Of a DNA stretch of 64,000 nucleotides, positions 1 through 64,000 are shown in pieces. How positions within the stretch are numbered: position 1 is the first letter of the stretch; each line of letters opens with the position of its first letter. The notes beneath the pieces were generated by a model that worked only from the letters and a program-made list of their open reading frames with translations, ran no database searches and was not told the origin of the DNA. A program made the position numbers and the translations under genes. The stretch is taken from the sequence record MW812339.1; one strand, given 5' to 3'.

Positions 1-276
1 ACACGTCGTCCCGTAATAATGCAACGGGATAACCTTCTCATCGCCCCACATTCCACGGAGTTGTGAAAGGATAAGCGTTGGGTCGGGTGGAATGAACGTC
101 AGGAAATTTTCGCCTTTGCCCAGTCCCGTAACAATAGACTTTACGGTCTGCTCGGCGTAACTCGCCAGAAACAAATAAGCAACAGCGGGCTCGACCTCGC
201 TAGTATCAGCAAGTTCGGCCCGATGCAGTAATGACTCCTGCTCGAAGATTTCAGCAATAGTCAAATATAGTTTCAT
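1..276 (-). CDS. Hypothetical protein, 5' part (runs off window)
   Basis: ATG at 276 overlaps the stop of 273..827 (ATGA); frame open to position 1 (MKLYLTIAEIFEQESLLHRAEL...). Confidence 0.7.
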   Translation of the reverse strand, partial: MKLYLTIAEIFEQESLLHRAELADTSEVEPAVAYLFLASYAEQTVKSIVTGLGKGENFLTFIPPDPTLILSQLRGMWGDEKVIPLHYYGTTC

Positions 277-827
277 TCGCAGATTAACACCACATCATTG
301 AACGCATCCCCAACGTGGGTAAAGTATCGCCCTGGATACAGAGACTCTATCAGTCCAGCGAACCCGGTGAGAAGCGTCAGTTCCTTTTCCAGTAACGCCG
401 CAGCGGCTTCAAACGCCAGTGCATGTTGTTCGTCACTGCCCTCGGCGGTTAAGAACGTCGATACCCCAATCTCGCCTTTCGCAAACTGGTCAGTAATCAC
501 CAGATTGTTCATATCGAGTCCCAAGGTCTTTTCAGGCGGCTCAGTCTGGAGAATCGTTAGCCCCGAATCATCCGTCACGTCCTGCCAATCGCCTAATGGG
601 TCATAGGTATCTTCCGTCAGCAGCTCAAGCATCTGCTGAGGGTCGCGGGTCTTTACACCGATGATGTATGCATACGCAAATCGCTGGTAGAAGTCACGGA
701 TTGTGAACTCATTCAGCTCGAGGTTACTTGCCTCCAACACAGCCAGCGTCGCTTCACGAACTTGCTCGTAAAACTTGCTGGCACCGTACTGATTTGCGAT
801 GTCCGCCACGTCAAACATTACTCTCAT
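273..827 (-). CDS. Hypothetical protein, 184 aa
   Basis: Part of a tightly coupled minus-strand operon; GGAGG SD upstream. Confidence 0.75.
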   Translation of the reverse strand: MRVMFDVADIANQYGASKFYEQVREATLAVLEASNLELNEFTIRDFYQRFAYAYIIGVKTRDPQQMLELLTEDTYDPLGDWQDVTDDSGLTILQTEPPEKTLGLDMNNLVITDQFAKGEIGVSTFLTAEGSDEQHALAFEAAAALLEKELTLLTGFAGLIESLYPGRYFTHVGDAFNDVVLICE

Positions 828-1330
828 AACACGCCTCCGAGATTTCCGATAAGCAGGTCGATTACCGGAAGCAGTTGTGGGGTAATGTGTTCGTAAGCCT
901 GCGGATTATTCCAGTCTGGAAACTTTAACCCCTGACTGTAATCCAACAAGAACTCAACCGAACTTGGGTCATGCGTGGTGTACTGCGCAGCCACCCAGCG
1001 GCCATAGTGCGTGAACCAGTATGGGGAACTGGATACCGCGGTCATATACGCACGTCCTACAGATTGGATAGCTGCTCCGTAGGTGATGACCTGATCGTTC
1101 TCCAGGATGACACCGAGTGCATTCAGTTCACGAGCCACGTAATTAAACGTACCATTCATCATGAACTTTAACTCGCCGACGGTACCCTCCTGAACAAACT
1201 GCATCGCGGTGTTAATGATACCATTCAAATCATCATTAACCTCGCGGAGAATATCGTTCGGTGGCAGTTCCGTTAAAGGCCCCGCCAGGAACAGATACTC
1301 TGGGATGAGAAAGTGCGATCGTTCAAGCAC
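824..1330 (-). CDS. Hypothetical protein, 168 aa
   Basis: Overlapping start/stop coupling with neighbours. Confidence 0.7.
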   Translation of the reverse strand: MLERSHFLIPEYLFLAGPLTELPPNDILREVNDDLNGIINTAMQFVQEGTVGELKFMMNGTFNYVARELNALGVILENDQVITYGAAIQSVGRAYMTAVSSSPYWFTHYGRWVAAQYTTHDPSSVEFLLDYSQGLKFPDWNNPQAYEHITPQLLPVIDLLIGNLGGVL

Positions 1331-1724
1331 AGTAAGAAACCCCTGTAGTTAACATTTTCCAGATACCGTCTCCTACATGCCAGAGGAGAAAGTCGGATTG
1401 TGGGAGGAACGTCATGTCACGGTGAACAGCCCACCAGATACCGTGATCTACTTTCAACGTGTCCTCCAGCAGATGCAACAACCAATACTTGTCAGTGGTG
1501 CTGGTAGAAAACAACGGATTGTCACGAACATAGTCCATGAAAAGACTGCGAACAATGCCATCAACAATACCGTATTTTTTCTCGAGCACATGGAGTCGAA
1601 CTATCTGCTCAATGTACCCATCTATCTCAACCGCCGCATCCACGTAATCGAGGTCTGCGACGTTCTTGAGTATTCCCAGCAGTTTCCCAGTGAGTTCAGG
1701 AAACTCAGCGTATACTGTCATCAT
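1323..1724 (-). CDS. Hypothetical protein, 133 aa
   Basis: Coupled ORF in the same operon. Confidence 0.7.
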   Translation of the reverse strand: MMTVYAEFPELTGKLLGILKNVADLDYVDAAVEIDGYIEQIVRLHVLEKKYGIVDGIVRSLFMDYVRDNPLFSTSTTDKYWLLHLLEDTLKVDHGIWWAVHRDMTFLPQSDFLLWHVGDGIWKMLTTGVSYCA

Positions 1725-2079
1725 AAACGTCTGTAACCTTTCGTGGAATGAAACGGAGGATTCTGTCCACCTGATTAAAGTGATACCTAAACCCTTTGGG
1801 AGGAATGCCCATTTCCTCGCAGATGGATCGGTGGACGTGACATGAGATCATATGCACATCACGTGGCGTAGATTTTGGACGATACGACTTCACGATTAAC
1901 GCAGCAACCTGAGCATCCCAGGTTCCGTGCTCGTTGAACGTCGGTATCATGTGCTCAATCAAAACCAGGATGATGTGCTTGAGTCCCGTCGACATGTCGT
2001 AGCCCGTAAAGTACACATCGGATGGGTCATTCAGAATCTTCAGGTAGGCGGTCGAGGCGATGTGATCTATCAACACCAT
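1705..2079 (-). CDS. Hypothetical protein (start uncertain; ATG 2079 chosen)
   Basis: ORF track 1705..2142; internal ATG reduces overlap with upstream gene. Confidence 0.55.
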   Translation of the reverse strand: MVLIDHIASTAYLKILNDPSDVYFTGYDMSTGLKHIILVLIEHMIPTFNEHGTWDAQVAALIVKSYRPKSTPRDVHMISCHVHRSICEEMGIPPKGFRYHFNQVDRILRFIPRKVTDVYDDSIR

Positions 2080-2590
2080 TCGGACGGTACCGCTTGTTAG
2101 GGAAGCATTGTCTGTAGTGGATGAATCTGATGTCTTCTCCAATTTGCAGCTCCAACTGTTGAATCTGCCCGCGGTGTGTTACATGTGGTTCTAACTTCAC
2201 AGTCGCGTAACGGTTATAAGGATGCTTGGCGGTTTTCAAACTGTTCTCCACCAATGCGGCGACATTATCCACAAAGGCGTTGTAACAATCTTCAAAGGCC
2301 AACCCGATAAGATATTGCGTTGAACGTAAAACGGCTACGGTCTGTCGCTCTTTCGAGATAGGGGCACCCAGTCCTTCACTTGAAACGTAAGTCCGCTGTG
2401 TTTCCACCATCTTCGGTGGCAGTATCAGCTGGTCTGCAACAAGCATCATGGTGAGATCGAATGCGTCAGTATAAGGTTCCAACAAAGGTTCCAGTCGTGC
2501 GTTAGGCATTTCTGGTACCGAATAGAAAATGTCTTCCAGTGCTGTATGCAGTAGTTGTACAGTTACGGCTTCACGTTCCTTTTGGCTCAT
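2027..2590 (-). CDS. Hypothetical protein, about 187 aa
   Basis: ATG 2590 overlaps stop of 2587..2904 (ATGA), preferred over ORF-track start 2788. Confidence 0.7.
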   Translation of the reverse strand: MSQKEREAVTVQLLHTALEDIFYSVPEMPNARLEPLLEPYTDAFDLTMMLVADQLILPPKMVETQRTYVSSEGLGAPISKERQTVAVLRSTQYLIGLAFEDCYNAFVDNVAALVENSLKTAKHPYNRYATVKLEPHVTHRGQIQQLELQIGEDIRFIHYRQCFPNKRYRPNGVDRSHRLDRLPEDSE

Positions 2591-2904
2591 CCGCAGAGCG
2601 GTAGCGTATTGGGTAGCGTCGACAGCCCCCCAGAAGCTAGAATGAACTTCAGCTGGTTCGAGGTATATTCTGACCACGTTTGCACAACTCCGTTTTTGTA
2701 GTATAAAGGAGAACGATGATGTCGTCCCAAAGCTGAGATGACAAACCACGCCTCCGTGCCAAAGTGAGTTTCCGCAATCGATAACCACTCACGCGGTATC
2801 TCATGCGTCCCCGGATAGATAAGTTCTTGCATTGCGTTCAAGATGAACTCTGCAGGCACGTCATTATCTCGTCCGGGATAAAAGTTAAAGAACATGCGCG
2901 TCAT
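2587..2904 (-). CDS. Hypothetical protein, 105 aa, first gene of operon
   Basis: AAGGAG SD; preceded by the repeated promoter-like motif at 2928-2946. Confidence 0.7.
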   Translation of the reverse strand: MTRMFFNFYPGRDNDVPAEFILNAMQELIYPGTHEIPREWLSIAETHFGTEAWFVISALGRHHRSPLYYKNGVVQTWSEYTSNQLKFILASGGLSTLPNTLPLCG

Positions 2905-2927
2905 CGAAAATGCTCCTTAAGGATAAT

Positions 2928-2946
2928 TCACGAAGATAATATCTAT
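2928..2946 (-). promoter_or_regulatory. Putative early phage promoter motif (ATAGATATTATCTTCGTGA)
   Basis: Near-identical copies at 5897-5918, 8385-8404, 15374-15388, 62200-62216, all upstream of minus-strand non-structural genes. Confidence 0.65.
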
Positions 2947-3067
2947 GCAAAAATTCTTCGAGTGGTGGTGCGCACATAAAGGTCAGGAAACGTATTTTAA
3001 TGCATATCCGTGGGTTAGCATTACCCGATGGTATGAACTGTCCTACGTGCTTTATAGGAGCTTTAGA

Positions 3068-3880
3068 ATGAACGTCATTGATTACTGTCTGCGGAAGATT
3101 CGCCGCGACATTCCCGAGCCCATTCTACGGGCAGCATTTGTACCCGACAATCTAAAGCTGCTGGGTATTGCAAGTTCCGTAGATGATCAGGTTCAACAGA
3201 AGGTGATTCGCGAGTACCTGATACCGGAAGTTTCTCGACTCGGCCAGTATCAGGAAGTTGACTTAGAGGGTATCCCTTGGGACAACGACACACAGGATTA
3301 TTTTAGCCGTATCTATTACTTAGACGACATCAAAACAGGTGGACGTCCAATACTCGATGCGCATATCGCCGTCACTCCGGTCGCCGGACAGGCGTACACA
3401 TTGCCACCAGCAGGTTCCTATCTCGATGGGGCTACCTCAGGGGTACTGGCATCCACTCAACAAGTGGTTGACAGTCAGTCAGCATTCCCACGTATCGCTT
3501 CTCCGGAAGTGGATGTCCTGGGGCCTAACACGATTCGTATCAAAGACCCAGGGATGTTCGTTTACTCAACCAAACTTGCGGTTAAGTACGAACTGTCTCC
3601 TGAGCTGAACGAAATCAAACCGGCCTTCTATCCTCTGGTCGCTGATCTGGCGGTGTTTGCTACCAAGCAATACATCTACAACAAGCTTATCTTCGACATG
3701 GACTCCGGGAAACTGGAGAACGGTATGGAGTTCGGGGCGTTCAAGAACGTTATCGAAAACTACTCTGATGCCGGCCAGATGTTCGACGACAGTGTGCCGA
3801 AGCTGCAACGTGGTCTGGTGCACAACGACAACATCGGCAACCGTTGGAACTACATGTCCGGTGGTCGCTTCAAATCTTAA
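3068..3880 (+). CDS. Conserved jumbo-phage protein, probably virion-associated, 270 aa
   Basis: AGGAG SD before ATG 3068 (MNVIDYCLRKIRRDIP); own terminator; virion role is inference from recalled phiKZ-family homologs. Confidence 0.6.
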   Translation: MNVIDYCLRKIRRDIPEPILRAAFVPDNLKLLGIASSVDDQVQQKVIREYLIPEVSRLGQYQEVDLEGIPWDNDTQDYFSRIYYLDDIKTGGRPILDAHIAVTPVAGQAYTLPPAGSYLDGATSGVLASTQQVVDSQSAFPRIASPEVDVLGPNTIRIKDPGMFVYSTKLAVKYELSPELNEIKPAFYPLVADLAVFATKQYIYNKLIFDMDSGKLENGMEFGAFKNVIENYSDAGQMFDDSVPKLQRGLVHNDNIGNRWNYMSGGRFKS

Positions 3881-3896
3881 GAAAAAAAAAAGACTA

Positions 3897-3922
3897 TACC
3901 TCTACTCATCCGAGTAGAGGTA
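3897..3922. terminator. Bidirectional rho-independent terminator
   Basis: TACCTCTACTC-ATCC-GAGTAGAGGTA, A-run on left, T-run on right, between convergent genes. Confidence 0.85.
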
Positions 3923-3932
3923 CTTTTTCTTT

Positions 3933-4331
3933 TTAACTGGCTGGACCCAACACATCCTTTAAGTGATGGGTAATGCCTGATGTCCAGGCATCGCCTTCGC
4001 GTACAGTCTCTGGCTGGGCGTTCACCAGGCGACGGAGCGAAATGGTGTGCTCTGCCAATCCTGCTACCGGCAACACAGGTCGTACGGTGGCTTGCTTAAC
4101 GTAGTCGACCACGTCATCAAATCCCTCTTTAGATGACCAGTCAATCTCTACGCCGTCACACACATCCAGTTGACGTGTGTTATTTTCTTCATCGGGGTGG
4201 AATGTAAAACCCCAATTGATGGTATCCAGGAGACCGCGGTCAAGGTCATTGACCACTTTAATTTTCGCGAGGGTATCCGGATGCGCCATAATCACGTCCA
4301 GTGGACGCAGTTTACTTTTCATGCTTAGCAT
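3933..4331 (-). CDS. Hypothetical protein, 132 aa
   Basis: AGGAG SD, ends at terminator. Confidence 0.7.
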   Translation of the reverse strand: MLSMKSKLRPLDVIMAHPDTLAKIKVVNDLDRGLLDTINWGFTFHPDEENNTRQLDVCDGVEIDWSSKEGFDDVVDYVKQATVRPVLPVAGLAEHTISLRRLVNAQPETVREGDAWTSGITHHLKDVLGPAS

Positions 4332-4392
4332 CTCCTATGGAATCTATTACAGCACAGACTCCCTACAGGATAGGCTGGTGCCGTAAAAAAGG

Positions 4393-4803
4393 TCAGTGTT
4401 CAGTGCCGAGGGTTTTATAATGCTTATAGTTCAACGTGTGTAGGGCATCCAACACGATGGCGAATACTTCCTCATAAGGAAGTATTTTATTTGTCATGGA
4501 ATAACACATGGAATGAAACAGCGATGGAACCAGCTTAGGAGAATCGGCAAGATTCATCACTTCACTTCTTGAGAGGCATTCACGGGTAGCAACTACCGGA
4601 ACCTCTTCCCCATCGTACACTGCGCGCACTTCGACAATGTCCATTGTGTCGAACCACGGTCTGAATTGTGGCAGGTCAATCATCACGGCAAAAACGTCAC
4701 TGGCCAACTGGCCACTGTACGCACCGTTTACAACTAAGACTGCGGGTATCTTTCCCTGACGCAAACATTCAAAAAAGTTTAACGGGTCCGGATTTACTTT
4801 CAT
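4393..4803 (-). CDS. Hypothetical protein, 136 aa
   Basis: AGGAGG SD. Confidence 0.7.
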   Translation of the reverse strand: MKVNPDPLNFFECLRQGKIPAVLVVNGAYSGQLASDVFAVMIDLPQFRPWFDTMDIVEVRAVYDGEEVPVVATRECLSRSEVMNLADSPKLVPSLFHSMCYSMTNKILPYEEVFAIVLDALHTLNYKHYKTLGTEH

Positions 4804-4855
4804 CGATTATTCCTCCTATATTAACCTGGAAGAGTCGTGAAAAATCAAAAAAAAA

Positions 4856-4875
4856 GAGGGAACCGAAGTTCCCTC
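4856..4875 (-). terminator. Rho-independent terminator
   Basis: GAGGGAAC-TTCG-GTTCCCTC followed by long U-run on minus strand. Confidence 0.85.
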
Positions 4876-4889
4876 AAAAGCATCGACTA

Positions 4890-5843
4890 CTAACCAAAAG
4901 CTTTAACCCATTCCTCACGCGGGAACAGGTCGTATACGTTTTGCGGAATCGTTAGGACGTAGTTCTGGGCGGAACCTTCACGAATCCAATATTCAACGGA
5001 CGGATAAATCTCCGCGGGATTGGGGCCCGTCAAGTCTCTACTCGTCATCAGGATATTTTTATCACCCAGGTACTGGCCATCAGGTAAACGAATCAACGGT
5101 AACCATTTATGTACGAGCTGTACAGTTCCGGTAGACAGCCCGTTGTTAGATACCAGAGTGTCCAAGTCTAATCGAGTTGGGTCGAGTTGTTTACACAACG
5201 TTTGGAACAACGCTTTGTTGTACGGGTCTACCTGGATAAACAATCGGTGCCAGGTGCCTGTACCGAACGGATTGTAAATGTTATTCCATTCAGACCAACC
5301 TGCACGCAATGCATTTATTGCCTTCATCGGTGTATCGATTTTTGTCGGCAGGTTGAACGGTGTTAATGCGTAGTCCCTAGTAGGCGCTTCACCGGTAGCG
5401 CGTTCGTAGGCTTCACGTAAGCGGCGCATCTTGATACGCAAAGCATCGCCCACGTAGACCAGCAGGCGACCTTCATCAGGGTTACTGCTACGTTCGGTAT
5501 AGAGAGCATCACCAAAGTGTCTGACGAACTCTATAGCCAGGAATCTGGTGTGGTACGTTGGTGAGACGTACTCGATAAAGTCATTCGGTTGGAAATGGAA
5601 GTGGGGTAACGATTCACCGCTCGCCCATTTGTGCATGAACTTGAATTCAAATCGGCTATACTGCATGGCGTCTTCTACTGCGCGGACTGCTTCCCAGGCA
5701 TGGATGTTCGTACGGAACATCGAACCGAATGGATAGAACCTGCGAGGAAGGAATGGGCGAATACGAGTGGCTTCTTCTAAAGAGAAACCGTCCTGGTGCA
5801 TACCTTCAATAGCACTCACGTTGTTGCGATGGAAATGTTGCAT
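4890..5843 (-). CDS. Hypothetical protein, 317 aa
   Basis: Long ORF with upstream promoter motif and downstream terminator. Confidence 0.75.
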   Translation of the reverse strand: MQHFHRNNVSAIEGMHQDGFSLEEATRIRPFLPRRFYPFGSMFRTNIHAWEAVRAVEDAMQYSRFEFKFMHKWASGESLPHFHFQPNDFIEYVSPTYHTRFLAIEFVRHFGDALYTERSSNPDEGRLLVYVGDALRIKMRRLREAYERATGEAPTRDYALTPFNLPTKIDTPMKAINALRAGWSEWNNIYNPFGTGTWHRLFIQVDPYNKALFQTLCKQLDPTRLDLDTLVSNNGLSTGTVQLVHKWLPLIRLPDGQYLGDKNILMTSRDLTGPNPAEIYPSVEYWIREGSAQNYVLTIPQNVYDLFPREEWVKAFG

Positions 5844-5896
5844 AGTCGAATACCTTCTAGTCGAATAGGATAAGATTGTGATGAGGCTTTCTCATC

Positions 5897-5918
5897 TCAC
5901 GTAGATAATATCTATCTG
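5897..5918 (-). promoter_or_regulatory. Putative early phage promoter motif (CAGATAGATATTATCTACGTGA)
   Basis: Repeated intergenic motif, about 55 nt upstream of 4890..5843. Confidence 0.7.
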
Positions 5919-5952
5919 TCTTATTTTCGAATACAAAAAAAGAAAAGGAGTT

Positions 5953-5976
5953 GTCCTCACTCCGAAGAGTGAGGAC
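5953..5976 (-). terminator. Rho-independent terminator
   Basis: 10-bp stem GTCCTCACTC/GAGTGAGGAC, UUCG loop, U-rich tail on minus strand. Confidence 0.8.
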
Positions 5977-6075
5977 TTCCCTGGGTGTTGGCATGTAAAT
6001 CTACAAAGGTCTTACACAGGTCAATCAGACGAGGGCTAATCGTCAGGAACTTAGCTACTGGGCGTTAGCTAATCT

Positions 6076-6552
6076 TTAACGCAGGGTGTCAACAGTTCGA
6101 CCGTGACTGTTCGTAACAAACACCTGGTCACCCGGATAGAAGAACTCGTAACGCACCGTATTGGCGCGATACCCTGGGTCTTCTTCATCCCGGAATTCTG
6201 GTAAAGCATACGTCAGCACACCGATAGCATCATCCAGTGGATTAATGCCTTTAACGTTGGCTACCGCAATAGATTCTTTCGGCAGATGGCCATCACCGTT
6301 ATCGTGCACTGTTATTTCAACGCAGCTGATTTGGTGTGCCACAGATGCCGTTTCTTCATCAGTACCGATAAACGCAGTACCGGTAGAAACGACCTTGCCA
6401 TGTCCGTCTGTAGGCAGCGGAACAGGGCTAGACGATTCTTTCACCAATGCCAAAGCATCAGAGAAGACCGCAGAGGTATGATCGCCGAGTGTGTACTCTT
6501 CCAGTTCGAGTGGGGAGCGATTACCTTTCACATTACGCATGATCGTAAACAT
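6076..6552 (-). CDS. Hypothetical protein, about 158 aa
   Basis: ATG 6552 (MFTIMRNVKG) behind AAGG and a CAA-rich unstructured leader. Confidence 0.65.
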   Translation of the reverse strand: MFTIMRNVKGNRSPLELEEYTLGDHTSAVFSDALALVKESSSPVPLPTDGHGKVVSTGTAFIGTDEETASVAHQISCVEITVHDNGDGHLPKESIAVANVKGINPLDDAIGVLTYALPEFRDEEDPGYRANTVRYEFFYPGDQVFVTNSHGRTVDTLR

Positions 6553-6641
6553 GATTGTTACCTTTTTGTTGCTATTGCTTCTATTGTTGTTGTTCCGTGT
6601 CATTTCCCACACGGGTGGGTTCGGTTGTTAGCCGAATAAGT

Positions 6642-6920
6642 TTTTCCGGGATGGTATTACACATCAACACACCAGGCATGGATAGAAGTTGGCTTCCATC
6701 CCGGAAAAGAGGTCACAGACCGAGGGCTCGTGAAGGCTCGATGGATAAGCGTCAATAAAAACCCTTTCAGCCTCTGGTCTGTATTAGGTCCAAAGTCCCC
6801 GTGCGGAGGAGCAGCCCATGCAGGTAGGCGGCAATTGACACGGAGACTAAGGATAGGTTTTCGTGTTACCCTGACCGGATGAATGGATGTCTTCGGAACG
6901 TCTTCAGGATAGGGTAACAC
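6642..6920 (-). ncRNA. Four tandem 55-70 nt stem-closed structured units (ncRNA candidates)
   Basis: Closing stems 6642-54/6696-6708 (13 bp perfect), 6715-25/6771-82, 6794-6803/6839-48, 6863-72/6911-20 (10 bp perfect); no credible ORF. Confidence 0.5.
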
Positions 6921-6925
6921 AAAAG

Positions 6926-7030
6926 TGGTGCTGTGTACTGGGGACTCGAACCCCAGGAACCCTTAGGGTGTTCAGTGGTGAGCTTTTACCTCACGACCTA
7001 CTTAGGTTTGGCCACTTCCTTACACACAGC
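6926..7030 (-). ncRNA. Non-canonical tRNA-like RNA, 105 nt, encoded CCA
   Basis: GCTGTGTG/TACACAGC acceptor, type-II-like D arm, GGTTCGAGTCC T arm, long variable arm, extended bulged anticodon arm, ACCA end. Confidence 0.7.
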
Positions 7031-7039
7031 ATTGTAATG

Positions 7040-7112
7040 CGACTCTGGCAGGACTTGAACCTGCGACATATGGATTAACAGTCCACCGTTCTACCGACTG
7101 AACTACAGAGTC
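7040..7112 (-). tRNA. trnN: tRNA-Asn(GUU)
   Basis: Canonical cloverleaf GACTCTG/CAGAGTC, loop CTGTTAA, T loop TTCAAGT; CCA not encoded. Confidence 0.95.
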
Positions 7113-7120
7113 CTAATAGG

Positions 7121-7195
7121 CGAGCACCGAGCGGGAATCGAACCCGCGAATATCCGATTATGAGTCGGGTGTTAACCAGCTTAACAGCCGGGCTC
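7121..7195 (-). tRNA. tRNA with CAU anticodon (Ile2-like loop) and irregular acceptor stem
   Basis: Loop CTCATAA in CCCGA/TCGGA stem, T arm GCGGG-TTCGATT-CCCGC; acceptor GAGCCCGG/TCGGTGCTC has an extra pair and a bulge; G discriminator. Confidence 0.75.
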
Positions 7196-7196
7196 T

Positions 7197-7261
7197 TGTC
7201 CTTGATGGATTTGAACCATCCTCGTCATTTGACTGACGACCCCAGACCGACCGGGAAAGAC
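7197..7261 (-). ncRNA. Minimal tRNA-like element, 65 nt
   Basis: Intact T arm GATGG-TTCAAAT-CCATC, 6-bp acceptor GTCTTT/AAGGAC, 6-bp anticodon-like stem with 6-nt loop GTCAAA, shortened D arm. Confidence 0.55.
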
Positions 7262-7265
7262 CATT

Positions 7266-7355
7266 GTGGGGCGAGGGAACGTCCAGGCTTCCGCCCAGAG
7301 ACATGGGGTGCGAATCCGTCATGTCTGTCATCACTGATGGTGACAACGCTCCCAC
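7266..7355 (-). ncRNA. Four-way-junction structured RNA candidate, 90 nt (not a tRNA)
   Basis: Closing stem GTGGGAGCG/CGCCCCAC; arms TGTCA/TGACA, GACATG/CATGTC, TCTGGGC-GGAA-GCCTGGA (GNRA loop). Confidence 0.55.
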
Positions 7356-7359
7356 TGTT

Positions 7360-7440
7360 TGGCTCCGTGATGTGGAGTTGAACCACACTTCTCTCTAGCC
7401 GGTGGAGACGTAAGAGAATCTAAGCCGACTTAGTCACGGC
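7360..7440 (-). ncRNA. Non-canonical tRNA-like RNA, 81 nt, encoded CCA
   Basis: GCCGTGA/TCACGGA acceptor (G1-A72 mismatch), GCCA end, T arm TGTGG-TTCAACT-CCACA, 5-bp D stem with 4-nt loop, elongated bulged anticodon arm. Confidence 0.65.
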
Positions 7441-7448
7441 AATACGGT

Positions 7449-7518
7449 CGTCGGTTATGGGATTCTAACCCACCTAGTCTGGTCGCGAGCCCAGTGCATC
7501 ACAGTTTTGCTTACCGAC
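7449..7518 (-). ncRNA. Degenerate tRNA (CGC-like anticodon, 8-nt loop, mutated T loop)
   Basis: GTCGGT/ACCGAC acceptor, GCA/TGC D stem, CTGG/CCAG stem with loop GCTCGCGA, T loop TTAGAAT. Confidence 0.55.
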
Positions 7519-7587
7519 ATGGAAATAGAAGGAGTAGGCGTGTAACGACGCCTCGTGTTAGTTGCTCGTCCGTAGACGCTACCCTTA

Positions 7588-7660
7588 GGGCATCCTGGTG
7601 AGGAGTCGAACCTCAACCGTTTCCTGCATAAGCCGGATACGGTGTTCCACAACCCAGGCG
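7588..7660 (-). ncRNA. Non-canonical tRNA-like RNA with extended anticodon arm
   Basis: T arm TGAGG-TTCGACT-CCTCA, acceptor CGCCTGG/CCAGGATG with bulge, 3-bp D stem, long CGT..TCC/GGA..ACG arm. Confidence 0.55.
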
Positions 7661-7665
7661 ACTGA

Positions 7666-7815
7666 AGTCGTACCCCTAAGGCTCTCCTTAGGAAAAGGGT
7701 GACACCCCTCCGAATTTCACGGAGTTCTCAAGGCTGCACTAGCTGAACGATTTACGAACCGCTGTAAGGCTGCCAGTTATCTTCGCTGCTCATTGGCGGC
7801 GAGTAACCAGTGTCA
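7666..7815 (-). ncRNA. Multi-hairpin structured element downstream of the HNH gene
   Basis: TGACAC/GTGTCA closing pair, CTCCG/CGGAG and TCGC/GCGA arms, CCTAAGG-AGAG-CCTTAGG hairpin. Confidence 0.35.
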
Positions 7816-7821
7816 TTGTTC

Positions 7822-8358
7822 TTAAGCTGCTTTGGCCTTGTGTGTCTTAGAAAGATACCGTGCCGGGTTTTGGCGAATATCCACAATTGTGGAGTGGTGC
7901 ACGCCGTACTTCTCACCAACAGAACGAACCGTGCCATGTTCATTCTCTAATATCTCTCGGACATCAGAACCAGAGAGCTTGATATTTCTCGAACCATCCG
8001 GTGGGACAAACAACCCTTCTTCTATCGCGTGGATAGTATTCTCACGATGCGTTACCCATTCCAGATTGACTGCCCTAGGGTCAGTCTTCTTTCCGTTTTT
8101 GTGGTTTACACACGGTTTGTTTTCTGGATTAGGCACAAAGGCAGTGGCCACTTGGATGTGCGTTTTGAGAACGACGTTTGTTCCTTTTCTTCCACCGACC
8201 TTGGAGATGTGCCCAGGATACCCATTGATTAAGTTCTGACGCACAGGTCTGTTGCTGCGTTTTGAGAACATAACACCATCTTCATTAACTAGAAAATGGT
8301 CTGGGCAACTCACACAGTCTTTCCACTCGCCGGCTGGAAGGTTTAACTCTTTACTCAT
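7822..8358 (-). CDS. Free-standing HNH homing endonuclease (NUMOD4-like N-terminus, HNH_3-type core)
   Basis: VNHKNGKKTDPRAVNLEWVTHRENTIHA matches the HNH_3 pattern; C-terminal HTH-like segment. Confidence 0.9.
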   Translation of the reverse strand: MSKELNLPAGEWKDCVSCPDHFLVNEDGVMFSKRSNRPVRQNLINGYPGHISKVGGRKGTNVVLKTHIQVATAFVPNPENKPCVNHKNGKKTDPRAVNLEWVTHRENTIHAIEEGLFVPPDGSRNIKLSGSDVREILENEHGTVRSVGEKYGVHHSTIVDIRQNPARYLSKTHKAKAA

Positions 8359-8384
8359 TGTAACCTCTCAAACAGATTAGATTA

Positions 8385-8404
8385 TCACGTAGATAATATC
8401 TATC
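8385..8404 (-). promoter_or_regulatory. Putative early phage promoter motif upstream of HNH
   Basis: GATAGATATTATCTACGTGA, identical core to the 5897 copy. Confidence 0.7.
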
Positions 8405-8421
8405 CGAGATTTAATAGGTAT

Positions 8422-8504
8422 TGGGGAAGGGTGGATTTGAACCACCGAAGGCCGAAGCCGACAGATTTACAGTCTGTTCCATTTAACCGCTCTGGAACTT
8501 CCCC
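8422..8504 (-). tRNA. trnY: tRNA-Tyr(GUA)
   Basis: GGGGAAG/CTTCCCC acceptor, loop CTGTAAA, long variable arm with UUCG loop, T loop TTCAAAT. Confidence 0.95.
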
Positions 8505-8510
8505 TGAAAG

Positions 8511-9230
8511 GGTGCCGGTGCATCCCAGCTTACGTTCGGCGCTTTCAGCTCCCTCGGGCTTATTAGCAATGAACACTTACCGGGCGCACCGACATATACC
8601 ACAGTAACCTCGTTGGAAGTCACTCTGGTATTGCTCGTTGCATACTACTGTGTTTACACGTAAATGATTTAGCGAGTGCCTATTAATTATATTAATTAAC
8701 CTAAATTAAGAATGAGGGTGATGGACTTCTTCTTCTGAGCCAGGGTATCCCCCGGTCTTAGCGTCTCCAAGCACCACCCTCTTTCACATTACGCATTGGT
8801 AGCTCTCTTGACTACCGGTGGCCGTTGCCACCCTAACACTGGGAACCTAATCCCATTCGGTCATCAGATTGTAGTTTACAGGCGTAGCGAGTCGGCTTAA
8901 TGGGCCGGTGCTTGCCTGTCCGATTTGGACGGTTGTCGTGGTGACGCTAGTCTGTAATCGGGTCCCTTGCGGGTAAACCCATCGCCTGTAACTCGAACGT
9001 GACTAAATACCCAGAACCGCCAACCAGCGAAGAGCTGGCTAATGAGTCTGAATATTTCACGCATAATCATCTCTCGTATCGAATGAGGTCATGACCGGTC
9101 AGATACCCAGCAACGTGAACGCCCTGGTCTTTTGTGTATCTGGCTGCTACGGATTTAGGGGTGCACCGTAGGTCTACGCTGCGTTACAACTGCTACCGGC
9201 CCATGTGGGACATCAACCCACACAGCAATC
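8511..9230 (-). ncRNA. Run of structured ncRNA candidates upstream of tRNA-Tyr
   Basis: Units 8511-8590, 8596-8631, 8714-8781, 8807-8856, 8876-8991 (GCAA tetraloop), 9093-9174; mismatches on plus strand become G-U pairs on minus strand. Confidence 0.5.
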
Positions 9231-9292
9231 AGAAGGTTCACCAAAAGCCCGTCAATCCCAACCACAGGACCACCGGTTACAACAAAGAGGGT

Positions 9293-9310
9293 GGTGGGCC
9301 GAAGCCCACC
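9293..9310 (-). terminator. UUCG hairpin after small ORF (terminator or processing stem)
   Basis: GGTGGGC-TTCG-GCCCACC; U-tract weak. Confidence 0.5.
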
Positions 9311-9312
9311 GT

Positions 9313-9555
9313 TTAGCCAGCATTGAACGATTCATGAACGACGGTCCCAGCAGGAAAGTGCGTGGTACCAACCAGAGTGGCGGTCAGGGTTAACCCTTCA
9401 TCCCAGCGCTCTTGTGGTTCCCATCGGCAGTCCTTCCAATGACCACGGTCGGGCGGAATTGCACACGCAGCTTGCTCCGAGGGAGCCGCCACGATTATGG
9501 AATCAAATTCGTCATACCCGATATCGTCAGTTCGTTCTAGCAGATACAGATTCAT
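9313..9555 (-). CDS. Hypothetical protein, 80 aa
   Basis: GGAG SD before ATG 9555 (MNLYLLERTDDIGYDEFD). Confidence 0.7.
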   Translation of the reverse strand: MNLYLLERTDDIGYDEFDSIIVAAPSEQAACAIPPDRGHWKDCRWEPQERWDEGLTLTATLVGTTHFPAGTVVHESFNAG

Positions 9556-9619
9556 GATGTTCTCCAACAGTTGACAAATCTGTGTCTTCTGTGTTGAACG
9601 TGAACCTGTTGGCCAAATG

Positions 9620-9695
9620 TGGCAGGGGCACAAGGATTCGAACCTTGGACACCCGGTTTTGGAGACCGGTGCTCTGCCAGCTGAGCTATGCCCCT
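9620..9695 (-). tRNA. trnW: tRNA-Trp(CCA), CCA end encoded
   Basis: Canonical cloverleaf AGGGGCA/TGCCCCT, loop CTCCAAA, GCCA end. Confidence 0.97.
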
Positions 9696-9704
9696 AAAAA
9701 TCTT

Positions 9705-10244
9705 TTACTGGTCCAGGTAGCGGAACAGTTTTCTTCGTGATGGGTCTTCAGGTTGTAACCCGAGGTCAAGTTCCTGAATCTCACCACCGCTGTTGATATC
9801 GTAACGGATTGCGACTTTCACCGCATCCGTAGCAGAGACACCTGCAGCCATTGCACCGATGGCGAATTCGCAACCGCTGCCGACTGCCATAGGCGGTTCG
9901 ACTTTCGCAATCCATGGAACGGCTTTCTCGACTTCCTGGCCACCTGTGTAAACTTCACCATCAACGGTGATAACCAGGTAAGACATCGAGATACCTTCCG
10001 GCCAACGAGTGTGGGCTGCAAGGCCCATTGTGTCGCCGTGACCGGCCAGAACATTGCGCAGAATCTGTTGGGATTCGATACCGCCAGCAACGCCAAACGC
10101 GATTGCTTGCTTGCCATCAACGAACCAGGTCTCGCCTTCCGGACACTTGAAGATTTTCTCAGTGCGGAGGTCGAGGCGATACTGCGCTTGAGTCATCTGG
10201 CTGTCAGATGCCAGAGATACACCGTCAAAAGCAATCGTGGTCAT
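9705..10244 (-). CDS. HslV/proteasome-beta-like Ntn hydrolase (putative threonine peptidase)
   Basis: N-terminal MTTIAFDG..LASDSQ, K near residue 30, and AVGSGCEFAIGAM (GSG motif). Confidence 0.75.
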   Translation of the reverse strand: MTTIAFDGVSLASDSQMTQAQYRLDLRTEKIFKCPEGETWFVDGKQAIAFGVAGGIESQQILRNVLAGHGDTMGLAAHTRWPEGISMSYLVITVDGEVYTGGQEVEKAVPWIAKVEPPMAVGSGCEFAIGAMAAGVSATDAVKVAIRYDINSGGEIQELDLGLQPEDPSRRKLFRYLDQ

Positions 10245-10411
10245 TTGGCGTCTCCGAATACGTTCGGGTCAACGTCGCTACCCTGGTTTGTTGCCTGGGC
10301 GGCTGTAACCTGTTGGTCATGCTCCTCGATAACACTGGCCAATGCGCCTTGGGCTTTGGCTGTGCGGTAATCGAGTTCGGTGCGTTTGCGTTGTTCTTGT
10401 TCTGGTGTCAT
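10241..10411 (-). CDS. Small hypothetical protein, 56 aa (below ORF-track cutoff)
   Basis: GGAG SD, MTPEQEQRKRTELDY...; stop overlaps start of HslV-like gene. Confidence 0.65.
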   Translation of the reverse strand: MTPEQEQRKRTELDYRTAKAQGALASVIEEHDQQVTAAQATNQGSDVDPNVFGDAK

Positions 10412-10448
10412 TTCGAATTCTCCGTTGGGTTTATCACATACCCAACGG

Positions 10449-10763
10449 CTAACCCGTAAATTTTACCGGTTCACCGTAGCGAACGTAGCGCTGGATAGCC
10501 AGCGTCAGTAATCCAGGAATGGCATCGACGGCTTCGCAACCAGGCAGAACGCGGTTCGCTTCGCAAAGCAGGTAACCGTACTTCGGCTTGAGTTTAATCG
10601 CACAGCCTACCGCAGAGAGTGCAGGCATGGTCGAGAATTCGATGGCTTCGGCGTGAACCTCCAGCCAAGACAACACCCCAGTTGGGTCCTGCAAGTTCGA
10701 GCCTCCGAGGAGAACTCGCATATCTTCAACGGTCTTAACACCGATAAGATTGAATTCTGACAT
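10449..10763 (-). CDS. Hypothetical protein, about 104 aa
   Basis: GGGAG SD before ATG 10763. Confidence 0.65.
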   Translation of the reverse strand: MSEFNLIGVKTVEDMRVLLGGSNLQDPTGVLSWLEVHAEAIEFSTMPALSAVGCAIKLKPKYGYLLCEANRVLPGCEAVDAIPGLLTLAIQRYVRYGEPVKFTG

Positions 10764-10805
10764 AACAAACACTCCCGTGATTGAATTTGGTTTCAGCCAG
10801 GTGCT

Positions 10806-11670
10806 AACGCTTCACAGTGTGGGCACCCACCCCTCTCGTCTTCCCGAGCCGCCAAGATAAACCAGATCACCTCCAGTTGGAGTCTCCCCCAAGCTTGCGG
10901 TTAGCAACACACAAGCCACGCTCCGACGCAACGCCGAATTCGTTTTGATTTTGGCCACACCCACAGAGCGGATCGCTGCACGACTGACCCGGAGGTAAGT
11001 TCAACGGCGTCGTACTCCCCGCTCTGGGGCTGCCACGGCTAACTCAGTATCCGCGTAAGCCGCCTTCCCGCAGGTTGGGCGACAATGCCGCGAGTAAACC
11101 CACAGCTGCAACTGAGTACCTGAATGGGTGGTGAAGCGTTGGAATCCCCGCCTACGCTCACCGGTTCTGTTTCCACGGCGAAGTTTCTCAGAACATACTA
11201 AACAAAAATCAAGTGTTAGATTGAATTTTCGTTTTATCGAAGGCACCCACGGTAGGTACTCTCGAAAAAACGTCCTGGGCAATCAACCCAGGACTGGAGC
11301 CCCGACATGCAGGGTTTAAAAAAGCGATTGTCCATGGCGCGGTCAATCAGCTATTCGCATAATACAACACACTCGTGTAAAAAAATTCCCGGCCGAGGAA
11401 CCATGTCTAAATCCCAAGGCCGGGGAGTACACACAGCAGTCGCCCCTCAGGTGGGGGCTTGGTGGAATTACAGGAGTCTGTCGTGGAATAAAATTACCTC
11501 CCAGGCTCTGGTCGACTTGTCAGAGTTCCGAACCTGGGAGGTGACCACCGAATCTACGGCATGTGGACATCGGAGGGTGGTCTGAACACACGATAACCCA
11601 ACCACGTAAAAAATCCGCATAACTCGACTCCACCCTCGGGCTGATCCCGATCGCCTGGCGCACACTCGTA
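10806..11670 (-). ncRNA. Large structured non-coding RNA candidate(s)
   Basis: Nested long-range helices in 10806-11140 plus many 7-10 bp hairpins in 11270-11650; no ORF with SD. Confidence 0.5.
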
Positions 11671-11689
11671 ATAAGGATCACGCGCGTTT

Positions 11690-11816
11690 TAATATACTAC
11701 TACGTAGTAGTATAATTATAATATATTTAATTATATCCCTACGGGATATATATTTAATTATATTATTTATATTCTTTTAAAAGATCCTGTAGGAAACACA
11801 TACGCGTACGTACGCG
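11690..11816. other. AT-rich palindrome/direct-repeat cluster (origin, pac or strong promoter candidate)
   Basis: 22-bp perfect palindrome 11693-11714, 16-bp direct repeat 11721-36/11748-63, palindromes 11773-84 and 11803-16. Confidence 0.5.
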
Positions 11817-12437
11817 GTAATGAAGGGATTTTCAATCCCGTTAAGATCAGGATCAAAACCTACCCCGCCGAAGGGCGGGTAAGTCTCTGTTTTAAAAAAG
11901 AATTTTTGATTTTTTGAAGTGTATATCCCCTGGAGGGGGATACTTGAGAAGTTTAACCCCCAGAACAGACCTCGTAAGTATCCGACAGAGAGTGTCGGAT
12001 ACAAAACGATCCAGTTTAATCCCCCTAAGTGGCACGTAGTGCTACCCAACGTACGATCGTCGCGTCGGTCAGCGAAGCGGCTTGGCGATGGTGCTCAGGC
12101 TTCGTCAGCGGCTCGCTGTTGCGATGAACGGGGGCGGGGAACCCACATGTACCAGGTCGATAGTAAATCGATTCAGAATCGTTTCTGTGACGTTTTTAAT
12201 GATTGGTTAAAAAATAAACAACCCGCACCCCTCCAGGGTGGAGGTATCTCGCCTCGTTGAAAATAAATTCCTCAGATTCACCTCCCAACCCCCTCAAATT
12301 CGCACGTAAACAACCCCACACGCTTTTCAAATCCCAAAAACGCCCTACCCTACTTGAGTAGTAACCCGCACCCTTCTGTCGGTTCCTAGGCCCCTTAAAT
12401 TTGCTGGTTAAAAAATATACAAAAAACAAAAAAAAGA

Positions 12438-12457
12438 TAGGGGACCGAAGTCCCCTA
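12438..12457 (-). terminator. Rho-independent terminator
   Basis: TAGGGGAC-TTCG-GTCCCCTA followed by U-run on minus strand. Confidence 0.85.
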
Positions 12458-12468
12458 CTGTTCAGTTA

Positions 12469-13068
12469 TCACATCACACGGTAGACACAACCGACATGAC
12501 GGTAACCGCGTTTTCTCGCCAGTTCTCGATACTCATCAGTCAGCATTGAAGAGGTGACAGAGACATACGCAGTGTCCTCCTGCTCAGCTTCTGGATAATT
12601 TGATTCTCGGTTGACGACATTGGGAAGAAAGGCAGGTTGTTCGACATGTGAATAGAGCGCGGCCATGAGATTGCAGCTTGCTTGCTCTAAACCCTTCACT
12701 GGAACTTCCCAGATATCAGCGATTAATTGACCGTTGGAAACAGTAATCTCCGGACGGACAAAATAATCGTAACGGTTTACTTTGTCCAACTTCGCGATTC
12801 GCTTAACAGCGGTATTGATGTCGGCCTGTGTCAGTGTTTCGTGGAATAGGTTGAAGCGAAGTGTAGTCTGTCTGAAACCGCCGCGAATTGCCGTGTGAAT
12901 AAATATTGGATTACGGCCGTTTTTATCTTTGGTTTCGACAATGAAGATACGGTCTTCTGAACCACGTATTAGACTCAGTAGGTTCTCTTCGTAGTGATTC
13001 CAGTTTGCTGCTTTTTCGATGCGGTGATTGCGAATGAGTTCAACTCCACCAATTGCAAAACGTAACAT
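12469..13068 (-). CDS. Hypothetical protein, about 199 aa (paralog of next gene)
   Basis: AAGGAG SD before ATG 13068; shares KAANW motif with 13095..13625. Confidence 0.7.
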   Translation of the reverse strand: MLRFAIGGVELIRNHRIEKAANWNHYEENLLSLIRGSEDRIFIVETKDKNGRNPIFIHTAIRGGFRQTTLRFNLFHETLTQADINTAVKRIAKLDKVNRYDYFVRPEITVSNGQLIADIWEVPVKGLEQASCNLMAALYSHVEQPAFLPNVVNRESNYPEAEQEDTAYVSVTSSMLTDEYRELARKRGYRHVGCVYRVM

Positions 13069-13094
13069 GCTAATGCTCCTTAAGATTGTGAAAC

Positions 13095-13625
13095 TTAGAA
13101 AGTGTAAACTTGATTGCCGATGGTAAAACCGAAACCACGAAGTTCTTTGTAGTTCTGGGTAGTGAACGCGCCTGCGATTTCCATATTGACGATTGTCCCC
13201 GGTTTCGCTTCGTCCCGCCACTTGATGTACAGGTCAGCATCCAGCGGTGCGAACATGCGAATGGTGTCGTCTGTAACTGCGTCGGTGATGTTTATCATCA
13301 GGCTCTTGAAACGCAGCTCAGGCAACAGAATAAGTTCCTGGAACTTGGTCAGTATCAGCACGGTATCGAGCAACCCCATGCCATTCAGAATTTCCTGCAG
13401 CCCTCTGATTGAGATAATCGTCAGGACATCCTCAGCGTAAAGGTACGTGGTGTTATCGACGGTGCTAATCTGAAAGATGAAATAGACCCCGTCTTTTTTC
13501 TCCCAGGTGATGTAGCAGTTGCTCCCATGAACATTAGAACGTTCGATAGTTTTCCAGTTAGCAGCCTTCTGTACATCCAGGCCACAGTTAGTTAATTCTT
13601 GAAAGTTTTTGTGCAGTTTGAACAT
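13095..13625 (-). CDS. Hypothetical protein, 176 aa
   Basis: AAGGA SD; KAANW motif. Confidence 0.7.
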   Translation of the reverse strand: MFKLHKNFQELTNCGLDVQKAANWKTIERSNVHGSNCYITWEKKDGVYFIFQISTVDNTTYLYAEDVLTIISIRGLQEILNGMGLLDTVLILTKFQELILLPELRFKSLMINITDAVTDDTIRMFAPLDADLYIKWRDEAKPGTIVNMEIAGAFTTQNYKELRGFGFTIGNQVYTF

Positions 13626-13657
13626 GGTTAAGATTCCTTAAGAATTTAAAAGTAGGT

Positions 13658-13685
13658 AGGCGTACTCCCCGAAGAGAGTACGCCT
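13658..13685 (-). terminator. Rho-independent terminator
   Basis: AGGCGTACTC/GAGTACGCCT 10-bp stem. Confidence 0.7.
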
Positions 13686-13689
13686 TGGT

Positions 13690-14199
13690 TTAGCACTTAA
13701 TCGTTACACCATCGATCCCCAGATGTACGGGTTTAACCCATAGCCCTGGCTCCCCAAAGATATTCAGGTCGTAAGTCTGATAGTACATGATTTTAGGCGG
13801 CACATGCACACCCATTCTTTGCAAGAACTCCCAAACGGCGGTATAGCGTTCGCGGGTGATAAACAGCAAACCCGAATCGAACCCTGACCCGATGTCCAGG
13901 AAATTGCCAAGAGTGTTGTCAAAACTTGACACGCCGTCTTGGGTAAGCGCCACCAACCCCTTGGTAAGATCGTGGTGGTTCTCGATGAACTCACACAAAT
14001 CCACCACGGTGAACTGGCCGAAAATGCGACGAAGGACGGCTGCGACCGCCAGGATTTCGCTGGTATTTCCGTAGTCACCTAATGGGTTATGGTCGACCAT
14101 TGCTGTAATTATGCTTGTGTCACACAGCTCCATCAAGCGGGCATCCTGGCACACTACTTGAAGTCTCTGTCCTACATGCATGGTTGGCGCAGTAAACAT
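13690..14199 (-). CDS. Hypothetical protein, about 169 aa
   Basis: GGAG SD before ATG 14199. Confidence 0.7.
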   Translation of the reverse strand: MFTAPTMHVGQRLQVVCQDARLMELCDTSIITAMVDHNPLGDYGNTSEILAVAAVLRRIFGQFTVVDLCEFIENHHDLTKGLVALTQDGVSSFDNTLGNFLDIGSGFDSGLLFITRERYTAVWEFLQRMGVHVPPKIMYYQTYDLNIFGEPGLWVKPVHLGIDGVTIKC

Positions 14200-14209
14200 A
14201 GGAGGCTCC

Positions 14210-15340
14210 TTAAGTTTCCACTGACTGTGAAGTTGAGTTGGCATAGTGAAGCCCAATGCGTTGTAAGCTCATGCCCGTCGCATAGAAGATTTGATCGCTT
14301 ATGCAAGTAACCAATGCGTCTGGGTCAATAGCGTCCACCGCGAAGTCGGACTCAAAATGCCAGTTCTCTATGGCTCCACCCTTTTCAAAGGTCGCGGCAT
14401 ACATACCGGGTTTAACACCCTGCCTAAACGAAAAGAGCTTCGCATCAGACTCGCCGTCCTCCCCATAAATTTCCCCGTCCACACGTTTAATGGCAGCACG
14501 TTTGCAGCGTGTCACTGTGAGTAGTGCACGACTAACGGACGCTTGCGATTTAAACGGATAGGGGCCATCGTATGATGGGACGGTCGACTCGCCCATAGAG
14601 TCCAGGGCAATACTTCGGTAAACAACCGGAGATTTAAAGTTGCACAGTCGATTCCCTTCTGTATACATTGTATATTCCACCTTAACGGTTGTCCCGATAA
14701 GGTCTGCAGGTCGCACACCGTAATGCGCTAGTTGGGCCTGCACTCGGCGGGAAAGCATCGATGCCAGGAACGTTTGGTCTGCCTGTGTGCGCAGGACATA
14801 ACCATACTCTGTACAGTCGATAACGGTCGCGTCCATACGCCTAACCGGTTCCAGCCGATAAGTGGTATCCCCAGCTTCGATAAGAAACTGGCTAATACCG
14901 CGGTCACGGGATTTTTGTTTGATAGCTTCAAACACGTCACCCGCTTTTAACAAGGCCGGTTCTATCACATTCACCTGGAACGGCAATGGCTTCGTTGGAA
15001 GCTGCCCCATAGTGGTGACAGTGATGGACCGTAACCTTGAATCATCTTCGGTGGGCTCGTTCGATAACCAGTGCGTTAACCACCGAGATAAGTTTTGAGG
15101 TATTGTTGCGGTTGAGAAAAGAATCACGGTTCCCATTATTCCTGCATCGGCTAATAGCCGCGCCAGTACCGTGTTCATCGAATCGTACTTTCCGTTTCGC
15201 AGGATAGGCATCCCGCTGACCGTGACCATCTCGCAGATGACGCCATGGGGCAACACCCACATCTTAACTTGTTGGTCGTTCTTCACTACGCCACTGCGTA
15301 AGTGGTTCTGCCAAACTATCTTACGTTCATAATTCATCAT
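14210..15340 (-). CDS. Conserved protein with degenerate ATP-dependent DNA ligase-like motifs
   Basis: AAGGAG SD before ATG 15340; motif order LPHGV..LRNGK..RMDATVID..LIGTTVKVEY..SPVVYR parallels ligase NTase+OB domains, without the KxDG lysine. Confidence 0.45.
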   Translation of the reverse strand: MMNYERKIVWQNHLRSGVVKNDQQVKMWVLPHGVICEMVTVSGMPILRNGKYDSMNTVLARLLADAGIMGTVILFSTATIPQNLSRWLTHWLSNEPTEDDSRLRSITVTTMGQLPTKPLPFQVNVIEPALLKAGDVFEAIKQKSRDRGISQFLIEAGDTTYRLEPVRRMDATVIDCTEYGYVLRTQADQTFLASMLSRRVQAQLAHYGVRPADLIGTTVKVEYTMYTEGNRLCNFKSPVVYRSIALDSMGESTVPSYDGPYPFKSQASVSRALLTVTRCKRAAIKRVDGEIYGEDGESDAKLFSFRQGVKPGMYAATFEKGGAIENWHFESDFAVDAIDPDALVTCISDQIFYATGMSLQRIGLHYANSTSQSVET

Positions 15341-15373
15341 GGGTAAAATCTCCTTTAGGTATACGCTCATTAT

Positions 15374-15388
15374 GATAACATCTATCTG
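15374..15388 (-). promoter_or_regulatory. Variant of the putative early promoter motif (CAGATAGATGTTATC)
   Basis: One mismatch to the core; upstream of 14210..15340. Confidence 0.55.
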
Positions 15389-15411
15389 TAAATTATTAGA
15401 GGTTCACCGCC

Positions 15412-16788
15412 ATGTCTGACTTGCTTTATGATTTCTCAGCCGGTTGTTACCGCGAGACCGGCTTAAAGGTCGCAGTCGAATCGGCTGGCCGTGACCCGTT
15501 CTTCGATGACGAAGAATTCTCCACAGGACTCTATTACGATTACGGTTTTGGCGGCTATGTCCCAATGGGGCTGAAAGTTGCAGCCGAAGCGATGAAGAAT
15601 GACTCGTTACGCAAAGCGTTCGATGGGGTCTTCAGCAAGATAACCATTGATCGTCGACTGGCCTCCAGGATTCGCCACTACGTAAACGGTATCCTCTCTC
15701 GTGAAGGTAATGTAGAGTGGTTGGGTTCTAACCTGCTCGGGGTACACACCATTCGCTTTTACGATTCCGACCGTAACAAGCTGTTTGACGAAGTCCTGAT
15801 GATTGACGAGGACTACCTGGCCGAGATTATCAAAGACACCAAAGCCATCAACACCGACTGGGCCGTTGCGGGTGACACATTCAACCTGGCAGTGGTGTAC
15901 CTGATTCATCTCCTGATGCCCAAGTTCTCAGACAAGGAAATTTATAACGCGGGCGTTGACTGCGTAACGTTGCTCCAGTTCAAGTTCTACTCCAGTATCT
16001 ACTATCACTTCTTCCCGAAACCAGTAGACATGCCGGCAGCGGAAGCCACCTATTCGATGTTATCATTGAAGTTTGACATCCGTCGTCTGGGTAACTGGGG
16101 CCTGCACATGCAGGAACGTTCTGAGTATTTCTGCTCCACCGAATACCCGAACTATGACGCGGTGAAACGGTTCGATACCCCAGACCTGATTCTGCGTTTT
16201 ATCACTGACCTGAACACCCGTACCAAACAGACCGTGAAAGACTATTACGCGGTACTGGACAAAGTTCGTCGTGACAACAGTCGTGTGGTATCGCAGTCCA
16301 CTCGTATCGAATTGGATGGCGAATCTATCATCCGTGATAAAGTCGGGGCGTTGGATATCGCGAAGCAGAACTTGTTCGATGCCTCGTACGACATCAACAA
16401 CCTGTACAAAGAACAGCTGGCGAAAGTGGTACTCGAGTTAGTCCCGAAAGCTTCACCTGCCGCGCTGAAAACGTTGCTGATGTATATCGCGTCCTTGCCG
16501 CTCGGTAAGAAACGTGACGAGATTAACGCCATCATGGAAGACACCCTGTCCCACGCGTTTGACGAGGTCGTGACTTCACGACTTAACTTTAACGATGCGA
16601 CAGTCGTCCTGCAACGTATGCGCGCGTTGTACCAAGCATCTAAGTCCCCTAACCCGTACGTGTTGTCCTTGCGTCAACGGATTGAGAAACTAGCTGCTAA
16701 AGAAACACACATTCGTCACGAATCTGCACTCGCTGCTCTGCGTAATGCCTTGCTTCTGTACTTCCTGATTCGTTCTCTGCAGAAATAA
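15412..16788 (+). CDS. Putative virion head protein, 458 aa, with duplicated N-terminal propeptide
   Basis: GAGG SD; two 21-aa repeats each ending in an A-x-E protease-type site (AVE-23, AAE-59). Confidence 0.65.
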   Translation: MSDLLYDFSAGCYRETGLKVAVESAGRDPFFDDEEFSTGLYYDYGFGGYVPMGLKVAAEAMKNDSLRKAFDGVFSKITIDRRLASRIRHYVNGILSREGNVEWLGSNLLGVHTIRFYDSDRNKLFDEVLMIDEDYLAEIIKDTKAINTDWAVAGDTFNLAVVYLIHLLMPKFSDKEIYNAGVDCVTLLQFKFYSSIYYHFFPKPVDMPAAEATYSMLSLKFDIRRLGNWGLHMQERSEYFCSTEYPNYDAVKRFDTPDLILRFITDLNTRTKQTVKDYYAVLDKVRRDNSRVVSQSTRIELDGESIIRDKVGALDIAKQNLFDASYDINNLYKEQLAKVVLELVPKASPAALKTLLMYIASLPLGKKRDEINAIMEDTLSHAFDEVVTSRLNFNDATVVLQRMRALYQASKSPNPYVLSLRQRIEKLAAKETHIRHESALAALRNALLLYFLIRSLQK

Positions 16789-16796
16789 AATAAAAC

Positions 16797-16824
16797 GCTA
16801 CCACCCCAGAAACGGGGTGGTAGC
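16797..16824. terminator. Terminator between convergent genes
   Basis: GCTACCACCCC/GGGGTGGTAGC 11-bp stem, A-run on left. Confidence 0.8.
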
Positions 16825-16857
16825 TAACTCGTATTATTTCGTGTCGACTTTTTAAAC

Positions 16858-17097
16858 TCAGGCAACTCCTGATACAGCGATTTGGTGCAAGGTATACACC
16901 GTGTGTAAGCCAGCCGTGGAGAGACCCCCGACGACCAGAACGCCAAAGACAACAACCATCTGTCCCACTCGAAGAGTACGACTGGTAACATTGTTCTCTA
17001 GTGCGTGCTGACGAATCACTGCAATGGTGTGCCGTACACCGTAGTATAGGCAAATCCACATTAACAGAACTATGCAATAGTAGAGTTGAGTCATCAC
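16858..17097 (-). CDS. Small membrane protein, 79 aa, two hydrophobic segments
   Basis: Coupled to terminase stop; segments LYYCIVLLMWICLYY and VVVFGVLVVGGLSTAGL. Confidence 0.55.
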   Translation of the reverse strand: MMTQLYYCIVLLMWICLYYGVRHTIAVIRQHALENNVTSRTLRVGQMVVVFGVLVVGGLSTAGLHTVYTLHQIAVSGVA

Positions 17098-19205
17098 TTC
17101 ATCCTCTGTCGTTGGATCAGCTCTTTCAAGCTTTCCATCGATGCGACATTTCTCATGTCGGTGTTGAGTTGAGAAACGAGGGCTTGGATGCGACTTCGGT
17201 AGGACAGCTGTTGAACCGGGTCGACGGCCAACTGCGCCTGCTTGATCATCACCTCAATGTCCCCCATCAGTTTTTGTTGCTTTTCTTCTTCCTCGACTGC
17301 AGCCTCTTCATCGAAATCACCCTCACCTCCTCCTAACAAGTTGCGGTTACGCATCATCAGTCGGCTGTTACTTATTCCGTAATGACCTAAGTTGTGACCG
17401 AAGAGAAGCAACCACATTGCTAAGAGCCAGGAGATTACAAGGTCATCGTGTCCGGACGCGCGGTGGTCAATACGGCCGTTACGCTCGACGAGACCGAGGA
17501 TTTGGTCGATTAATTCACCTGACCGCAAAAGGTCTGCAGACAGTCGTAGCGCCGTGGTGAATACCTCACCATACAACTTACGGCGTTTATCCTGGTCGGT
17601 TGAGAAACCGATGTACTTGCGGAATTTATCCCAGAAGCGTTCCGCACTACCCACAGGGCCTCGATGGAACTCTTTGAATAGATCATCGTTACGGGAGTAG
17701 TCCTGGGTAATTCTGACGTACAAGCGACAGTGCAAATCGCGAACCTTAGATTGCAGCTGCAGAATGATTGCATCTGCTACCGAGGAGCCGGTAGACCGTC
17801 GTTCCAGAATGAGAACCGTGTTCGGATACTTAATCATGAAGTCGGCGAGGTGAATCGCAAACCCGATGACGTTCGTTTCATTCACGGTAAGTTTGCCGGC
17901 GTATTCGCCGTTAACCGAGTTGACGATGGACATTGCAATGGCGTCACGACCAACGGCTTCGGACGTATCCAAACCGATGATGTGGCGGTCTTGCATTTTA
18001 AGCGCCATCTGTTCTTCCGGGTAATACCAATCCGTTACATAATTCGATGCAGAAATATCTTTCCACACCGCTCGCATCCTCGAGCCATTCATCCGTCGAG
18101 CATCGTCTCCGGAGAAAGGTTTGTTGTAGCCACCGGTAGTCCACTCACCACCAAAGTCACGGCGGATTTGGTCAGGAGTACCTGGGGCGTTCGCAATCAT
18201 ATCTGCAAGTTCCTCATCCGTCGTACCTAACTGACGGTGATTGTACTTGATGTAGAACATGATGCGTGGAATCTTCGCTGTGGAGCCTCTACGAATGATT
18301 TCAATAAGTTGGGCACGAGTCGGCACATCGATGAAACGTTCGTCCCACATAATCCCTGACGTCATCAGCTCGTACATGTACGCGCCTTCTTCGGTCGCTA
18401 AGTCCCCTGGCGTTGTTGCGAAGACGTTCCCATAAGGAACACCTTCTGCTTCGTTGATACGACGCGCCGCCGTACCCGATGCCAGTGCAGCCGGAAGGAT
18501 GTGGTGAATGTTATTCGTAAACGGACCTTCATCCGAGAACAGACGGCCGGCAGTCAGACCACGACCTACGCCGTTCGCTGCTTCTTTGTCGTTCTGTCCG
18601 ATACCGGTAATAAGTTTATTACCTTGTGCCAAACAGGCAAACGTTTCACGGTTGTCGGGGTCGTCTGGATGATGAGGCCAGAGGTAATCCGGCAGCGCGT
18701 TACGCAGCTGTTTCATTTTGTTAATTGTTTCTTCACGCAGGGCTGGGCCCTTTGTAATAAGAATCGTACGCGAGTTCTCCAGGAAGCGCAGCAGCCACAG
18801 CAACAACGCTGCCATACCGACGGTCTTACCATGCTGACGGAGGAACTCTACCGCGGCATCGATGTTGTTAAAGAACACCCAATACATCGAGAAGTTACCA
18901 CGGTCGATACGAAACGGCATACCGTTCTTCGTACCATCCGCAGGGACACGGACACATTCGCGGAAGAAATACCAGGGGTTTTCTGCACACTCCGCGATGA
19001 CCATCGCTTTTTGTTCCAGCGTTAGGTCAGGGTTAAACGGATCGACCATCCGTAGTTCGGGATTGAGCAGTGCTAAATGGCAGTACCAATGCTGGACACC
19101 CAGGCCTTGTAAGGTTGCGGCAAACTGGGTGAAGTTGGTGTTAGGCGTCAAATCATCCACGAGTGCACCAGGATAATGTCGCCAATCACTTTGTCGTAGT
19201 ATCAT
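17094..19205 (-). CDS. terL: Terminase large subunit (phiKZ gp25-like), about 703 aa
   Basis: GGAG SD before ATG 19205; Walker A LRQHGKT, Walker B FSDE, nuclease IIGLDTSEAVGRD and HDDLV motifs. Confidence 0.92.
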   Translation of the reverse strand: MILRQSDWRHYPGALVDDLTPNTNFTQFAATLQGLGVQHWYCHLALLNPELRMVDPFNPDLTLEQKAMVIAECAENPWYFFRECVRVPADGTKNGMPFRIDRGNFSMYWVFFNNIDAAVEFLRQHGKTVGMAALLLWLLRFLENSRTILITKGPALREETINKMKQLRNALPDYLWPHHPDDPDNRETFACLAQGNKLITGIGQNDKEAANGVGRGLTAGRLFSDEGPFTNNIHHILPAALASGTAARRINEAEGVPYGNVFATTPGDLATEEGAYMYELMTSGIMWDERFIDVPTRAQLIEIIRRGSTAKIPRIMFYIKYNHRQLGTTDEELADMIANAPGTPDQIRRDFGGEWTTGGYNKPFSGDDARRMNGSRMRAVWKDISASNYVTDWYYPEEQMALKMQDRHIIGLDTSEAVGRDAIAMSIVNSVNGEYAGKLTVNETNVIGFAIHLADFMIKYPNTVLILERRSTGSSVADAIILQLQSKVRDLHCRLYVRITQDYSRNDDLFKEFHRGPVGSAERFWDKFRKYIGFSTDQDKRRKLYGEVFTTALRLSADLLRSGELIDQILGLVERNGRIDHRASGHDDLVISWLLAMWLLLFGHNLGHYGISNSRLMMRNRNLLGGGEGDFDEEAAVEEEEKQQKLMGDIEVMIKQAQLAVDPVQQLSYRSRIQALVSQLNTDMRNVASMESLKELIQRQRMK

Positions 19206-19217
19206 ACAATCTCCATG

Positions 19218-19241
19218 CCTCCACCCCCGAAGGGGTGGAGG
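19218..19241. promoter_or_regulatory. Stable UUCG hairpin immediately 5' of the terL SD
   Basis: CCTCCACCCC-TTCG-GGGGTGGAGG on minus strand; no U-tract on that strand. Confidence 0.6.
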
Positions 19242-19251
19242 ACGGTTTTTA

Positions 19252-20898
19252 TTACTCGATGTGGTGCGCCAGCATTGGCGTGGCCGCAAGGTTAAGGGTA
19301 TCCGTAGGAGTGCGACGAATCCAACGAATGACCAGAGAGTCATCCAGAGCCACGCGGTAGTCCACAGGCAGAGCCGTGTTCATCCACTGGTCAACGTCAT
19401 AGGTGTAAACCTTGCCGCCGACATGCACTTCGAAGTGCGTTGGTTCTGGTGCTTCTGATTCGTTACGACGGTCGTACAACGGATAAACCGGTTTGTACAG
19501 TGCGTCGAGCCACTCTTGTTTCGAAGCAGCTTTACAGCTGACATCGAGCGTTGAGTAGTTGACGTTAGAGTATTTGAACTCTGCCCAGATTTCATTACCG
19601 TACACCAGACCGTCAGGCAGGTATTCGATGAGGAAGTTGGTGTTGAGTTCGTTACCCGGATTGACCAGCGTAATAGCAAACGACTGCGCCTGGATGAACG
19701 CACGGTACTGCGAGTTGACTTTGCTGATGTCAACTTGTACGTTCAGACGTTGTTTCACACCCATCAACAGCGGGTCAAAGGTTGTCCCACTGGTGTACTG
19801 GATGGCAGCCGTTGCATCGTACACCTGACCACGTGTCAGGTTATACAGCAGGAACGACAGACGGAAGCCACGGTTCGCATCAAGCCAACGTGGTACCACG
19901 AACAGTTTCATCGAGTACGCCCCATCGACCGTTTCCGTCACAGCGGTATAGTCTTTGATGATGGTGTTCCCGGTGATGTCTGTCCCGCCGTAGGTTTCCC
20001 CTTTGGCTAACTGATAGCTCAGCTGGCACGGCAGTTCGTTACCGGCATTCGAGGAGATGTAGAACGTGTCATGTGCACCAGAGTTGCGCAGACCGTTGAA
20101 CTTCACACGGGAGCCGTCGATTGGCAGACGTTTGGTACCGTCGCTATACTGAATATCGCACCACAGCGGAATGGATTCCAGCGGCAGGTTGATAGGCAGT
20201 GTCAGCGTCAGGCCATTGTCGTCGACCAGGAACGGAGACACCAGCTTAATACCAAGAACGGTACGCGCTGGAGTTTCCTGTGCCATGACCAAGTTGGTTT
20301 TGATGATGTGGGCGTGCATAATCTGCACCACGTTACCCACGTCAGAGTAAACCAGCAGCATACACTCTTCGCCGTTTTCCACCTCAGCCAAACAGCTACC
20401 CGGCACCGTCTGTTTAACGACTGTGTCGGCACCTTCGGCAGAAATGGTTTGCACCGGCAGGTAAGTGTACTTGAGTTTCCCGTCTTTGTAATAGCCCGAG
20501 AGAATCTCTGCGCTGTCCGATACTGACGTGCCGCGTAATACACGCACACCGTCGATGTCCGGGCCGTTAAAGGTGATGGCATCATCGAACACCATTGTCG
20601 GCGGCAGCTTCGTGCTGTCCACGTAGACGCGGTATTTGTCAGAACGCAGAGAGTAGTGGCCGTTTAAACGACCATCCTGGTTTGCCACACCCACACCGCC
20701 GAACGGCTCGACTTCCCAGCTAGGGGTGGTGTAGTTCACGCTGACTACGCGATCAAAACCTTGTGATAAATCGTTAACGATTAAGTCTCTCGGGTTTGGG
20801 ACGTAGCCCGTCGGTTTATTGATTTCGTACAATTCACTGGGGTCCCAGACTTCAAACCCGCGATCCTTGTCGACTAATTTGGTCGCAATCTTGGCCAT
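19252..20898 (-). CDS. Virion structural protein (phiKZ gp26-like, probable tail/baseplate), 548 aa
   Basis: Conserved position between terL and sheath in phiKZ-like phages; beta-rich sequence. Confidence 0.65.
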   Translation of the reverse strand: MAKIATKLVDKDRGFEVWDPSELYEINKPTGYVPNPRDLIVNDLSQGFDRVVSVNYTTPSWEVEPFGGVGVANQDGRLNGHYSLRSDKYRVYVDSTKLPPTMVFDDAITFNGPDIDGVRVLRGTSVSDSAEILSGYYKDGKLKYTYLPVQTISAEGADTVVKQTVPGSCLAEVENGEECMLLVYSDVGNVVQIMHAHIIKTNLVMAQETPARTVLGIKLVSPFLVDDNGLTLTLPINLPLESIPLWCDIQYSDGTKRLPIDGSRVKFNGLRNSGAHDTFYISSNAGNELPCQLSYQLAKGETYGGTDITGNTIIKDYTAVTETVDGAYSMKLFVVPRWLDANRGFRLSFLLYNLTRGQVYDATAAIQYTSGTTFDPLLMGVKQRLNVQVDISKVNSQYRAFIQAQSFAITLVNPGNELNTNFLIEYLPDGLVYGNEIWAEFKYSNVNYSTLDVSCKAASKQEWLDALYKPVYPLYDRRNESEAPEPTHFEVHVGGKVYTYDVDQWMNTALPVDYRVALDDSLVIRWIRRTPTDTLNLAATPMLAHHIE

Positions 20899-20900
20899 GA

Positions 20901-23414
20901 TTAACCCTTGATCATCAGATACTGGTTAAGCTGCACTTCGCCATTCAGATACCGCGCATTCACACGGTCTAAGAATGCAAAGCCCAGTTCGTTAATTTCT
21001 ACCGTTTCGTATTTCACATGCGGATGCAGTTTAACGAACGCTTTATCGTAACCGATATACGCCGGGTCGAACGGCAGGAGGTCTTTATAACGCTCCATGA
21101 TTTCGTCCAGCTGCGTTGTCGAAATACGGTAATCCGGATCATCCTCCCGCAGAATCAGAATCCCTTGCAGGTAGTCCCACAGGATTTTGTTCAGGGTTGG
21201 TGAATACAAGTGATAACGATACGGCAGTGGTACCGGGTTAACCGGTGGTGGTGTTGGGAACCAGTTGGTCAGGTACGCCTCCACACGTTCGTCTAAGTCA
21301 CGAGCAGTGTCACGCAGGTCATACGTGCTCCCCGAGACCAGAGTACGCAGTGGAATGGTCGGGTCATCAACCGAGTACGGGAAACCGTCCTGCACGACAT
21401 CAACGCCGATAGCGTTATCTTCACGGAAGACGACTTCTTCACGCAACAGTAATGAACCACCCCCAACGACACGGATGACTTTATCGTCACGTGCATCGTA
21501 CTGGTCGTTATTTGACAGCAAGCCACTGGAAACGAATCCGTGCTTCGGTACACGAAGCGTACCCGTCACACCGCGACAGCGCACCGAGACCATGTTGCTG
21601 TTCCCGTCACTCATCCAGGCTTTGCAAACCACAACCAATTCAGGCCAACGAACCGTGTAGTCGATACCGTGAACCAGCGGATGACCATTTAGCCACACCT
21701 CCACTGTTTCCATCGGCAACCACAGCGTACGTTGCTGACCGTCCTGGTTACGCACCAGAATAGGGACACGAATCTGCCCTTCGTTGACCGCCACATCCTG
21801 CTCAAAGAACAAGTGGATGTCATCGTAAATCACCGTTGGGTGACGACGGGTACGGTCGACTGTCCAGACAATCTGGTTGTTCTCCCGCAGATAGTCCGTG
21901 CCTTCTTCCGCTTTGTAATAATCGTTCTGAGGAACTTCCCCAACAACCATGCGAATCCACAAGCCGACGTTCTGCCCTTCTTCGATAACGAAGTCTGGTG
22001 CATTGTCAACAATGTGGACCGCGTCGGAGTAATCCCCTGCAATGGCTTCGATGATACGAGCGTCGGTATTACGCGCTTTGTAGATGTCGTAACCCTGATT
22101 ACGATGCTTCTCGAGCAGTATCCCATCAGCATCATACTCGTACACCGTCGAGAACGACGCCAGAAGGTCTGGGAGCACCGCTTGATAACCACCCTGTGTC
22201 AGCGTCAGCCTTTGCGGCGTATCGGCGCTATAGCGCGCTACGGCGTTATAACCGTATGCATCGGTTGCCAGGTCACGAGTAATGTTTCGTAACTTAGCCG
22301 CAGCCACTTTGTTCGCTGCCGACTCTTCGAGATTGGCCGCCTGCCATTCGGTCACGTTCGCATTGGCCCCAACCATCGCATCAATGATTAAATCATCAGA
22401 CAGACGATACAGGTCGTGCGTGTGGGACGAGTTGTAAAGCGGTTTCAAATCGAGATAGTCTTCGCGAATCAGTAAGCGAATCGTCAACCCGTCGATGTCG
22501 TTCATCGTGGTCGAGAACGCATTGCGGTATTTCGAAATACGCTCGGACGGAATCGACAAATCGTTCCAGGTTAGCTGACGCATTGCACGGTGACGATGAC
22601 GGTGGTAATAACGACCTTCCCCGTTCCACAGCAACTGAATCTCACAGTCGTTGTTGAAAATCCATTCCCCATCCCCTTTCGGAATGTGGAGCAGATACTT
22701 ACGGGTTTGGTCGAGGGTCGAGTAGAACGTGTGCAAATCGCCGCAGCGATAATCAATCACACGACGTACTCGCCCATCCACACGAATCTCAACATCATCC
22801 CACGCCTTGATGTTCGCTGGCTTCGGGTCGACAATCAACTTACCGTTAACCCAGAAGTCCACGTACCCATTCTTCTGCGATTTCAACAGATTGTAACGAT
22901 CCAGGATAACCTGGATCTGTTGTGGGTTCGGCGGCGCGTACGACTCAATCGTGGTCGGCTTAATCACCGGTGCGTTATCACCGCCGGTATAGCCGGCGTA
23001 AATACGCAGATAGCATGGCGTGTCATCCAACCACTTGTAGCGGTCAGACTGTGGAATCGCCATGTAAATCTGGCCGGAGATAGTCCGCCAGAAATAAACG
23101 GACGACCCAGGAACGGTCGTACCGTCTTCGTTATAGACCTGCATCCACGAATGAAAGTTGTTGACACAGGTGGTCAACTTCTTCCAACGCTCGACAGGAA
23201 TGCTTAGGTTACCGTAGTTCAAATGGAGTTTATCGATAGCATATGCGTGCCACCAACCTGATCCAGGTAACGGTATCGGATTACGCCCGTGCTTGAAAAA
23301 GCCGATCGCCCCGGTCTTTTCGGTTAATCGATAAGGCGCAATATTCAACACCCCATCGAGATACGGACGCTGCCACGCGTTCTTGACGGCGTGGGCGACC
23401 AGCCAGTTCTCCAT
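20901..23414 (-). CDS. Virion structural protein (phiKZ gp27-like, probable baseplate), 837 aa
   Basis: Synteny and size. Confidence 0.65.
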   Translation of the reverse strand: MENWLVAHAVKNAWQRPYLDGVLNIAPYRLTEKTGAIGFFKHGRNPIPLPGSGWWHAYAIDKLHLNYGNLSIPVERWKKLTTCVNNFHSWMQVYNEDGTTVPGSSVYFWRTISGQIYMAIPQSDRYKWLDDTPCYLRIYAGYTGGDNAPVIKPTTIESYAPPNPQQIQVILDRYNLLKSQKNGYVDFWVNGKLIVDPKPANIKAWDDVEIRVDGRVRRVIDYRCGDLHTFYSTLDQTRKYLLHIPKGDGEWIFNNDCEIQLLWNGEGRYYHRHRHRAMRQLTWNDLSIPSERISKYRNAFSTTMNDIDGLTIRLLIREDYLDLKPLYNSSHTHDLYRLSDDLIIDAMVGANANVTEWQAANLEESAANKVAAAKLRNITRDLATDAYGYNAVARYSADTPQRLTLTQGGYQAVLPDLLASFSTVYEYDADGILLEKHRNQGYDIYKARNTDARIIEAIAGDYSDAVHIVDNAPDFVIEEGQNVGLWIRMVVGEVPQNDYYKAEEGTDYLRENNQIVWTVDRTRRHPTVIYDDIHLFFEQDVAVNEGQIRVPILVRNQDGQQRTLWLPMETVEVWLNGHPLVHGIDYTVRWPELVVVCKAWMSDGNSNMVSVRCRGVTGTLRVPKHGFVSSGLLSNNDQYDARDDKVIRVVGGGSLLLREEVVFREDNAIGVDVVQDGFPYSVDDPTIPLRTLVSGSTYDLRDTARDLDERVEAYLTNWFPTPPPVNPVPLPYRYHLYSPTLNKILWDYLQGILILREDDPDYRISTTQLDEIMERYKDLLPFDPAYIGYDKAFVKLHPHVKYETVEINELGFAFLDRVNARYLNGEVQLNQYLMIKG

Positions 23415-23424
23415 AGTGGGCCTC

Positions 23425-24330
23425 TTACTTGACGTTCAGCGGTTTGGTGTTCTGGTTCATGACCAGGTTGTACGTGAAGCTGAATTTGTCAGCGCGTTTC
23501 GCTGTATCAGATTTCTTCACGAGGCCACCTAAACGACTGCGGTTAAACATGTTGTTATCCAGACAAGCCTTAATCATAACGAAGAGACTTGGCGGATACT
23601 CGATGGCGCTGGTCGAGAGCTGCTTCTCGTAGCTCACCCCGAAGAAGCTGGTATTCAGCATCTGCTGCAGGGAGACCACGTTCAAATCGTTTACTCGCGG
23701 AGTGATGCTCGCGGCCTGTACCATCTCGATAAATTCTTCGATGTTGCGCGGGAACAGATATTCTGTGTGCCCCGTTACTGACTCGAAGATTTCAGCCGGC
23801 ACGTTCAAAACGCTTTCCAGCATCTGCTGTAAACGCAGTGCTTTCATGTCATCTTCCACGTTGTTGTAGAACTGCCCAACAGAGAACAAACCGGCCAAGG
23901 CTTTGATTTGTTCACTTTGATATGGAGCAAGTGCAAACGTGTGGGTGACGGCATCCGCAACCCATTTGCTAAAAATCTCATGGTGGTAAGGCAGCTGAGC
24001 CATCAGTGCAGCGTGTTTACCATTGTTCCGTTTCCACACTAATTCCCAGCGAGCCTGGTCGAGACGCAGCGCGTGTTCGACTGGGTTTCGTATTTTTAGC
24101 TCGCCGGTCTTATCCAGCGTGGTAAATGTGCGTGCGTCTACATACACGTCGTCGCCGATTACAATCGGCAAAGGAAACGGTTTTACATCGGCAGTCGCAA
24201 TGACGTAGTGAACTTCATCGGACTGCTCAACAGTTTGGTTGAGTTTACGGGCAAGTTCTAAGTCCGCCTTGATGCGGGTCAGATCAAGGACATTAAAGGG
24301 ATTTCCGCTGTAAGCGTTTTCGAGTGCCAT
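23425..24330 (-). CDS. Virion structural protein (phiKZ gp28-like), about 301 aa
   Basis: ATG 24330 (MALENAYSGNPF) avoids overlap with sheath; synteny. Confidence 0.65.
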   Translation of the reverse strand: MALENAYSGNPFNVLDLTRIKADLELARKLNQTVEQSDEVHYVIATADVKPFPLPIVIGDDVYVDARTFTTLDKTGELKIRNPVEHALRLDQARWELVWKRNNGKHAALMAQLPYHHEIFSKWVADAVTHTFALAPYQSEQIKALAGLFSVGQFYNNVEDDMKALRLQQMLESVLNVPAEIFESVTGHTEYLFPRNIEEFIEMVQAASITPRVNDLNVVSLQQMLNTSFFGVSYEKQLSTSAIEYPPSLFVMIKACLDNNMFNRSRLGGLVKKSDTAKRADKFSFTYNLVMNQNTKPLNVK

Positions 24331-24390
24331 GAGTTTTGATACCTTAGTATGACCATCTGGTCTTTTAAGACGAATATATGGAGACGTTCC

Positions 24391-26436
24391 ATGACTTTTA
24401 TTCCACGAAACGGCGCGCCGTTGAATAACAAGCAAGGATGGCAGGATAACTCTGTCCCCGAGCTTGTGCGCACCCCTACGGGTGACGCAATTCATAAGCC
24501 GCTGATCTTCACCTTTGCCGCGCGCGGGGTAGACAACGAGGCGTTCCCGTTAACCGGGGATAATGCACTGTCTCTGCTTGGTCGCAATATCTTTGATTTG
24601 CGTGGCCCGTATGCGACGTTCAACACGCCTTATCAGGCGATGTTCAACGCCAACGGCAACGAGTGTATGTATCAGCGTCTGGTTCCGGATGATGCGAAAG
24701 TTGCAAACATCCGTGTTTTTGCTGACGTACTCGAAACGAAAGTTCCGGCCTACGAGCGAGACGATAACGGGATTGTCCAGTATGATAATACTGGCAAACC
24801 TAAGGTCAAAGAGCAGATTGACGGACTTGTAGTCGTCTTCCGTTCTGTGATTATCGATGACACTACCCCGGCGTTCGGCGCAGGCGTGGCTATCGATGGC
24901 ACGATGACAGGCGAAGGCGGCACGAAATCGAAGCTGTATCCGCTGTTCGACATCGCTGGCCCGTACGCGGGTGCTGATGTGAACGGTTTCGGTTTCAAAC
25001 TGATCCCACTCAACGAGAAATCCAGCCCGGCACTGACCTCCAGCTATCAAACGACAGTTGGCGGCCGTGTGTACACCCTCCAGTGGTTCGAAACCCTGGC
25101 TGGCGTGACTTCACCGGTAGTCTGGAAAACTCTCAACGGCATGAGCAGCATCAATTTCAGCTTTAAGCCCGATGCATACTATCAGCCGATGAAAACGCAA
25201 CTCGACTTCGATGTTATCGTTGCCGACGCGTATCGCAAGGTTCAGCCGGACATCGGACAGCTCCCGGACTACGGTCCATTCGAGCAGTTCTTCGTGTACC
25301 GCGACAACCTCGAAACAGTTCTGGGTCTGGCACAAGCCGCCATCAGCACTGACTCTCCGGCCGACCCGTATATGGTCGATCTGTTCGGCGGTACCGACCT
25401 CGTCGGTCAGCCGTACGATGGCCTGCAGGTTAACCCAGCTACCGAAACCGGTAAGATGGTGTTCTCCGCCTCCAACATTCACTACCTGCAAGGTGGTAAT
25501 GACGGTACCATGGGCGACGCGAAATACGACGAACTCGTACGTCGCGAAATGTCCCTGTTCCCGGACGGCGGTAAAGTCCGTTATGACAACGAGCTGAAAT
25601 ACTCGCTCGGTTGCTTCTGGGACTCCGGCTTTAGCTTCGACACTAAAGCTGCGTGCGTGAACTTCATTGGTCGTTCACGTAATACCTTCCTGACTCTGGC
25701 TACTCACGTCTTCGACCAAGGTCGTAACGACGAGCAGACCGAAGAAGGGGCAAAAGTTGCGCTGATCGAACTCATCACTGCGGTTCCGGAATCTGCCTAC
25801 TACGGCACTCCTGCAGCTCGCGGTATGGTAACCGGTCAGTCTGCGTTCATTAAGAACTCTTCCTACAAGAAGCCAGTTCCAATGAACTACTCCCTGGCGA
25901 ACTTCTTCTCCAAGTACCTCGGTGCTGGTGAAGGTCGTGCGAACCCGGCATATCGTTTCAGCCGTGGTGAACTGACCATCATCGAAGATTTGACTGACCT
26001 GAGTATGCCGTGGAAAGGCAATGAAGTGTACGCGTCCGACTGGGATGTGTCGCTCATCACTGCCCGCTCCTACGACTACTATCGTCTGTTCATTCCGGCG
26101 ATTCAGTCTATCTACAGCGAAGATCGTTCTGTACTGAACAATGCGCTGTTCAACTTCCTGATGACCTACGTCTATCGCGTATCTGACCGTGTTTGGGCAG
26201 ATATGTCTGGCGAAGCGTCCATGACGGATGACGAACGTGCGAAGATGGTCGAGAACAAAGTTATTGAACGACTGGAAGGTCGCCTCGATAACGTTGCGAA
26301 CGTCACTCCGCAGGCGTACTTCACCGCAGACGATAAATCCAACGGCTACTCCATTACGCTGGACTTGATCGCTGAAGGCGGTGTGCTGCTCACCCAGTTC
26401 AACACCACTATCAAAGTTTACCGTCGGGAGAGCTAA
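24391..26436 (+). CDS. Contractile tail sheath protein (phiKZ gp29-like), about 681 aa
   Basis: GGAG SD before ATG 24391; YLQGGNDG, FWDSGFS, PESAYYGTPAARG motifs; divergent from terL block and followed by tube gene. Confidence 0.88.
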   Translation: MTFIPRNGAPLNNKQGWQDNSVPELVRTPTGDAIHKPLIFTFAARGVDNEAFPLTGDNALSLLGRNIFDLRGPYATFNTPYQAMFNANGNECMYQRLVPDDAKVANIRVFADVLETKVPAYERDDNGIVQYDNTGKPKVKEQIDGLVVVFRSVIIDDTTPAFGAGVAIDGTMTGEGGTKSKLYPLFDIAGPYAGADVNGFGFKLIPLNEKSSPALTSSYQTTVGGRVYTLQWFETLAGVTSPVVWKTLNGMSSINFSFKPDAYYQPMKTQLDFDVIVADAYRKVQPDIGQLPDYGPFEQFFVYRDNLETVLGLAQAAISTDSPADPYMVDLFGGTDLVGQPYDGLQVNPATETGKMVFSASNIHYLQGGNDGTMGDAKYDELVRREMSLFPDGGKVRYDNELKYSLGCFWDSGFSFDTKAACVNFIGRSRNTFLTLATHVFDQGRNDEQTEEGAKVALIELITAVPESAYYGTPAARGMVTGQSAFIKNSSYKKPVPMNYSLANFFSKYLGAGEGRANPAYRFSRGELTIIEDLTDLSMPWKGNEVYASDWDVSLITARSYDYYRLFIPAIQSIYSEDRSVLNNALFNFLMTYVYRVSDRVWADMSGEASMTDDERAKMVENKVIERLEGRLDNVANVTPQAYFTADDKSNGYSITLDLIAEGGVLLTQFNTTIKVYRRES

Positions 26437-26439
26437 CAG

Positions 26440-27315
26440 ATGGCAATCAAAGATCGCATGATTTTGCCTGACCAGGGCCTTCACGTTGACGGTGGTAGTT
26501 ATGACATGGTCAACCCATTCGCATCGGGCCAGAACGGCCCGGTCGGACAGGTTGGTAAGTTTGTAACGAACGCCCACCGTCTGCGTCGTAACGTCATTGC
26601 GCGCGTCATGGAATTCCCTCGTTGGGTGGATTACATGCCGAACCCGCAGATGTGGCGTCAGGCTATCAAGTCCTTTATCGAGGTTCACACCACGATTACT
26701 GGTCTGGATAAAACCCTGAACCACGAAGCCGTGCAAACGCAGCAGGGTCGTAACAACCGCGTCCAGTATGAAGCTGGCCTGGTAACGGAAGCTATCTCTT
26801 CTGTTACTCACACCTCTCCGGATAAACTCGGTAAGGTGTACCAGAACATGCTGTGGGCGTGGCTCGTATACGGTGTTTGTGATCCGCAGACTGGTCACCC
26901 AGGCCTGGCGGCTATCAACCCGAACGTGCCTGACCACCTGCCAGACATGTACAGCATGACCGTGCTGTATATGGAACCAGATGCGTATCAGCGTAAACCG
27001 CAGAGCGCCTGGTGGCTCACCAACATGATTCCTGAAACCTCTGGCCAGGATATCGGTGAGCGTGACCCGAACACCGGTCCTCAGACTAACGAACTGTCCA
27101 TCACCTTCACCTCCCAGCAATGGACAGGTTGGGGTCCGATGCAGGCCGCTGAGAAAGAGCTGCAACGTATGAAGCTGTACGGTCTGCGTCCTTACGAACG
27201 CAAACTGTGGCTGACTCCGTCTCAGCAGACCGATGGTATCAACCCGGACGTCAATGCGACTCCTGGTGGTTACAATTCGGTGTCCGACGAGCAGATGGCC
27301 AACCAGCTGCGCTAA
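26440..27315 (+). CDS. Tail tube protein (phiKZ gp30-like), 291 aa
   Basis: Directly after sheath; WWLTNMIPETSG and ELSITF motifs. Confidence 0.82.
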   Translation: MAIKDRMILPDQGLHVDGGSYDMVNPFASGQNGPVGQVGKFVTNAHRLRRNVIARVMEFPRWVDYMPNPQMWRQAIKSFIEVHTTITGLDKTLNHEAVQTQQGRNNRVQYEAGLVTEAISSVTHTSPDKLGKVYQNMLWAWLVYGVCDPQTGHPGLAAINPNVPDHLPDMYSMTVLYMEPDAYQRKPQSAWWLTNMIPETSGQDIGERDPNTGPQTNELSITFTSQQWTGWGPMQAAEKELQRMKLYGLRPYERKLWLTPSQQTDGINPDVNATPGGYNSVSDEQMANQLR

Positions 27316-27336
27316 GGCAAAAAAAAAACAAGACGT

Positions 27337-27362
27337 TACCTCTCTCCTTTCGGAGAGAGGTA
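27337..27362. terminator. Bidirectional terminator
   Basis: TACCTCTCTCC/GGAGAGAGGTA stem, A-run left and T-run right. Confidence 0.85.
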
Positions 27363-27367
27363 CGTTT

Positions 27368-27985
27368 TTATTTTTTCTGTGGTTGTTGAGGCGGTTGTGG
27401 ATGTTTCTTTTCGTTCGTCCCCACAGCATTCTGCGCAGCGGCACGGATGACCATGTTCTTGATTTGCATCATCAGCAGGTAAGTTGTCAGGATGTCGTAC
27501 GTTGACGGTGGTTTAACATCTCCGAGATTTGGATACGCAACACTCCACAGGGTAAGCGGTGGATTATAGCCTTTCCCACTCTCTGCAGCAATAACATCGT
27601 TATCGGACATGGTGATCAGTTCTTTTTCTAATGCAGACAACACATCATCACCTAACTCAATCAGCAGCAGATTCTTAAAGCGGATGATAAAGCCCGCGAT
27701 GATTGCACCTGATGTCCCTTTGGTGATGCTGTCGAGGAAACGTTGATAACCGTTGATGGTGTGCGGGATGATCTCCGCAGGGAACTCAGCGGTGCCCTTG
27801 AACGAAGTTTCGTCCAGATGGTCGCTTAATGCTAACGTGAACACGTCGCCTATCTGATTAATCAGACGAACGATTTCTTCACGGTGCATTTGGGTAGTCA
27901 ATAAGAAGCCACCCTTAGGCCCACCTTTCGGATTGGTAGGGTCTTGGGAAGCGGGAACGTTGAGTAACGGATTGTTATCGGCCAT
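27368..27985 (-). CDS. Hypothetical protein, 205 aa
   Basis: GGAG SD; ends at terminator. Confidence 0.7.
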   Translation of the reverse strand: MADNNPLLNVPASQDPTNPKGGPKGGFLLTTQMHREEIVRLINQIGDVFTLALSDHLDETSFKGTAEFPAEIIPHTINGYQRFLDSITKGTSGAIIAGFIIRFKNLLLIELGDDVLSALEKELITMSDNDVIAAESGKGYNPPLTLWSVAYPNLGDVKPPSTYDILTTYLLMMQIKNMVIRAAAQNAVGTNEKKHPQPPQQPQKK

Positions 27986-28014
27986 TTTCTAGCTCCAGAA
28001 ACAAAAAAAAATAA

Positions 28015-28032
28015 GGCGGTCATAAGACCGCC
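28015..28032 (-). terminator. Rho-independent terminator
   Basis: GGCGGTC/GACCGCC stem, U-run on minus strand. Confidence 0.75.
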
Positions 28033-28054
28033 CTGATGTTTAATTTACAGACGA

Positions 28055-28543
28055 TTATTCTTCGTCTTCGTCATCTTCGTCAGACGCCATCATGTCTTTG
28101 GCGAAGTCGCGACGCAGTTTGCCTTCCAGCGCCTTAGATTTCGGCGTACCGAAACCGTAAGAGATGGACGCTGCCCATTCTTTCTGAGTTGGGTTTTCCG
28201 TTACCGGGCGAGAGAACACAGTCGAGAACGATGCATTACCGATATCCAGAGTCAGGTCGAGTGCTGCGATGTCCTTGTTGTCTTTCGCAGCACCCAGGAT
28301 GAGACCATTGGCCACACCACCGAACAGCTCACCGAAGTTCGCATCATGCTGACGCAGTGCATCGGCATCTTCCAGCGTGAAGCGATAGTCCACATCGCCG
28401 ACTTTGGTGGTCGGTAAGGTTTCGGTGTACAGCTTGATCATTGGCTCTGCTTTCAGCGCCATATCCTCAGCCAATACCGCTGGTGCTTCTTCCAGCTCGG
28501 CCAGGATTTTGTTCAGCTGTTTCATTGAGGTTACTTCTGCCAT
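28055..28543 (-). CDS. Hypothetical protein, 162 aa, acidic C-terminus
   Basis: AAGGA SD; strongly biased codons suggest high expression. Confidence 0.75.
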   Translation of the reverse strand: MAEVTSMKQLNKILAELEEAPAVLAEDMALKAEPMIKLYTETLPTTKVGDVDYRFTLEDADALRQHDANFGELFGGVANGLILGAAKDNKDIAALDLTLDIGNASFSTVFSRPVTENPTQKEWAASISYGFGTPKSKALEGKLRRDFAKDMMASDEDDEDEE

Positions 28544-28575
28544 TTTTAGTATTCCTTAAGGTTTATTGAGATTTC

Positions 28576-29247
28576 TCATGAGAGACGACTTTCGAGGTCG
28601 TCGATAATTTCTCTCGTAAAGTAATCGGTATCTAACTGCTCTACGAAATCGCGACGCTCCAGAATACGTTCTGCGAACATAACGTTATACCATTCTGGGA
28701 CGTTGCTTTTTCCATTTCTGCCAAACTTGTCTTGCACATGACGAATGGCGTGGAATTTGGAATCGGTGATGTTCTTGTTGTGCTCGCGTGCGAACAGGTA
28801 AGAACGATGCATGTAGTTCGTGACATCATCCACAGACGGGATGCCGCGATCTGCAGCAGCGACAATCTCCGACACGATACCGTTGTAGTTACCTTTGTGG
28901 GAGCTACGATGTTCCAGTACCGCATGGGCAATCGTCAGACAATCTTCATCGGTCAGTTTGTACTTACGTTTCAGCACCGGCTTGTTATCCAGTACCCAGT
29001 TATACGCCTTGATGTGGTGCGATGCGCGGTCTTCTTTGGTGGAGAAGATGTCGTGTGCGGCAATCGCAATCAGCGCCAACTTCAGGTGTTCCGGTTTACC
29101 CAGCATGTAAGCGATGCGTATTGCATTCGACTTCACAGCCTGGATGTGGTCGATACGGTGAGCCGCATCCGTGTAGTAGTAAAAGTCACGGAATTGACGC
29201 AACAGTTTTTCCCACAGTGTATTAATTTCGGTGCCCTGCATGAACAA
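28576..29247 (-). CDS. HD-domain phosphohydrolase
   Basis: H..H (AAHRIDH), HD (AAHDIF), EH, and AADR motifs in canonical order. Confidence 0.85.
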   Translation of the reverse strand: MFMQGTEINTLWEKLLRQFRDFYYYTDAAHRIDHIQAVKSNAIRIAYMLGKPEHLKLALIAIAAHDIFSTKEDRASHHIKAYNWVLDNKPVLKRKYKLTDEDCLTIAHAVLEHRSSHKGNYNGIVSEIVAAADRGIPSVDDVTNYMHRSYLFAREHNKNITDSKFHAIRHVQDKFGRNGKSNVPEWYNVMFAERILERRDFVEQLDTDYFTREIIDDLESRLS

Positions 29248-29271
29248 TCCTCACTTTAAATGGTCGAGTAA

Positions 29272-29670
29272 CTACTTAGAAAACGTGAAATAACAACGAG
29301 TTAGCGTGATGCGTACATCTTGCGCTGCGGTGTTGGTGTTGTGTAGCGTAGGCCAGATGATGTTGTCCTTGGCTAACACAGCCGCTAGAGCTTCTACTAG
29401 CTCAGGTAGCGTTTTGCCTTTGAGAGTGTGTTCACTCCGCCAGGACTTGGAACAGAGGCGAGACAGTACCACGAGCTGTGGGTCGAATTTGTTCGACATC
29501 TCTTTCTGTTCCTGAATGCGTTCTTCTTCACTGACGATGTACGCCTTTAGTGCTTCCGGGTCTCTGACGAGCGTCGGGAATTTCTCATCCCGACGCAACA
29601 TGCAAAGCGTCCACAATGTGAACGGGTCGCGACACATCTCAGTAAGCTCAGATGGTACCTTCATCGACAA
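29272..29670 (-). CDS. Hypothetical protein, 132 aa (paralog of 29648..30058)
   Basis: Shares E-x-C-R-D-P-F-T N-terminal motif. Confidence 0.7.
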   Translation of the reverse strand: MSMKVPSELTEMCRDPFTLWTLCMLRRDEKFPTLVRDPEALKAYIVSEEERIQEQKEMSNKFDPQLVVLSRLCSKSWRSEHTLKGKTLPELVEALAAVLAKDNIIWPTLHNTNTAAQDVRITLTRCYFTFSK

Positions 29671-30058
29671 GCTCCGTCAATTTCTTGGTTGCCCCATCGA
29701 ACATCTCTTTAAGAGTGAGAAGTTCTTCGCCATCACCCAACAACGCTTTCATGTGCTGGTCTTCGGTAATGAGATTGCCGAGACGATAACTCAACTGGGC
29801 GATGGTGCCTGGTAATGGATTGCGTTCACGCCACGCTTCATCGGTTAATAGTTCGATGAAAATGGCACCGTCGGCGTTACCGATTTCGACTGCCAGATTT
29901 TCAGCGCGCGCAGCCTGTAAGCGTTTATCACGCTCACTGACCAAATAGTCTTCGTCTGTCAACAGACGGATTAAATCCGGTTCGTTGCTTTCTGCTTTGG
30001 ATGCGACAAGGAACATTGTGAACGGGTCACGGCATAGTTCTAAAATACTTGATTTCAT
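29648..30058 (-). CDS. Hypothetical protein, 136 aa
   Basis: AAGGAG SD; ELCRDPFT motif. Confidence 0.7.
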   Translation of the reverse strand: MKSSILELCRDPFTMFLVASKAESNEPDLIRLLTDEDYLVSERDKRLQAARAENLAVEIGNADGAIFIELLTDEAWRERNPLPGTIAQLSYRLGNLITEDQHMKALLGDGEELLTLKEMFDGATKKLTELVDEGTI

Positions 30059-30165
30059 TATAAATTCTCCTTACGGGTTAATAGTCGGTTAAGAGATTAA
30101 CATTGTAATCTCACTTAAGTAAAATATATCTGTGATATTTTGGAATGGGATCGAAAAGAAAAACG

Positions 30166-30196
30166 GGGTAGTCCTATCCGAAGATGAGGACTACCC
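30166..30196 (-). terminator. Rho-independent terminator
   Basis: GGGTAGTCCT/AGGACTACCC stem with UUCG-capped extension. Confidence 0.7.
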
Positions 30197-30205
30197 TAGT
30201 ACAGT

Positions 30206-30754
30206 CTAGATCTGCAGTAGTGTGCCCGAGTGTGATATCGGGTCGTTATAGAAGGCTTCACATTGAAGACAGATAGCTTCAATCTTCGGTTCTTCAGTAC
30301 GCGACCAAATCGCGCCACCACCTTGCAGAATCCATTCACGACAGTTACGACCATAATCGTCGACAAGCAAATTCCCCCGTGAGGCGTACGATGCTTTCTG
30401 CCCTGAGTTCTCAGTGACAATTACCTTGTCAGCTGGTACCCCAAAGTGTTTCAAGAACCAACGTTGTTTCGAATCTACTACGAGCTGATGATCGTAATGA
30501 TCTTCAGACCCAGAAGTCAAAATCGCCCAACTGTCGCACAGTCTATCGACCGTTTCCAGAATACGCTGCACACCCTCGATTGGCTCGAGTTTGTAGAACA
30601 GGTCTGGGTCACGCTGATACATCTCGCGTGTCAGACTACGACGCCGCAGTTCAGGTATTGCATTGAACTGCTTAATCGTCATTCCTGGAAAATGAGTTGA
30701 CAGAACATACTTGCGCCAGCGGGCAAACACGCCATCGCTATCCAGATAAAACAT
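30206..30754 (-). CDS. HAD-family 5'(3')-deoxyribonucleotidase (NT5C-like)
   Basis: FYLDSDGVF (DxD), KQRW, QKA, LLVDD motifs. Confidence 0.82.
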   Translation of the reverse strand: MFYLDSDGVFARWRKYVLSTHFPGMTIKQFNAIPELRRRSLTREMYQRDPDLFYKLEPIEGVQRILETVDRLCDSWAILTSGSEDHYDHQLVVDSKQRWFLKHFGVPADKVIVTENSGQKASYASRGNLLVDDYGRNCREWILQGGGAIWSRTEEPKIEAICLQCEAFYNDPISHSGTLLQI

Positions 30755-30805
30755 TTTCTATTCCTTAGAGTTCCCCAACACATGAAAAGAGCTTCATGTA
30801 AAAAA

Positions 30806-31105
30806 TTACATCTGTTTAATAGACATGCTAAAACGGTAGGGCTCAGTGAGCAAGAAATACGTACGGCTGTAGTCAATCGTGACACTCGCTTCTTTGAGGT
30901 CACAATAGAACTGCGCGATATCCTGCGAATGGATACCTGCAACGACATTGTTAATTTTGCGCTTCGTATCGAACCGACCCGCAAGAATCTCGGCAAGCAC
31001 TTCCTTACCAGCCCTTCCTTGGATGGCGTAGATCGCTAACGCTTTCAGTTCTTCCGGCGTCAATGTTCTAAGGGTCGGAGGTATTGCGATGTTAACGACC
31101 TTCAT
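30806..31105 (-). CDS. Hypothetical protein, about 99 aa
   Basis: GGGGGA SD before ATG 31105. Confidence 0.6.
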   Translation of the reverse strand: MKVVNIAIPPTLRTLTPEELKALAIYAIQGRAGKEVLAEILAGRFDTKRKINNVVAGIHSQDIAQFYCDLKEASVTIDYSRTYFLLTEPYRFSMSIKQM

Positions 31106-31156
31106 GCTTCCCCCTAATGCGGTTGATTGTGATTTGCAGACCACGAACCACCAACA

Positions 31157-31786
31157 CTACGGTGAAACGACGTATTCGTTAAGTGCGTTATCAAACCCAG
31201 TGCGCGGTGTCTCCACCGCATCGGAGACTTTCACTTCCCCACTCTCCCAGTCGATGCTAACCTGCAGCCGATAGAACTGGTCGGCTTTCAGCAACTGACT
31301 TGTGGATAAACGAATGTCTTGACCGAAGCAAAGATGATAAATGAAGATATGGCCTTCACCCCGCAATTCCGACAGGCGCATCTCACCCAAGTAAATAGGC
31401 TTGATATCCCAGTTGGACATACGGTGCGGGACAATCCATACTTCACCCGCCCGATTCGGTTCCTCAGTGAGGGAAACCGAAGGCTGCACCACTGCACGTT
31501 CGTGGAAGCCGTACAGATACAACCGAGTCGGAATCTCGATTGCTGAGAAGTTGTGACGTGCCCCTTTGATACAGCGCTCTAAATCGACCGAGCAGCAAAT
31601 ACGAGGAACAGTCTTATCTTCATCCGGTGCAGCAGAAAGTGGGATACGGGGTGAGAACGCCGGTATCTTACACTTGCTCAAATGAAGCGGTTGGTCATTC
31701 AGCATCCGCAGAGTCATCTTTTTAGCGACTCGCGGCATTTGCCGTTCTGCCCAACGCTCTAATGACGGGTCGAGTGTGTCGGCCAT
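31157..31786 (-). CDS. Conserved jumbo-phage protein, 209 aa
   Basis: Coupled to protease; EDKTVPRICCS motif and GEVW. Confidence 0.7.
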   Translation of the reverse strand: MADTLDPSLERWAERQMPRVAKKMTLRMLNDQPLHLSKCKIPAFSPRIPLSAAPDEDKTVPRICCSVDLERCIKGARHNFSAIEIPTRLYLYGFHERAVVQPSVSLTEEPNRAGEVWIVPHRMSNWDIKPIYLGEMRLSELRGEGHIFIYHLCFGQDIRLSTSQLLKADQFYRLQVSIDWESGEVKVSDAVETPRTGFDNALNEYVVSP

Positions 31787-32590
31787 TTACCAGCTCCCTT
31801 TCCCCAGTCCCATGACACGCAGGTTGGAGACTCTCGGGGCCAGGTGCAGGTACTCCTGTGCAATTGCTTGCAGAGCACCGCGACGAGACTCGGTAGCGAC
31901 CGCGCTGGTTGCTTTCGGGTTGTAGATGATGTCTTCCAGCACCTCACGACTGATTGGACGGTCGATGTAAGTACGGGTAGATTCTTGTGCGACTTTACTA
32001 CCGCGCTGGATGGCGGAGTATTTGTTGCAAATCTGCAGACCGTCTTCGATAACCCAGTCAAAGGTTACCAGTTTGTCGATGCGACGAACGACCATCCCAC
32101 CTAGACGCCCTTCACGAACAATGGCACGCAGAGAGAAGCACACGTTTTGATGTGGGTTCTCCAGTGCTTCCGCTAACAGCGGACCACGTTCACGGTTAGG
32201 CTTCACCCAACCCCAGATTTCCATTACCGGCAGACCGTTGCACGTCTGGTCAGTCGGCTTGACCTCCACTTCACGAATATGCATACACACATTCTTAGTT
32301 TCGATCCATTCGTTACGTTCGATCCACTGAGCCTCGCTCATGCCTTGCTCGTACGGAGGGTGGTCTTCTTCACCGAAGAGATTACCCGCCTGCACTTTGC
32401 GCATGAACACATTGGAGCGCTCAAAGACGTGCTTTGATTCGTTATAGGCGTAGTAGATATTCTCAGAGTTGAAAATATTCAGTGCGCCTAACAGGACGTA
32501 GTAATAACCGTCCGCATCTTTTTGCAGCGTTGCCCCTTTGTTGACCCCAGCGAGTGCCACGCAGTTATAGCGTAGTGACATGTTTTCCAT
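31787..32590 (-). CDS. Prohead protease (phiKZ gp175/T4 gp21-like)
   Basis: LFGEEDHP (catalytic His), FSLR (catalytic Ser region), TFDWV; C-terminal AQE-S and ATE-S candidate autocleavage sites. Confidence 0.85.
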   Translation of the reverse strand: MENMSLRYNCVALAGVNKGATLQKDADGYYYVLLGALNIFNSENIYYAYNESKHVFERSNVFMRKVQAGNLFGEEDHPPYEQGMSEAQWIERNEWIETKNVCMHIREVEVKPTDQTCNGLPVMEIWGWVKPNRERGPLLAEALENPHQNVCFSLRAIVREGRLGGMVVRRIDKLVTFDWVIEDGLQICNKYSAIQRGSKVAQESTRTYIDRPISREVLEDIIYNPKATSAVATESRRGALQAIAQEYLHLAPRVSNLRVMGLGKGSW

Positions 32591-32608
32591 TGGTTTCCCC
32601 AGTTTGTT

Positions 32609-32878
32609 TTAACACCAGTGAATGCCGTTATCGCGAATCCAGTAATGCGACTTGCAAGGTATTTGATAACTCCCAATCGATGGAGACAGGGAAACCACTC
32701 CCTCCTGGTTCGTCATCTTCCATTGGGTTGGACCCAACGGCGTTACCACCTCAATTCCGCAGCCACACGCACACAAGTGAATGGCGGTGTTATAGCGAGT
32801 CGAGACGTAAAGTATCCCTTCGCGTAAGTCGCGCGGGATAACCTCCACAAATTGCGGTTTCATCATCGTTAACGGCAT
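32609..32878 (-). CDS. DUF6527-family small Cys/His metal-binding protein
   Basis: FVE.IP..L.EG.LYVS..Y.TAIHLCACGCG.EVVTPL.P..W...VSL.PSIG....PC.SHYWIR matches the DUF6527 pattern across its full length. Confidence 0.82.
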   Translation of the reverse strand: MPLTMMKPQFVEVIPRDLREGILYVSTRYNTAIHLCACGCGIEVVTPLGPTQWKMTNQEGVVSLSPSIGSYQIPCKSHYWIRDNGIHWC

Positions 32879-32883
32879 ACCGG

Positions 32884-33606
32884 TTACCTCATAAACAGAT
32901 CTTCAAGCGGCTCGGCACGTACGGGGTCGACTTGCAACGCAGAGCGGATACCCTGTTTGAGTTCCACGTCCGCCAGTTTCGCCAACCGAGACGTTTTGTT
33001 GAGTGAACCACTGCGCAGTGGAATGAACTGCACACGATTCATCAAATCACTGTCTTTCTTCAAGGTGTAACGGAAGTACGAGCGAGGGTCGCCTAACTTA
33101 CGCTGCGTGTGGGCAGCGTAACAGTCGGCGGTAATCTGGTCGGCGAAGACCTGGAAACCGTTCCACGTTTTCGTTTCAGACAACAGCTCAGCATCGTCTA
33201 TTGCCGTGAACCAGAACGGACGATTCCCGAAGTCGTAGATGTACGACGCGATGTTGTACACCGGACCAGACAGAACCTGCAGCTGACGGTTAGGGAACAC
33301 AACCGTGCCGGGGTCGAATCGGAACTCGTAGTACGGCTCACCATGAATGTCGACTTCCTCAAACGCAGACGGGGTAATTTCGATAAACGTTGTCACGTTC
33401 GAAACCCCGTAGGTTTTGCGGTCAGTGGAGATAGCAAACAGGCCCACGATTTCCACCTGAGAAGAAATCACCGCCAGCTCTTTAGCCACGAAGCCAACGG
33501 GGATGTAAATGTAACACCCCCCTTTGGTGAGAGTGGCCGTGCCTTGGTCCACTAAATCGGCATGAATTTTCGTCGGGTCACGACGAGCAGTTTCAATGGC
33601 GCTCAC
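32884..33606 (-). CDS. Virion protein, probable small virion RNA polymerase subunit (phiKZ gp176-like)
   Basis: Position between protease and vRNAP genes; RNAP role recalled from SPN3US gp244, not verifiable here; GTG start with AGAGAGG SD. Confidence 0.5.
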   Translation of the reverse strand: MSAIETARRDPTKIHADLVDQGTATLTKGGCYIYIPVGFVAKELAVISSQVEIVGLFAISTDRKTYGVSNVTTFIEITPSAFEEVDIHGEPYYEFRFDPGTVVFPNRQLQVLSGPVYNIASYIYDFGNRPFWFTAIDDAELLSETKTWNGFQVFADQITADCYAAHTQRKLGDPRSYFRYTLKKDSDLMNRVQFIPLRSGSLNKTSRLAKLADVELKQGIRSALQVDPVRAEPLEDLFMR

Positions 33607-33622
33607 GACCACCTCTCTTTAG

Positions 33623-35098
33623 TTAAACGCGATGTGGAACGTGAATGCAGACACCGCCGCAAATCCAGTTAAGGACGTACTCGATCATCCAGTCAGTTGC
33701 CACTTCGTCAGCCTGACGTCCCGCTACCATACCGTTGTGCACAGACAACATCAGGTTAGACAGGTCATACTCGCCGAACACTTCACCACACGCATAACGG
33801 ATAACGAAAGCTGTGATGTCGGTGCAGTCGCTAGTGAACAGATGGTCGATGGCTGAAGCCACGCCCAGTTTCACATCAGCCGGCGCACGCAGGTTACCCT
33901 CTGGGAAGGTACGCAGGTAATCTGGATCGAGCGTGTCGATGGCCAGATTGAACGCCTGTTTCAGAGACTGACGGTTACGAGTCAACCAATCAGCATCGAG
34001 CTTAGCACGCTGGATAGAAGTACGACGTGACCAAGCGGCCATGTAGTCTTTCTGATTTTCCAGCAGAGTACCCACACGGGTAGAAGCATTCTGGTCGCCA
34101 TCGTCAATCAGGTAGATAGCACCCAACAGCGCTTCGACACTACCACCTTTTTCCAGGTAGTCGGTCATCACATCCTGACAGATGTAAACGCGTTTTTCGG
34201 AACCGTCATAACCGAAGACAATGTTACCGGTTTTGATACGGGTGACGATCTGCTGCGTGTACGCATAGACCCAACCAACATAGCTGTAGTGCAGCGGCAG
34301 CATTTCGCCTTTCCACTGAGCAGTACCCATGCCGGAGTCTTTCCATGGCACTTCGACGTAGAAGCCGGAGAGCAGCATGAACAGAATGTTCTTTTTCAGG
34401 TTGTGTGGTGCCTGGTCAGAAATCGGGGACAGCATGTTACCTTCCAGCATCGTTCGGACGGCTTCATTGATGTTCCAACCCAGATCATTCAGCAGTGTAC
34501 GTACCAGTTCGTCGTACGCCTTGGTACCGGTTTCCGGTACTTCGATGTCGGACGGTACGTTGGCTTTCACCGCAGCATGAGTGGTGCCATTACCCAGCGG
34601 GTTTTGCACGGAGTCAATCAACGCCTGGACAACCGGAGAGTTCAGCGCGTCATCCATCCCGACCGGCACCAGCGCCCAGTCTTCAGTAACCGCTTCGTTA
34701 TTAGCGGCCTGGTTGTTCTGGACGACCAGTTGCACGAACGGCTGAATCACGTTACGGGCAAAGTCGAGCATCCCGTTACAACGCTGTACGGCCATACGCT
34801 TCAGTTCGAACAGCGTCGGTTCGTGGTCTTCCACGTTCAGGGCTTCTGCACCGGCAGCGGTATCCACAACCACGGACGCTTCACCGGTACCCGCCTGTGG
34901 CGTTTTCAGCGCAGTCATATCTGGCAGCGACTGGAAGAACTCTTCGTCGGTGATTTTGGTATCGAAGACGCTGTGCTGGTTAGTGGCTTTTGTCAGCAGA
35001 CCAACCGGGCTGTCTTCGTCGACATCCAGACGCACTTGACTCTGCTTGCAGAGTTTCATTGCATTGGTGACGGCGTTAAGCGAATATAAGTTGATCAT
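33623..35098 (-). CDS. Virion head protein, 491 aa
   Basis: Synteny in protease-vRNAP block. Confidence 0.55.
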   Translation of the reverse strand: MINLYSLNAVTNAMKLCKQSQVRLDVDEDSPVGLLTKATNQHSVFDTKITDEEFFQSLPDMTALKTPQAGTGEASVVVDTAAGAEALNVEDHEPTLFELKRMAVQRCNGMLDFARNVIQPFVQLVVQNNQAANNEAVTEDWALVPVGMDDALNSPVVQALIDSVQNPLGNGTTHAAVKANVPSDIEVPETGTKAYDELVRTLLNDLGWNINEAVRTMLEGNMLSPISDQAPHNLKKNILFMLLSGFYVEVPWKDSGMGTAQWKGEMLPLHYSYVGWVYAYTQQIVTRIKTGNIVFGYDGSEKRVYICQDVMTDYLEKGGSVEALLGAIYLIDDGDQNASTRVGTLLENQKDYMAAWSRRTSIQRAKLDADWLTRNRQSLKQAFNLAIDTLDPDYLRTFPEGNLRAPADVKLGVASAIDHLFTSDCTDITAFVIRYACGEVFGEYDLSNLMLSVHNGMVAGRQADEVATDWMIEYVLNWICGGVCIHVPHRV

Positions 35099-35388
35099 TC
35101 CTGACCCCCGTTTTCGGTGCTAATGGCTTCCTGAATACGGTAGGCTACACGAGCACCTACCAGGTCTGCGATATCACGTTTCAGCAAACGCTGATCGCCC
35201 GTGCGGTCAGTCAGACCGTTACCGCCTTTGAGCAGAGCATGGATTACTTCGGTGGCCACTTCGACAGTGTTGCCAAGAACCACAAAGTTCATGCGCTGTT
35301 GTGGGGAATAGCCTTCCGTTTCCGGATTGGTGCTATTGCGACCCACCGGAATCCCGTTCTGCTGCTTGAGCGTATCTAAAATACCCAT
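35095..35388 (-). CDS. Small conserved protein, 97 aa
   Basis: GGAG SD; coupled to next gene. Confidence 0.65.
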   Translation of the reverse strand: MGILDTLKQQNGIPVGRNSTNPETEGYSPQQRMNFVVLGNTVEVATEVIHALLKGGNGLTDRTGDQRLLKRDIADLVGARVAYRIQEAISTENGGQE

Positions 35389-35413
35389 TATTAACTCCGG
35401 AGTTTAATGTTCC

Positions 35414-35432
35414 GGGCGGGAGCGACCCGCCC
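35414..35432 (-). terminator. GC-rich hairpin after vRNAP beta gene
   Basis: GGGCGGG/CCCGCCC stem; no clear U-tract. Confidence 0.45.
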
Positions 35433-35436
35433 TACG

Positions 35437-38400
35437 TTAGTTAATTTTAGCCGGCAAGGCTGGGACGCTTTCGCCGTCCAAGATGCGCCCGATGTTGACA
35501 CCCGCCTGAATACCGCCTGCGTTAGCAGTGCCGATACGCATAATGGAACCAACGATACGAGCATCAACTGAATCACGACCGAAGATAATGTCCAGGGGCT
35601 CACCGTTCTCGGTTTCATTTCTCCCGTACATCACTTCTTGAACCGTGGTCTTCAGCTGGTTCGCGATAACCATCTTATCCGCTGCAGCCATCTCCACCCG
35701 GTGTGTAATGTAGAAACGAACACACAGGCTGTTGTAAGCTAACGGCACCCCTTCAACGCGGAAATCGCCATTGACTCGACCGGACTGTGGGTCACCACGA
35801 CCAACGGCTAACGCTGCCTTCCGACGGATACGGTCGTATTTACGAACCAGCTCTGCCAGAGACGGCGTCATGTCTTCGATTTCGCCGTGATACACCACTT
35901 CGATTTTGTCAATAACACCACGAACACCTGAACGCGGAGCATACGAACTCAGCTCCTGCAGGGTTGCAGCTGCTTCTTTACTGAACCCACTCATATCGCC
36001 AGTCAGGTTGTCGGTGAAGGTGCATAGAATTGAATCCACGTCTACGTGGTCGCCTTCTTTCGCAATCTCCAACAGGTTCTGCGTAAAGGTCAGCGTTGGT
36101 TCTTTCAGTTTGGTAACATCGGCTTCAGCCTTAGCAGCGAACCGCTCACTAATGGCATTGGAGTCCTCAAGTACCTCTTCTGCTTCAATCAACGCGACTG
36201 TTGCCGCAATACCGTTTTTCCAGCTGACTTGAGTCCGGTCGTAAATGTCCGGTTCAAAGTGTTGGTCGTTGTAAGTGATAACCGCGCCCGCAGGCAGCTT
36301 ATCACCTGCCTTCCAACGGGTGGTCAGGGTGTGCGGATAGTAGGTGCCTTCATGAGCGCCGAACCAGCGTCCCAATGGAAATGCTTCCTCTTCTCCGTCC
36401 TCGTATTTGATTTTGATGTGGTCATCAGAGATTTCGGTAATCTTGCCAGCTTTGTCAATCACACGTGCGTGCTTAACGCTCGTACGGTGAGCAACGAGTT
36501 TCTCCTGTTCAGTACGGTATGGGGTGGTGGTTGCCCCGATACATGACATAGCGGAACCCATCTGAATACCCACGAAGTTCTGACGCTTAGCATCATCCAT
36601 CAGAGTGTCCGGTACCAGCCCGTCGATAAACGACAGTGCTTCCCCGGCAGTCAGTTTGTCTGGGTCTTTCTTAAAGGTGGTGCCATCCACAGTGTCGAAC
36701 CGTGGGTTATTGGTTAAGAACGCGGTGATACCTACGTCACCGTTATCGACCGTGTTACCGGAAACGATACCGAGGTCAGACGGTTGGAACTCACGAGTGT
36801 GATAGACCATCGTCTTACGGTTACGACCACCAGTACCACCCATCGTGACTACGTCGCGTTCCTTGATAGGTTGAACTGGGTTAGCGCCCGGAGCCAACAA
36901 CACAGACGGGTCGGAGTTGATCGCACCCCAGATCATGTCCTGGGTCAACTCAAACTTACGATTACTGTTCGGGGCGTTGTTGTAGTTACGCATCGCACGC
37001 ACCATCGCGGTGTAGATGTGATACGAAATACGTTGGTTTCCGATGAACATCATTTCGTCGCCGTTAATCTCTGGCAACGTGTGGTCAATCTGGAGTAGTT
37101 CGTTAGAACGTTCCAGCAGGCCGATGAAAGTCTCAGGCTCACCCATCTTCCGGAGGATACGTGCGTGCATGTCATCAACAAATGCGGTCCGCATCTGCTT
37201 CAGCTCTTTGATGTAACGTGGTGTTAAACCATCTGCATCACGGATCAAGTTCAGGTAGATGTCTTCGCGGTCGACTTCCGACTCGGTATAGGCAGTAAAG
37301 TGTTTCACGTAACGGTCAAGACCGTTTACAATCATGCGCTGTTGATCGTTCTCACAGACAATCACGAACTTCGCGTCCTGTAGACGGATAATCGAATCGT
37401 ACTGCGACTTATCAACTCGCTGACCCACCGGGAGAATATCGTAACTGATACCGAAATTCTTCAACATCCCGGTCAGACCAAGATAGTAGGAGAACACAAA
37501 GCCCAGAGACAACGATTTGCCCATCAGGGAAAGCTCGGTCATCTCACGTGGAGCTTTGGCAGTATCAACGCCCAGAATTTCAGCCAAGGTACCCAGTGGT
37601 TCGGTTTTCTCCTTGTCCACTTTGTACACTTGGGATTTGTTATCCATGGCCAGGATGACAGTGCTTCGAGGTTTCTTCGCCACCGGTATCAGCTCAACGC
37701 GGTCCGCGTCTGCCAATTGCCCTTCGTTGAAGAACTCACCTTTCTGCTTAATGTCAAAGCACCACTGATAACCAATCGCGTTAAAGGACGCAACGCGACG
37801 AGCCACTTCGGTATACTGACGAGGCAGTTTCGCGAGTGGGTCGAACACGTTGGCCAGTTTGGCATCGGTCACTTCGGTGTTTTTCGGGTCAACTGCACGC
37901 GTGATGATAGCGTTCGTTAACCAACGACCGTAGTCGTTTACTACTTTGTCACTGCGACGGACAAAATTCTTACCATAAGCGGTAGTCAGTGCAACGGTAT
38001 CGTAGTCAACCTTACGGATAGGCTTATCGACACGTTGACGACGCATGGTGTACTCAACGCCGTTCGCTACCCAAGTACCGTCTTCGGTCAGGGCAGGAAT
38101 GGAGAAACGCACAGTTGTTGGTTCACCGCCAATTGGCTGTACCCGCAGGGTGTGGTGTTCCACGTTACCGGTCACGGAGACTTCTTTCTCAACAGTGTGG
38201 TTGTGGATTGCCAGACCCAGACGCTGTGAAGAGGCGACTGCCGCCAATACGTCTTTCGGGAACATGGTTTTGTTGTACTGTTTGATAATCTGGTCGGTGC
38301 TGTTCTCAGCCCAAGACGCATCAGTTACCAAACGTTCGATTTTCTTCGGTTCGACCTTGATATCGATGTCTTTCTTCACGTCGATGGTCAGCGCTTCACC

Positions 38401-39609
38401 GTACGTCTCTTTCGGGTTGTACGGGTTAGGTAGACTAACGAAACGCTTAGAAGAATCGTTCAGGAACTGGTATGCCTTCGCAGACACACGCCCGGCTTCT
38501 GCCAGACGCTCCACTTCCTGTTTAATCACGGCATCGTGGGCGATGACTTTCTCAACGACGATAGTGGTCGGTTTGACATCTTCTTTCGGTGCAGCGATGA
38601 CCAGGTCTTCTTTCTCATCGAAAGCATTATCATCGACAACGTCAGCAGAATTGCTCACGTCTTCATCGTCAACAACATCCACCTCGTCTTCCGGCTCACG
38701 GTCGCCGATAACGACACGTTCGTCGCCTTCTGGAGTCAGGAACTCTGCGTCGTACTCTTCAGATGGAGGAGTGGTCATTACCGCAGTCAGGGTACGGTAG
38801 AACATGCGGCTCATTTGGTCGTCGGTTAAACGACCGCCTGAGGATTTACGCATGGTCTCAACCAGACCCATGTTCATGGACGTGAAACCGTTGTTGTGCA
38901 CGAAGATAAAGTTCATGCGGGACATCTGGGTCATGTCCATGCCATCGAACAGAGAGTCCTTCTGGTGCCCGTAGGCCCACGCAAAGATTTCCAGCAGCCA
39001 TAACAGGTTAAAGTCACGGAAACGCTCCAGCTTCGTTTTAACGCGGTCCTGGAAGGTATTCTTAAACTTGTCGTAGGCTGGCAGGGTAGAACCCAGGTTG
39101 ATGATGTAGTAGTTCTGACGCGGATACTCTTTGGTATCGTACTTCATCTGGTTGGTCATTGTCAGCTGCACGTTGCGCAGACGGTCGTACCAGGCCAACT
39201 GGGTTTCTGGATAAATGTAGTGCGACAGCATCGGGGTGTAGTTCTCGATGAGCAGCACTTTCAAATCAGAACGTACCGCGTCGTCGGTATTCAAACGACG
39301 GATACGACGGTTCTCACGGTGGTATTGGAAGATTTTGCGTTCTTGGCCCTGTACCGGCTTGTTGCGCGGATGGCCGGAGATACCATCCTCCGGCAGTTTG
39401 AAGTGGTGGCGAATCATCGCTGGCTTTTCCAGTTCCCCGAAGTACGGAGTCGTCACTGGTGGAGCCAGCACCACCTGGTCTAAATCGACCGTATGGTATA
39501 CAGATCCACGCGGGAGCTGTAGCTTCTCAAGAGGAATGATGCGCGGCGAACCGAACTCATTCGTCTTACGCACCGAGAAGCGCTGGTTAAACTGTTTAAT
39601 CAGTAACAT
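35437..39609 (-). CDS. Virion RNA polymerase beta-like subunit, N-terminal part (phiKZ gp178-like), 1390 aa
   Basis: RpoB-like motifs DDAKRQNFVGIQM, EDSNAISE, ADKMVIANQLKT, PLDIIFG..S...R. Confidence 0.9.
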   Translation of the reverse strand: MLLIKQFNQRFSVRKTNEFGSPRIIPLEKLQLPRGSVYHTVDLDQVVLAPPVTTPYFGELEKPAMIRHHFKLPEDGISGHPRNKPVQGQERKIFQYHRENRRIRRLNTDDAVRSDLKVLLIENYTPMLSHYIYPETQLAWYDRLRNVQLTMTNQMKYDTKEYPRQNYYIINLGSTLPAYDKFKNTFQDRVKTKLERFRDFNLLWLLEIFAWAYGHQKDSLFDGMDMTQMSRMNFIFVHNNGFTSMNMGLVETMRKSSGGRLTDDQMSRMFYRTLTAVMTTPPSEEYDAEFLTPEGDERVVIGDREPEDEVDVVDDEDVSNSADVVDDNAFDEKEDLVIAAPKEDVKPTTIVVEKVIAHDAVIKQEVERLAEAGRVSAKAYQFLNDSSKRFVSLPNPYNPKETYGEALTIDVKKDIDIKVEPKKIERLVTDASWAENSTDQIIKQYNKTMFPKDVLAAVASSQRLGLAIHNHTVEKEVSVTGNVEHHTLRVQPIGGEPTTVRFSIPALTEDGTWVANGVEYTMRRQRVDKPIRKVDYDTVALTTAYGKNFVRRSDKVVNDYGRWLTNAIITRAVDPKNTEVTDAKLANVFDPLAKLPRQYTEVARRVASFNAIGYQWCFDIKQKGEFFNEGQLADADRVELIPVAKKPRSTVILAMDNKSQVYKVDKEKTEPLGTLAEILGVDTAKAPREMTELSLMGKSLSLGFVFSYYLGLTGMLKNFGISYDILPVGQRVDKSQYDSIIRLQDAKFVIVCENDQQRMIVNGLDRYVKHFTAYTESEVDREDIYLNLIRDADGLTPRYIKELKQMRTAFVDDMHARILRKMGEPETFIGLLERSNELLQIDHTLPEINGDEMMFIGNQRISYHIYTAMVRAMRNYNNAPNSNRKFELTQDMIWGAINSDPSVLLAPGANPVQPIKERDVVTMGGTGGRNRKTMVYHTREFQPSDLGIVSGNTVDNGDVGITAFLTNNPRFDTVDGTTFKKDPDKLTAGEALSFIDGLVPDTLMDDAKRQNFVGIQMGSAMSCIGATTTPYRTEQEKLVAHRTSVKHARVIDKAGKITEISDDHIKIKYEDGEEEAFPLGRWFGAHEGTYYPHTLTTRWKAGDKLPAGAVITYNDQHFEPDIYDRTQVSWKNGIAATVALIEAEEVLEDSNAISERFAAKAEADVTKLKEPTLTFTQNLLEIAKEGDHVDVDSILCTFTDNLTGDMSGFSKEAAATLQELSSYAPRSGVRGVIDKIEVVYHGEIEDMTPSLAELVRKYDRIRRKAALAVGRGDPQSGRVNGDFRVEGVPLAYNSLCVRFYITHRVEMAAADKMVIANQLKTTVQEVMYGRNETENGEPLDIIFGRDSVDARIVGSIMRIGTANAGGIQAGVNIGRILDGESVPALPAKIN

Positions 39610-39627
39610 ACATGAGCCTTATGGGTG

Positions 39628-41241
39628 TCATTTCAACAGGGCTGCGACAGCACGCTTAATCACGTTGTTCATTGGACTAACCTTGAACTTCTTATCTGTC
39701 GAGAACCAGTAGTTTTTCGAACGAACCCACTTCCTATTCTCTTCGAGGGCTTCCGTCGACATCGGGCTGTTCGCCGAGCCGGTATCGCCGTCGTAGTCAC
39801 CACCCAGACCGTTTAATCGGGACGGGTGAGGTGCCATCGACTCCACAAAGGTTTTCACGTTACGGTCAGGGAAGCTCACAGCCCCCTTCGGTTTCGTTGT
39901 TACCCAGTCATCTTCCAGTTCGTGCAAATATAAGGAAGAGGTGGTGGTCTCCAATCTTATGGTCGAGGAGTAAGTCGATCCACGACCCGTCACCGGGTAT
40001 CGTGTAATGAATGAGAAGTAGTCGTTCCAAATATCGTAACCAGACAAGTAAAGCAATTCCGCCAAACTCAGTCCGCGGACGAGTGAACGGTCTTTGTCTT
40101 TAGGTAACTCGTCAATGTCAAAGAAGACCTTGAACGTTTTCTTGTCTTGGTAAATCAGTGCCACGAAGTGATTAGAATCAATCATTAATGGGCGATGGCG
40201 GACTGCGCGAGCCTCCATGCGGTTAATGAGTGTTTCAATCCCGTCGTCGGTCGTAAAGGTGTCGTACACACGGCCAGACACTTCCAAGAATTCGCGTTTA
40301 AGCGTCTTGGTGTTTACGCCATAAAGGTTGCCATCCCCTGCACGGATATTACTGAGGTAACGTTCGCGAATGTGATACTGCGCCACTGGCAGCAGAGCTT
40401 TCAGGGTTTGGAACAAACCAATACGAGTGTCTGTAGGTCGGACGGCATCTTCACGTCCCATTACCTTCGAACCGGTGGAGAACGAGGACAGTACGTTACG
40501 TGTCCCGTTCATCAGTTTACGCGATGTCACTTTACGACGGGCGAAACCACCTTTCCCGTCTTGGATGTTAAAGAAGTACATCCAGATATCGTTAAAGGTT
40601 TGCTGGAGCTTCCAGCGAACTGGGTCAGTCAGTTCCGTTCGCGCACCGCGGTCGGGGATAGCGCGAGCCAGAGAAATCAGACGACGGTACAATCCGCCAA
40701 TGTCTTCTTCCTGGTCACGGCCGTCCTGACGAATGACCAAGTCACGTAACCCCGCAGGGAGAATCAGCACATATTGGCTGAGACTGACCGGACGGAACTT
40801 ATTGAAGAAATCCACTGTCTCGTCACGGCGCATCGATTCATTGCGCCCTGGCTGCAGTTGCTCGTAGTAGCGTAAGAAGAAGTTAAAGCCGGTGTCTGCA
40901 CCTTTATCACTGGGCAGCGCTGGCTCAAAGTCTTTTTCTTTCTCATTCCAGATAGCGAACCGCTTCCCGGAACAGATTTCTTCGTACAACTGTTTTAACT
41001 GGAACAACGCCAGACACACCGTGGGGGAGATGATGTCGAGTTTAATGTCGACGTACGAGAACGTTGAGTCTCGTGCTTCACTCCCAGTCAGGCCGAAAAT
41101 TTCGGTTGAGTACAGTCCTTCAGGGTGAAAGTTTTTCGTCATTCCCGAAAAGGTGTCAGTGCTCGTTACTGGTTTTAATTGCGACACCAGGGACTTGTTG
41201 ACGTTTAACAAATAAAAGTCAACCCAGTTTAGCTTTTTCAC
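39628..41241 (-). CDS. Virion RNA polymerase beta'-like catalytic subunit (phiKZ gp180-like), 537 aa
   Basis: GLYSTEIFG, LPAGLRD, RYP and catalytic GGDYDGD (cf. NADFDGD). Confidence 0.92.
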   Translation of the reverse strand: MKKLNWVDFYLLNVNKSLVSQLKPVTSTDTFSGMTKNFHPEGLYSTEIFGLTGSEARDSTFSYVDIKLDIISPTVCLALFQLKQLYEEICSGKRFAIWNEKEKDFEPALPSDKGADTGFNFFLRYYEQLQPGRNESMRRDETVDFFNKFRPVSLSQYVLILPAGLRDLVIRQDGRDQEEDIGGLYRRLISLARAIPDRGARTELTDPVRWKLQQTFNDIWMYFFNIQDGKGGFARRKVTSRKLMNGTRNVLSSFSTGSKVMGREDAVRPTDTRIGLFQTLKALLPVAQYHIRERYLSNIRAGDGNLYGVNTKTLKREFLEVSGRVYDTFTTDDGIETLINRMEARAVRHRPLMIDSNHFVALIYQDKKTFKVFFDIDELPKDKDRSLVRGLSLAELLYLSGYDIWNDYFSFITRYPVTGRGSTYSSTIRLETTTSSLYLHELEDDWVTTKPKGAVSFPDRNVKTFVESMAPHPSRLNGLGGDYDGDTGSANSPMSTEALEENRKWVRSKNYWFSTDKKFKVSPMNNVIKRAVAALLK

Positions 41242-41270
41242 TTTTAAGCTCCTGAATTGGAAGAATCATT

Positions 41271-44200
41271 ATGGCAAAAAGAGGCAAAGACGGTTTCGAT
41301 GATATCGATCTTGACAGTCTTGACGATTGGGACGACTTCGGTGAGCCCCCACGTTCCGACGATAAGAAACGAAACCCGATACTGAATACCCTGAAGACTG
41401 CCAGGAAGTCTGCACTGTCCACTATCTGGCCGGAAGGGAAACGCGACCAGGTCATCCTGAAAGGGATGCCTAAGCCAGCCGCTGATGCCTATCAAGGCTA
41501 CCAGTCGGCAGCAGACGCGACAAAGGACATTTACGCCCATACGAAAGGGGAGCTTGAGAAGACTGAGCGTACGCTCAAACAACAGGCTCGCCAGCTGGGC
41601 CCAACGATGCGTAAGTATCTGCCGGACGCCGTCACTAAGCGTATCGACAAATGGGCGAAGTCAGACGACCAACAGTATCAGCAGTACGACGCCAACCAGG
41701 CGATGATGGATCGTGAACTCAACGACGTCTTCGCAGGTCAGAGCGTTCCACAGTCGGCCGAAGAACAACGGGCGATGCAGCAGCAGATGACGGAAGACAA
41801 ACTGCGTGACAGCATCAAGGACATGAAGTCCGATGCGTTACACCAGACCGTCATTGGCATGGCAAAAGACATCAACCTGTTAACCGGGTTGAATCGTGGG
41901 GTCTTCTTAAACATCGAGCGTAAGAAACTCGAGTTACAATACCGAACGTTGTTCGCGTTGCAAGACCTCTCGAAACTGAAACAAACTGAGTTCGACCGAA
42001 ATACCCCTGCCCTCGAAGCTATCGTAAAGAACACGGCGTTGCCGGACTATGCGAAAGAAGACTTCTCTGAGGTGCGTTGGGCTAACGTGAAACGTCAGGC
42101 AGCGGAATGGATGAACCCATTGCGTTACGCCGAAGGTTTCATGGACATGATTCGCGAAAACACCAAAAAGAAAATCACTGGTGCGTTCAGCGAAGGTCGC
42201 GGTCTGCTCGAATCGTTTCTCAGCATGGGCATGGAAGACGACTTCGGCATGGAGGACAGTTCGTCCCTTACCGCCGATAAGCGTAAAGGCAATGCCCGTG
42301 ATAAAGCGGTGGGTTGGGGCTCCGGTTTCTTGGCTAAGAAACTCTTAGGGCCACAAATCGAGAAACTCCAGAAGTACACTCGTGAACAACTGGAGAAGAA
42401 TCCAGAAGCGATGAAGCGCCTACATAAAGGCAGCTACGCGTTTCAGAATCTCTCGTCACTCTCTAACTCGGCCATTGCCGGGGAATCGAGTGGCCCACTG
42501 GCAAGTTTGTTTCAGGCATTAAACGAACTGGGTATCATTACTCCGCATGGTCGCGAGAAAGCATTCCTCGATGAACGTAGTGGCGAGTCTCTCAGTCGTT
42601 CGGCGAAGTTTGACCGTAAGGCGTACTTAAGCCTGGTTGAAGTGATTCCGGCCTGGTTATCTGAAATCAACAAATCCATTCGTCGAGGTTATGGTGAACA
42701 CGCGGACTTGGAATATGATATTTCTGGTCGTGGCTTTGTTGATCGCAAGGTGGTCGGTAATCGTATTCGGAAGGCAGTCGCTAACGATGATCAGCGTCTC
42801 CGCTTACAGAAGTCAATTAACGGCACAGTTGACTTCGTTGACAAGGGTAAGCAATTAAACTCGAAAGACCGTCAACACTTAGCTGACTATATCGAGTCAC
42901 GTGCCTCCCAAGGTCGTGCATTCGACGTAGAAGCGATTCTAAAGGACCCAACGCATTTATCTAGGCATATGCCCTCCTCAGCTGCTGAACGCATCCACGC
43001 AGCGTTACAGAGCCACTCAGATAGTCTTACGGGTGGTTCAGGGGAGCTGAGCAACCATATCGCCCACAAAATCTCGACTGTGCAGTCGTCTATCTCGCAA
43101 CGTCAGGCATTAATTGATGAAGCGGTGAATATCTACGGCGAACGTGCACTTCGTGATGCGGGTATCTTCCACTACGATGAGAAGTCCGATACTTTTGGTG
43201 TCGATAAAGACCTCTCTGACCCGTACACCATGTTTAACGACTTGGCGATGGGGAAAACGCGTAGCGGTCGTGCATTAACGCGTGACCAAGAGATTGCCCG
43301 TAAGATGCAAAACGGTTCGGCGTTAGGGGATTACCTCAAACGCATGAACCAGGGTGGTAGTGGTGCACAGGATGACTCGTCTTTACCTCCTGCCTTACGT
43401 GGCGGTAAAGGTGGTCGGGGTATGTCACCTCGTCAGTTGGCTGCTGTACTCTACGGCGAAACCTCCACGAACTTTGTGGAGTTGCTGAGTCAGCGTAACC
43501 AGCAAGACCCTGCCAACACCGGCGGTCAAGACCGCGTGGTAGACGCTATCCGTGAAAGCAATAACGCTTCACTGATTCAGCAAATCCTTGACCATGTGAA
43601 AAGCATGGATGAAGAAGGGATTCTGCTGGCCTCCCTTGCGGGCGGCAGCGATGGTGGTGGTTCTGCAGGTGCCGACGAAGAGATGGGTCCTCCACGCCCT
43701 GGACGTCGCAAAGGGAAACGTCGTCGAATCGTTATCGGTGAAGATGGCTTACTGCGTCGTTGGGGTGGTGTGTTGTTTGACTCCGCGTCCGGCGTAGGTA
43801 GCTTTGCGAAGAAAGGAGTAAAGGGTGCCTGGAATAAACTGAATCAGTTCGGTGGCTGGGCACGCGGTAAGATAAGCGGAATGGGTGGCGGGGAAGGTCC
43901 TGGGTTGTTCAGTAAACTGTCTGGCCTGGTTGGCGGTACAGTGAAGGACGCTTTCGACTCTGCAACGGCATTCGGTAAAGGTGTACTGGGTATTCGGGAC
44001 ATCTACGACGAACACGGTAACGTGGTGCTGCAAGGTGCCCGTTTAAGTGCGGGGGAATACTATCAGGTCAGCTCTGGCCAAGGTGGTAAGCTCAAGCAAC
44101 TGACCTCCCTGGACGATATCCGTCTGGGTCGTGACATCGTGGATGCGGAAGGCAACCTGATTCTGTCTGCGGCTGATTTGGCGAAAGCCGGTAAGCTGCG

Positions 44201-47200
44201 TTATTACAAAGGCGGGCGTGTTCAGGCATTAACCGAAGTCTTAGCCGGTAAAGTCGGCATGGGCTTTAATAAGGTTATCAAGTTGCCGAAGAAGTTCTTG
44301 GACTTCCTCTCCCCGAAAGCCGGTACTGTTGTTACGAAGATTAAGGACTGGTTGAACGAGATTCCGGAAGGTGAGGAGAAATCCCGCCTGTCGAAAGCCT
44401 TCGGTCGCATCACCAGTCTGCCGGGTAAAGCATGGAACTTCGCCAAGACCGGCGTCGATAAGTTGAAAGACATCATTACCGATAATCCACTGACTCGTTG
44501 GTGGAAAGGTCGGAGTGATGGCGGTGGTGGCGGTTTCAGTCTGTTCTCCACAGGACGCAAAACCAACCACATTCTGATTCGCATCTATAAACTCTTGAAC
44601 AAACGCTTGCCAGGTGATCCGGAAGACGAAGGTTGGACGGAGCAAATGGAGAAAGGGACAGGTGGCGGTTCGAAGATTGGGGATGCTGCTTCACGTCTGA
44701 TGCGTAAAGCGAAAGTGATGGGACGTCGTCGCTTTGGTGGTCGCTGGGCAGGCATGAAGGCGGCCTTTGGTCGTGGCCGTTCACGCTTGGGTGAATGGTT
44801 CGGTGGTTTCCGTGGACGCGCTTCTGATGTGGCTGATTCGTTCCGTGGTGCTCGTCATGACATTGCAACCCGTTATGAAATTGAACGCCATCTGGCGGGA
44901 CGTGATGACGACGTTGCTGATTTCTACCGTAGCCACCTGAACGCCCGTGGTGGTATCTCTGGTAAGAAAGTCTACGGTGCCGCGAAGGATGATCTGGAGA
45001 CCGCACGCGATGCAGCGGGTCGTGTCATTAACAAAGGTGCCGGCGCTGCGAAGTCTGCCGGTGCAAAACTCTTCGAACGCTTAGACCGCATGATTGGGTT
45101 GCAGGAAATGTCATGGTTTAACACCATGCGTGAATCGGTTGCCCAAGCCGGCGGTTCCAGCGGAATGATGCGCACCATGTTCGCCAAGTTCGGCCGCCGT
45201 AATAAGCCGGGTGAGAACGACGAGAAACGGGATTACTTCCAGTTCTTCCGTCGTTGGCGTGACAAGCGTGAAGAGAAAGGTAAGAAAGCAGCCTCCGGCG
45301 GTAAGAAAGTCGGTGGTCTGATGGACATGCTCAAAGGTCTCCCGTTAATCGGGCCGCTGGTGAGTATCCTCAGCACCGTCGGTACTGTTCTGGGTACGGT
45401 TGCGAAATGGGGTATCTTCAAACCCGGTAAGTTGTTAGCCCAAGGTGCATGGCAAGTTGGTAAGTTCGCAGCAACGCGTCTTGCAGCGCCTGCTATCACC
45501 GCAGTTGCGTCAGCCGCGTCTGCGGTTGTTGCGGCGGTGGGCTGGCCCGCGATACTGATTGGCGGGGCAATCATTGGGGCCGGTTATGCGGCGTACAAGA
45601 TTGCAACCACGACGTATACGCAGTACCTGGATAAGTTGCGTTTAGCACAGTACGGTTTCCAAGACTACGACAAGTGGTCATCGGATGACGGTGCAAAAGC
45701 TCGCTACTTAGAAGATGCCTTACACGAGTATGTCAGCTATACGGAAAATGGTCAGGCCAGTATTCGTGGTCTGGGCGCTAAGGATGTACAGAAATTGGCA
45801 GAAGGCTTCGGTGTGCAGGTCGAGGAAAAAGGTGAGATGCTCGCCTTCCAGGCTTTCATGCTTCAACGCTTCATGCCAATCTATCTGCGCTGGATTACTG
45901 CACTGAAATCACTGGACAATGACGTTCAGTTGAAAGATGTAGGCGATCCGAAGAAAACAACCAAAGCGGATATGCAAGCGATTTTTGCCAAGGTCAAGAT
46001 GACGAAGGACGCGAAAGAGTTCACGGCATTAACTGACCCACGTAACGTTAACCAAGGCTTCTTCTCTAAAGCCTGGGACTTCGTGACCTTTACTTCTCCG
46101 AATCTGTTGGATGCGGACGATGTAATGGATGTGCAAACTCAAGTCGAGCGTTCCATTAAATTCCGTCTGGATGACAAGACGTCACAACGCAAGGGTTATT
46201 CCGAAGCTGTCGATGGTATTAAATCTGCGGGTGTGTCGGAAGCCATGAACAAGCTAACCCAACTGGACGGCGAACGTAATCAGAACGTCGCTAAGGTGGA
46301 AGGTTGGGAGGACGGGACCGAGCAAGTACAGATTCAGGTGGACTACAACTCCATCCTCGACCAGAAAGACATTAATGCGCTGGAGTCGGTTCGTTGGAAG
46401 GCCTACGGTCTTATCAACATCGACCAAACAGCGAAGACCATGATGTCCCTGTTCGAGAAAAACGTTATCAAAGATATCGACGTGAAAACCAGCAGCTATA
46501 AAGGCGACTGGAAGAAAGCGATTGTCGCGATAGCGCCAGATGCGATTGGTACACCGAATGAAGACCGAATGAAGCTGTGGTTCTTCAGCCGCTTCTTGCC
46601 GGTATTCATGACCTACCTGGTTGGGGTAAAACGTTATACGCCTACGGCCGACCCGTTGAACCTGAAACTGACCGGGGGTTATCTGTACGAACTGGGTCTG
46701 ATGATGCGTGGGGCGTACACCCTGAAAGGTGGGGTACGTCAGTCGGTGTGGGAAATCAAAGTGAACCCGTTAGGCGGGGAAGCGAACACCGATCCAAGTT
46801 CTGTCCGTGCAGAACTCGAAACACTCCACGTACTGTCCAAAGAAGCTGACCTTGCCGTGCGTAACATGCTGAAAGAAACACAATCGGCAGGGAAACGTGC
46901 GAAATGGCAACGTCGTGATAAGAACGTGAACTTCCTGCAAACGTCTGGGGAAGAAGATGATCCGAATATCAGTTCTGGCGATACACTGTCAGCAGCTGGC
47001 CAGCGGGCATCCGGGTATATTGGCACACCAGGCAGCAGTGGTGTACCGAATGACCTGTCTCAGTCGGTCGATACCGTCGGCGGGATAGAAAACTATGCGA
47101 AGATGACCACCGGACAATCCACCATTAACTTGAGTGAAGTCCAGGATGGCGACTATAAGTCCTTTGCGCAGAAATACCCGCTGGAGTCTCTGGGTAGTCG

Positions 47201-48404
47201 GGGTGCGATGAACACGCCGAAGATTAAAGAGATGATTATCGACGCAGCGAAAATGATGGGGGTTCCACCGGCGGTGGCTCTGGGGATGGCGAAAGCTGAA
47301 TCCGGATTCAACTACTTGGCGAAGAACCCGTATGCTTCTGCCTCGGGTCTGTTCCAGTTTGTGAACGGTACCTGGAAAGGGATGATGGACAAATACTCGC
47401 GTAAGTTTGGTATTCCGCGTGTAGGACAGCAAGACCCGTGGGCGAACACCATCCTCGGTCTGCAGTTCATCCGTGACAATATCCAACAGGCCCAGCGTGA
47501 CCTTGGCGGTAAAGCGCCACCACCGGCCGTTGCGTATCTGTACCACTTCTTAGGCCCAGGCGGCGGTAAATCGTTCCTGAACGCGTGGATGAAGAACCCG
47601 AATGCACCAGCCAGTTCAGCTCCAGGCATTACTCGTCAGATTCTGGCAGGTAACAAAGGGGTGTTCTACGATGGACAAGGCCGTATGCGTTCCATCGATG
47701 GTGTGATTCAGGAACTGAACCGTCGTATCGGTGCGGTCTCGGCGAACCAAATGGCTTCGTCCCCAGGCCAAACCGGTGACATGAAAGCTAACCTGTCGCC
47801 GACGAGTCCGACTAACCCAGCACAAGCAATGGGTGCGGGTGCTGCTAATGACCCAAGTCTGTCTCCAACCGATAACCTCCCTGCCGATAACGCAGCACGT
47901 CGTGATGACGTACTGGCGCAGAAAGGGGCTATGGGTGCACAAGACGCCATGGCAACCTCCGCTTCTGGCCCGGCAGCTCCAACGCCGGACGGTGGTGCAG
48001 GTCCAGGGTCGTCTGATGCGGATACTACCGCAGACAGTGTAGCATCTCAGGCTGCAGCAGATGGTCTGTCAGCAACTGATGTGGCGAAAGTGAAAGCCGG
48101 GGCGCAAGCACAGGTTTCCGCGAATGCAAAAGCGCCTGCAGTGGTGACGTCGGATGCTACGGCTGATACACCGACATTGAACGGTGAGCCGATTGATGCG
48201 CAGCAATTGAAAGTCTTGATTCAGTCTCGCGATTACTTGAAAGAGATTCGTGACCTGATTAAGGCGAACCCAGGGGCCGCTAATCAGTCATCGGGCGGGA
48301 GCGTTCAACAGCAAGCGGGGGTGGCACCACCAGGCTCCTCTTCCCGTAAGCAAGAGATAACCCAACCGACACCGACTTTGAACGTGAGTCGTAAAGCAAG
48401 CTAA
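41271..48404 (+). CDS. Tape measure / tail-associated lytic transglycosylase (phiKZ gp181-like), 2377 aa
   Basis: Very long helical Gly/Ala-rich ORF; C-terminal SLT motifs AKAESGFN..A.N..ASASGLFQF..TW. Confidence 0.9.
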   Translation: MAKRGKDGFDDIDLDSLDDWDDFGEPPRSDDKKRNPILNTLKTARKSALSTIWPEGKRDQVILKGMPKPAADAYQGYQSAADATKDIYAHTKGELEKTERTLKQQARQLGPTMRKYLPDAVTKRIDKWAKSDDQQYQQYDANQAMMDRELNDVFAGQSVPQSAEEQRAMQQQMTEDKLRDSIKDMKSDALHQTVIGMAKDINLLTGLNRGVFLNIERKKLELQYRTLFALQDLSKLKQTEFDRNTPALEAIVKNTALPDYAKEDFSEVRWANVKRQAAEWMNPLRYAEGFMDMIRENTKKKITGAFSEGRGLLESFLSMGMEDDFGMEDSSSLTADKRKGNARDKAVGWGSGFLAKKLLGPQIEKLQKYTREQLEKNPEAMKRLHKGSYAFQNLSSLSNSAIAGESSGPLASLFQALNELGIITPHGREKAFLDERSGESLSRSAKFDRKAYLSLVEVIPAWLSEINKSIRRGYGEHADLEYDISGRGFVDRKVVGNRIRKAVANDDQRLRLQKSINGTVDFVDKGKQLNSKDRQHLADYIESRASQGRAFDVEAILKDPTHLSRHMPSSAAERIHAALQSHSDSLTGGSGELSNHIAHKISTVQSSISQRQALIDEAVNIYGERALRDAGIFHYDEKSDTFGVDKDLSDPYTMFNDLAMGKTRSGRALTRDQEIARKMQNGSALGDYLKRMNQGGSGAQDDSSLPPALRGGKGGRGMSPRQLAAVLYGETSTNFVELLSQRNQQDPANTGGQDRVVDAIRESNNASLIQQILDHVKSMDEEGILLASLAGGSDGGGSAGADEEMGPPRPGRRKGKRRRIVIGEDGLLRRWGGVLFDSASGVGSFAKKGVKGAWNKLNQFGGWARGKISGMGGGEGPGLFSKLSGLVGGTVKDAFDSATAFGKGVLGIRDIYDEHGNVVLQGARLSAGEYYQVSSGQGGKLKQLTSLDDIRLGRDIVDAEGNLILSAADLAKAGKLRYYKGGRVQALTEVLAGKVGMGFNKVIKLPKKFLDFLSPKAGTVVTKIKDWLNEIPEGEEKSRLSKAFGRITSLPGKAWNFAKTGVDKLKDIITDNPLTRWWKGRSDGGGGGFSLFSTGRKTNHILIRIYKLLNKRLPGDPEDEGWTEQMEKGTGGGSKIGDAASRLMRKAKVMGRRRFGGRWAGMKAAFGRGRSRLGEWFGGFRGRASDVADSFRGARHDIATRYEIERHLAGRDDDVADFYRSHLNARGGISGKKVYGAAKDDLETARDAAGRVINKGAGAAKSAGAKLFERLDRMIGLQEMSWFNTMRESVAQAGGSSGMMRTMFAKFGRRNKPGENDEKRDYFQFFRRWRDKREEKGKKAASGGKKVGGLMDMLKGLPLIGPLVSILSTVGTVLGTVAKWGIFKPGKLLAQGAWQVGKFAATRLAAPAITAVASAASAVVAAVGWPAILIGGAIIGAGYAAYKIATTTYTQYLDKLRLAQYGFQDYDKWSSDDGAKARYLEDALHEYVSYTENGQASIRGLGAKDVQKLAEGFGVQVEEKGEMLAFQAFMLQRFMPIYLRWITALKSLDNDVQLKDVGDPKKTTKADMQAIFAKVKMTKDAKEFTALTDPRNVNQGFFSKAWDFVTFTSPNLLDADDVMDVQTQVERSIKFRLDDKTSQRKGYSEAVDGIKSAGVSEAMNKLTQLDGERNQNVAKVEGWEDGTEQVQIQVDYNSILDQKDINALESVRWKAYGLINIDQTAKTMMSLFEKNVIKDIDVKTSSYKGDWKKAIVAIAPDAIGTPNEDRMKLWFFSRFLPVFMTYLVGVKRYTPTADPLNLKLTGGYLYELGLMMRGAYTLKGGVRQSVWEIKVNPLGGEANTDPSSVRAELETLHVLSKEADLAVRNMLKETQSAGKRAKWQRRDKNVNFLQTSGEEDDPNISSGDTLSAAGQRASGYIGTPGSSGVPNDLSQSVDTVGGIENYAKMTTGQSTINLSEVQDGDYKSFAQKYPLESLGSRGAMNTPKIKEMIIDAAKMMGVPPAVALGMAKAESGFNYLAKNPYASASGLFQFVNGTWKGMMDKYSRKFGIPRVGQQDPWANTILGLQFIRDNIQQAQRDLGGKAPPPAVAYLYHFLGPGGGKSFLNAWMKNPNAPASSAPGITRQILAGNKGVFYDGQGRMRSIDGVIQELNRRIGAVSANQMASSPGQTGDMKANLSPTSPTNPAQAMGAGAANDPSLSPTDNLPADNAARRDDVLAQKGAMGAQDAMATSASGPAAPTPDGGAGPGSSDADTTADSVASQAAADGLSATDVAKVKAGAQAQVSANAKAPAVVTSDATADTPTLNGEPIDAQQLKVLIQSRDYLKEIRDLIKANPGAANQSSGGSVQQQAGVAPPGSSSRKQEITQPTPTLNVSRKAS

Positions 48405-48407
48405 TCG

Positions 48408-48429
48408 TAGGGGGAGGCAACTCCCCCTA
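48408..48429 (+). terminator. Hairpin terminator with GCAA loop
   Basis: TAGGGGGAG-GCAA-CTCCCCCTA. Confidence 0.65.
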
Positions 48430-48451
48430 TCATCTTACAGAGAGGTTAAAC

Positions 48452-50659
48452 GTGGACGCAAGAGAACTAAAAGATTCGGGATGGGTGACTGGCCTGTTCG
48501 GTGGGACTGTCTCCCAGCGTGATGAACGCTTCCTGGGTTTGCGTCGTTATTCTAACGCGATGCTCTCGTTTGAAGATACCACGATGGGTGGTTCGCAAGC
48601 GTTGAATGCGCCGCCTCAGTTTACGATGTTTGCTGACCCCTCTTCTACAGGGGCATTAGCCCAACCTGATTTAGGCGGGGCTTCCTATCAAGCGTACTTA
48701 GAAGGCCAAGACCTGAAAGGGTCGTACCGTCTGGGTACTTACTACTACGAATCCATCAACCAAAATGGATTCTACTTGCACTGTCGTTTTGGTAAGCCAC
48801 GTTACATCGGTGTCGCTGCGTTCTTCGCGAACATGTACGATTCGAACCTGGCTTATCTGGCCCGTACCGGCGACTATCCGGGAATGCTGCGCAGTATCGG
48901 TACGTACGTTACCGCTGCGGCAATTTGGGCTGCTGTGGGGACGGTAGCATTTGCTGTTATCCTGATTACCCCACGTATCTTGAAGATGGTGCTGAACAAG
49001 CAGACTTCGCGATACTATTATGTGAAACCGACAATGCATCTGTACTTGCGTGCAGTGCAGAACATCGTAAACACGCAGCTTGTTTATCGTCGGTTAGTCC
49101 CGACTGGGGTGCTCAATACCTTCCAGTTGAACAACACCGTCGATGGCACCGAAAACAAATACAACGGTGACCGTAGCGAGTGGTACTCCATGCTTCCAGA
49201 CATCTGGAAGTCAAACGGCGAGTTCGATATCTATCGCATGATTAACCGCTATCAGACCTTGGCGAACTATCAGTCGAAGACCATCGATAAAATCCGTAAA
49301 GAGTCCAGTGACGAAGACGATTTCGCACGTCGTCTGCGTAACTTCTATCTCGAAGCCACGTACTCTACAAAACATGTCAATGAAGCGGCAAGCTACGAGG
49401 TCTCCCTACAGAACCTCGAGTACGTTGCTCGTACCGGCACCGGTTACGATGCTGGATTTGAAAATGCCGATTCTCAGGAAGACCAACTCGTCGCTGGAAT
49501 GAATGGGGGCATCAGTGACGCGCAGGATGCGGGCGGTACTTCAACTGACATGCTTAACTCTGCCGAAGCCAAGCGGAAAGATTTGAAGGATCGGATGGAT
49601 ACTATCCAGAAGAACCAAGATAACGCCGCGAAGAACCAGACTGATGCCAACTCGATAGATGAGAACAATCTCGACATCGGGAAGATTGAAAACTGGATGG
49701 CGCAGGGCCAGAAAGAAACCGTGGGTGAAGTCTTCAAAGGCTACATCGACATGGCGGAAACGGCCTTGAAAAATATGGGTACCAACGCAGCCGCAGAAAT
49801 TCGTAACGGCTCGCAATGGATTACCTGGCGTGTCGAAGGGCGCGACACAGTATCACGCTCGTTCTCGAACACAACCAAAGAACCGGAAATTTCAGGTACC
49901 GTTAACTCGGCTACACAAAAGGCCCGCTCTCTGGAGGTTAACCTTTCTGGCGGTAAGACCGGTTTCGACGCTGTCGACGGTTTAATCACCGGTTTAAAAT
50001 CTGCCTTCACAGGCGCGCTCGACTTCCTACATCTCTCGGGGATTATGTCACTGTACAACTCGTCAGTGATTGACTTCCCGGAAGTTTGGGATTCGTCTGA
50101 CACGTCTGGGGATGATATCTCGCTGAGTATCCCGCTACGTTGCTGGTCGGGAAATGATCTCGATGTATTTCAAGATCTGATAGTACCAATGTCGTTTTGG
50201 TTAGCCTCAGTGTGTCCGCTCGCAACCGGGAAACAATCGTTTACCCATCCGTTCTATTTGGAGTGCTACTCTCGTGGACGTTATTCAATGCGTAATGCAA
50301 TGGTGACGAACTTGAGCTTGCAGTTCGGTACGGGTGGTCTCGGATGGCGTGCTGATGGTCTGCCGCTTTCGTGTGATATTCAAGTGACTATCCGCGACTT
50401 ATCTCGCGTCATGTACATGCCTATTGTAACAGACGTCGGGGTATTTGATGATGATAATAAGTTCAGCGAGTTTATGGCTGTCCTTGGGGCTGCAACGCTG
50501 TATGAACGCACGAATGGTATCGCACAGGCAAAAATCAATGCCTCCATTTGGGCGCAGAACTGGCGCAGTGCATGGTCACAGGGCAGCATCATTAACGCCG
50601 CATTGGACGTAATACCTGCACGACAAATCGCGAATATCTTCCTGCCACAAGCCCGTTAA
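48452..50659 (+). CDS. Tail/baseplate structural protein (phiKZ gp182-like), 735 aa
   Basis: Follows tape measure; PEVWDSS and GWRADGLPL tube-like C-terminal motifs. Confidence 0.7.
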   Translation: MDARELKDSGWVTGLFGGTVSQRDERFLGLRRYSNAMLSFEDTTMGGSQALNAPPQFTMFADPSSTGALAQPDLGGASYQAYLEGQDLKGSYRLGTYYYESINQNGFYLHCRFGKPRYIGVAAFFANMYDSNLAYLARTGDYPGMLRSIGTYVTAAAIWAAVGTVAFAVILITPRILKMVLNKQTSRYYYVKPTMHLYLRAVQNIVNTQLVYRRLVPTGVLNTFQLNNTVDGTENKYNGDRSEWYSMLPDIWKSNGEFDIYRMINRYQTLANYQSKTIDKIRKESSDEDDFARRLRNFYLEATYSTKHVNEAASYEVSLQNLEYVARTGTGYDAGFENADSQEDQLVAGMNGGISDAQDAGGTSTDMLNSAEAKRKDLKDRMDTIQKNQDNAAKNQTDANSIDENNLDIGKIENWMAQGQKETVGEVFKGYIDMAETALKNMGTNAAAEIRNGSQWITWRVEGRDTVSRSFSNTTKEPEISGTVNSATQKARSLEVNLSGGKTGFDAVDGLITGLKSAFTGALDFLHLSGIMSLYNSSVIDFPEVWDSSDTSGDDISLSIPLRCWSGNDLDVFQDLIVPMSFWLASVCPLATGKQSFTHPFYLECYSRGRYSMRNAMVTNLSLQFGTGGLGWRADGLPLSCDIQVTIRDLSRVMYMPIVTDVGVFDDDNKFSEFMAVLGAATLYERTNGIAQAKINASIWAQNWRSAWSQGSIINAALDVIPARQIANIFLPQAR

Positions 50660-50713
50660 TGGGTATCATTTAAAATGGTTGCTTGTAATAACCAATGATA
50701 GAGGAACGACCGA

Positions 50714-51283
50714 ATGAGTCTGTTTGGAAAAAGCGCGAAAGAACTGGTCTATGATTTAATCGTATCCCAGAATCCAGGGTTAGCAGACAAAGGGATTACG
50801 ATTGACAAGCTGCAATTTGCCACACCGTCAAACGTTACTGCGCCCGATCCAGATCTAGAGAAATACACCCGGCTGAATACCACGCTGGCTGTGACTGGCA
50901 TCGTGGACAAAGGGGCGTTCGGTAAGATCGGTTTGACGTATCGCCGTCTGTTCATGGACCATCTGTTTGAAAACGTTGTTATCTCGGTTGATGGTACCGG
51001 TGTAACCAAGGCGTCTGAACTGCTGCCGTTGATTCAAGCGAAGTATAATCTGATTATTGACCCGTCAGAAGTCTACGCTACAGAATCAATGACAACCCCA
51101 GAGAAACACAACCTCCGCTTTAACGGCAGTTCTCTGGCCTGGATTGGTACGCTGGAAGTTTACCTGAGTGAAGTACCGTCCGATTCAGTGGATATTACCA
51201 AACTCATCACCGTTACCGAACTCGACGGCCTCACCTACGATATTTCCGATATCACTGGTGCGGCTGCACGCAGCGCGAGTTAA
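50714..51283 (+). CDS. Virion structural protein, 189 aa
   Basis: YRRL motif typical of phiKZ-family tail paralogs; GAGG SD. Confidence 0.6.
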   Translation: MSLFGKSAKELVYDLIVSQNPGLADKGITIDKLQFATPSNVTAPDPDLEKYTRLNTTLAVTGIVDKGAFGKIGLTYRRLFMDHLFENVVISVDGTGVTKASELLPLIQAKYNLIIDPSEVYATESMTTPEKHNLRFNGSSLAWIGTLEVYLSEVPSDSVDITKLITVTELDGLTYDISDITGAAARSAS

Positions 51284-51301
51284 CAAAAAAAGAAAGAGTA
51301 T

Positions 51302-51325
51302 CGAGTACCCCAAATGGGGTACTCG
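51302..51325. terminator. Bidirectional terminator
   Basis: CGAGTACCCC/GGGGTACTCG stem between convergent genes. Confidence 0.85.
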
Positions 51326-51336
51326 TTTTCTCTTTT

Positions 51337-51762
51337 TTATCGCAAATCGAACTCGAAGAAAATGCGCACAGTGTTGTCGGGCAACATGGACACCAGCAGC
51401 GTATTCTCGCCCAAGTCTTTTGGCCAGTCGGTAAGATAGGCCATGTCTGTACCGTAAAGGCTCGACAACTTCAGCACGTTACCTGGAGAGAAACAACCGC
51501 CCCGCCAGTTATGGGTGTAGAGAACCTTCTGCATGAACTCCGGCACCACTTGCCAGGAGAATAAGTTACGTCGGTCGGTCCAGACGTTCTCAGGGATTAG
51601 CCGGTCACTGATGACAAACTCAAATCCACCCCGCTTCTCCGACATCTGCTTCAGCCTGAACATCTGCTGCAGGGTCAAGCCGACGTCACCCCAGTCTTCA
51701 CCGTTTACTGTCAGGCGATTGCCATCCGCGACAAAGTCGAGGTCGTGCAACACTTTCGCCAT
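51337..51762 (-). CDS. Hypothetical protein, 141 aa
   Basis: Coupled to MazG-like gene. Confidence 0.7.
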   Translation of the reverse strand: MAKVLHDLDFVADGNRLTVNGEDWGDVGLTLQQMFRLKQMSEKRGGFEFVISDRLIPENVWTDRRNLFSWQVVPEFMQKVLYTHNWRGGCFSPGNVLKLSSLYGTDMAYLTDWPKDLGENTLLVSMLPDNTVRIFFEFDLR

Positions 51763-52610
51763 TAGGCGTCAGCTTCTTTGATGAAGATACCGTCGGCATT
51801 CAGGAAACCTTTACGGTCTTTGATTTCGTCCCAGGCCAGAGAGAAACATTTCTCCAGCGTCATGTCGTACGCATTGGCCAATGCGTTAGCATAACGAATC
51901 ATTTCTTCGTAATGGTATTCGATGTTGGTACAAACGGAGTTGTCAAAGCGTTTGAAGTCAAGCTTTTTCGGTGAATCGATGCCAGCTTCGTCCCACAGAT
52001 AGTCGATCGCATTGGTGATGTGGAAACGCATTTTGTGGAACAGGTAATGTGCGTTGCCAATAGGCGCTTCTTCTCGACGAACACCATCGACCATGCAGGC
52101 AATTTCAAGCGCTTCATAGCCGGTTAGTTCCATCAGATTAACCAGCACCACGAGTGCGTCTCCCACACCGTCCATGATGTCGTTGTGGCGACTCTTGCCA
52201 ACGCCTGTAGCGGCTTCACCGTCTTCTTCGTAAAGTTTGGTTCCCTGGGTGTACCAGATGCCGTTTTCCAGAATACCACGGGCCTTAGACCACTCTACAA
52301 CATTGTGAACGCAACCGGCGATGGTATAAAGAGGGATATAACGTGGGTGTGTGGTGGTCGCGCCAGTAAACTCGGCACGTTTCATGTCGAGTTTAATTTC
52401 GCAATCCGAAATATCTAAACGGCTGTCTTCACGTTTAACTTTACCTTCAACACGCACCTTACCGGTCGTGGTGTTAAGCGCCATCGCGTAGATGGATTCG
52501 AATTCGATATTGCCGCCCATTGCTTTAATAGCAGGATTGACCTGGTACAACATATCTTCGTTAATGATCATTACGTTGTAAGGAATTTGGATAGAGAAAG
52601 TCTCGCCCAT
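51762..52610 (-). CDS. MazG-like NTP pyrophosphohydrolase with N-terminal extra domain
   Basis: W...RG...KLYEE.GE...DIMDGVGDALVVLVNL...CFSLAWDEIKDRKG....G.FIKE. Confidence 0.82.
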   Translation of the reverse strand: MGETFSIQIPYNVMIINEDMLYQVNPAIKAMGGNIEFESIYAMALNTTTGKVRVEGKVKREDSRLDISDCEIKLDMKRAEFTGATTTHPRYIPLYTIAGCVHNVVEWSKARGILENGIWYTQGTKLYEEDGEAATGVGKSRHNDIMDGVGDALVVLVNLMELTGYEALEIACMVDGVRREEAPIGNAHYLFHKMRFHITNAIDYLWDEAGIDSPKKLDFKRFDNSVCTNIEYHYEEMIRYANALANAYDMTLEKCFSLAWDEIKDRKGFLNADGIFIKEADA

Positions 52611-52647
52611 GATAACAGCTCCGTTTGGTTAAAAAAAATAAGAGAGG

Positions 52648-52672
52648 TAGCCTCTGCCATAAGCAGAGGCTA
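52648..52672 (-). terminator. Rho-independent terminator
   Basis: TAGCCTCTGC/GCAGAGGCTA stem, U-run on minus strand. Confidence 0.8.
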
Positions 52673-52676
52673 ATCT

Positions 52677-52865
52677 TTAAATTTTGCACGCCCCGCCAGG
52701 ACAGCTTTCGTCATCCTTTGCTGCGTCCACGCCACCTTCAACGGTGAGGTTTGGGTCTAAGCCCGGTAGAGAGAATTCATCTTCTTTCTGCATCGGAACA
52801 TCAACACCCAAGCCATCGACGTGCATGAAAGTCGTGGTTTGCCCACGGCCTAATTCTCCAGCCAT
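52677..52865 (-). CDS. Small acidic protein ending in a ribonucleotide-reductase-like redox tail (CxxxxC)
   Basis: GAGG SD, own terminator; C-terminus DDESCPGGACKI vs E. coli NrdA DDGCESGACKI. Confidence 0.75.
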   Translation of the reverse strand: MAGELGRGQTTTFMHVDGLGVDVPMQKEDEFSLPGLDPNLTVEGGVDAAKDDESCPGGACKI

Positions 52866-52875
52866 TGTAAATACC

Positions 52876-53328
52876 TCAGTTAATCAAGTGAATCACCACA
52901 TCCGATTCTACCATCGTGGCTAGACTTCGGAAAATCTTATCGTAGCTAAACTTGTGGAAGAAGAAGCTGGCTTCATCAACGAGTACCAGCCCGTACTTCT
53001 GCCCCTGCCAGTTTTCTGGCAGATAACCGCAAAGTGATGTCAGACTACTGATACCTGTGCTTTTCTTGGTATATCGTCTTACCACATCGTCCCGCAAACT
53101 CACATTGTGAATCAGATAAAGGACGTGGCCATCAAACTTCGCAGCCATATCAACTGCATGGGTTGTAACGCCCTTCTGACGACCGGCACCATAACGAATT
53201 GTGCGGAATTCGCTAAGCGCGATATGCGGCATCATGTTACAGCTCTTTGCGATATCAGAATCCAGGGCAATAAGACCTTTGGACAGTTCTTTCACCACAA
53301 CATCATAATCGATAGGGGTCATAGACAT
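52876..53328 (-). CDS. Small degenerate P-loop NTPase-like protein, 150 aa
   Basis: GRQKGVTT (Walker-A-like, Lys replaced) and LVLVDEA (Walker B). Confidence 0.5.
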   Translation of the reverse strand: MSMTPIDYDVVVKELSKGLIALDSDIAKSCNMMPHIALSEFRTIRYGAGRQKGVTTHAVDMAAKFDGHVLYLIHNVSLRDDVVRRYTKKSTGISSLTSLCGYLPENWQGQKYGLVLVDEASFFFHKFSYDKIFRSLATMVESDVVIHLIN

Positions 53329-53342
53329 CTGTTGTACCTCTG

Positions 53343-54107
53343 TTAGAATTTAACCATACGGGGATTACCATCTGCACCAATCTTGACGGTAGAGTTACTG
53401 GCTTCCTCGCGAACCCAGGCAGGCAGTTCTTCGCGGAAAGCCGGATTCAGGAACCAGACCTGTTCGTAGCGTCCATCGATCTTCTCGACCACACGTTCCC
53501 ATCCTTCAACATAAGTCAGCGAGAACCATTTGAAACGAGCCTGGCGGGCCCAGTAGTGATATTCAATGGCACGTCCAACATACGTCAGGACATTGATCAG
53601 AACCTGATAGAAGCTCGGTTTGCCGACGAACCGGGTGCATTCATAGCAAACCGTTTCTTCACCCGGAAAGAAATAATCCTCGAAATTTTTCTGCGTCGTT
53701 ATTGGTATCAGCACGGAGTCGTCATTGGCACACAAGAGCCAGTGATTGGTTGTGAATGGTTCTACGCCCGCAGGGAAACGTGCCCAGCGATAGTTTTCTA
53801 TCGGTACCCCAATATTCGGACGCAATCCCGCCACGACCGTTTCGATCTTTCCAGGGTTCACTGGTGTGTATACCAGACAATCGATTTTGACGTTCTCTTT
53901 CTCCCGCTCGGGTTCGGCAGGACGTGAACGACGACCTAATAACAGAATCCCATCGAGGTCAGTTTGCCCGATTTCGATGATGTCGAGTTCTGACGACGGA
54001 AGTTGTCGTTGAGCATCTTCCATGTCCGCAGCGCCCAACAAACCATATTCGTAGTCATCGAATTCCACCGTGTAGAACTCGTCAGAAAACGCGAACAGCT
54101 TTTGCAT
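53343..54107 (-). CDS. Hypothetical protein, about 254 aa
   Basis: GGAG SD before ATG 54107. Confidence 0.7.
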   Translation of the reverse strand: MQKLFAFSDEFYTVEFDDYEYGLLGAADMEDAQRQLPSSELDIIEIGQTDLDGILLLGRRSRPAEPEREKENVKIDCLVYTPVNPGKIETVVAGLRPNIGVPIENYRWARFPAGVEPFTTNHWLLCANDDSVLIPITTQKNFEDYFFPGEETVCYECTRFVGKPSFYQVLINVLTYVGRAIEYHYWARQARFKWFSLTYVEGWERVVEKIDGRYEQVWFLNPAFREELPAWVREEASNSTVKIGADGNPRMVKF

Positions 54108-54108
54108 G

Positions 54109-54360
54109 TCAGTTCTCCATCGCTTTAAATAAGACGTCGACGCCGTCCCGTAGCACAGCCAACTCGTCTTCCTTTTTCTGTAGCAGCATTGCAGGGGCGT
54201 TTTTCGCAAACTCTTTCAACGCCATCTGAACGACATGCGAATCTGTTTCCGCAGGAAACAATGCTTTCAGAGCTACCCACTCTTCTGCGGTAAACACATC
54301 ACCTTTTCTGACATTACGCTGTTGTGGCAGGCGTATCGTTTTAGTTAAACGTTCAGTCAT
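54109..54360 (-). CDS. Hypothetical protein, about 83 aa
   Basis: ATG coupled to stop of upstream gene. Confidence 0.6.
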   Translation of the reverse strand: MTERLTKTIRLPQQRNVRKGDVFTAEEWVALKALFPAETDSHVVQMALKEFAKNAPAMLLQKKEDELAVLRDGVDVLFKAMEN

Positions 54361-54911
54361 ACTTCCACCCAAATCAGTTTGAACTCGTTGCCGTCCTGGC
54401 CGATGGGATGAATAATCATCGCTTCTTTGTACTCTGGCTCATCTTCAAGAATGCGATGTTCCGCAGTCAGTTCAGAAAGTTGCATGTACAAATCGTCAGG
54501 CATGTCGCCGTTAAACGAAGACGTCAGGATGAACGGGATAGCTTCCGCTAACGACATCATCGTCTGTTTACTGATAACCAGCTCAGCGCTACGACGTCGG
54601 TCCATCCAACTACCCTGTTCGTGGATGTGTGGGTCGGTGTTGATGTACAGCATGTGGTCTGAGTTAGCACCAACGTTACGCGACATTGTACGGAAAGCAA
54701 TCAGTGTCCACCAATCCAGCTCACCGATAGGGAAGCGGATAGTTTTCAGGGTACCATCCGGTTGGGGAATGTTAAACTCCCCGAGATGTTGGTCGTTGAG
54801 CGATACAACAGAACCGCCACCTTCGAGTGGGATGAAAGGTGCTTCATCCACAAACTCGAGCACACGCTCTTCAGGAGCTTTAGGTTTGAACTGAACGACA
54901 TTGTCGGTCAT
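54357..54911 (-). CDS. Hypothetical protein, 184 aa
   Basis: GAGG SD, coupled. Confidence 0.7.
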   Translation of the reverse strand: MTDNVVQFKPKAPEERVLEFVDEAPFIPLEGGGSVVSLNDQHLGEFNIPQPDGTLKTIRFPIGELDWWTLIAFRTMSRNVGANSDHMLYINTDPHIHEQGSWMDRRRSAELVISKQTMMSLAEAIPFILTSSFNGDMPDDLYMQLSELTAEHRILEDEPEYKEAMIIHPIGQDGNEFKLIWVEV

Positions 54912-55072
54912 GGCTTCACCTCAATCGCGTTAAGTTTAGCTTCGTATTTCTTAGGGACAAGTAGAATGTTGTGCCCGTGATGCGTTCCGCGTCGGCACTT
55001 CACCCACATCCCGTTAATGACCACCCAACGATGAGTGGCCGTATCTTTTCTCTTGCCCCTAGGAAGACTCAT
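54908..55072 (-). CDS. Small basic protein, 54 aa (below ORF-track cutoff)
   Basis: [16 protein letters not shown]...; fills the gap with overlapping start/stop on both sides. Confidence 0.6.
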
Positions 55073-56214
55073 ATTGCTACCGGTGCCTTAATTGGTGCGT
55101 CGCATTCGTAACCGACTACTTCGAAATCATCGAATTCATAATCGAAGATAGAGTCGGGTTTACGTTTGATGCGCAGCGTAGGAAGTTTGTGCGGAGTACG
55201 CGTAAGCTGCAGCTTCGCCTGCTCAACGTGATTGGAGTACAGATGGACATCACCGCCTGTCCAGACGAAATCGCCTACTGCCATGTTAGCCTGTTGTGCA
55301 AACATGTGCACCAACAACGCGTATGAAGCAATGTTGAACGGCACGCCCAGGAACATGTCAGCGCTGCGTTGATACAGCTGACAAGACAATACACGCTCTG
55401 GAGTGTTCGCCATGATGTAATTGAAACGTTCGCCTTCAAACGCGTTACGATCGAGATTTTGTTTTTCGAGATTTGACATGAACTCTCTAAACTTATCTTG
55501 GTCGAGATTATCGAAGAACCAAGATTCGCGTTCTTCGAAGTCCATTTCCCGCGTGTAAAACTGGAAGAATGCGTGACACGGCGCTAACGCCATTTTATCC
55601 AGTTCACCAACGTTCCAGGCACTAACAATTATGCGTCGATTGTCCGGGTCGTTCTTCAGCTGTTCCATAACGTTGGCGATTTGATCGTGATGTCGACCAT
55701 CCGGACCAACCCAGTCACGCCACTGCTTACCGTAGATAGGACCTAACTCACCATCGGCTTTGATGGTGATAATTCCTACCCTTGGAACCTGGTGCACATC
55801 CAGGATGGCCATGATTTCGGCATCAGTTTTCTCTTTTAGCCCGGCTTCCCAGTCCAGATAAAATTGAGAAACGCCAGTTTCGGTGGTGTTCATGTCACGG
55901 AAGATGGCCAGGCGATAATCGACGGGAAGCTCGCCTTCTTCTTCAGAGACTATTCTTTCCCCTGCCCACTCGTCCCAAATGGTGACGTTGTGTTCATGCA
56001 AATAGGCAACGTTGGTGTAGCCCTTCAGGAACCAGATCAGTTCGTGAACAATAGAACGTAAATGGCAACGCTTGGTGGTGACAATCGGGAAACCCTCTTG
56101 CAGGTTGAAACGCATCTGCGGGCCAAACAGCGAAAGGGTGCCTGTGCCGGTACGGTCGGCCTTTGGATGCCCTTGCTGCAGAACATTTTGGAGTAAATCA
56201 AGATACTGATACAT
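55069..56214 (-). CDS. thyA: Thymidylate synthase with two insertions, 381 aa
   Basis: [59 protein letters not shown]. Confidence 0.97.
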
Positions 56215-56217
56215 TGG

Positions 56218-57096
56218 TTATAAATCCTTCTTCAATTCATTTATGATGAAGAGCAAATCTTCGTTCATCTTGGCCGCTATAGTACCGTCGCTATAACTGA
56301 CAGCGATTGCGGGGACGCGTTCAAATAACAGACCGTGCCATTTCGTGTCGTGGCGAATGTACTTTTCCATCGCCTGGTCAATCGCGTCATTGACTTTGCG
56401 ATTGATGTCGTCGAGTTTACTCTCATCGAACGGTGCATGTTTATAGCGTTCAAGTGACGACGCCAGACATTGACTCAATGCGGATTCGATGTAGAATCGT
56501 GTTGTTGCACCCGATGCGTAAATATCCCCGGCAAAGTCACCGATAGATCCATCACGCTTTACAGAATCAGGCGCAGGCATGAACATTCCAAATTCGTTCA
56601 TTTCGCCTTTCTTGGCAATCAGTGCCCGATGGCCGTTGTAGACTACGCGGTCGAACTCCAAACCACACGACCGGGCCAATCCATTCAGAGCCGTTAAGAA
56701 ACCGTTGAATGATTGCAGGAAAGAGTAGTAATCAATCGCTTCGGTTTCTTCCGTGTTGCTGAGCAAGTCCATCATGTTCAGCGCAACAGCGTGAAGCATT
56801 TGATGTTTGTTGGACGGTTTGGTTTTCAGTGCGATGTTGTGATCAAGCGCATGGGTGAGGTCAATCTCACGCCCTTTCAGACTGAACTGTATCAAACCGA
56901 AGTATGCCCAAATTAGACTACCGATGCCTGCCGCAACTTGCAGGTTGTCGCTCTTCTGCACTCCGTGGGAAACATCCCCGAAGCAACGGTAGATTTTGGA
57001 GCGCTGTAAACTGTAATCGCCGTGTTCGAAAACACGGGCGTCATGATACCAGCCGTTTACGGCATAAATTTGAACCTGGGCATTAGGCAGCTGCAT
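56218..57096 (-). CDS. Degenerate MazG-like paralog, 292 aa
   Basis: Aligns by eye to the 51762 MazG domain, with acidic metal ligands replaced. Confidence 0.5.
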   Translation of the reverse strand: MQLPNAQVQIYAVNGWYHDARVFEHGDYSLQRSKIYRCFGDVSHGVQKSDNLQVAAGIGSLIWAYFGLIQFSLKGREIDLTHALDHNIALKTKPSNKHQMLHAVALNMMDLLSNTEETEAIDYYSFLQSFNGFLTALNGLARSCGLEFDRVVYNGHRALIAKKGEMNEFGMFMPAPDSVKRDGSIGDFAGDIYASGATTRFYIESALSQCLASSLERYKHAPFDESKLDDINRKVNDAIDQAMEKYIRHDTKWHGLLFERVPAIAVSYSDGTIAAKMNEDLLFIINELKKDL

Positions 57097-57508
57097 GTTC
57101 GGCCTCGTAAGCGTAGCAGATAGAGAAGTTCAGTGGGTCATCCTGGCCAGCCGACACAACAAGCACCACTTGCTGATTAGCAATGCTAGAAGGCAAACTA
57201 CCCTGCTTGACTTCACGTCCAGCGGCTTCACTGACACGACCTAACAGTTTCCAGCTCCACACACGGCTGGTGAAGTGACTGTTCTGCAAAAAAGAAGATG
57301 CTACGGAATATGGGATATTGAACCCCGCGAACTCTGGGCCGGCCTGAGCCATTGCCCCGTTCAACGGAAGTTCGTTGGTTACCGATACGGAAACCTTCTT
57401 ACCGGAAAGACGTAGCACCATCGCTTCCCAGTTAGCGCTGTCTGTTCCTGGAATGAGAGTTTCGTTAACAATCAGACCAACACCTTTTTCGAATGCTAAA
57501 TTGTTCAT
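57083..57508 (-). CDS. Hypothetical protein, 141 aa
   Basis: ORF in operon. Confidence 0.7.
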   Translation of the reverse strand: MNNLAFEKGVGLIVNETLIPGTDSANWEAMVLRLSGKKVSVSVTNELPLNGAMAQAGPEFAGFNIPYSVASSFLQNSHFTSRVWSWKLLGRVSEAAGREVKQGSLPSSIANQQVVLVVSAGQDDPLNFSICYAYEAEHAAA

Positions 57509-57558
57509 TATAATTGTTCCATGCGGGTGGTTTACATACCTACACCCGCGTCTGTAAA

Positions 57559-57927
57559 TTATCGTAGGACAGTCAACTGGTAACGGATGTCAAGCGCATC
57601 CGGATGATGAATGTTCGGTAATAAGCTCTTCGACACTGGCGGGTTGTATTGCAACAATACCTCACCCAATCTACGCCCGTCATCACCTGAGACAATGGCC
57701 ATGTGTGTCTCCCCCGCTGGGAAGCCCATGAAACCCACACGCATGTTCTCTGCGTTAGTGAAACGTTGGGTCAGCCACATCTTCTGGTCAATAAACACCG
57801 CGAGCTTTTCTTTCCACTCTTCTATTTCTTCCGGCGTCAGTTTTAAGCTGTATATCCGCCGCCCATTCACTGCTACCCCCGACACAAACACAATGCCCCG
57901 GTGATTGAAAAAGAATCCGACTAACAT
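57559..57927 (-). CDS. Hypothetical protein, 122 aa
   Basis: AAGGAG SD. Confidence 0.7.
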   Translation of the reverse strand: MLVGFFFNHRGIVFVSGVAVNGRRIYSLKLTPEEIEEWKEKLAVFIDQKMWLTQRFTNAENMRVGFMGFPAGETHMAIVSGDDGRRLGEVLLQYNPPVSKSLLPNIHHPDALDIRYQLTVLR

Positions 57928-57953
57928 AAATGCTCCTTACGAAAAAATAAAAC

Positions 57954-57977
57954 TACCCACTCCCGGAGGAGTGGGTA
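57954..57977 (-). terminator. Rho-independent terminator
   Basis: TACCCACTCC/GGAGTGGGTA stem, U-run on minus strand. Confidence 0.8.
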
Positions 57978-57981
57978 CAGC

Positions 57982-58641
57982 TTAGATGCGGGTGTCGTTA
58001 TCCCAGTAGTTACGAATCACTTCCTGGTCGTCCGCGTTAGACGGATTGCCCGGAATAGCGTCTTCTACGGCAAACGGCAGCACATCTTTGATAGAGGTCA
58101 GCTCGAAACGTTCCACTTCCAGCTCAACTTTGACCCATTCACCAAATGAGGTAGAGTCGCGCAGTTCACCAACTACAGCTTCGAAGTCAGCTTGGGAGTC
58201 GATGACCGGGTGACCGGTCATCATGAAGAACATATCGATGTCCCAGTGCTTGGCACCCTGTTCTGCCAACTCACCCGGCTCCAGACTTAAACGACGTACC
58301 AGGTGTGCCAGATTACCGTCACCGTAGAATGTCAGACCGGTAGCAAAACCGATGTCTGAGTTCTCTTCGATACGACCATCGGACGCTTGACGTTTCAGGG
58401 TCAGTACCGCTTTCCCCTCACTGGTAAGGCGTACACGACGTTTACCGTTCGCTACCGGCATAATCACATCTAAGAACACACCACCTGCTTGTTCGAACAG
58501 CCAGTTCCAACCTTCTTCGGTTGGCTTGACCCACATGCAGTATTCGCGCTCTTTCTCCGTAGAGATTGACTCACGCGCAACAGTAATGACTTCTTTTTCC
58601 TGCTGCTCGTCGAGGTTCTTTAATACATCAAACAGTCCCAT
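57982..58641 (-). CDS. CYTH-like (triphosphate tunnel metalloenzyme) protein
   Basis: EKERE, RVRL, LTLK, EENS, WDIDMF, KVELEV in CYTH order. Confidence 0.7.
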   Translation of the reverse strand: MGLFDVLKNLDEQQEKEVITVARESISTEKEREYCMWVKPTEEGWNWLFEQAGGVFLDVIMPVANGKRRVRLTSEGKAVLTLKRQASDGRIEENSDIGFATGLTFYGDGNLAHLVRRLSLEPGELAEQGAKHWDIDMFFMMTGHPVIDSQADFEAVVGELRDSTSFGEWVKVELEVERFELTSIKDVLPFAVEDAIPGNPSNADDQEVIRNYWDNDTRI

Positions 58642-59476
58642 GATCGATTCCTAATTGGGCGAAGACAGACAGACGGTCAAATGTCGTCGCTTCTGGGTCA
58701 ATACATTCCGCAATCATGATTATCAGGTTGGGCAACCAATCCCAATGCGCCGGATACATACGTCTGCCCTGAGTCATGTAGTAGTGCTTAAGCGGTACGT
58801 TGGATTGAACAATCTCAGCGTAGATATTGCCTAAGCACACACCATCGATGGTCAGGACATACAGTTTATTCACCAGAGCAACGATGAAGCACTCTTCGGC
58901 CTCTGCTGTGAAGCTGCCAGGACGATACGAAGTTCCGCCGTAGACCTCAGATTTAATCTGACGCCCCAGACGAATACATTCCGAACCGTCCGTCGCACGC
59001 AGGTGTTCAATCGCCGGGAACTCTGCCGTTAAACGACGCATGGCGTTGAACTCTGTTACCCGATTGCGCGTCTCATCGTTACGTACTACCCAGTCCACCA
59101 AACGCAGGTAATGGTAATACCCCTCGAGCGTCAGGAACGGACCGTGGGGAGTGATGAAATACTCTCCGGTACGGGAATAAAAGTTGCTGCCCATCCGTCC
59201 AATCTCGGTACGGCCCGCTGAATAGATGTTGTAGTGATTCAGCCCATCGGTAGACGGGGTGATGTCGTTCAGAGCGTTATGGAAACCTTTGCGTCGCAAA
59301 TAGCGAACGTAGGCTTCTTTCTCTTCTGGCGTAAAGACGATGTGCAATACCGGAGCACACGTAGGTTGTCCGGGCTCAACAAAGCCTAAGGTTGCAGCGA
59401 TTGCACCCTCAGAACTGCCATCGTTGCGGACACGTTCTAACGCATCACGCAAAAACTTACCTTCATCTTTCGGCAT
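58628..59476 (-). CDS. NADAR / T4 gp30.3-like protein, about 282 aa
   Basis: HYNIYSAGRTEIGRMGSNF...PHGPFLTLEGYYHYL resembles the gp30.3/NADAR N-terminal SNF..F.S.E motifs. Confidence 0.6.
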   Translation of the reverse strand: MPKDEGKFLRDALERVRNDGSSEGAIAATLGFVEPGQPTCAPVLHIVFTPEEKEAYVRYLRRKGFHNALNDITPSTDGLNHYNIYSAGRTEIGRMGSNFYSRTGEYFITPHGPFLTLEGYYHYLRLVDWVVRNDETRNRVTEFNAMRRLTAEFPAIEHLRATDGSECIRLGRQIKSEVYGGTSYRPGSFTAEAEECFIVALVNKLYVLTIDGVCLGNIYAEIVQSNVPLKHYYMTQGRRMYPAHWDWLPNLIIMIAECIDPEATTFDRLSVFAQLGIDHGTV

Positions 59477-59486
59477 ACTCGATACC

Positions 59487-60743
59487 TTAAACGGGGAAAT
59501 AGGTTTGTACCAGCGAACTGGCTGATTGGTATTGAACGCTACCACCGGCAATAACGTAAGGACGCTTCTCAGTGGTGAGGAGTGCCTGAATTGCGTTACT
59601 ATTTGCGTAGGTGTAGAGTTTCAGCTCGACCATGCTCGGAATCGTTTTAGAGTGATCCCAGTTTGGGTCTAAGGCATTGAACAATGCCAGAAGACGCTGG
59701 CCGTAGCTGCGGTAACCAACCCCAGTTTCCACTTGCAGATTTTGCAGCAGGTTTTGAATCACGGTATCCGCCAACTCTGCACCCTGATAAGGTTGCAATT
59801 TAGGCAGATAATATTCGACAGAAGTCAGATTCCCTGCGGCAGCAGCCTGTACCATCAGCTCCCCGTACAACGCTTGTTGTGCGACTGGGTCAGTGACAGC
59901 CTGAATCATCGGGTCAACCTTGTCAGGTAAACCGTACTGGTTCAGTTTCGTGGAAATGCCGTAAATCAACGCAGAGGACGTGTTAATGTCCAGCGAAGAA
60001 AAACTGTCGCTGCCTTTAAAGCTGTCGATGATAGTGTCGATAGACAGATAGTCATCTAAGTCTTTAAAGCTGTCGAATGTGTGAGTAACGCCATCAATCA
60101 ACGAGGTGACTTCGTACTTAGCCGAGTTCACCATGTCCATGTAGCTGCCCACTTCCTGCGCAACCTCGTTCGGCAACTTCGCCAGTTGCCCAGCGATGTT
60201 CATCGTCGATTCCAGACGTGACTTCACCGATGCGTAGTCAGTGCCGATGGCAGATAACGCGCTGTCGCGAATATCCATCAGGCTAGACCAGCCTTTACTT
60301 AAGAGGCTTCCTGCACCACCCGGCGACAGATAGCTTAAAGCATTCTGCCCTGCCTGGTTGATTTTCTGAAACGGTTCAGAGACATCCCGCTTCTGCGGGT
60401 CAAGAACCGGTAATGCATTTTTGGTGTCGGAGGCGAATGTTGGAATACGTTGTGCAGGAGAAACACCGGAGGCTGAGGAGCCCGCGGTCTTAACACCACC
60501 TACAGAGGCAGTATCACTACCACCAAACAGGTTACCAATCTTTTCACCTAACCCACCACCACTGGCCAGTTTGTTAAACGTTTCACCGGCTTTAGACGCA
60601 AGACTACTGACCGTGTCTTGCGCTTGCTGAATCCCACGCTCTGCATCCGACACCGTGCTTTGTACACGGTTAGTCGCGGTGCTGACGCTGTTCTGCACAT
60701 TGCCAATTTGACTGGTGATCCCGTCAAGGTTGTTCAGTTTCAT
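59487..60743 (-). CDS. Putative virion protein, 418 aa, Ser/Gly/Ala-rich N-terminus
   Basis: GGAG SD; composition typical of phiKZ-family tail-associated proteins. Confidence 0.55.
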   Translation of the reverse strand: MKLNNLDGITSQIGNVQNSVSTATNRVQSTVSDAERGIQQAQDTVSSLASKAGETFNKLASGGGLGEKIGNLFGGSDTASVGGVKTAGSSASGVSPAQRIPTFASDTKNALPVLDPQKRDVSEPFQKINQAGQNALSYLSPGGAGSLLSKGWSSLMDIRDSALSAIGTDYASVKSRLESTMNIAGQLAKLPNEVAQEVGSYMDMVNSAKYEVTSLIDGVTHTFDSFKDLDDYLSIDTIIDSFKGSDSFSSLDINTSSALIYGISTKLNQYGLPDKVDPMIQAVTDPVAQQALYGELMVQAAAAGNLTSVEYYLPKLQPYQGAELADTVIQNLLQNLQVETGVGYRSYGQRLLALFNALDPNWDHSKTIPSMVELKLYTYANSNAIQALLTTEKRPYVIAGGSVQYQSASSLVQTYFPV

Positions 60744-61602
60744 TGGAACTCCAGAATTGATATTCCGCTAATGGCACTTCGACCATGGCCTCATAGCACA
60801 GGTCGCCGCGACACACTTTGAAGGTAATCTCGAACTTACGTACGTCCATTGCCTGGAGAATGATTAAGAACCATCGCCAAGTGATTGCTTCGGTGTGGCG
60901 TAACGCCTGTTTCATGTTGTTGCGACGGTCGCCGCGTTTAGAGGAGGTACCGGGACACAGCTTCGGGTTATTAACGTAGTTGGTTGACCAACGTTCCCAG
61001 TTGTCGGGTGTGATGCCATACCCAGCCACCAGGCGATAGATAATCCGGAGCAAAGGATGTTTCATTACGTGGGTGTACGTATACACCGGGTCAATCATGT
61101 AGACGTTAACGTCCTTTGACGCGGTGTTGTCGAAACGCTCCTTACGCTTACGTTTGTTTTCGTCACGCAGGTTCTTGATGAAGTCTGGGCGTACCCAAGT
61201 TCCATCCGTCACCTTACAAACGGAGTCGAAATTCCCGCGCTTGGTTTCGATGGTGATGATCAGTTGTTCCTGTTTCATCACCGCCAAGCCTTCAATAAAA
61301 CGCTTCCAGGTCAAGTCCGCAGGAAAGTCCTGAGAACTACCGCCAGTCAACGCTGTCATCAAACGGTTAGTTCGGTCGATAACGGTGGTGCGTTTACTGT
61401 CACGGAACTGCTTCAAGTACATCGGATCATTGACATGATCTTTCAGCATCTCACGCCACATTCCCGAAGAAATCTTCTGCGCGAGTATTAAATCCCAGAA
61501 AGCAGCTTGTAGCGGTCGACCCGCTGGGTTGATTGGTGGTCTCTCGCCATCCATGAGCATCTTAAAGTTGCTCAGACGACGAGACTTTTTCTCATCTTCC
61601 AT
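60724..61602 (-). CDS. Hypothetical protein with internal two-fold repeat, 292 aa
   Basis: Two copies of W....YVN.P...R...AL...TW..F...L..M. Confidence 0.7.
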   Translation of the reverse strand: MEDEKKSRRLSNFKMLMDGERPPINPAGRPLQAAFWDLILAQKISSGMWREMLKDHVNDPMYLKQFRDSKRTTVIDRTNRLMTALTGGSSQDFPADLTWKRFIEGLAVMKQEQLIITIETKRGNFDSVCKVTDGTWVRPDFIKNLRDENKRKRKERFDNTASKDVNVYMIDPVYTYTHVMKHPLLRIIYRLVAGYGITPDNWERWSTNYVNNPKLCPGTSSKRGDRRNNMKQALRHTEAITWRWFLIILQAMDVRKFEITFKVCRGDLCYEAMVEVPLAEYQFWSSNETEQP

Positions 61603-61633
61603 AGATCACCTTGTTACAAGGGAACGAAATGAG

Positions 61634-62167
61634 TTAGAGGTAGTGTTCCACTATAGTTTCTAACTCACGGAGGATATGCGCAGCTTGATTCGTCAAAACG
61701 TCTTGATCATTCGTCTGACGTTCAGTGAAGGCATTACGGTACGTGTCTAACAAAGCAAAAACATACAACATCTTGTCACGAGCAACCTCAGGGTCGGACG
61801 TACCAAAATATTGGTCGAGCCAACGTGGACTAATTCCCTCACCTTTCCGTTTAAGGTGGTCAGGGAACTCGAGCCACTGTTGATTAGGACGTGCGCTACT
61901 GGTAACGCGATTATACTCATCAATGAGAAACTTTAACCGCTCCACGAGCGTGTCGAAATTACGAACTTGTAATTCCATCTGACCACGCAGCGTAATAGGA
62001 CGATATTCTGTACCATTATATTCCAGAGGCTCTGTAATGAGTTCTAAGCCTGCCATAACACGTGTAAAGGTATTATGGGTATTCTTATGAAACTCAGCCT
62101 CTAAAGAGCGTCTGCGGCCTTTAACGGCACTGCGACGCAGGAGTGTTGAAAGCCATTTAAAAAGCAT
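61634..62167 (-). CDS. Hypothetical protein, about 177 aa
   Basis: AGGA SD before ATG 62167; promoter motif upstream; avoids overlap with 62243 gene. Confidence 0.7.
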   Translation of the reverse strand: MLFKWLSTLLRRSAVKGRRRSLEAEFHKNTHNTFTRVMAGLELITEPLEYNGTEYRPITLRGQMELQVRNFDTLVERLKFLIDEYNRVTSSARPNQQWLEFPDHLKRKGEGISPRWLDQYFGTSDPEVARDKMLYVFALLDTYRNAFTERQTNDQDVLTNQAAHILRELETIVEHYL

Positions 62168-62199
62168 AGGTGTTATCCTAAATGAGAGATTGTCTCGGA

Positions 62200-62216
62200 T
62201 AGATAATATCTGTCTG
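62200..62216 (-). promoter_or_regulatory. Putative early promoter motif (CAGACAGATATTATCTA)
   Basis: Matches the repeated motif; 33 nt upstream of ATG 62167. Confidence 0.65.
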
Positions 62217-62242
62217 AGTTCTTTTTGAGATGAGGTTATCCC

Positions 62243-62713
62243 ATGAGCGAAGAAGTGAAATACCAAGCGTTCGACGGAGATGTGGACAACGAAGATTCGC
62301 TTCTCCGCCAAACCCAACAGCTGCGTGTCAAGATAGTTACCGACATGACCAACGAAGCTGGATTCCACACAGACCTGAAAGCAATTGACCGTGTCGAGCG
62401 TTTAATTAACGGTATCGATAAACAGGTCATGACCAAGCGCAAGATTAAGGCGGCCGAGAAAGGTGCAGAGGCAACTTCCGATTTGGCAAACAGTCTGAAC
62501 GGCTTCTTAATGCAGCGCGGCGGCTTACACATCGGACGCCACGACGATACCCCAGAGGATTTAAATGGTGGGTACCAACCCGTCATCCCGGAAATAGTCG
62601 CAGCGCGACCTACCAAAGACGGCGAGTTGGCACCAGTAGGCGAAAAAGTAGACGTAGACTCCATCATGGCAGCTGCGTTTAAGAGTCGCCCTCAGGATGA
62701 CGACGAAGACTAA
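62243..62713 (+). CDS. Hypothetical conserved protein, 156 aa
   Basis: GAGG SD; acidic termini. Confidence 0.7.
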   Translation: MSEEVKYQAFDGDVDNEDSLLRQTQQLRVKIVTDMTNEAGFHTDLKAIDRVERLINGIDKQVMTKRKIKAAEKGAEATSDLANSLNGFLMQRGGLHIGRHDDTPEDLNGGYQPVIPEIVAARPTKDGELAPVGEKVDVDSIMAAAFKSRPQDDDED

Positions 62714-63389
62714 ACATCGCAGTGTCTTTGACATCGGTAGTAACGTATTGCGCGAGATAACGAGTGGACTCCTTAAAGGGGTTCGCTCCATCTCTTTTTA
62801 TTAACGCAATTGTTTCCGCAGTCAATTCGCTGGTCAGCATACTCGGTCGTGTTATCGTGAACTCAGGGATTGGTTTCCCAAACCCGTTAGCGTGTTTCTT
62901 AATCCACGGATACCAGTCGTACATGACCCAGCCGTCCCATGCCGAAGCAAGGCGACCAGGGGTCAGTTCGTCGTGGGAGATACACACAACTTCGACGTTC
63001 ACCATGTGATAATACGCACGCAGGTTCTCCAGAAATGCCTGACGCTCTTCGTCATTCAAATCCATGTACGGCCACAGGTTAAAGGTCAGTTGCGGTCGTT
63101 CAATGGGGGAATGCATCTGAATGCTCAACAGCATCGCCTGCACTTCGTTCTTCAGCGTCAGTAAGAACTCGGTAGGCCCTGCGGTCTGCAACGCCCGCTT
63201 GTCCCGCTTCGCAAACACCTCATCCCAATTCTGAATCCCCACCACTTCTGCCCACGCATCAGTAAACCTTCTCCGATAAATCTCCAAATCCAGTTTATCC
63301 ATTACGTCAGGCTGTAACACCTGTGCTAACCCTAAACGGGTATCAAACAGTGTATCAATGTCAACTAAGAAGCGGCGACCCAATCTCAT
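62679..63389 (-). CDS. HAD-like conserved protein, 236 aa
   Basis: N-terminal FLVDIDTLFDTR (DxD); coupled to RNAP gene. Confidence 0.55.
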   Translation of the reverse strand: MRLGRRFLVDIDTLFDTRLGLAQVLQPDVMDKLDLEIYRRRFTDAWAEVVGIQNWDEVFAKRDKRALQTAGPTEFLLTLKNEVQAMLLSIQMHSPIERPQLTFNLWPYMDLNDEERQAFLENLRAYYHMVNVEVVCISHDELTPGRLASAWDGWVMYDWYPWIKKHANGFGKPIPEFTITRPSMLTSELTAETIALIKRDGANPFKESTRYLAQYVTTDVKDTAMFSLRRHPEGDS

Positions 63390-64000
63390 TCTGGACGTCC
63401 TATGTTGTTACCGATGTGCATCGCCTTGAAGTAAGACGACCAGGTACGAGTGGCTTTCGAACTGGTGCGCTCGGCACCCTCTAAACCAATACGACCTTTA
63501 CCGGTCTGACGCAGCGACTGATAGAACGCACGCTGCAAAGTGTCGTTGCCCCCACGCGCCCACAGGAACTCTTGCAATGTAGAGTCGTGACCATCGGAGA
63601 ACATGATGTACGCTTCGGGGAACGACACGCCCGATGCTTTAGAAGGACCCACAACCTGACCAGACAGTTTGTCGCGCACTTTGTCGTTCTTCGCTACAGC
63701 CATCTTCTTCTCTTGCATCTGCGTCTGACGACGTGCAGGCAGAGTCATAACCAGATGGGGGTAACGGGTACGCTGTAGGATACCGGTTTTCGGTTCCGTA
63801 AGCCACAGGCGCTGGCAAAGCTCCAGTCCCATGGCGCTACAAATCTTGATGTTGCGCATATGGTCAATCTTGACCTTACCGCCAGTCGGGTTGTAGATGG
63901 GAACCCCATCACGCAGACGCACAAACTCATCGTCTGACATGCGTGCAAAGGCACGCTTCGCTGCTTCAGCGTTAATCCCGGTCGGGTCTACCAACTTCAA
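63386..64000 (-). CDS. Virion RNA polymerase beta-like subunit, C-terminal part (phiKZ gp149-like), 3' portion only
   Basis: DKLSGQVVGPSKASGVSFPE....TLQEFL..RGG parallels RpoB C-terminus (TQQPLGGKA..GQRFGEME...TLQEML); start lies beyond the window. Confidence 0.8.
   Translation of the reverse strand: MKLVDPTGINAEAAKRAFARMSDDEFVRLRDGVPIYNPTGGKVKIDHMRNIKICSAMGLELCQRLWLTEPKTGILQRTRYPHLVMTLPARRQTQMQEKKMAVAKNDKVRDKLSGQVVGPSKASGVSFPEAYIMFSDGHDSTLQEFLWARGGNDTLQRAFYQSLRQTGKGRIGLEGAERTSSKATRTWSSYFKAMHIGNNIGRPE

What the first reader, a model, noticed from the sequence alone, without database searches (positions are those of the whole stretch)
6926..7660. Array of non-canonical tRNA-like genes with intact acceptor/T-arm elbows but rebuilt anticodon arms
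Seen: five tRNA-shaped genes (6926-7030, 7197-7261, 7360-7440, 7449-7518, 7588-7660) are interleaved with tRNA-Asn and a CAU tRNA, with spacers from 1 to about 70 nt. All five keep a T arm and acceptor stem, and two encode CCA. Their anticodon arms are lengthened and bulged, or carry 6- or 8-nt loops. Random decay would also erode the T and acceptor stems, so the one-sided change suggests selection. Inference: these may be non-decoding RNAs, for example decoys for tRNA-cleaving defence toxins, synthetase or EF-Tu ligands, or RNase P/Z punctuation marks that cut the polycistronic RNA into units.
Basis: partly seen in the sequence, partly recalled or inferred. Interest (0 to 1): 0.85.

Follow-up and report, generated by a model that had tools for sequence, protein, structure and literature searches.

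The report
Conserved non-decoding tRNA-like RNA array
A jumbo Erwinia phage carries, inside its tRNA gene cluster, a row of tRNA-shaped RNAs that cannot read codons yet are kept intact by selection, and one of them is part of a widespread phage RNA family that no database lists; what any of them does is unknown.

Summary
The window is Erwinia phage pEa_SNUABM_29 (Seoulvirus). The five tRNA-shaped elements exist at the stated coordinates on the minus strand.

They are not decaying pseudogenes. Each has homologues in other jumbo-phage genera, and substitutions in the stems are compensatory, while the central "anticodon" loops drift in length and sequence.
- B: all 120 stem cells pair; the central loop is 6, 7 or 8 nt.
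- C: 10 of 27 pairs are compensatory.
- A and D: compensatory changes in the acceptor, and in the T stem (A) or central stem (D).

In one relative the unit in B's slot has its anticodon stem capped by a UUCG tetraloop.

The two long "spacers" are also structured RNAs. Element E is not a gene of its own. It is the tRNA-like decoration at the tip of helix P1 of a ~160-nt RNA with a conserved four-helix core. That family occurs in 43 viral contigs, 114 metagenome stretches and about 68 named phages, almost never in cellular genomes, and is absent from Rfam 15. Covariation is overwhelming and was confirmed on independent sequences.

Across 12 related arrays, 36 such extra units were found against about 1 expected by chance.

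The closest precedents are T4 RNAC/RNAD, whose function is still unknown. Function here is inferred, not shown.

The parts
6926..7030 (-). Unit A. tRNA-like RNA of 105 nt. It has an acceptor stem GCUGUGU/ACACAGC, discriminator A and CCA, a D arm of the type-II kind (GUGGCCAAA), a long variable arm (ACCC-UAA-GGGU), a 6-bp T stem and a central arm of about 11 positions.
   Evidence: Sequence and MFE fold, z = -2.3. Homologues in pEa_SNUABM_43/42 and pSal-SNUABM-04 are 96% identical and sit at a different place in the array with unrelated flanks. The interior ~70 nt is identical. Compensatory changes occur in the acceptor (GCCGGU/ACCGGC, including a paired 1-bp length change) and in the T stem (CUGAGG/CCUCAG).
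7039..7112 (-). Canonical tRNA-Asn (GUU).
   Evidence: ARAGORN and Rfam, 75.9 bits. It lacks the encoded CCA that its orthologues have.
7121..7195 (-). CAU tRNA (GenBank: tRNA-Ile2(cat)), with a 1-nt bulge in the 3' acceptor strand.
   Evidence: Rfam gives 33.8 bits for model positions 10-63 only. ARAGORN does not call it. The alignment with relatives shows the extra nucleotide. GenBank annotation.
7197..7261 (-). Unit B. Compact 65-nt cloverleaf with a 6-bp acceptor, a 4-bp D stem with a 5-nt loop, a 5-bp central stem with a variable loop, a 1-nt variable region and a canonical T arm. It lies 1 nt upstream of the CAU tRNA.
   Evidence: Homologues occur in ChrisDB, SNUABM_9/4/8, Stratton/phiEaH2 and Caitlin. 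All 120 stem cells pair and 5 pairs have double-sided changes, against 0-2 in slid registers. The loop is 6, 7 or 8 nt. MFE z = -3.4.
7275..7353 (-). Four-way-junction RNA with an 8-bp closing stem and three arms, without a canonical T loop.
   Evidence: Conserved in SPAsTU and MET_P1, with compensatory changes in arm 2 and in the closing stem. MFE z = -2.6.
7360..7440 (-). Unit C. tRNA-like RNA with an acceptor stem, a D-like hairpin (CUAAG-UCGG-CUUAG), a central 6-7 bp stem with a ~16-nt loop, a canonical T arm and a 3' G-CCA.
   Evidence: Homologues in pSal-SNUABM-04 and pEa_SNUABM_43 have almost entirely different stem sequences but the same architecture, and end in A-CCA. 10 of 27 pairs are compensatory.
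7449..7518 (-). Unit D. tRNA-like RNA with a 6-bp acceptor plus an A-A mismatch, a 3-bp D stem, a 4-bp central stem with a conserved 8-nt loop GCUCGCGA, and a T loop UUAGAAU.
   Evidence: Rfam tRNA 24.1 bits, below threshold. Homologues in pEa_SNUABM_6, Kwan/Wellington and five metagenomic jumbo-phage contigs have an identical interior and unrelated flanks. All stem cells pair and 3 pairs have double-sided changes, against 0 in slid registers.
7529..7689 (-). Member of the 'E family', a phage RNA with a conserved four-helix core: P0 - AGC - P1 - [insert] - P1' - GGUAGC - P2 - GAGCAAC UAACACGA - P3 (GGCG/CGCC) - UA - P0'.
   Evidence: Architecture parsed in 40 distinct members. 95.6% of cells pair; 167 double-sided changes against 53 in shuffles and 12-28 in slid registers. 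The CM hits the window once. The MFE fold reproduces P0-P3, z = -3.06. No Rfam match.
7591..7673 (-). It comprises a small hairpin, a 5-bp acceptor-like stem CCUGG/CCAGG, irregular inner arms and a canonical T arm UGAGG-UUCGACU-CCUCA.
   Evidence: The acceptor-like and T stems covary among the window, Machinavirus and Moabitevirus copies (CCUAG/CUAGG, UCCGG/CCGGA; UGGGG/CCCCA, UAGGG/CCCUA). Moabite has lost half of the T arm but keeps the core.
7529..7590 (-). 3' module of the E-family RNA (P1', GGUAGC, P2 hairpin, the invariant joining strand AGCAACUAACACGA, P3, P0').
   Evidence: It matches very different phages (CBB, fHe-Yen9-04, Wc4, ChuuTotoro, Psa21). Invariant columns are listed.
7700..7815 (-). 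Unit G. A further conserved structured unit with a closing stem (GACAC/GUGUC) and a T-loop-like hairpin CUCCG-UGAAAUU-CGGAG.
   Evidence: Found by the detector. Homologues lie in SPAsTU (between tRNA-Glu and tRNA-Asp) and in pSal-SNUABM-04. Not analysed further.
7822..8358 (-). HNH homing endonuclease gene inside the tRNA cluster. It is context and a possible driver of cassette shuffling.
   Evidence: Pfam HNH_3, E = 4e-7.
8422..8504 (-). Canonical tRNA-Tyr (GUA), in the upstream part of the same array.
   Evidence: ARAGORN and Rfam, 56.1 bits.

Best explanation
The stretch 6926-7815 (minus strand) is one co-oriented array of about ten RNA units, probably co-transcribed. Two are tRNAs that look able to decode (Asn, and a CAU tRNA with a slightly aberrant acceptor stem). 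The other eight are stable structured RNAs that do not decode: A, B, C, D, F, G and the E-family RNA.

SHOWN
- Units A-D and the insert of E keep the 'top half' of a tRNA: an acceptor-type helix stacked on a T arm with a T loop.
- Their stems are held by purifying selection, seen as compensatory substitutions in other phage genera.
- Their central arm is rebuilt. In B it is free to change loop length and sequence, and the unit in B's slot in a relative is capped by a tetraloop.
- The units behave as discrete cassettes, with exact tRNA-type boundaries and unrelated flanks.
- E is a decoration on a separate, widespread phage RNA with an invariant four-helix core.

INFERRED
- Because the retained part is what RNase P, 3'-end trimming and the CCA-adding enzyme recognise, the units are cut out of the precursor and stabilised like tRNAs. 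T4 RNAC/RNAD and M. smegmatis YrlA are precedents.
- They then act in trans as top-half tRNA mimics. That is, they are bound by host or defence proteins that read the acceptor, T arm or elbow rather than the anticodon.
- The partner and the benefit to the phage are unknown.
- For the E family, the conserved core is the functional module (a protein- or ligand-binding fold). The tRNA-like insert supplies processing, stability or recruitment.
For: Identity and context: the window is 100% identical to pEa_SNUABM_29, and relatives carry 8-13 tRNAs at the syntenic site.

Selection on structure:
- B: all 120 stem cells pair; 5 pairs with double-sided changes.
- D: all stem cells pair; 3 double-sided pairs against 0 in slid registers.
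- C: 10 of 27 pairs compensatory across three homologues.
- A: compensatory changes in the acceptor and T stem around an identical interior.
- F: compensatory changes in one arm.

Non-decoding:
- B's loop is 6, 7 or 8 nt and varies in sequence.
- The MET_P1 unit in B's slot has a UUCG-capped stem, and the SPAsTU version carries a large insertion there.
- A has a central arm of about 11 positions; C has a loop of about 16 nt.

Not coding: indels in B's loop are not multiples of three.

Generality: 36 extra units in 12 arrays against 1.1 in shuffles.

E family:
- 95.6% of cells pair; 167 double-sided changes against 53 in shuffles.
- Independent motif-anchored test on 28 new members: P0 98.8% and P1 97.4% paired, against 72% and 64% with partners permuted.
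- 43 viral loci, 114 metagenome stretches and only 9 cellular-genome hits.
- All 224 neighbouring tRNAs are on the same strand.
- 24 of 42 inserts carry a canonical T arm. The usual form adds a 7-bp acceptor, which together make the RNase P recognition module.

Polycistronic precursor: no promoter or terminator was found inside the array.

Precedents: T4 RNAC has a T arm and an acceptor-like end, and its role is unknown (PMC3014915, PMC9697503). The tRNA-like module of M. smegmatis YrlA is cut by RNase P and receives CCA (PMC4201824).
Against: - There is no expression, end-mapping or charging data, so processing and stability are inferred only.
- A, C and D rest on 3-6 sequences that are 93-97% identical inside. 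High identity with unrelated flanks may reflect recent cassette transfer rather than long purifying selection. For D alone, the chance that its three changed pairs stay complementary is about 0.05.
- No partner was found: no protein family recurs near the E family.
- The window's E has only a 5-bp internal acceptor-like stem, so RNase P cleavage there is doubtful.
- This array does show some erosion: a bulge in the CAU acceptor, and lost CCA on Asn and Tyr. It holds only 3-4 canonical tRNAs against 8-13 in relatives, so relaxed selection on part of the array cannot be excluded.
- D's 8-nt loop is conserved, which would also fit a decoding or other sequence-specific role.
Confidence: 0.55

Rival explanations
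1. Cis-acting maturation modules. The units work only within the precursor transcript, as RNase P/E entry points or folding chaperones that make the neighbouring real tRNAs (for example the CAU tRNA 1 nt downstream of B) mature correctly, as in T4 dimeric tRNA precursors. After cleavage they are waste.
For: - A unit of the B type lies 1-2 nt upstream of the CAU tRNA in every related array examined, even where its interior is unrelated (SNUABM_43, MET_P1, SPAsTU).
- There is no internal promoter or terminator.
- E-family RNAs often sit 8-22 nt upstream of a tRNA.
- A recurrent spacer motif, AACA / ACA(A/G)UGG, follows many units.
Against: - Interior sequences are more conserved than structure alone would require: about 70 nt identical in A, the loop GCUCGCGA in D, and B's D arm and central stem.
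- About 40% of E-family loci have no tRNA nearby.
- A sits at the end of the array in the window but in the middle in relatives.
Confidence: 0.2
2. Unusual but genuine decoders. Some units, especially D with its conserved 8-nt loop and perhaps the window's B, would be aminoacylated tRNAs that read special codons, quadruplets or stop codons.
For: - D's loop sequence is invariant in six lineages.
- D nearly reaches the Rfam tRNA threshold (24.1 against 29 bits).
- Natural tRNAs with expanded loops and odd cloverleaves exist (PMC5389517).
Against: - B's loop length and sequence are not conserved.
- D and B have no U at the position equivalent to U33; the second loop base is C in D and G in B (sequence).
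- The acceptor-plus-T stack is 11 bp in B and 13-14 bp in A, not 12.
- A, C and the MET_P1 unit cannot present an anticodon.
Confidence: 0.08
3. Ordinary tRNA pseudogenes. These would be relics of the fuller tRNA set seen in relatives, decaying neutrally, as tRNAscan 'pseudo' calls in phage genomes are usually read (PMC3185647).
For: - The window phage has only 3-4 canonical tRNAs where relatives have 8-13.
- The CAU tRNA has a bulged acceptor, and Asn and Tyr lack the CCA of their orthologues.
- None of the five passes a standard tRNA detector.
Against: - Every stem substitution in B and D preserves pairing.
- A, C and F have compensatory changes.
- The homologues in other genera are equally non-canonical, so these are not decayed copies of intact orthologues.
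- B is 94% identical to ChrisDB where the genuine tRNA-Asn is 75%.
- The units keep exact boundaries with unrelated flanks.
Confidence: 0.05
4. DNA-level or coding features. The conserved blocks would be homing-endonuclease target sites, recombination sites or small ORFs, as some relatives annotate, rather than RNAs.
For: - An HNH endonuclease gene lies in the cluster.
- Relatives annotate hypothetical CDSs over B and E.
- ORFs of 53-87 aa overlap the region.
Against: - Compensatory base-pair changes are strand-symmetric evidence of a folded nucleic acid, not of a protein or a protein-binding site.
- Indels of 1-2 nt in B and variable inserts in E break any reading frame.
- The units share the strand of all tRNAs.
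Confidence: 0.03

Closest known systems
Bacteriophage T4 RNAC and RNAD (species 1 and 2 stable RNAs)
   Same: They are encoded inside the phage tRNA gene cluster on the tRNA strand. RNAC ends in a canonical T arm (CCGGG-UUCGAAU-CCCGG) closed by a terminal acceptor-like helix, with non-tRNA helices in place of the D and anticodon arms. They do not decode, and their role is unknown after 50 years (PMC3014915, PMC9697503).
   Different: There is no sequence or CM similarity to any unit here. T4 has two such RNAs, whereas this array has about eight. Nothing like the E-family core is present in the T4 region.
YrlA / bacterial Y RNAs (Rfam RF02553)
   Same: These are modular RNAs in which a tRNA-like domain (T arm, D arm, acceptor-like stem) is mounted on a helix formed by the 5' and 3' ends. 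The tRNA-like module of M. smegmatis YrlA is cut by RNase P and receives CCA (PMC4201824). One E-family member (L029) even has the permuted T-arm-then-D-arm order. Some jumbo phages encode Ro60/TROVE (PMC7824862).
   Different: - There is no RF02553 match to the E unit.
- The GNCGAAN0-1G Ro-binding motif is present in only 5 of 42 members, at inconsistent positions, which is close to chance; the window copy is not among the five.
- No rsr/TROVE gene lies among the neighbours.
- The E family has an extra invariant module (P2, AGCAACUAACACGA, P3) that Y RNAs lack.
'Pseudo-tRNA' / 'tRNA-OTHER' calls in phage genomes (e.g. Felix O1, phiEa21-4)
   Same: They are the same kind of object as seen by annotation pipelines. 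The phiEa21-4 'tRNA-OTHER' is exactly the tRNA-like insert of its E-family RNA.
   Different: The usual reading is a defective tRNA (PMC3185647). Here the units are structurally conserved with covariation, and the flagged piece in phiEa21-4 is only part of a 177-nt RNA.
Phage tRNAs that evade tRNA-targeting defences (anticodon-loop variants; T5 tRNAs against PARIS or retrons)
   Same: These are phage tRNA-cluster genes whose anticodon region departs from the host's while the rest of the tRNA is kept, interpreted as counter-defence (PMC10264068, PMC11555353, PMC12409363).
   Different: Those remain functional decoders with 7-nt loops. The units here have lost a usable anticodon arm altogether, so they could act only as decoys or ligands, not as replacements.
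GOLLD and ROOL large phage RNAs
   Same: They are structured RNAs of unknown function, typical of phages and often next to tRNA genes. One E-family contig also carries GOLLD.
   Different: They are much larger (400-800 nt) and show no sequence or structure similarity. The E-family core is about 85 nt.

Membership tests
Canonical tRNA (Rfam RF00005 / ARAGORN) | Scores above the detector threshold (Rfam gathering score 29 bits; ARAGORN default). | tested here: not met
   A, C and E have no match at E <= 10. D scores 24.1 bits and B 19.1 bits (as tRNA-Sec, threshold 47). ARAGORN default calls none of them.
Canonical tRNA (Rfam RF00005 / ARAGORN) | A 5-bp anticodon stem with a 7-nt loop and U33. 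| tested here: not met
   A has about 11 positions with 2 mismatches. B's loop is 6, 7 or 8 nt. C's loop is about 16 nt. D has a 4-bp stem and an 8-nt loop, a register supported by covariation.
Canonical tRNA (Rfam RF00005 / ARAGORN) | A T arm with a T loop, closed directly by an acceptor stem. | tested here: met
   All five have this. The stack length departs from 7+5: B is 6+5, A is 7-8+6, and E is 5+5 and internal.
Neutral tRNA pseudogene | Substitutions fall on stems without regard to pairing, with no covariation among relatives. | tested here: not met
   100% of stem cells pair in B and D, with 5 and 3 double-sided pairs. C has 10 of 27 compensatory pairs. A and F also have compensatory changes.
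Neutral tRNA pseudogene | Orthologues in relatives are intact tRNAs of a definite isotype. | tested here: not met
   Homologues in Machinavirus, Erskinevirus, Wellingtonvirus and Seoulvirus are equally non-canonical, unannotated and not called by ARAGORN.
T4 RNAC/RNAD-type stable RNAs | Encoded in a phage tRNA cluster on the tRNA strand, with a T arm and a terminal acceptor-like helix but a non-tRNA interior. | tested here: met
T4 RNAC/RNAD-type stable RNAs | Sequence or profile homology to rnaC or rnaD. | tested here: not met
   No T4-type phage appears among the blastn hits for any unit. CM R1 has no hit in the T4 tRNA region.
T4 RNAC/RNAD-type stable RNAs | Accumulates as a discrete processed RNA during infection. 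| not testable with these tools
   No transcriptome data were available.
YrlA / Y RNA | Match to RF02553 and the GNCGAAN0-1G motif in the terminal stem. | tested here: not met
   The only RF02553 hit is a 21-bit chance match spanning the Asn and CAU tRNAs. The motif occurs in 5 of 42 E-family members at inconsistent positions, and the window copy is not among them.
YrlA / Y RNA | Encoded next to a Ro60 (rsr/TROVE) gene. | tested here: not met
   None of 10 neighbouring ORFs has a TROVE domain, and no neighbour family recurs. The rest of the phage genome was not examined.
tmRNA | A tRNA-like domain plus a tag reading frame, detected by ARAGORN. | tested here: not met
   ARAGORN reports no tmRNA in the window.
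E family (proposed here) | P0 closing helix, AGC, P1, GGUAGC, P2 hairpin, GAGCAAC-UAACACGA, P3 GGCG/CGCC, UA, P0'. | tested here: met
   The window copy at 7529-7689 has every element. CM R1 gives 50.6 bits, E = 1e-12. The MFE fold gives the same helices.

The most novel reading that the evidence does not exclude
Two linked claims.

(1) The E family is a new, widespread class of phage structured RNA. Its invariant four-helix core is a specific protein- or ligand-binding, or catalytic, fold. In the common form with a 7-bp acceptor, its tRNA-like insert is excised by RNase P and 3' processing, which leaves a two-piece core held together by P0 and P1.

(2) Non-decoding top-half tRNA mimics are a regular, selected component of large-phage tRNA arrays. 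They serve as decoys or inhibitors of host immunity proteins that recognise the tRNA acceptor, T arm or elbow (nucleases that target the tRNA tail, acceptor or anticodon arm). This would make them an RNA-based counter-defence.
Probability: 0.25. Interest if true: 0.85.

Novelty: new variant of a known kind. Interest (0 to 1): 0.7.

Why it matters
Phage tRNA clusters are usually annotated tRNA by tRNA. Anything a detector rejects is left blank, called 'pseudo', or covered with a hypothetical ORF.

This array shows that the blanks can be dense with RNAs under selection. A phage that has shed most of its real tRNAs still keeps about eight non-decoding structured units.

That puts the 50-year-old question of what T4 RNAC and RNAD are for into a much larger comparative frame. 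Families, covariation-supported structures and tractable host-phage pairs (phiEa21-4, Salmonella SE5-type phages) are now available.

The E family in particular is ready for Rfam-style curation and for biochemical work: an ~85-nt core with about 30 invariant nucleotides, and more than 150 loci.

If the mimics turn out to engage tRNA-targeting immune nucleases, they would be a new kind of anti-defence factor made of RNA.

Tried and rejected
- Rfam at gathering and permissive thresholds, on the window, on 14 E-family loci and on the minimal member L033: tRNAs, one unrelated GOLLD and unrelated sub-threshold chance matches only; nothing on the E-family RNA.
- YrlA/Y RNA membership: rejected.
- Homology to T4 rnaC/rnaD: none.
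- Bacterial-type short intron in A (ARAGORN -i suggests a 12-nt intron): rejected as biologically implausible, and it is not needed once the extended arm is seen to be conserved.
- A conserved protein partner near the E family: none, at most 5 of 58 loci share a family.
- 'CCA is special to A and C': rejected after checking that about 90 of 97 canonical tRNAs in the group encode CCA.
- Pattern scan for more A homologues in viral contigs: 0 hits. For B, only already-known phages were found.
- CM-based alignment A7 for counting P0 and P1: rejected because local alignment misplaces the 5' strands when inserts are long. It was replaced by a motif-anchored test.
- Literature searches for the invariant sequence, for SPN3US transcriptomes and for phiEa21-4 tRNA notes: no description of these RNAs.
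- Sigma-70 promoter and terminator scan: uninformative, as expected for a phage with its own RNA polymerases.
Full report
**Identity and setting.** The window matches Erwinia phage pEa_SNUABM_29 (MW812339.1, Seoulvirus, 248.8 kb) at 100% identity; window position equals record position minus 124,000. The finding lies in the phage's tRNA cluster, which reads on the minus strand. GenBank annotates only tRNA-Asn, tRNA-Ile2(cat), tRNA-Tyr and tRNA-Trp there. Relatives in Machinavirus, Erskinevirus, Wellingtonvirus and Seoulvirus carry 8-13 tRNAs at the syntenic site. That made 'relics of a fuller tRNA set' the obvious rival to test.

**The observation.**
- ARAGORN at default settings finds Asn, Tyr and Trp only.
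- Rfam adds a partial match to the CAU tRNA (33.8 bits, no acceptor stem). Below threshold it scores D at 24.1 bits and B at 19.1 bits as tRNA-Sec. A, C and E get nothing even at E <= 10.
- Read on the minus strand, each of the five elements has a 5-bp T stem with a T loop, closed directly by an acceptor-type stem. A and C end in N-CCA.
- MFE folds give cloverleaf-type structures for A, B, C and D (z = -2.3, -3.4, -2.2, -1.7).
The corrections concern E and the 'spacers', described below.

**Test against decay.** Each element was searched separately against 50,697 phage records and aligned with its homologues.

- **B** occurs in ChrisDB, pEa_SNUABM_9/4/8, Stratton/phiEaH2 and Caitlin. It is always unannotated or lies under a 'hypothetical protein', and it is always 1-2 nt upstream of the CAU tRNA.
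  - Across six distinct sequences all 120 stem cells pair.
  - Five pairs carry changes on both sides (0-2 in slid registers; 0 of 500 shuffles reach this).
  - The D stem runs through G-U, G-C and A-U.
  - The central loop is 8, 8, 6, 7 and 7 nt with different sequences. That rules out both a fixed anticodon and a reading frame.
- **D** occurs in pEa_SNUABM_6, Kwan/Wellington and five metagenomic jumbo-phage contigs, with an identical interior and unrelated flanks. The acceptor (GUCGGU/ACCGAC against AACGGU/ACCGUU) and the central stem (CUGG/CCAG against CUGU/ACAG) change in a compensatory way. This supports a 4-bp stem with a conserved 8-nt loop.
- **A** occurs in pEa_SNUABM_43/42 and pSal-SNUABM-04, at a different position in the array. 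About 70 interior nucleotides are identical. The acceptor is GCUGUGU/ACACAGC in the window and GCCGGU/ACCGGC in relatives, including a paired length change. The T stem is CUGGGG/CCCCAG against CUGAGG/CCUCAG. ACCA is retained.
- **C** has two homologues whose stems are almost entirely different in sequence but identical in architecture. 10 of 27 pairs are compensatory, and both homologues end in A-CCA.
- B is 94% identical to its ChrisDB homologue, whereas the genuine tRNA-Asn of the same two phages is 75% identical.

Neutral decay predicts none of this.

**The 'spacers' are RNAs too.**
- The 98-nt B-C gap holds unit F (7275-7353). It is a four-way junction with an 8-bp closing stem, conserved in SPAsTU and MET_P1, with one arm fully compensated (GACAUG/CAUGUC against AAGUGA/UCACUU).
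- Upstream of E lies unit G (~7700-7815), conserved in SPAsTU and pSal-SNUABM-04.
- The array therefore reads Tyr - HNH ORF - G - E - D - C - F - B - CAU - Asn - A. Spacers from E through A are 1-13 nt, and no promoter or terminator was found inside.
- The ORF at 7822-8358 is an HNH homing endonuclease, like segB in the T4 tRNA region. It may explain why units behave as cassettes that turn up in different subsets of phages and at different positions.

**Element E belongs to a larger RNA family.**
- *How it was found.* The ~160-nt block around E (7529-7689) matches Machinaviruses. It also matches Serratia and Pectobacterium Moabiteviruses. Its 3' part alone matches quite different phages: CBB, Yersinia fHe-Yen9-04, Wc4, ChuuTotoro and Psa21. 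In every case the match lies in unannotated space inside a tRNA cluster.
- *Breadth.* A pattern taken from the invariant part found 43 loci in viral contigs and 114 stretches in metagenomes. Only 9 hits came from the genomes of 185,579 cellular species.
- *Architecture.* All members share P0 - AGC - P1 - [insert of 12-191 nt] - P1' - GGUAGC - P2 - GAGCAAC UAACACGA - P3 (GGCG/CGCC) - UA - P0'.
- *Covariation.* This was measured on a core alignment of 31 members, in which the insert was replaced by its first and last 4 nt only to make the sequences alignable.
  - 95.6% of cells pair, against 70% in shuffles and 33-53% in slid registers.
  - There are 167 double-sided changes, against 53 in shuffles and 12-28 in slid registers.
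  - P1 and P2 are fully paired, with several pair types at nearly every position.
- *Bias control.* My first parse had chosen strands partly by their pairing. I therefore repeated the test on 28 new metagenomic members, locating the strands by sequence motif only. P0 is 98.8% and P1 97.4% paired, against 72% and 64% when partners are permuted.
- *CM searches.* A covariance model finds exactly one copy in the window. It finds none in SPAsTU, Stratton, T4 or the other close relatives. It hits 76 of the metagenomic stretches at E <= 1e-5.
- *Rfam.* Rfam 15 has nothing for the family, even for the minimal 88-nt member at E <= 10.

**What the tRNA-like part of E is.**
- In 24 of 42 distinct members the P1-tip insert contains a canonical T arm. 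In the commonest form this is stacked on a 7-bp acceptor-type stem, with two nucleotides before P1'. That is the full module RNase P recognises.
- In phiEa21-4 that insert is what GenBank calls 'tRNA-OTHER', inside a 177-nt unit that nobody annotated.
- Other members have unrelated inserts or only a 12-14-nt loop. One (L029) has a permuted T-arm-then-D-arm module like YrlA. Moabite has lost half of the T arm but keeps the core.
- The tRNA-like shape is therefore a frequent but dispensable decoration, and the core is the conserved function.
- The window copy has a reduced 5-bp internal stem.

**Context of the E family.**
- All 224 tRNAs in 47 distinct loci lie on the RNA's strand.
- In 20 loci a tRNA follows within 300 nt, often within 8-22 nt. 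About 40% of loci have no tRNA nearby.
- No protein family recurs nearby, so any partner is probably a host factor.

**Generality.** A simple detector was run on 12 related arrays. It requires a 5-bp T stem, a T loop, an acceptor with at least 6 of 7 pairs closing directly on it, and no ARAGORN call.
- It gives 36 extra units, against 1.1 (maximum 4) in shuffled arrays.
- The most telling case is the unit in B's slot in MET_P1. Its acceptor, D arm and T arm are perfect, but the 'anticodon' stem is capped by UUCG. SPAsTU has the same unit with a large insertion at that point.

**Mechanism.** *Shown:* selection on the folded structure, loss of a usable anticodon arm, cassette behaviour, and a distinct conserved core for E. 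*Inferred:*
- The retained acceptor/T-arm half lets host RNase P, 3' trimming and the CCA enzyme excise and stabilise the units from a polycistronic precursor.
- The excised units then act as top-half tRNA mimics on proteins that do not read the anticodon.

I favour trans action over a purely cis role in maturation, for two reasons. Interiors are conserved beyond what structure needs (A, D, and B's D arm). And many E-family RNAs stand apart from tRNAs. The strict B-CAU pairing nevertheless keeps the cis model alive. I had intended to argue from encoded CCA, but about 90 of 97 ordinary tRNAs of these phages encode it, so I dropped that argument.

**Comparison with what is known.**
- The nearest named things are T4 RNAC and RNAD. 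They sit in the tRNA cluster, RNAC has a T arm and an acceptor-like end, and their role is unknown (PMC3014915, PMC9697503). There is no homology to them.
- YrlA Y RNAs share the modular design and the RNase P/CCA precedent (PMC4201824), but their defining motif, Rfam model and rsr linkage are not met.
- Phage genome papers treat such calls as 'pseudo tRNA genes' (PMC3185647).
- A large survey lists tRNA-like candidate RNAs in phages without assigning function (PMC10690425).
- Work on tRNA-targeting immunity and phage tRNAs concerns functional decoders (PMC10264068, PMC11555353).
- I found no description of the E family or of conserved non-decoding units in these arrays. The library searched is incomplete, so this is absence of evidence.

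**Verdict.** The pseudogene reading is rejected. E must be reinterpreted as part of an undescribed, widespread phage RNA. Function remains open. I rate the finding a new variant of a known kind (phage tRNA-like stable RNAs), with interest 0.7.

Noticed in passing
window 7822-8358 (-): An HNH_3 homing endonuclease gene is inserted in the tRNA cluster between tRNA-Tyr and unit G. CBB, Psa21 and fHe-Yen9-04 also have HNH genes next to their E-family RNA or tRNAs. It may drive the cassette-like shuffling of units.
   Followed up: partly
window 7121-7131 (-), within the CAU tRNA 7121-7195: The window's CAU tRNA has one extra nucleotide (a bulge) in the 3' acceptor strand compared with all relatives, and ARAGORN does not call it. 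In ChrisDB and pEa_SNUABM_6/8/9 the orthologue instead carries a long stem-loop insertion after the anticodon arm. One record annotates that version as a 97-nt tRNA-Met.
   Followed up: partly
window 7031-7041 and 8417-8425 (-): The window's tRNA-Asn and tRNA-Tyr lack the encoded 3' CCA that their orthologues in all relatives have. About 90 of 97 canonical tRNAs in this phage group encode CCA.
   Followed up: partly
window 7483-7490 (-): D's conserved 8-nt loop GCUCGCGA contains the self-complementary hexamer UCGCGA. That could allow loop-loop (kissing) dimerisation, or it could be a protein site.
   Followed up: no
window 7354-7359 and 7262-7267 (-); many loci: A recurrent spacer motif follows many tRNAs and units in these arrays: AACA immediately after CCA, and ACA(A/G)UGG just 5' of units B and F. 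It may be a processing signal.
   Followed up: no
window 6863-6920: Immediately downstream of unit A there is a 10-bp inverted repeat (GTGTTACCCT / AGGGTAACAC) enclosing about 38 nt that hold a repeated GTCTTC motif. No U-run follows it. It could be the end of the array transcript or another RNA element.
   Followed up: no
window ~8505-9312 (-), within 8511-9705: About 800 nt between tRNA-Tyr and the small CDS at 9313-9555 have no annotated gene. Yet they are ~82% identical to SPN3US and many Salmonella jumbo phages. No T-arm-type unit and no Rfam family was found there.
   Followed up: no
L004 3079-3333 and 2510-2647; L010 1458-1589: Relatives annotate hypothetical protein genes over these RNAs: pEaSNUABM9_00072 over B, pEaSNUABM9_00076 on the opposite strand over the E-family RNA, and CPT_Moabite_075 over its 5' half. 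These are probably mis-annotations.
   Followed up: partly
L063 2770-2838; L002 3164-3270: The MET_P1 unit in B's slot is a textbook tRNA except that the anticodon stem ends in a UUCG tetraloop. SPAsTU has the same unit with an insertion of about 40 nt at that spot.
   Followed up: partly
L004 1589-1705; L003 (Stratton 'tRNA-Ile(aat)', 120 nt); L004 3418-3497: Further oversized tRNA-like units occur in relatives. They have long insertions between the D and T arms, and one has two T-arm-like hairpins. One is annotated as a 120-nt tRNA-Ile.
   Followed up: no
L027 1814-2183: A GOLLD RNA (206 bits) lies in the same viral contig and tRNA array as an E-family RNA.
   Followed up: no
L115, L127, L130, L142, L043: Some metagenomic and viral contigs carry two E-family copies in tandem, 160-380 nt apart.
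   Followed up: no

Follow-up and report, generated by a model that had tools for sequence, protein, structure and literature searches.

The 105-nt gene located at 6926..7030 on the minus strand of the window, which is the whole stretch of 64,000 nucleotides analyzed from record MW812339.1, probably encodes a tRNA-like RNA that is processed, does not decode and descends from a class II tRNA. The source phage, pEa_SNUABM_29, to which the window is 100% identical, is an Erwinia jumbo phage of Seoulvirus (SPN3US-like) with a genome of 249 kb; a coordinate in the record equals the window coordinate plus 124000, and the GenBank record has no annotation at the site of the gene. The delimitation of the gene, which includes an encoded A-CCA, relies on its sequence and on three phage homologues, and position 1 of the RNA corresponds to 7030 and position 105 to 6926. 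The gene forms the promoter-distal end of a minus-strand tRNA cluster, the order of which along transcription is tRNA-Trp (9695-9620), tRNA-Tyr (8504-8422), an ORF annotated as hypothetical that encodes an HNH endonuclease (7822..8358; Pfam HNH_3, 4e-7; PHROG 59, 2e-31), weak tRNA-like elements, a tRNA with anticodon CAT annotated as Ile2 or Met (7196-7122), the adjoining tRNA-Asn(GUU) (7040..7112) and the 105-nt gene. It lies 9 nt downstream of tRNA-Asn on the shared strand and in the same presumed polycistron, with the spacer CAUUACAAU (7031..7039, minus strand) between the tRNA-Asn discriminator and the RNA. A scan for sigma-70 promoters and terminators was uninformative; the plus-strand ORFs overlapping the gene (34-63 aa) are regarded as mechanical, and so is a downstream GTG ORF (87 aa), for which a family search returned no matches. 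Beside tRNA-Trp, the ORF at 9705-10244 (minus strand) matches the HslV-family peptidase PHROG (6e-35), and its orthologue in Salmonella phage SPAsTU is annotated as 'HslV family protein'. Just past the tRNA array, at 6852-6924 (minus strand), a 12-14-bp long-range stem, UUUUGUGUUA(C)CC ... GG(G)UAACACGAAA, with a loop of ~40-50 nt was observed; it is kept in SPAsTU (L002 ~3170-3243, minus strand) with one compensatory pair and may be a processing or termination element.

The earlier note had listed the helices of this RNA from the letters of the DNA, and all of them can be read from the sequence, on the minus strand, in the order acceptor 5' strand, UA, D arm, A, anticodon arm, variable arm, T arm, acceptor 3' strand and A-CCA. 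The acceptor, GCTGTGTG/TACACAGC, consists of eight pairs with G.U as the innermost pair; its 5' strand GCUGUGUG (RNA 1-8; 7023..7030) pairs with the 3' strand UACACAGC (RNA 94-101; 6930..6937) with probabilities of 0.76-1.0. The D arm, AGG-AAGUGGCCAAA-CCU (RNA 11-27; 7004..7020; AGG-AAGTGGCCAAA-CCT in DNA letters), is preceded by the linker U9 A10, has a 3-bp stem and an 11-nt loop, and contains the equivalents of A14, G15, G18G19 and A21; its pair probability in RNAfold is low (0.05), as is common for D arms. The elongated anticodon arm (RNA 29-57; 6974..7002) reads AGU AGGUC GUGAG-GUAAAAG-CUCAC C ACU and exceeds the normal length by 12 nt, eight on the 5' side and four on the 3' side, and its terminal hairpin GUGAG-GUAAAAG-CUCAC (RNA 37-53; 6978..6994; probabilities 0.86-0.99) is unique in the window. 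The 17-nt variable arm GAACACCCUAAGGGUUC (RNA 58-74; 6957..6973) aligns to the variable arms of tRNA-Ser and tRNA-Leu, and the T arm CUGGGG-UUCGAGU-CCCCAG (RNA 75-93; 6938..6956; six pairs with probabilities of 0.96-0.98) carries in UUCGAGU a canonical element of the tRNA core. The discriminator A and the encoded CCA (6926..6929) complete the molecule, and ACCA follows the helix in both known variants despite their differing acceptors. The nucleotides conserved for tertiary interactions (U8, A14, G18G19, T54-Psi55-C56 and A58) are present together with the 3' NCCA, and the fold has a z-score of -2.7, with 0/200 shuffles folding equally well in RNAfold. In normal mode ARAGORN did not call the gene, and the Rfam models RF00005 (tRNA) and RF01852 (tRNA-Sec) gave no match at E<=10, even on a 122-nt slice with the most permissive filters. 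The Rfam matches that did appear, to Plastid-ycf2, psbI-rps4 (antisense tRNA), mascRNA and tmRNA, lay far under threshold and were rejected as reflecting the T arm or antisense tRNA-likeness alone.

BLAST against 50,697 phage records found the gene in just three other genomes, those of pSal-SNUABM-04, pEa_SNUABM_43 and pEa_SNUABM_42, all belonging to Machinavirus, a genus differing from Seoulvirus, and all carrying one common sequence variant; the total sample is two sequence variants in four genomes, all of one laboratory and country. The two variants differ at six columns, all of which fall within three paired events of the acceptor and T stems: the acceptor pair T3-A99 is replaced by C-G in the Machinavirus copies, the acceptor pair T5-A97 is missing from them, and the T-stem pair G78-C90 is replaced by A-T (A-U in RNA), so that the acceptor shows one compensatory substitution and one paired indel. 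No helix is broken between the variants and the rest of the body (~90 nt) is unchanged; the chance of six random columns falling in this way, counting position alone, is ~3e-6. Since all six differences make up three paired events, there is good evidence from the alignment that the acceptor and T helices are under selection. The two pairs in excess of a 7/5 arrangement, G8.U94 and C75-G93, are invariant, so covariation is silent on both, and it is equally silent within the family on the D, anticodon and variable arms, which are identical in all copies; because these arms are without variation, most of the cloverleaf rests on analogy and thermodynamics. The near-identical body could also reflect recent transfer instead of purifying selection. 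The acceptor/T branch departs from the canonical 7+5 arrangement (12 bp) in both variants, being 8+6 in the window and 7+6 in the homologues. The 8+6 stack described from the window therefore stands for pEa_SNUABM_29, and falls as a trait of the family, as the three other copies have 7+6 pairs, a stack of 13 and not 14 bp; since the variants differ in acceptor length (8 versus 7 bp), no precise length is required.

Additional carriers were not found by exact and degenerate pattern scans of IMG/VR, JGI metagenomes and GTDB genomes, nor by BLAST against phages, E. coli genomes and plasmids, and 12 IMG/VR matches to the hairpin 17-mer were discarded as chance occurrences inside unrelated sequence. 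A covariance model built from the conserved core of the RNA, R1, likewise recovered no distant homologue in 17 related jumbo-phage tRNA clusters or in the T4 tRNA region. The distribution of the gene is patchy and, because most relatives lack it, it is dispensable. Such a pattern of absence, from most relatives and from the IMG/VR, JGI metagenome, GTDB, E. coli and plasmid collections, together with the failure of standard tRNA finders to recognize the gene, would also suit a non-functional relic, that is, a class II tRNA gene disabled by insertions and hitch-hiking in an endonuclease-shuffled cluster, with any transcript as a by-product. We hold this reading to be somewhat unlikely, the main argument against it being that 6/6 variant differences are compensatory and 0 helix-breaking, for which two variants form a thin basis; the tertiary-interaction nucleotides and the A-CCA are moreover all intact, and the terminal hairpin is perfect.

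The closest matches of R1 outside the family were always class II tRNAs, with 20.9 bits for tRNA-Leu(UAA) and 15.8-17.9 bits for tRNA-Ser(GCU), and in T4 with 20.2 bits for tRNA-Ser and 19.2 bits for tRNA-Leu. When aligned to these tRNAs, the RNA carries the 8+4 nt of its anticodon arm and G93, a single nucleotide at the T/acceptor junction, as insertions, and its C75 corresponds to tRNA position 48. The D loop AAGUGGCCAAA resembles that of phage tRNA-Ser, and an identical loop was found in a soil tRNA of JGI contig Ga0187778_10023913 (L027 2158-2245, minus strand; 29.5 bits with R1), a class II tRNA that has a 7/5 frame, the anticodon UGC (Ala) and U73 in addition to its long variable arm. 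The search pattern required the loop to be identical but prescribed neither the flanks nor the stem change: here the flanking UA and A are shared while the D stem covaries, GGG/CCC in the soil tRNA versus AGG/CCU in the 105-nt RNA. The soil tRNA is of the irregular kind described from peat and forest soils. On the grounds of the R1 alignments, the tRNA-Ser-like D loop and the similarity to the soil tRNA, the 105-nt RNA is a class II tRNA scaffold with two lengthening insertions. With class II tRNA-Leu and tRNA-Ser it shares the 3-bp D stem, the 11-nt loop with GG, the long variable arm, the canonical T loop and the acceptor with NCCA; it differs from them in the 12 extra anticodon-arm nucleotides and the extra G at the T/acceptor junction, as well as in the 8-bp acceptor of pEa_SNUABM_29, the nominal AAA anticodon and its being missed by tRNA models. 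The sequence and the R1 alignments thus bear out the description of a tRNA-like RNA with a Leu/Ser-type D arm and a long variable arm, and the 8+4 extra nucleotides relative to class II tRNAs confirm that its anticodon arm is abnormal. A chimeric origin, with the hairpin as the former D arm and the variable arm as the former anticodon arm, was considered from a local alignment to tRNA-Ile(GAT) and ruled out, as the alignment is weak and gapped, conflicts with the perfect 5-bp hairpin and implies a zero-length variable region.

In the 7-nt loop of the terminal hairpin, AAA is framed by a U at the '33' position and an A at the '37' position, and ARAGORN in intron mode called both variants as tRNA-Thr(cgt) with a 12-nt intron at 37/38, so that a genuine decoding tRNA has to be weighed, either one in which removal of the 12-nt insert gives tRNA-Thr(CGU) or one in which the AAA loop reads UUU. 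We consider this very improbable. The canonical 5-bp anticodon stem directly below position 26 is absent, the stem and its 7-nt loop being displaced by 8+4 nt. The AGU/ACU base with its 5x1 internal loop, which leaves a single nucleotide at position 26, has a probability of 0.003, and the isolated arm prefers GGU/ACU, a C.C mismatch and the 5-bp stem, equal to nine stacked layers; in both registers the distance of the loop from the elbow is greater by 3-4 base-pair steps than that in any active tRNA. The anticodon stem of known active tRNAs measures at most 6 bp (PMC7609411) and their acceptor branch at most 13 bp (PMC5389517), and the arm of 8-9 layers exceeds the former value. With regard to splicing, the bulge-helix-bulge motif is absent, the 12-nt 'intron' of ARAGORN being without flanking 3-nt bulges; the lone possible 3-nt bulge with a 4-bp helix is predicted not to give a 7-nt loop, and the spliced product would carry an A.C mismatch in the anticodon stem. 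No splicing endonuclease was seen here, and we know of none in enterobacteria. A spliced product would further place G37 next to an anticodon that reads ANN and put a class II variable arm on a 'Thr' tRNA, which is implausible, and, to our knowledge, A34 anticodons except ACG are not used in bacteria. The over-long stack and the abnormal anticodon arm agree with the suggestion made from the sequence that the RNA is not an ordinary decoder.

The same note had described the RNA as allo-tRNA-like, which did not hold. What defines allo-tRNAs is a branch of 12 bp, divided 8/4 or 9/3, together with a tRNA-Sec-like long D stem with a tetraloop; their discriminator is mostly G73/U73 (serine identity), and their delivery by EF-Tu was demonstrated in E. 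coli (PMC5389517). The 105-nt RNA has the long variable arm (17 nt), but its branch runs to 13-14 bp and includes a T stem of 5-6 bp, its D stem is 3 bp long and closes an 11-nt loop, and its discriminator is A73 in both variants; it is not an allo-tRNA, because every defining feature except the long variable arm is missing. The accompanying premise that longer helices lower EF-Tu compatibility was also wrong for allo-tRNAs, which retain a 12-bp branch and are delivered by EF-Tu (PMC5389517). A branch above 12 bp is found in tRNA-Sec only, at 13 bp (PMC5389517), and against the bacterial tRNA-Sec branch (8/5) the Machinavirus copies have 13 bp (7/6, or 8/5 with tandem G.U/U.G) and the window copy 14, the extra pairs being invariant. 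Like tRNA-Sec, the RNA has a branch of more than 12 bp, a long variable arm and an extended anticodon arm, and phage clusters are reported to hold irregular tRNAs; unlike it, the RNA lacks the D arm of 6 bp with a 4-nt loop and the UCA anticodon (the loop is GUAAAAG), has A73 and, in pEa_SNUABM_29, 14 bp, and is not matched by RF01852. Since the RNA also lacks a 12-bp branch divided 8/4 or 9/3, a long D stem capped by a tetraloop, and G73/U73, membership in the allo-tRNA or tRNA-Sec family can be given hardly any credence. The allo-tRNAs and 'irregular tRNA polycistrons' of Mukai et al. (PMC5389517) are nonetheless alike in being non-canonical and Ser-like, with odd anticodons and some of them clustered, and some are charged yet unused in translation (PMC5389517); they are unlike the 105-nt RNA in keeping the 12-bp branch, the long D stem and EF-Tu compatibility.

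Comparison with SPAsTU, the closest Seoulvirus relative, revealed the gene and its 9-nt leader as a precise ~110-nt insertion between G73 and CCA of tRNA-Asn, with both flanks homologous; the CCA that corresponds to that of the 105-nt RNA belongs in SPAsTU to tRNA-Asn. A second junction was also observed: Machina, Parshik and pEa_SNUABM_10 read tRNA-Ser...GCCA|TGTTCTCTTGCTG, and in pSal-SNUABM-04 CATTGC, the RNA and ACCA are inserted exactly at this GCCA|TGTTCTCTTGCTG junction, while in pEa_SNUABM_6 a different irregular tRNA-like gene occupies it. As these junctions show, the gene evidently travels as a cassette from one tRNA 3' end to another within phage tRNA clusters. The tRNA-Asn of pEa_SNUABM_29 is identical to that of Machinavirus at 73/74 positions and to that of SPAsTU at 69/74, and the phages have a common host; together with the junction insertions and the HNH endonuclease, the shared host and the tRNA-Asn similarity point to cassette exchange by recombination during co-infection, with the HNH endonuclease as a likely driver of the shuffling. 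An HNH endonuclease within a tRNA cluster recalls SegB of the T4 tRNA region, which has a role in the preferential inheritance of that region.

Irregular tRNA-like genes were also observed around the 105-nt gene and in the clusters of related phages. The tRNA(CAT) has in three relatives (L003 3141-3216, L019 ~3499-3575 and L004 3136-3211, followed by G-CC in all three) an 8-bp acceptor abutting a 5-bp T stem, a 13-bp tRNA-Sec-like branch with covariation; in pEa_SNUABM_29 it has two acceptor mismatches, or a shifted register with one bulged U, and the Rfam tRNA model covers its positions 10-63 only. The element at 7449-7518 (minus strand) scores 24 bits against the Rfam tRNA model, under threshold, and has an 8-nt anticodon loop GCUCGCGA, the T loop UUAGAAU and a D loop without GG; its homologue in pEa_SNUABM_6 (L020 ~2842-2915), which is the gene occupying the exact pSal-SNUABM-04 insertion junction, differs from it at six internal positions that form three compensatory pairs. 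In Machina (L018 3221-3317), a 94-nt gene annotated as 'tRNA-Ile(aat)' has a long variable arm. Stratton (L029 3846-3965) and Asesino (L031 3597-3717) carry 120-121-nt 'tRNA-Ile(aat)' genes directly after tRNA-Ser(gct); these combine a 7/5 acceptor/T frame with a D arm that lacks GG, and a very long internal hairpin takes the place of the anticodon arm. Their architecture is analogous to that of the 105-nt RNA, although R1 does not match them. From these cases, namely tRNA(CAT), 7449-7518, Machina and Stratton/Asesino, it follows that elongated A/U-loop tRNA-like genes recur in these clusters. The acceptor mismatches of tRNA(CAT), the several degenerate-looking tRNA-like sequences in the cluster and the reduced appearance of Seoulvirus clusters (SPN3US has two tRNAs) would fit the presence of disabled relics, whereas the compensatory pattern of 7449-7518, a second irregular element, speaks against a relic as it does for the 105-nt gene.

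Two further elements were called under relaxed ARAGORN thresholds only, at 7196-7263 (minus strand; 68 nt, 'Asp(gtc)', with a 19-bit tRNA-Sec match as well) and at 7588-7661 (minus strand; 74 nt, 'Ala(ggc)'), and these may be degenerate tRNAs. The Machina gene (L018 3221-3317) and a gene of pSal-SNUABM-04 called tRNA-Pro(cgg) by ARAGORN (L003 3063-3141) have a common acceptor/D/T scaffold, TGGCTCCG.../...CGGAGCAA, spanning 8 positions with one G.A mismatch, and wholly different anticodon and variable domains, which by their sequence looks like domain swapping within a tRNA scaffold.

By analogy, the T4 species 1 RNA (rnaC) is the nearest functional counterpart of the 105-nt RNA: it too closes a phage tRNA cluster at its distal end and is encoded on the strand of the tRNAs, the cluster also holds a homing endonuclease, SegB, and rnaC combines oversized inner arms with a terminal helix and a T arm of canonical form. 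It differs in its length of 139 nt and in having no recognizable D arm or variable arm layout, and homology was not detected, R1 matching its T arm alone at 7.7 bits. We know of no function established for rnaC. The tRNA-Other of Bacillus cereus is bacterial, unrelated in sequence and class I-like in architecture. As described, it offers a precedent for a tRNA-like small RNA that is charged and non-decoding (PMC5389517).

A processed, non-decoding RNA on a class II scaffold is supported by the compensatory changes of the irregular neighbors and by the precedent of rnaC for a stable tRNA-like RNA at a cluster end. Its anticodon arm reaches 8-9 stacked layers through 12 nucleotides that class II tRNAs lack, and a single additional G extends the T/acceptor stack to 14 bp in pEa_SNUABM_29 and to 13 bp in the Machinavirus copies. 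The RNA would be co-transcribed with the tRNAs and excised in tRNA fashion by RNase P and the 3' trimming and CCA enzymes, and it might be charged by an anticodon-blind synthetase. Putative charging by LeuRS or SerRS with poor binding to EF-Tu is plausible, and A73 favors a Leu-type over a Ser-type identity under the E. coli identity rules. Decoding on the ribosome would not take place, since the L of this RNA exceeds that of every known active tRNA in the length of both arms. More speculatively, the RNA may act as a decoy or sponge for a tRNA-binding host factor, for example a tRNA-targeting defense nuclease or toxin, defenses for which a literature context exists (PMC10264068, PMC13056530). 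A broader proposal takes in the 105-nt family, the 94-nt Machina and 120-nt Stratton/Asesino 'tRNA-Ile(aat)' genes and the element 7449-7518 as a set of 'XL' tRNA-like RNAs of Erwinia/Salmonella jumbo phages, which would be tRNA-like-matured and perhaps aminoacylated decoys for tRNA-targeting host immune nucleases or toxins, or shields of host tRNAs; we rate it as unlikely. The A-rich loop GUAAAAG shows complementarity to the UUUU in the anticodon loop of tRNA-Lys(UUU), and in a speculative variant of the decoy its AAAA would pair with this UUUU.

Phage tRNA clusters are now chiefly seen as counter-measures against tRNA-cleaving bacterial defenses, and the clusters examined here also contain unannotated tRNA-like genes that standard finders miss. 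Irregular phage tRNA-like RNAs are a known kind, of which the 105-nt RNA is a variant; because it is structurally selected and yet no ordinary adaptor, it offers a small, concrete and testable case in which a tRNA mimic may serve outside translation, and it probes the tolerance of RNase P, the CCA enzyme, synthetases and EF-Tu for lengthened arms. Even if it were a relic, the gene would still record how tRNA genes are gained and lost as cassettes at CCA ends in endonuclease-bearing clusters, and if the decoy reading were true, it would represent a new class of RNA-based anti-defense factor.

Follow-up and report, generated by a model that had tools for sequence, protein, structure and literature searches.

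What occupies the ~800 nt without any annotated feature between CDS 00161 and the tRNA-Tyr gene of the jumbo phage pEa_SNUABM_29? The window, that is the whole 64,000-nt stretch of DNA that was analysed, is 100% identical to this SPN3US-like Erwinia phage (MW812339.1; Seoulvirus; 249 kb), a relative of the Salmonella phage SPN3US. All annotated genes and tRNAs that surround the locus lie on the minus strand. In transcription order an HslV-like gene comes first, followed by tRNA-Trp (9695-9620), CDS 00161 (phrog_5444; 9555-9313), the unannotated stretch, tRNA-Tyr(GUA) (8422-8504) and an HNH endonuclease gene (8358-7822) with further tRNAs beyond; both tRNAs flanking the locus in the window were placed by ARAGORN. 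A terminator-like hairpin with a 7-bp GC stem, a UUCG loop and a U-rich tail (9279-9312, minus strand) directly follows the CDS 00161 stop codon. It is conserved in other lineages as well, where it accompanies the 3′ end of phrog_5444, and it bounds the unit described here on the upstream side. A first-pass annotation, made from the letters of this strand, had taken the region for a block of separate structured non-coding RNA candidates with an internal promoter.

The stretch 8511-9224 is found with 76-83% identity in about 25 Seoulvirus records, none of which annotates a feature there. Sub-parts of it recur in Machinavirus, Erskinevirus and Wellingtonvirus, and also in uncultured viral contigs and metagenome contigs. 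The alignments have a characteristic texture in which variable hairpins alternate with invariant blocks. The surroundings of the locus change among the phages: in SA002-type phages it lies directly 3′ of tRNA-Tyr, and in Erskinevirus and Wellingtonvirus it abuts tRNA-Gly. Several apparent relatives were set aside. Patchy matches to the Salmonella phages SPFM1, SPFM5-15 and others stem from corrupt records in which 60-nt lines are stored in reversed order, and the metagenome match L026 is a low-complexity false positive. A search of sequencing runs for the locus recovered at most 6% of the sampled words in any run, and the contigs from four runs that align with the locus come from related phages and are DNA or of undetermined type, so that they carry no information on RNA.

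The hairpins and stems listed in the first-pass annotation are all present when read on the minus strand. Thermodynamic folding with shuffle controls gives most of them a clear energy signal. The segment 8511-8594 folds into one closed 84-nt domain (-39.7 kcal/mol, z -4.3), the hairpin at 8596-8631 has 15 pairs (z -5.7), 8714-8781 is closed by a 10-bp stem (z -3.6), 8807-8856 holds two hairpins (z -2.2), and 8876-8992 combines a 9-bp closing stem (8991-8983 with 8884-8876) with a CCC-GCAA-GGG hairpin (z -3.05). Comparative support is strongest for 9093-9174, although this segment lacks an energy signal (z -0.3). The annotation had also argued from G-U pairs that RNA, and not DNA cruciforms, is selected, and the homologues bear this out. 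Read on the minus strand, their paired cells comprise 1374 Watson-Crick, 130 G-U and 36 A-C combinations, and the excess of G-U over A-C indicates selection on a minus-strand RNA. Thus the minus strand does encode the conserved RNA structure that had been proposed. Its elements do not form separate modules; the helices belong to one 5′ domain, one 3′ domain and one leader of tRNA-Tyr.

The 5′ domain, here called Domain 1, spans ~150 nt (9076-9228, minus strand), folds into four helices and represents a new RNA family. Helix H1 (9225-9217 with 9209-9201) carries a 7-nt loop YUGRUNN. It is followed by P1 (9200-9195 with 9099-9094), which closes a junction. Next come H2 (9171-9165 with 9154-9147), with a 10-nt loop RNACCNNUAA, and P3 (9141-9136 with 9106-9101), which leads through the internal loop CACAAARNAC into H4 (9127-9123 with 9111-9107). 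The domain ends in a tail with a small AU-UCG-AU hairpin. A resemblance of the H2 loop to the anticodon loop of tRNA-Tyr was considered; the position preceding UAA takes all four bases, so the loop does not mimic the Tyr anticodon.

This structure was drawn by hand on an alignment of 22 sequences from all lineages. In these, 89.8% of the cells are paired, compared with 31-45% in controls with the partners slid by 1-3 columns. Double, compensatory changes occur in 26 of the 33 pairs, and the covariation score is 0.58 as against 0.06-0.15 in the slid controls; the observed values were reached by none of 500 shuffles. The thermodynamic z-score of the same domain is 0.0. Covariation is also strong for hairpin D and the 68-nt hairpin, both described below. 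A covariance model of Domain 1 (R1) scores 94-135 bits in every lineage, including the homologous loci L038 and L067 on which it was not trained. Its scans covered five full phage records and the retrieved homologous loci, and each of the five complete records holds exactly one strong copy. The domain is carried by at least five lineages and is found in Seoul-, Machina-, Erskine- and Wellingtonvirus, in SA002-like phages and in uncultured relatives. Pattern scans of 185,579 bacterial genomes gave seven matches, in MAGs, which are due to chance; R1 recovered none of them. Domain 1 is therefore a single-copy, covarying minus-strand RNA family that is absent from databases, and no published description of it was found in the literature.

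The genes that follow Domain 1 differ among the phages. In the Seoul-type clade the ATG of a small open reading frame (ORF) lies 5-10 nt past the tail of the domain. In SA002, pEa_SNUABM_48 and three uncultured contigs, Domain 1 begins ~20 nt after tRNA-Tyr. The phrog_5444 gene starts 100-200 nt past Domain 1 in SA002, SNUABM_48 and the contigs uv41, uv42 and uv46. These SA002-type sequences have no ORF of at least 20 codons starting within ~50 nt of the end of the domain, and none at all with an ATG start. The exception to a downstream coding gene, be it the small ORF or phrog_5444, is the homologous locus L045, where a GC-rich hairpin with a U-run (an intrinsic terminator) follows ~100 nt past Domain 1 and precedes a new gene. 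A general linkage between Domain 1 and phrog_5444 was considered and dropped, as it holds in enterobacterial jumbo phages only and distant phrog_5444 contigs lack the domain.

This arrangement raises the possibility that Domain 1 is the riboswitch-like aptamer, or the protein-binding translational operator, of a cis-regulatory leader of which the rest would be a structured untranslated region. It would act on the small ORF in the Seoul-type phages and on the phrog_5444 gene in the SA002-type. The domain does sit 5′ of a coding gene in both arrangements, and its multi-helix junction with invariant unpaired nucleotides is aptamer-like. The two downstream genes are unrelated, however, and in L045 a terminator stands ahead of the next gene. 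Since conservation of the tail hairpin does not depend on a start codon coming after it, no lineage-specific expression platform is visible. No known riboswitch model matched, and no conserved alternative pairing was seen. Taken together, a leader of this kind appears rather unlikely.

The small ORF (9070-8897, minus strand; 57 codons plus stop) is unannotated in pEa_SNUABM_29 and in every Seoulvirus record. It is rarely called by gene callers and is annotated, as gp9, in Machina, ChrisDB and Asesino only. The evidence for it is conservation of the frame. No stop codon interrupts it in 17 distinct sequences, in which the other five frames average 2.2-3.5 stops each. In pairwise comparison all 42 gap runs inside the ORF are multiples of three, as against 54 of 263 outside it; the other 209 are not, so the sequence beyond the ORF does not behave as coding. 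An ORF of 55-69 codons is present in every lineage of the Seoul/Machina/Erskine/Wellington clade. In its N-terminal half codon position 2 changes least (e.g., 92/40/99 in the Erskine-type); the C-terminal half has no codon periodicity. The product has 8 Arg and 2 Lys as against 4 acidic residues, a net charge of about +6. At its N-terminus lies an amphipathic helix rich in Arg and Trp, and its tail is rich in Pro and Arg. No relative of it was found in Pfam, PHROGs, a word search of 5.8 billion proteins or the ESM Atlas. Its amino-acid sequence is weakly conserved, with near-neutral ratios of synonymous to nonsynonymous change: a rough count gives dN/dS of ~0.6 in the Seoul-type, 1 in the Erskine-type and above 1 in the Machina-type. 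It may be that the peptide evolves fast, or else that translation itself is selected and not its product. A tmRNA reading frame was considered and rejected, as ARAGORN finds no tmRNA and the ORF has an AUG and far exceeds the length of a tag.

The first-pass annotation had missed this ORF and had assigned 8876-8991, which overlaps it, to a multibranched non-coding RNA. It had also held that translation into small proteins, combined with a lack of conserved structure, would speak against an RNA function. The conserved frame of 174 nt means that this part of the region is probably translated, and RNA structure is conserved over the same nucleotides. That both the conserved RNA and the ORF are real we regard as highly probable.

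The RNA sub-domain over the 3′ half of the ORF (8876-8991, minus strand) consists of a closing helix and three hairpins, A, B and C. The 9-bp closing helix (8991-8983 with 8884-8876) is present in Seoul- and Machina-type phages; 13 of 18 sequences have it unchanged, and the Erskine-type forms another pairing in its stead. Hairpin A has the form GGGU..CCC-GCAA-GGG-ACCC, and its outer stem GGGU/ACCC is exchanged for GGGAA/UUCCC or GGCA/UGCC. Hairpins A and B both carry compensatory changes between the Seoul- and Machina-types. The stems of hairpin C (8912-8886) are invariant and its loop holds the invariant UAA stop codon of the ORF. The last six codons of the ORF are identical at the nucleotide level in Seoulvirus and Erskinevirus, which points to constraint at the level of the RNA.

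A folded mRNA with a small product recalls the hok-type, and the unit could accordingly be thought of as simply the mRNA of a small protein, such as a membrane-active peptide or one resembling type I toxins, with long folded untranslated regions on both sides that limit translation and keep RNases off. In hok-type mRNAs, which are heavily folded, long-range pairing governs the translation of a peptide of ~50 residues. The present locus likewise has long-range helices, a stop codon buried in a hairpin and a small peptide that evolves fast and begins with an amphipathic helix. The hok peptide, however, is a membrane-spanning helix, whereas the present one is cationic and amphipathic; its helix contains, by inspection, 3-4 arginines and is thus not a membrane-spanning segment. 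In contrast to hok-type mRNAs, the 5′ domain also occurs in other phages without the ORF. The one-sided tolerance of G-U pairs, which marks selection on one strand only, also argues against a toxin mRNA, and this reading is very improbable.

The 3′ domain (8896-8714, minus strand) continues the RNA structure beyond the stop codon. Within 8798-8870 the alignments contain an invariant ACAAUCUGA and a UGGGA/UCCCA hairpin (8855-8840), and next to it lies hairpin D (8832-8817), which covaries with CG/UA and GC/AU pairs. A variable hairpin cassette (8816-8798) has at least three unrelated forms that are swapped among lineages. The domain ends in a terminal hairpin of 68 nt (8714-8781) that is backed by both covariation and fold energy. 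Its 10-bp closing stem covaries and is extended by CUU/AAG, the apical hairpin covaries as well, and 18 sequences share the purine-rich internal loop (GGAG facing GAAG) without change. A second covariance model (R2), built on this hairpin, finds one copy in the window at 103 bits. In Kwan/Wellington a diverged form keeps the closing stem alone and lacks the invariant loops, so these loops are not universally required; SA002-type phages lack the hairpin altogether. A loop-loop pairing AAGCAC/GUGCUU between the internal loop of Domain 1 and the 68-nt hairpin can be drawn in some phages, though not in the window, and was rejected as its positions do not covary.

From 9231 to 8711, ~520 nt thus look like a single unit made of the 5′ domain, the ORF and the 3′ domain. 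We infer both the ends of this unit and its transcription as one RNA from conservation alone. A different division, in line with the first-pass annotation, would turn the region into a string of separate, tRNA-sized stable RNAs cut from the precursor of the tRNA operon, much like species 1 and 2 of the T4 tRNA cluster. Several of its elements are indeed self-closed and of tRNA size (68 nt and 84 nt) with strong z-scores, and the 68-nt hairpin adjoins a tRNA gene in Erskinevirus. Against such a string, P1 of Domain 1 and the 9-bp helix pair segments that lie far apart and so build larger domains, the middle is taken up by the frame-conserved ORF, and neither ARAGORN nor the tRNA model of Rfam (RF00005) sees anything tRNA-like in 8505-9312. 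It is improbable that the locus is divided in this way.

Downstream of the terminal hairpin follows an AU-rich spacer (8681-8713, minus strand). This AT-rich tract, whose sequence is unique in the window, had been taken in the first-pass annotation for an internal promoter. Its counterparts in other phages are informative. Machinavirus and Wellingtonvirus carry TATATATG at this position, and Erskinevirus has a tRNA-Gly gene there that starts 8 nt past the terminal hairpin; in Erskine- and Wellingtonvirus together tRNA-Gly lies within 8-30 nt of that hairpin. Since a tRNA gene or TATATATG can take its place, the spacer probably separates two units. It could serve as tail of the terminal hairpin, as promoter of the next unit, or as both. 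A scan for sigma-70 promoters and intrinsic terminators gave nothing above chance.

Beyond the spacer lies what is presumably the precursor leader of tRNA-Tyr, the closed 84-nt structured domain (8511-8594, minus strand) immediately 5′ of the tRNA. It is preceded by the 15-pair hairpin (8596-8631), which is conserved in Seoulvirus and replaced by a different 9-bp stem in Machinavirus. Within Seoulvirus most changes in these two elements (8631-8596 and 8594-8511) affect one side of a pair and remain G-U-compatible, and just 2 are double changes, so that the structure is likely but not proven. The 3′ arm of the hairpin runs into the motif TATATG (8593-8598), which lies 89 nt upstream of tRNA-Tyr and whose position is conserved in every lineage. 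The late promoters of the phiKZ non-virion RNA polymerase have the consensus TATG with G as +1 (PMC4666361). In Kwan, TATATATG ends 2 nt ahead of tRNA-Gly. Given the conservation in all lineages, the phiKZ precedent and the placement of the motif 2 nt before a tRNA in Kwan, it is plausible that TATATG may act as a promoter for the non-virion RNA polymerase that the phage itself encodes. The case is thin, as the word is rare in the window, with 5 copies in 64 kb as against 15.6 expected, and three of the other four are intragenic; for the same reason TATATG was rejected as a promoter word of general use.

Known RNA families do not account for the locus. A search with Rfam 15 (4227 models, E up to 10), a step that the first-pass annotation had advised, returned no minus-strand match inside 8505-9312. 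The sole match in that interval is on the plus strand, to cow-rumen-1 at 9264-9290, with 15 bits and E 7.1 where the gathering score is 53. The homologous loci L012, L035, L038 and L045 gave no family match for the RNA either. ARAGORN reported tRNA-Asn, tRNA-Tyr and tRNA-Trp only. The annotation's suggestion of a YrlA/Y RNA (RF02553) fails in 8505-9312, where that model has no match; the only weak YrlA match in the window covers tRNA genes at 7088-7149. In related jumbo phages sub-threshold YrlA-like matches do occur among the same neighbouring genes, 0.7-1.9 kb away (L045 198-262, L035 545-662).

Several resemblances noted by eye were likewise dropped. For RNase P RNA, GAAGAAGUCC resembles CR-I, with neither a P4 partner nor an Rfam match. 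For T-box, SRP, 6S and the L11-binding rRNA site, no model match stands behind the likeness. Two resemblances bear on the idea that the locus is a self-cleaving ribozyme, or else an antitermination RNA that binds a polymerase, and that it processes or extends the transcript of the tRNA operon. Other lineages do not share the hammerhead-like CUGAUGA at 8866-8860, and the words recalling a hairpin ribozyme in 8596-8631 are the two arms of an ordinary stem, with no Rfam match; no Rfam ribozyme model matched. The compact junctions with invariant unpaired nucleotides and the location in an operon that needs processing would suit either activity. An Arg/Trp-rich peptide beside hairpins also recalls lambda N-boxB, a pair of a peptide and a hairpin. 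Nothing links the RNA to a polymerase, however, and a ribozyme or antitermination RNA seems the least probable of the alternatives, with hardly any weight.

Closer parallels come from structured RNAs that accompany phage tRNA genes. In T4, species 1 and 2 (rnaC and rnaD) are non-tRNA stable RNAs of 120-140 nt and unknown function inside the tRNA operon, from which they are released by tRNA-processing enzymes. They contain no ORF. The present RNA resembles them as a non-tRNA RNA putatively processed from a phage tRNA operon, and differs from them in carrying an ORF. Dual-function RNAs such as SgrS/SgrT, RNAIII/delta-haemolysin and SR1/SR1P act by base-pairing with target mRNAs. They share with this locus the combination of RNA structure and a short frame in what is here a putative single transcript. 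In contrast to SgrS/SgrT, RNAIII and SR1, the present RNA is far more structured and no complementarity to a target was found. GOLLD and ROOL, two Rfam families of large structured RNAs with several domains, are associated with phages, have no known function and often adjoin tRNA genes, with a tRNA gene sometimes inside or abutting them (cryo-EM work, e.g., 10.1101/2024.12.08.627333). The present locus is also phage-borne and adjoins tRNA genes. Their covariance models were run on 6400-9800 with a permissive cmscan (E up to 10), and neither matched. GOLLD and ROOL belong to Lactobacillales, rumen and lake bacteria, whereas the present RNA belongs to enterobacterial jumbo phages. It is also smaller (a 150-nt core and 330-590 nt in all) and carries a translated-looking ORF in one clade. 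The locus is thus a new RNA family that falls within a recognised broader type, the ornate phage RNAs found with tRNA genes.

The explanation that best combines these features is a composite RNA locus, in which a stable RNA of the tRNA operon carries a small gene and has the 5′ domain as its core; judged on sequence comparison, this is an evenly balanced proposition. The unit would be transcribed within the tRNA operon, cut or terminated at the terminal hairpin, and would persist as a stable RNA with both structural and coding roles. The 5′ domain is taken as the functional core, possibly a binding module for a protein, because it occurs without an ORF in SA002-like phages and stands alone, with its own terminator, in L045. 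Ribosomes on the ORF would have to open the 9-bp helix and hairpins A-C, and the peptide is probably either an RNA-binding partner of its own transcript or under translational control by it. That the locus is one non-coding or dual-function RNA with a protein partner, and not purely a leader acting in cis, is a tentative view with somewhat less than an even chance of being correct. A bolder version makes the 5′ domain a new class of functional RNA confined to enterobacterial jumbo phages, either riboswitch- or ribozyme-like or the RNA half of a new RNP with the Arg/Trp-rich peptide in the Seoul-type, acting on tRNA supply, translation or transcription by the phage RNA polymerase. This is speculative and unlikely.

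Jumbo phages of the SPN3US group serve as models of complex host-independent phage biology and in the biocontrol of fire blight and Salmonella. In annotations the tRNA regions of these phages consist of tRNAs and empty space. In the present locus ~800 nt of such "empty" DNA are under selection and contain an RNA family, a small gene and a structured tRNA leader. The coordinates, the alignment-backed secondary structure and the two covariance models R1 and R2 are now available for targeted tests. Should a defined partner or ligand of the 5′ domain exist, phage biology would gain a new RNA class and, after GOLLD/ROOL, a second example of ornate RNAs that travel with phage tRNA genes.

A phrog_5444 gene adjoins Domain 1 (the covarying 5′ RNA domain on the minus strand, 9228-9076) both in the window (9313-9555, minus strand) and in the related jumbo phage locus L035 (2786-3085). 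The order of the two elements differs, with the gene lying upstream of Domain 1 in Seoulvirus and downstream in the SA002-type phages, and Domain 1 is absent from distant contigs carrying phrog_5444. In the window, the interval from the terminator hairpin of this gene (CDS 00161) to Domain 1 includes about 36 nt (9236-9290, minus strand) that pEa_SNUABM_29 shares with SPAsTU and that are missing in the SPN3US group. A hairpin at 11276-11290 (minus strand) matches H1, the first hairpin of Domain 1, at 13 of 15 nt; the covariance model R1 detected no second Domain 1 near it.

Two jumbo phage loci that carry Domain 1 also gave sub-threshold Rfam matches to the Y RNA-like YrlA family, at 43.7 bits in L045 (198-262) and at 32.3 bits with the full model covered in L035 (545-662). 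A weak sub-threshold match to the type III hammerhead (30.5 bits) lies at 3853-3905 of L035.

Immediately after tRNA-Tyr the window carries an insertion, an HNH homing-endonuclease gene (7822-8358, minus strand; PF13392, phrog_59) that is missing from that position in the related phages examined. At the position that tRNA-Tyr occupies in pEa_SNUABM_29, SPN3US (L002, 2920-2989) has a 'tRNA-OTHER' annotation, directly 3′ of the conserved leader.

Comparison with LR535902.1 shows that record LR535906.1 (SPFM8) has its 60-nt lines stored in reverse order, with the strand unchanged. The same patchy, multi-piece BLAST pattern was obtained from the SPFM records LR535901, LR535903-05, LR535907-08, LR535911-13 and LR535917, which are presumably corrupted in like manner.

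An exact 16-nt repeat, beginning ATGCGTAATG in the minus sense, occurs in the window at 8781-8796, directly 5′ of the 68-nt hairpin (8781-8714, minus strand), and at 6525-6540, where it forms codons 5-9 of CDS 00156. It was found in pEa_SNUABM_29 only and may be a recombination scar.

The hairpin site at 8798-8816, between hairpin D (8832-8817) and the 68-nt element, is occupied by at least three unrelated cassettes when the window is compared with the homologous position in L002, L008-L014, L018, L020, L024 and L028. One 30-nt cassette is near-identical across distant lineages, while the closest relatives of those lineages have a different one. This pattern looks as if a hairpin module had been exchanged horizontally.

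Follow-up and report, generated by a model that had tools for sequence, protein, structure and literature searches.

A large structured RNA was found in an unannotated gap of the jumbo phage pEa_SNUABM_29, and the comparative evidence makes it very likely that this is a genuine structured RNA encoded on the minus strand. The RNA was found to be present in the genera Seoulvirus, Erskinevirus, Machinavirus and Wellingtonvirus, and it probably represents a new RNA family that was not previously described. The best explanation overall, to which about even credence is given, would be a new family of RNAs that bind the 30S ribosomal subunit, with the loading of ribosomes in cis as the most likely role. 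The window, that is, the whole stretch of 64,000 nucleotides analysed here, was found to be 100% identical to Erwinia phage pEa_SNUABM_29 (MW812339.1, 248.8 kb, genus Seoulvirus), and a position in the window equals the position in the MW812339.1 record minus 124000. The genus Seoulvirus is classified within the Chimalliviridae. Phage nuclei were demonstrated by experiment in SPN3US and Asesino (PMC13282480). Both of these phages were found to contain the RNA.

The region flagged by the original prediction (10806-11140) was found to lie in the unannotated gap between CDS 00165 (10449-10763, minus) and CDS 00166 (11307-11585, plus, annotated with 92 aa). The start of gene 00165 was located about 30 nt past the 3′ end of the RNA. 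Every real neighbouring gene was found on the minus strand, including the HslV-family peptidase gene and the tRNA-Trp, Tyr, Ile and Asn genes, and these tRNA genes occupied the same strand as the RNA at a distance of 4 kb or less. The gene-free region around the RNA extended over ~1.7 kb, and a block of non-coding conservation was found at ~10783-11690, well beyond the flagged region. The non-coding DNA was 70-78% identical within Seoulvirus and was conserved block-wise in Erskinevirus and Machinavirus, and most of the relatives' records contained no annotated gene under it. CDS pEaSNUABM29_00166 (11307-11585, +) is probably a spurious annotation, since it was found inside the conserved non-coding block whose indels are not divisible by three, contained no Pfam or PHROG family, and was unannotated in most of the relatives.

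The tRNA cluster was found to contain big unannotated gaps at 6553-7038, 7196-7821 and 8505-9312, and in the region corresponding to these gaps SPAsTU contained additional tRNA genes (Gln, Ile, Asp and Glu). A free-standing HNH endonuclease gene (HNH_3; phrog_59) was found amid the tRNA genes at 7822-8358 on the minus strand. Only a partial tRNA was found with Rfam at 7131-7185, where GenBank contains tRNA-Ile2(cat) and ARAGORN gave nothing. The gaps of the tRNA cluster may contain decayed tRNAs or more non-coding RNAs. On the other side of the RNA, an AT-rich stretch at 11700-11800 (GC about 0.37-0.40) with the short palindromes TATATCCCGTAGGGATATA and CTACTACGTAGTAG was found in the middle of the gene-free region, and the GenBank records of SPN3US, EC001, Proteus phage 7, Asesino and Caitlin were found to start or end within ~1 kb of it. 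An origin or a cluster of early promoters could be located there.

The original prediction had read the RNA on the plus strand. Folded on that strand, the span 10806-11140 had an MFE of -111.8 kcal/mol (z = -1.02), which was equalled or bettered by 14 of 100 dinucleotide shuffles. The plus-strand model therefore fails on the original prediction's own terms, as its helices were no stronger than those of shuffled controls. The same span on the minus strand had an MFE of -143.8 kcal/mol (z = -2.63), with two of 100 dinucleotide shuffles as good, and the comparatively defined core (10793-11126) gave a z of about -1.2 on both strands. Folding of the single sequence was thus weak, and the case depends on the comparative evidence.

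The comparative evidence was obtained from an alignment (A2) of 27 distinct homologues, gathered by BLAST and by motif scans of IMG/VR and metagenomes; Wellingtonvirus (Kwan, Wellington and pEa_SNUABM_11) and several uncultivated jumbo contigs were added by these motif scans and BLAST searches. When exact patterns, a 17-mer and a hairpin, were scanned against IMG/VR and the metagenomes, the family was recovered along with chance matches, and looser patterns in IMG/VR and GTDB genomes gave chance matches only, as judged by nhmmer. The named structure contained 60 pairs in ten helices (T, Pa extension, Pa, Pc, HL, Pd, Pe, Ph, Pi and Pj). Across the 27 homologues, 92.1% of 1540 cells were found to be paired, against 31-43% when the partners were slid by 1-3 columns. 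On the minus strand, compensatory changes on both sides were found at 30 of the 60 pairs (183 cells), and none of 500 column shuffles matched the observed pairing or covariation score. When all column pairs were scanned for additional covarying helices or pseudoknots, none was found to be convincing beyond the named helices. A long-range CCG/CGG helix, given by RNAalifold with 11 sequences, was dropped because its fourth pair was found to covary within Pc (U-A to C-G) in the 27 sequences.

The strand was found to be the minus and not the plus strand of the original prediction. Reading the alignment on the plus strand cut the pairing of Pi from 97.9 to 73.7%, of Pd from 100 to 81.4% and of Pc from 96.6 to 87.0%, because the G.U pairs turn into C.A. 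The loops of Pj were found to be GUGA, GAGA, GGGA and GCGA, which are GNRA tetraloops on the minus strand only. The strand-specific G.U pairs and the GNRA loops therefore point to an RNA whose transcription runs the same way as the tRNA genes and the downstream gene of the HslV-like peptidase. The region might also be a DNA-level element, such as a replication origin, a packaging region or a promoter cluster, with the helices as by-products, and the ~1.7-kb gene-free region, in which the GenBank records of many relatives start, would fit such an element, as would its AT-rich palindromic stretch at about 11700-11800. However, covariation with strand-specific G.U pairs and GNRA loops is expected of an RNA and not of DNA sites, no GC-skew switch was found, and the short homologue described below was located within lambdoid late operons, far from origins, so that a DNA-level element is very unlikely.

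The core of the RNA (10793-11126, minus, 334 nt) was delimited by two universal blocks, UUCAGGU (5′) and GCUGA (3′), in the alignment of the 27 homologues and was found to contain the helices Pa, Pc, HL, Pd, Pe, Pf, Ph, Pi and Pj. The helix Pa (11042-11117, minus) was found to enclose a variable hairpin domain and contained compensatory changes, e.g., ACUCAGU/ACUGAGU against ACUCGGU/ACCGAGU, UCGGUC/GACCGG and CCUGUC/GACAGG, followed by the presence of the helix Pc (10952-11035, minus), a long arm that bears HL and contains CAGAGCGG/CCGCTCTG. In Pc, 8 of the 12 pairs were changed on both sides and 95-100% of the cells were paired. The hairpin HL (10990-11009, minus) contained a covarying stem, with four of its five pairs changed on both sides, and the universal and invariant loop GAACUUACC, which was followed by UCC in Seoulvirus and Erskinevirus. 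The hairpin Pd (10923-10939, minus) was 100% paired and contained invariant G.U pairs (C.A on the plus strand), followed by the hairpin Pe (10892-10917, minus) with 5 covarying pairs; both hairpins were missing from Wellingtonvirus. Pf contained a triplet of GGGG / CUCC / GGAG segments in which two alternative pairings are possible. The universal 3′ domain (10793-10872, minus) contained the Shine-Dalgarno (SD)-like block and AUCUUGGCGG, followed by the presence of the hairpin Ph, the helix Pi and the GNRA-capped Pj, and Pi was found to contain 9 covarying pairs with 97.9% pairing. The universal terminal blocks, 5′ UUCAG (11124-11120) and 3′ CUGAA (10796-10792), were found to be complementary; with a GGU/ACC extension they may form a conserved terminal closure, although all of these bases were invariant.

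The complementary segments named in the original prediction were all found exactly at their predicted positions (10806-15/11131-40, 10824-29/11125-30, 10964-71/11019-26 and 11042-48/11111-17), and its two inner helices proved to be real. ACTCAGT/ACTGAGT corresponds to Pa and CAGAGCGG/CCGCUCUG to the inner portion of Pc, and in both the pairing was kept by compensatory changes in the 27 homologues. The two closing helices were not conserved. Among the 7 relatives with both segments, the outer 10-bp helix was paired in 54.5% of cells, and it was perfect only in pEa_SNUABM_29, whereas CACCCA/UGGGUG was 84.8% paired but almost invariant, and it competes with the helix Pi. The nucleotides 10806-15 were found to form the GNRA-capped hairpin Pj, 10824-29 the 5′ arm of Pi, which is the best supported of all helices, and 11131-40 the 3′ arm of S1, a hairpin formed locally, which takes up the 5′ arms of the outer helices. 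The outer long-range pairing was thermodynamically competitive in pEa_SNUABM_29 and was present in its MFE structure, and it looks like an alternative conformer or a lineage-specific coincidence. The boundaries 10806-11140 were accordingly given up for the core at 10793-11126, or ~400 nt including the 5′ extension.

In Kwan and Wellington, an HNH gene was found to be inserted in a peripheral hairpin with the core unbroken. This HNH-type homing endonuclease ORF (12464-12973 of locus L029 in Wellington; gp291, 2016-2525 of locus L101 in Kwan) contained 169 aa within a ~615-bp insertion in the variable hairpin directly 5′ of the SD-like block, and the insertion was flanked on each side by a copy of a GGUGAUC-type motif. 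The ORF scored 24.6 bits with HNH_3, slightly below the 24.8-bit cut-off, and the Kwan annotation is a putative HNH endonuclease. Many group I introns likewise contain a homing-endonuclease ORF in a peripheral hairpin, and the size, the multi-helix junction and the GNRA loops of the RNA would also fit a ribozyme that splices or cleaves itself, be it group-I-like or of another kind. The original prediction had suggested a ribozyme, but nothing in support of one was found, and signals of group I introns, RNase P and tmRNA were all missing. At E up to 10, none of the Rfam models of introns, RNase P or small ribozymes matched, both flanks were non-coding and conserved as non-coding, which leaves no exons for splicing, and the entire 5′ domain was missing from the short homologues, which makes a ribozyme the least likely of the readings weighed here.

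The 5′ extension (11127-11194, minus) was found only in Seoulvirus and Erskinevirus and contained the hairpins S0 and S1, which were formed from different sequences in the two genera. S1 was found to covary between them and contained the conserved loop CGGGGAWW, and S0 was found to begin exactly at the G of a conserved TATG. The sequence TAGTATG (11194-11200, minus) may be the core of a late promoter of the phiKZ type (T-3 A T G+1); it was invariant in Seoulvirus, Erskinevirus and Caitlin-type Machinavirus and missing in Huxley-type Machinavirus and Wellingtonvirus. The late promoters of phiKZ consist of TATG, with transcription starting at the G (PMC7598289). Based on this likeness and on the first base of S0, the best guess for the putative 5′ end of the RNA in pEa_SNUABM_29 is G11194. 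The 3′ boundary was set at GCUGA (~10793), as the conservation was found to stop there. Most of the jumbo relatives contained a T-rich TTTTTTAC motif after GCUGA, between the RNA and the next gene; in pEa_SNUABM_29 the stretch from the RNA to gene 00165 was free of promoter-like motifs. The motif TTTTTTAC was also found at 30797-30804 and 4382-4389 (minus), within narrow gaps between genes and 43-51 nt before the starts of two ORFs of the minus strand (30206-30754 and 3933-4331), and we infer it to be a phage promoter motif. A sigma-70 promoter scan gave nothing above shuffles.

Upstream of the RNA, an alignment of 21 relatives was found to contain a conserved block (11213-11264, minus) with a covarying stem-loop UCGAGAG...CUUCGA, followed by the presence of a CGAYAAA box and a CUAACAC box; this block may be a part of the RNA or its promoter. 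The terminator scan gave an intrinsic-terminator-like hairpin with a U-run (11265-11294, minus), which closes an upstream non-coding unit and whose stem was found to covary in all genera. This second conserved non-coding unit (11265-11690, minus) contained TTATTAC/TTTTTTAC motifs at 11674, 11612 and 11383 without following ORFs, and two terminator-like hairpins at about 11392-11423 and 11272-11294. One or more small RNAs are probably encoded there. The covariation term of the unit was +3, the sequence diversity, over 11255-11625, being too low for covariation.

The original prediction had limited the RNA to nucleus-forming phages, but the universal 3′ domain was also found in lambdoid-type temperate phages and prophages of 24-53 kb. 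A covariance model, R1, was built on the universal 3′ domain (10793-10872) with 77 positions and 17 pairs, and it gave a single match in the window, on the minus strand only (E = 9e-20). When R1 was run on 80 IMG/VR loci, each taken from the surroundings of an HslV-like peptidase homologue, matches were found in ten non-jumbo contigs of 24-53 kb, and all ten were located on the strand of the peptidase gene, 29-2357 nt upstream of the HslV-like gene. The hairpin Ph of these matches contained compensatory changes from CUCG/CGAG to CCCG/CGGG or CUAG/CUAG. The element was present at a minority of the HslV-like loci (14 of 81), and further members were obtained from a motif scan, Proteus phages and E. 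coli prophages. In 16 distinct distant members, whose alignment was fitted to R1, 84.7% of the cells were found to be paired, against 21-47% when slid, and 15 of the 17 R1 pairs contained compensatory changes.

The lambdoid-type form was found to contain ~100-130 nt and to sit in the late operon, downstream of the lysis genes and ahead of those for the terminase. It was located directly 5′ of variable ORFs, often the HslV-like peptidase, with no terminator between, and in three loci (L344, L351 and L354) the ATG of the HslV-like gene was found 29-34 nt past the element. The gene first downstream of the RNA was also found to vary between the jumbo genera. The short element was preceded by CGACAAG and GCAACAC boxes, which are similar to the CGAYAAA/CUAACAC boxes upstream of the jumbo RNA, and these shared boxes suggest that the jumbo form may have been derived by a ~250-300-nt structured insertion (Pa to Pf) into the short element. 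In E. coli prophages, such as that of HL15 (L409, element at 4001-4073), the short element was found before a 68-aa ORF and a metallopeptidase pseudogene and not before an HslV-like gene, and an Acb1 anti-CBASS gene was found near it. The short element may mark a slot for variable cargo between the lysis and terminase genes.

The sole single-stranded block common to every member was found to be GGAGGUGAUC(C), or its variants with a one-base bulge or with A/G. The 3′ tail of 16S rRNA is GGAUCACCUCCUUA, and the GGAGGUGAUC block of the window (10865-10874, minus) is a 10-nt complement of this tail; the plus strand at 10865-10874 reads like the 16S tail itself. The best RNAduplex site against GGAUCACCUCCUUA was found to be the homologous block in all 40 members (27 jumbo and 13 small), and RNAduplex predicted 10-14 paired nt with energies of -17.6 to -25.5 kcal/mol. 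When these RNAs were subjected to mononucleotide shuffling, such energies were reached in 0-7.5% of trials. The alternation of A and G in GGUGRUC was found to retain the pairing with the same U of 16S rRNA. An RNA with so strictly conserved a complement of the 16S tail probably acts through binding of the small subunit; binding of the 16S tail as the mechanism, judged from sequence, is held at slightly less than even confidence.

No SD-type start codon with a conserved ORF was found 5-9 nt downstream of the block; the nearest start was a UUG ~11 nt away, and the block was 80-110 nt from the next real start codon. The UUG was present after the block in nearly all members, and in the window its frame contained 20 codons with the conserved UGA of GCUGA as the stop, as would be expected if the block were the true ribosome-binding site of a short leader peptide with attenuation-type control. 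This improbable reading was rejected since no frame was conserved. The UUG frames varied in phase and in length (5-23 codons) and were broken by 1- and 2-nt indels in the Ph loop, UUG was replaced by CUC in L344, and the substitutions were compensatory for base pairs and not codon-like.

Binding of 30S subunits would proceed as follows. The invariant single-stranded block would pair over 10-14 nt with the 16S rRNA tail of the host as a 'super Shine-Dalgarno', and because no conserved ORF follows the block, the folded RNA would capture 30S subunits. In the cis role, which would amount to standby or translation control, ribosomes would be loaded or held where the downstream gene/tRNA unit begins. 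This role is the most likely because the element was always found just 5′ of same-strand ORFs. The HL loop GAACUUACC was found to resemble the 16S tail and to be complementary to the GGAGGU/GGUGA block, so that it may form a pseudoknot with the block or mimic the 16S tail. The block is possibly partly sequestered in the helix Pf or in a small AAGA/UCUU stem, and the alternative pairings of Pf together with the HL loop would be compatible with a regulated exposure of the block. The elaboration in the jumbo phages would thus consist of a ~250-nt structured domain whose loop GAACUUACC would mimic the 16S tail and could mask the block.

The RNA could also be a stable, independently transcribed RNA that acts in trans, be it by scaffolding an RNP, by serving as a 30S decoy or sponge, or as a ROOL/GOLLD-like RNA-only assembly. 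As a decoy, it would titrate anti-SD tails during host take-over and would not control the neighbouring genes. The presence of TTTTTTAC between the RNA and the next gene in most of the relatives would uncouple the RNA from that gene and hence favours action in trans, and a terminator was found before the RNA. The size and complexity of the RNA, the complementary universal UUCAG/CUGAA ends, as in the terminal helices of stable RNAs, the 5′ hairpin S0 beginning exactly at the putative +1, the intact core of Kwan and Wellington despite the HNH gene in a peripheral hairpin, and the adjoining tRNA genes, as with ROOL and GOLLD, fit the same reading. However, the short homologues were found directly before ORFs without a terminator, pEa_SNUABM_29 contained no promoter-like motif between the RNA and 00165, and the putative terminal helix was invariant and showed no compensatory changes. 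A trans-acting RNA is therefore regarded as possible, at well below even likelihood. If the 16S tail is indeed bound, action in cis rather than in trans is judged slightly the more probable. It is only tentatively proposed that both forms constitute one class of phage 30S-capture RNAs, with ~100 nt in the lambdoid phages and ~400 nt with an anti-SD-mimicking switch loop in the jumbo phages, which would redirect or sequester ribosomes.

The RNA was compared with the known families. The Infernal search suggested with the original prediction was run, and no Rfam 15 family was found to match. The whole window at the gathering score and five small-phage loci gave only tRNAs and noise, and the region 10600-11500 at E up to 10 with six jumbo relatives gave no family match. 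No match to the RNase P RNA models of Rfam was found in the window, in 10600-11500 at E up to 10 or in the six relatives, and no tmRNA, with tRNA-like ends and a tag frame, was found by ARAGORN (three tRNAs only) or Rfam. The literature searches gave no description of this RNA.

Among the known RNAs, ROOL and GOLLD are similarly phage-encoded, large and intricately folded, are often found beside tRNA islands, and have no known function. GOLLD was reported to pull down ribosomes (10.1101/2024.12.08.627333). The position beside tRNA genes, which this RNA shares, is a matter of context and does not define either family. However, no homology in sequence or structure was seen, as no Rfam model of these families matched this RNA even at E up to 10, and unlike ROOL and GOLLD it was found to be smaller, to occur in phages of Enterobacterales, to have a short relative of the 5′-UTR type and to contain an explicit complement of the 16S tail. 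Extended Shine-Dalgarno, standby and enhancer leaders likewise contain a single-stranded purine-rich anti-SD complement in the 5′ leader upstream of ORFs. Unlike a normal SD, which is far shorter, the complement in this RNA contained 10-14 nt with no conserved ORF at SD spacing, and the structure around it, of 100-400 nt, was conserved and covarying. Group I introns resemble it as multi-helix RNAs of ~300-400 nt with an HNH ORF in a variable hairpin, as in Kwan and Wellington, but this RNA contained no exons, no match to an intron model and no recognisable core, and the ORF was missing from most members. The tRNA gene cluster of phage T4 encodes the stable non-tRNA RNAs species 1 and 2 (RNA C and D), of unknown function. 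These are similarly found alongside phage tRNA genes on the same strand, but are far smaller than this RNA, and homology with it is not expected.

The central claim of the original prediction, a large multi-domain conserved structured RNA beside a tRNA cluster in nucleus-forming phages, was thus borne out by the comparison. Strongly covarying large RNAs without a family are rare, and earlier examples proved to be ribozymes, RNP cores or RNA cages. A covariance model of the RNA would let annotators avoid spurious ORF calls in the region. The RNA was kept across four genera of nucleus-forming jumbo phages, whose messages need host ribosomes outside the phage nucleus, and the binding of 30S subunits would provide a concrete and cheaply testable hypothesis for how these phages may steer the ribosomes of the host.
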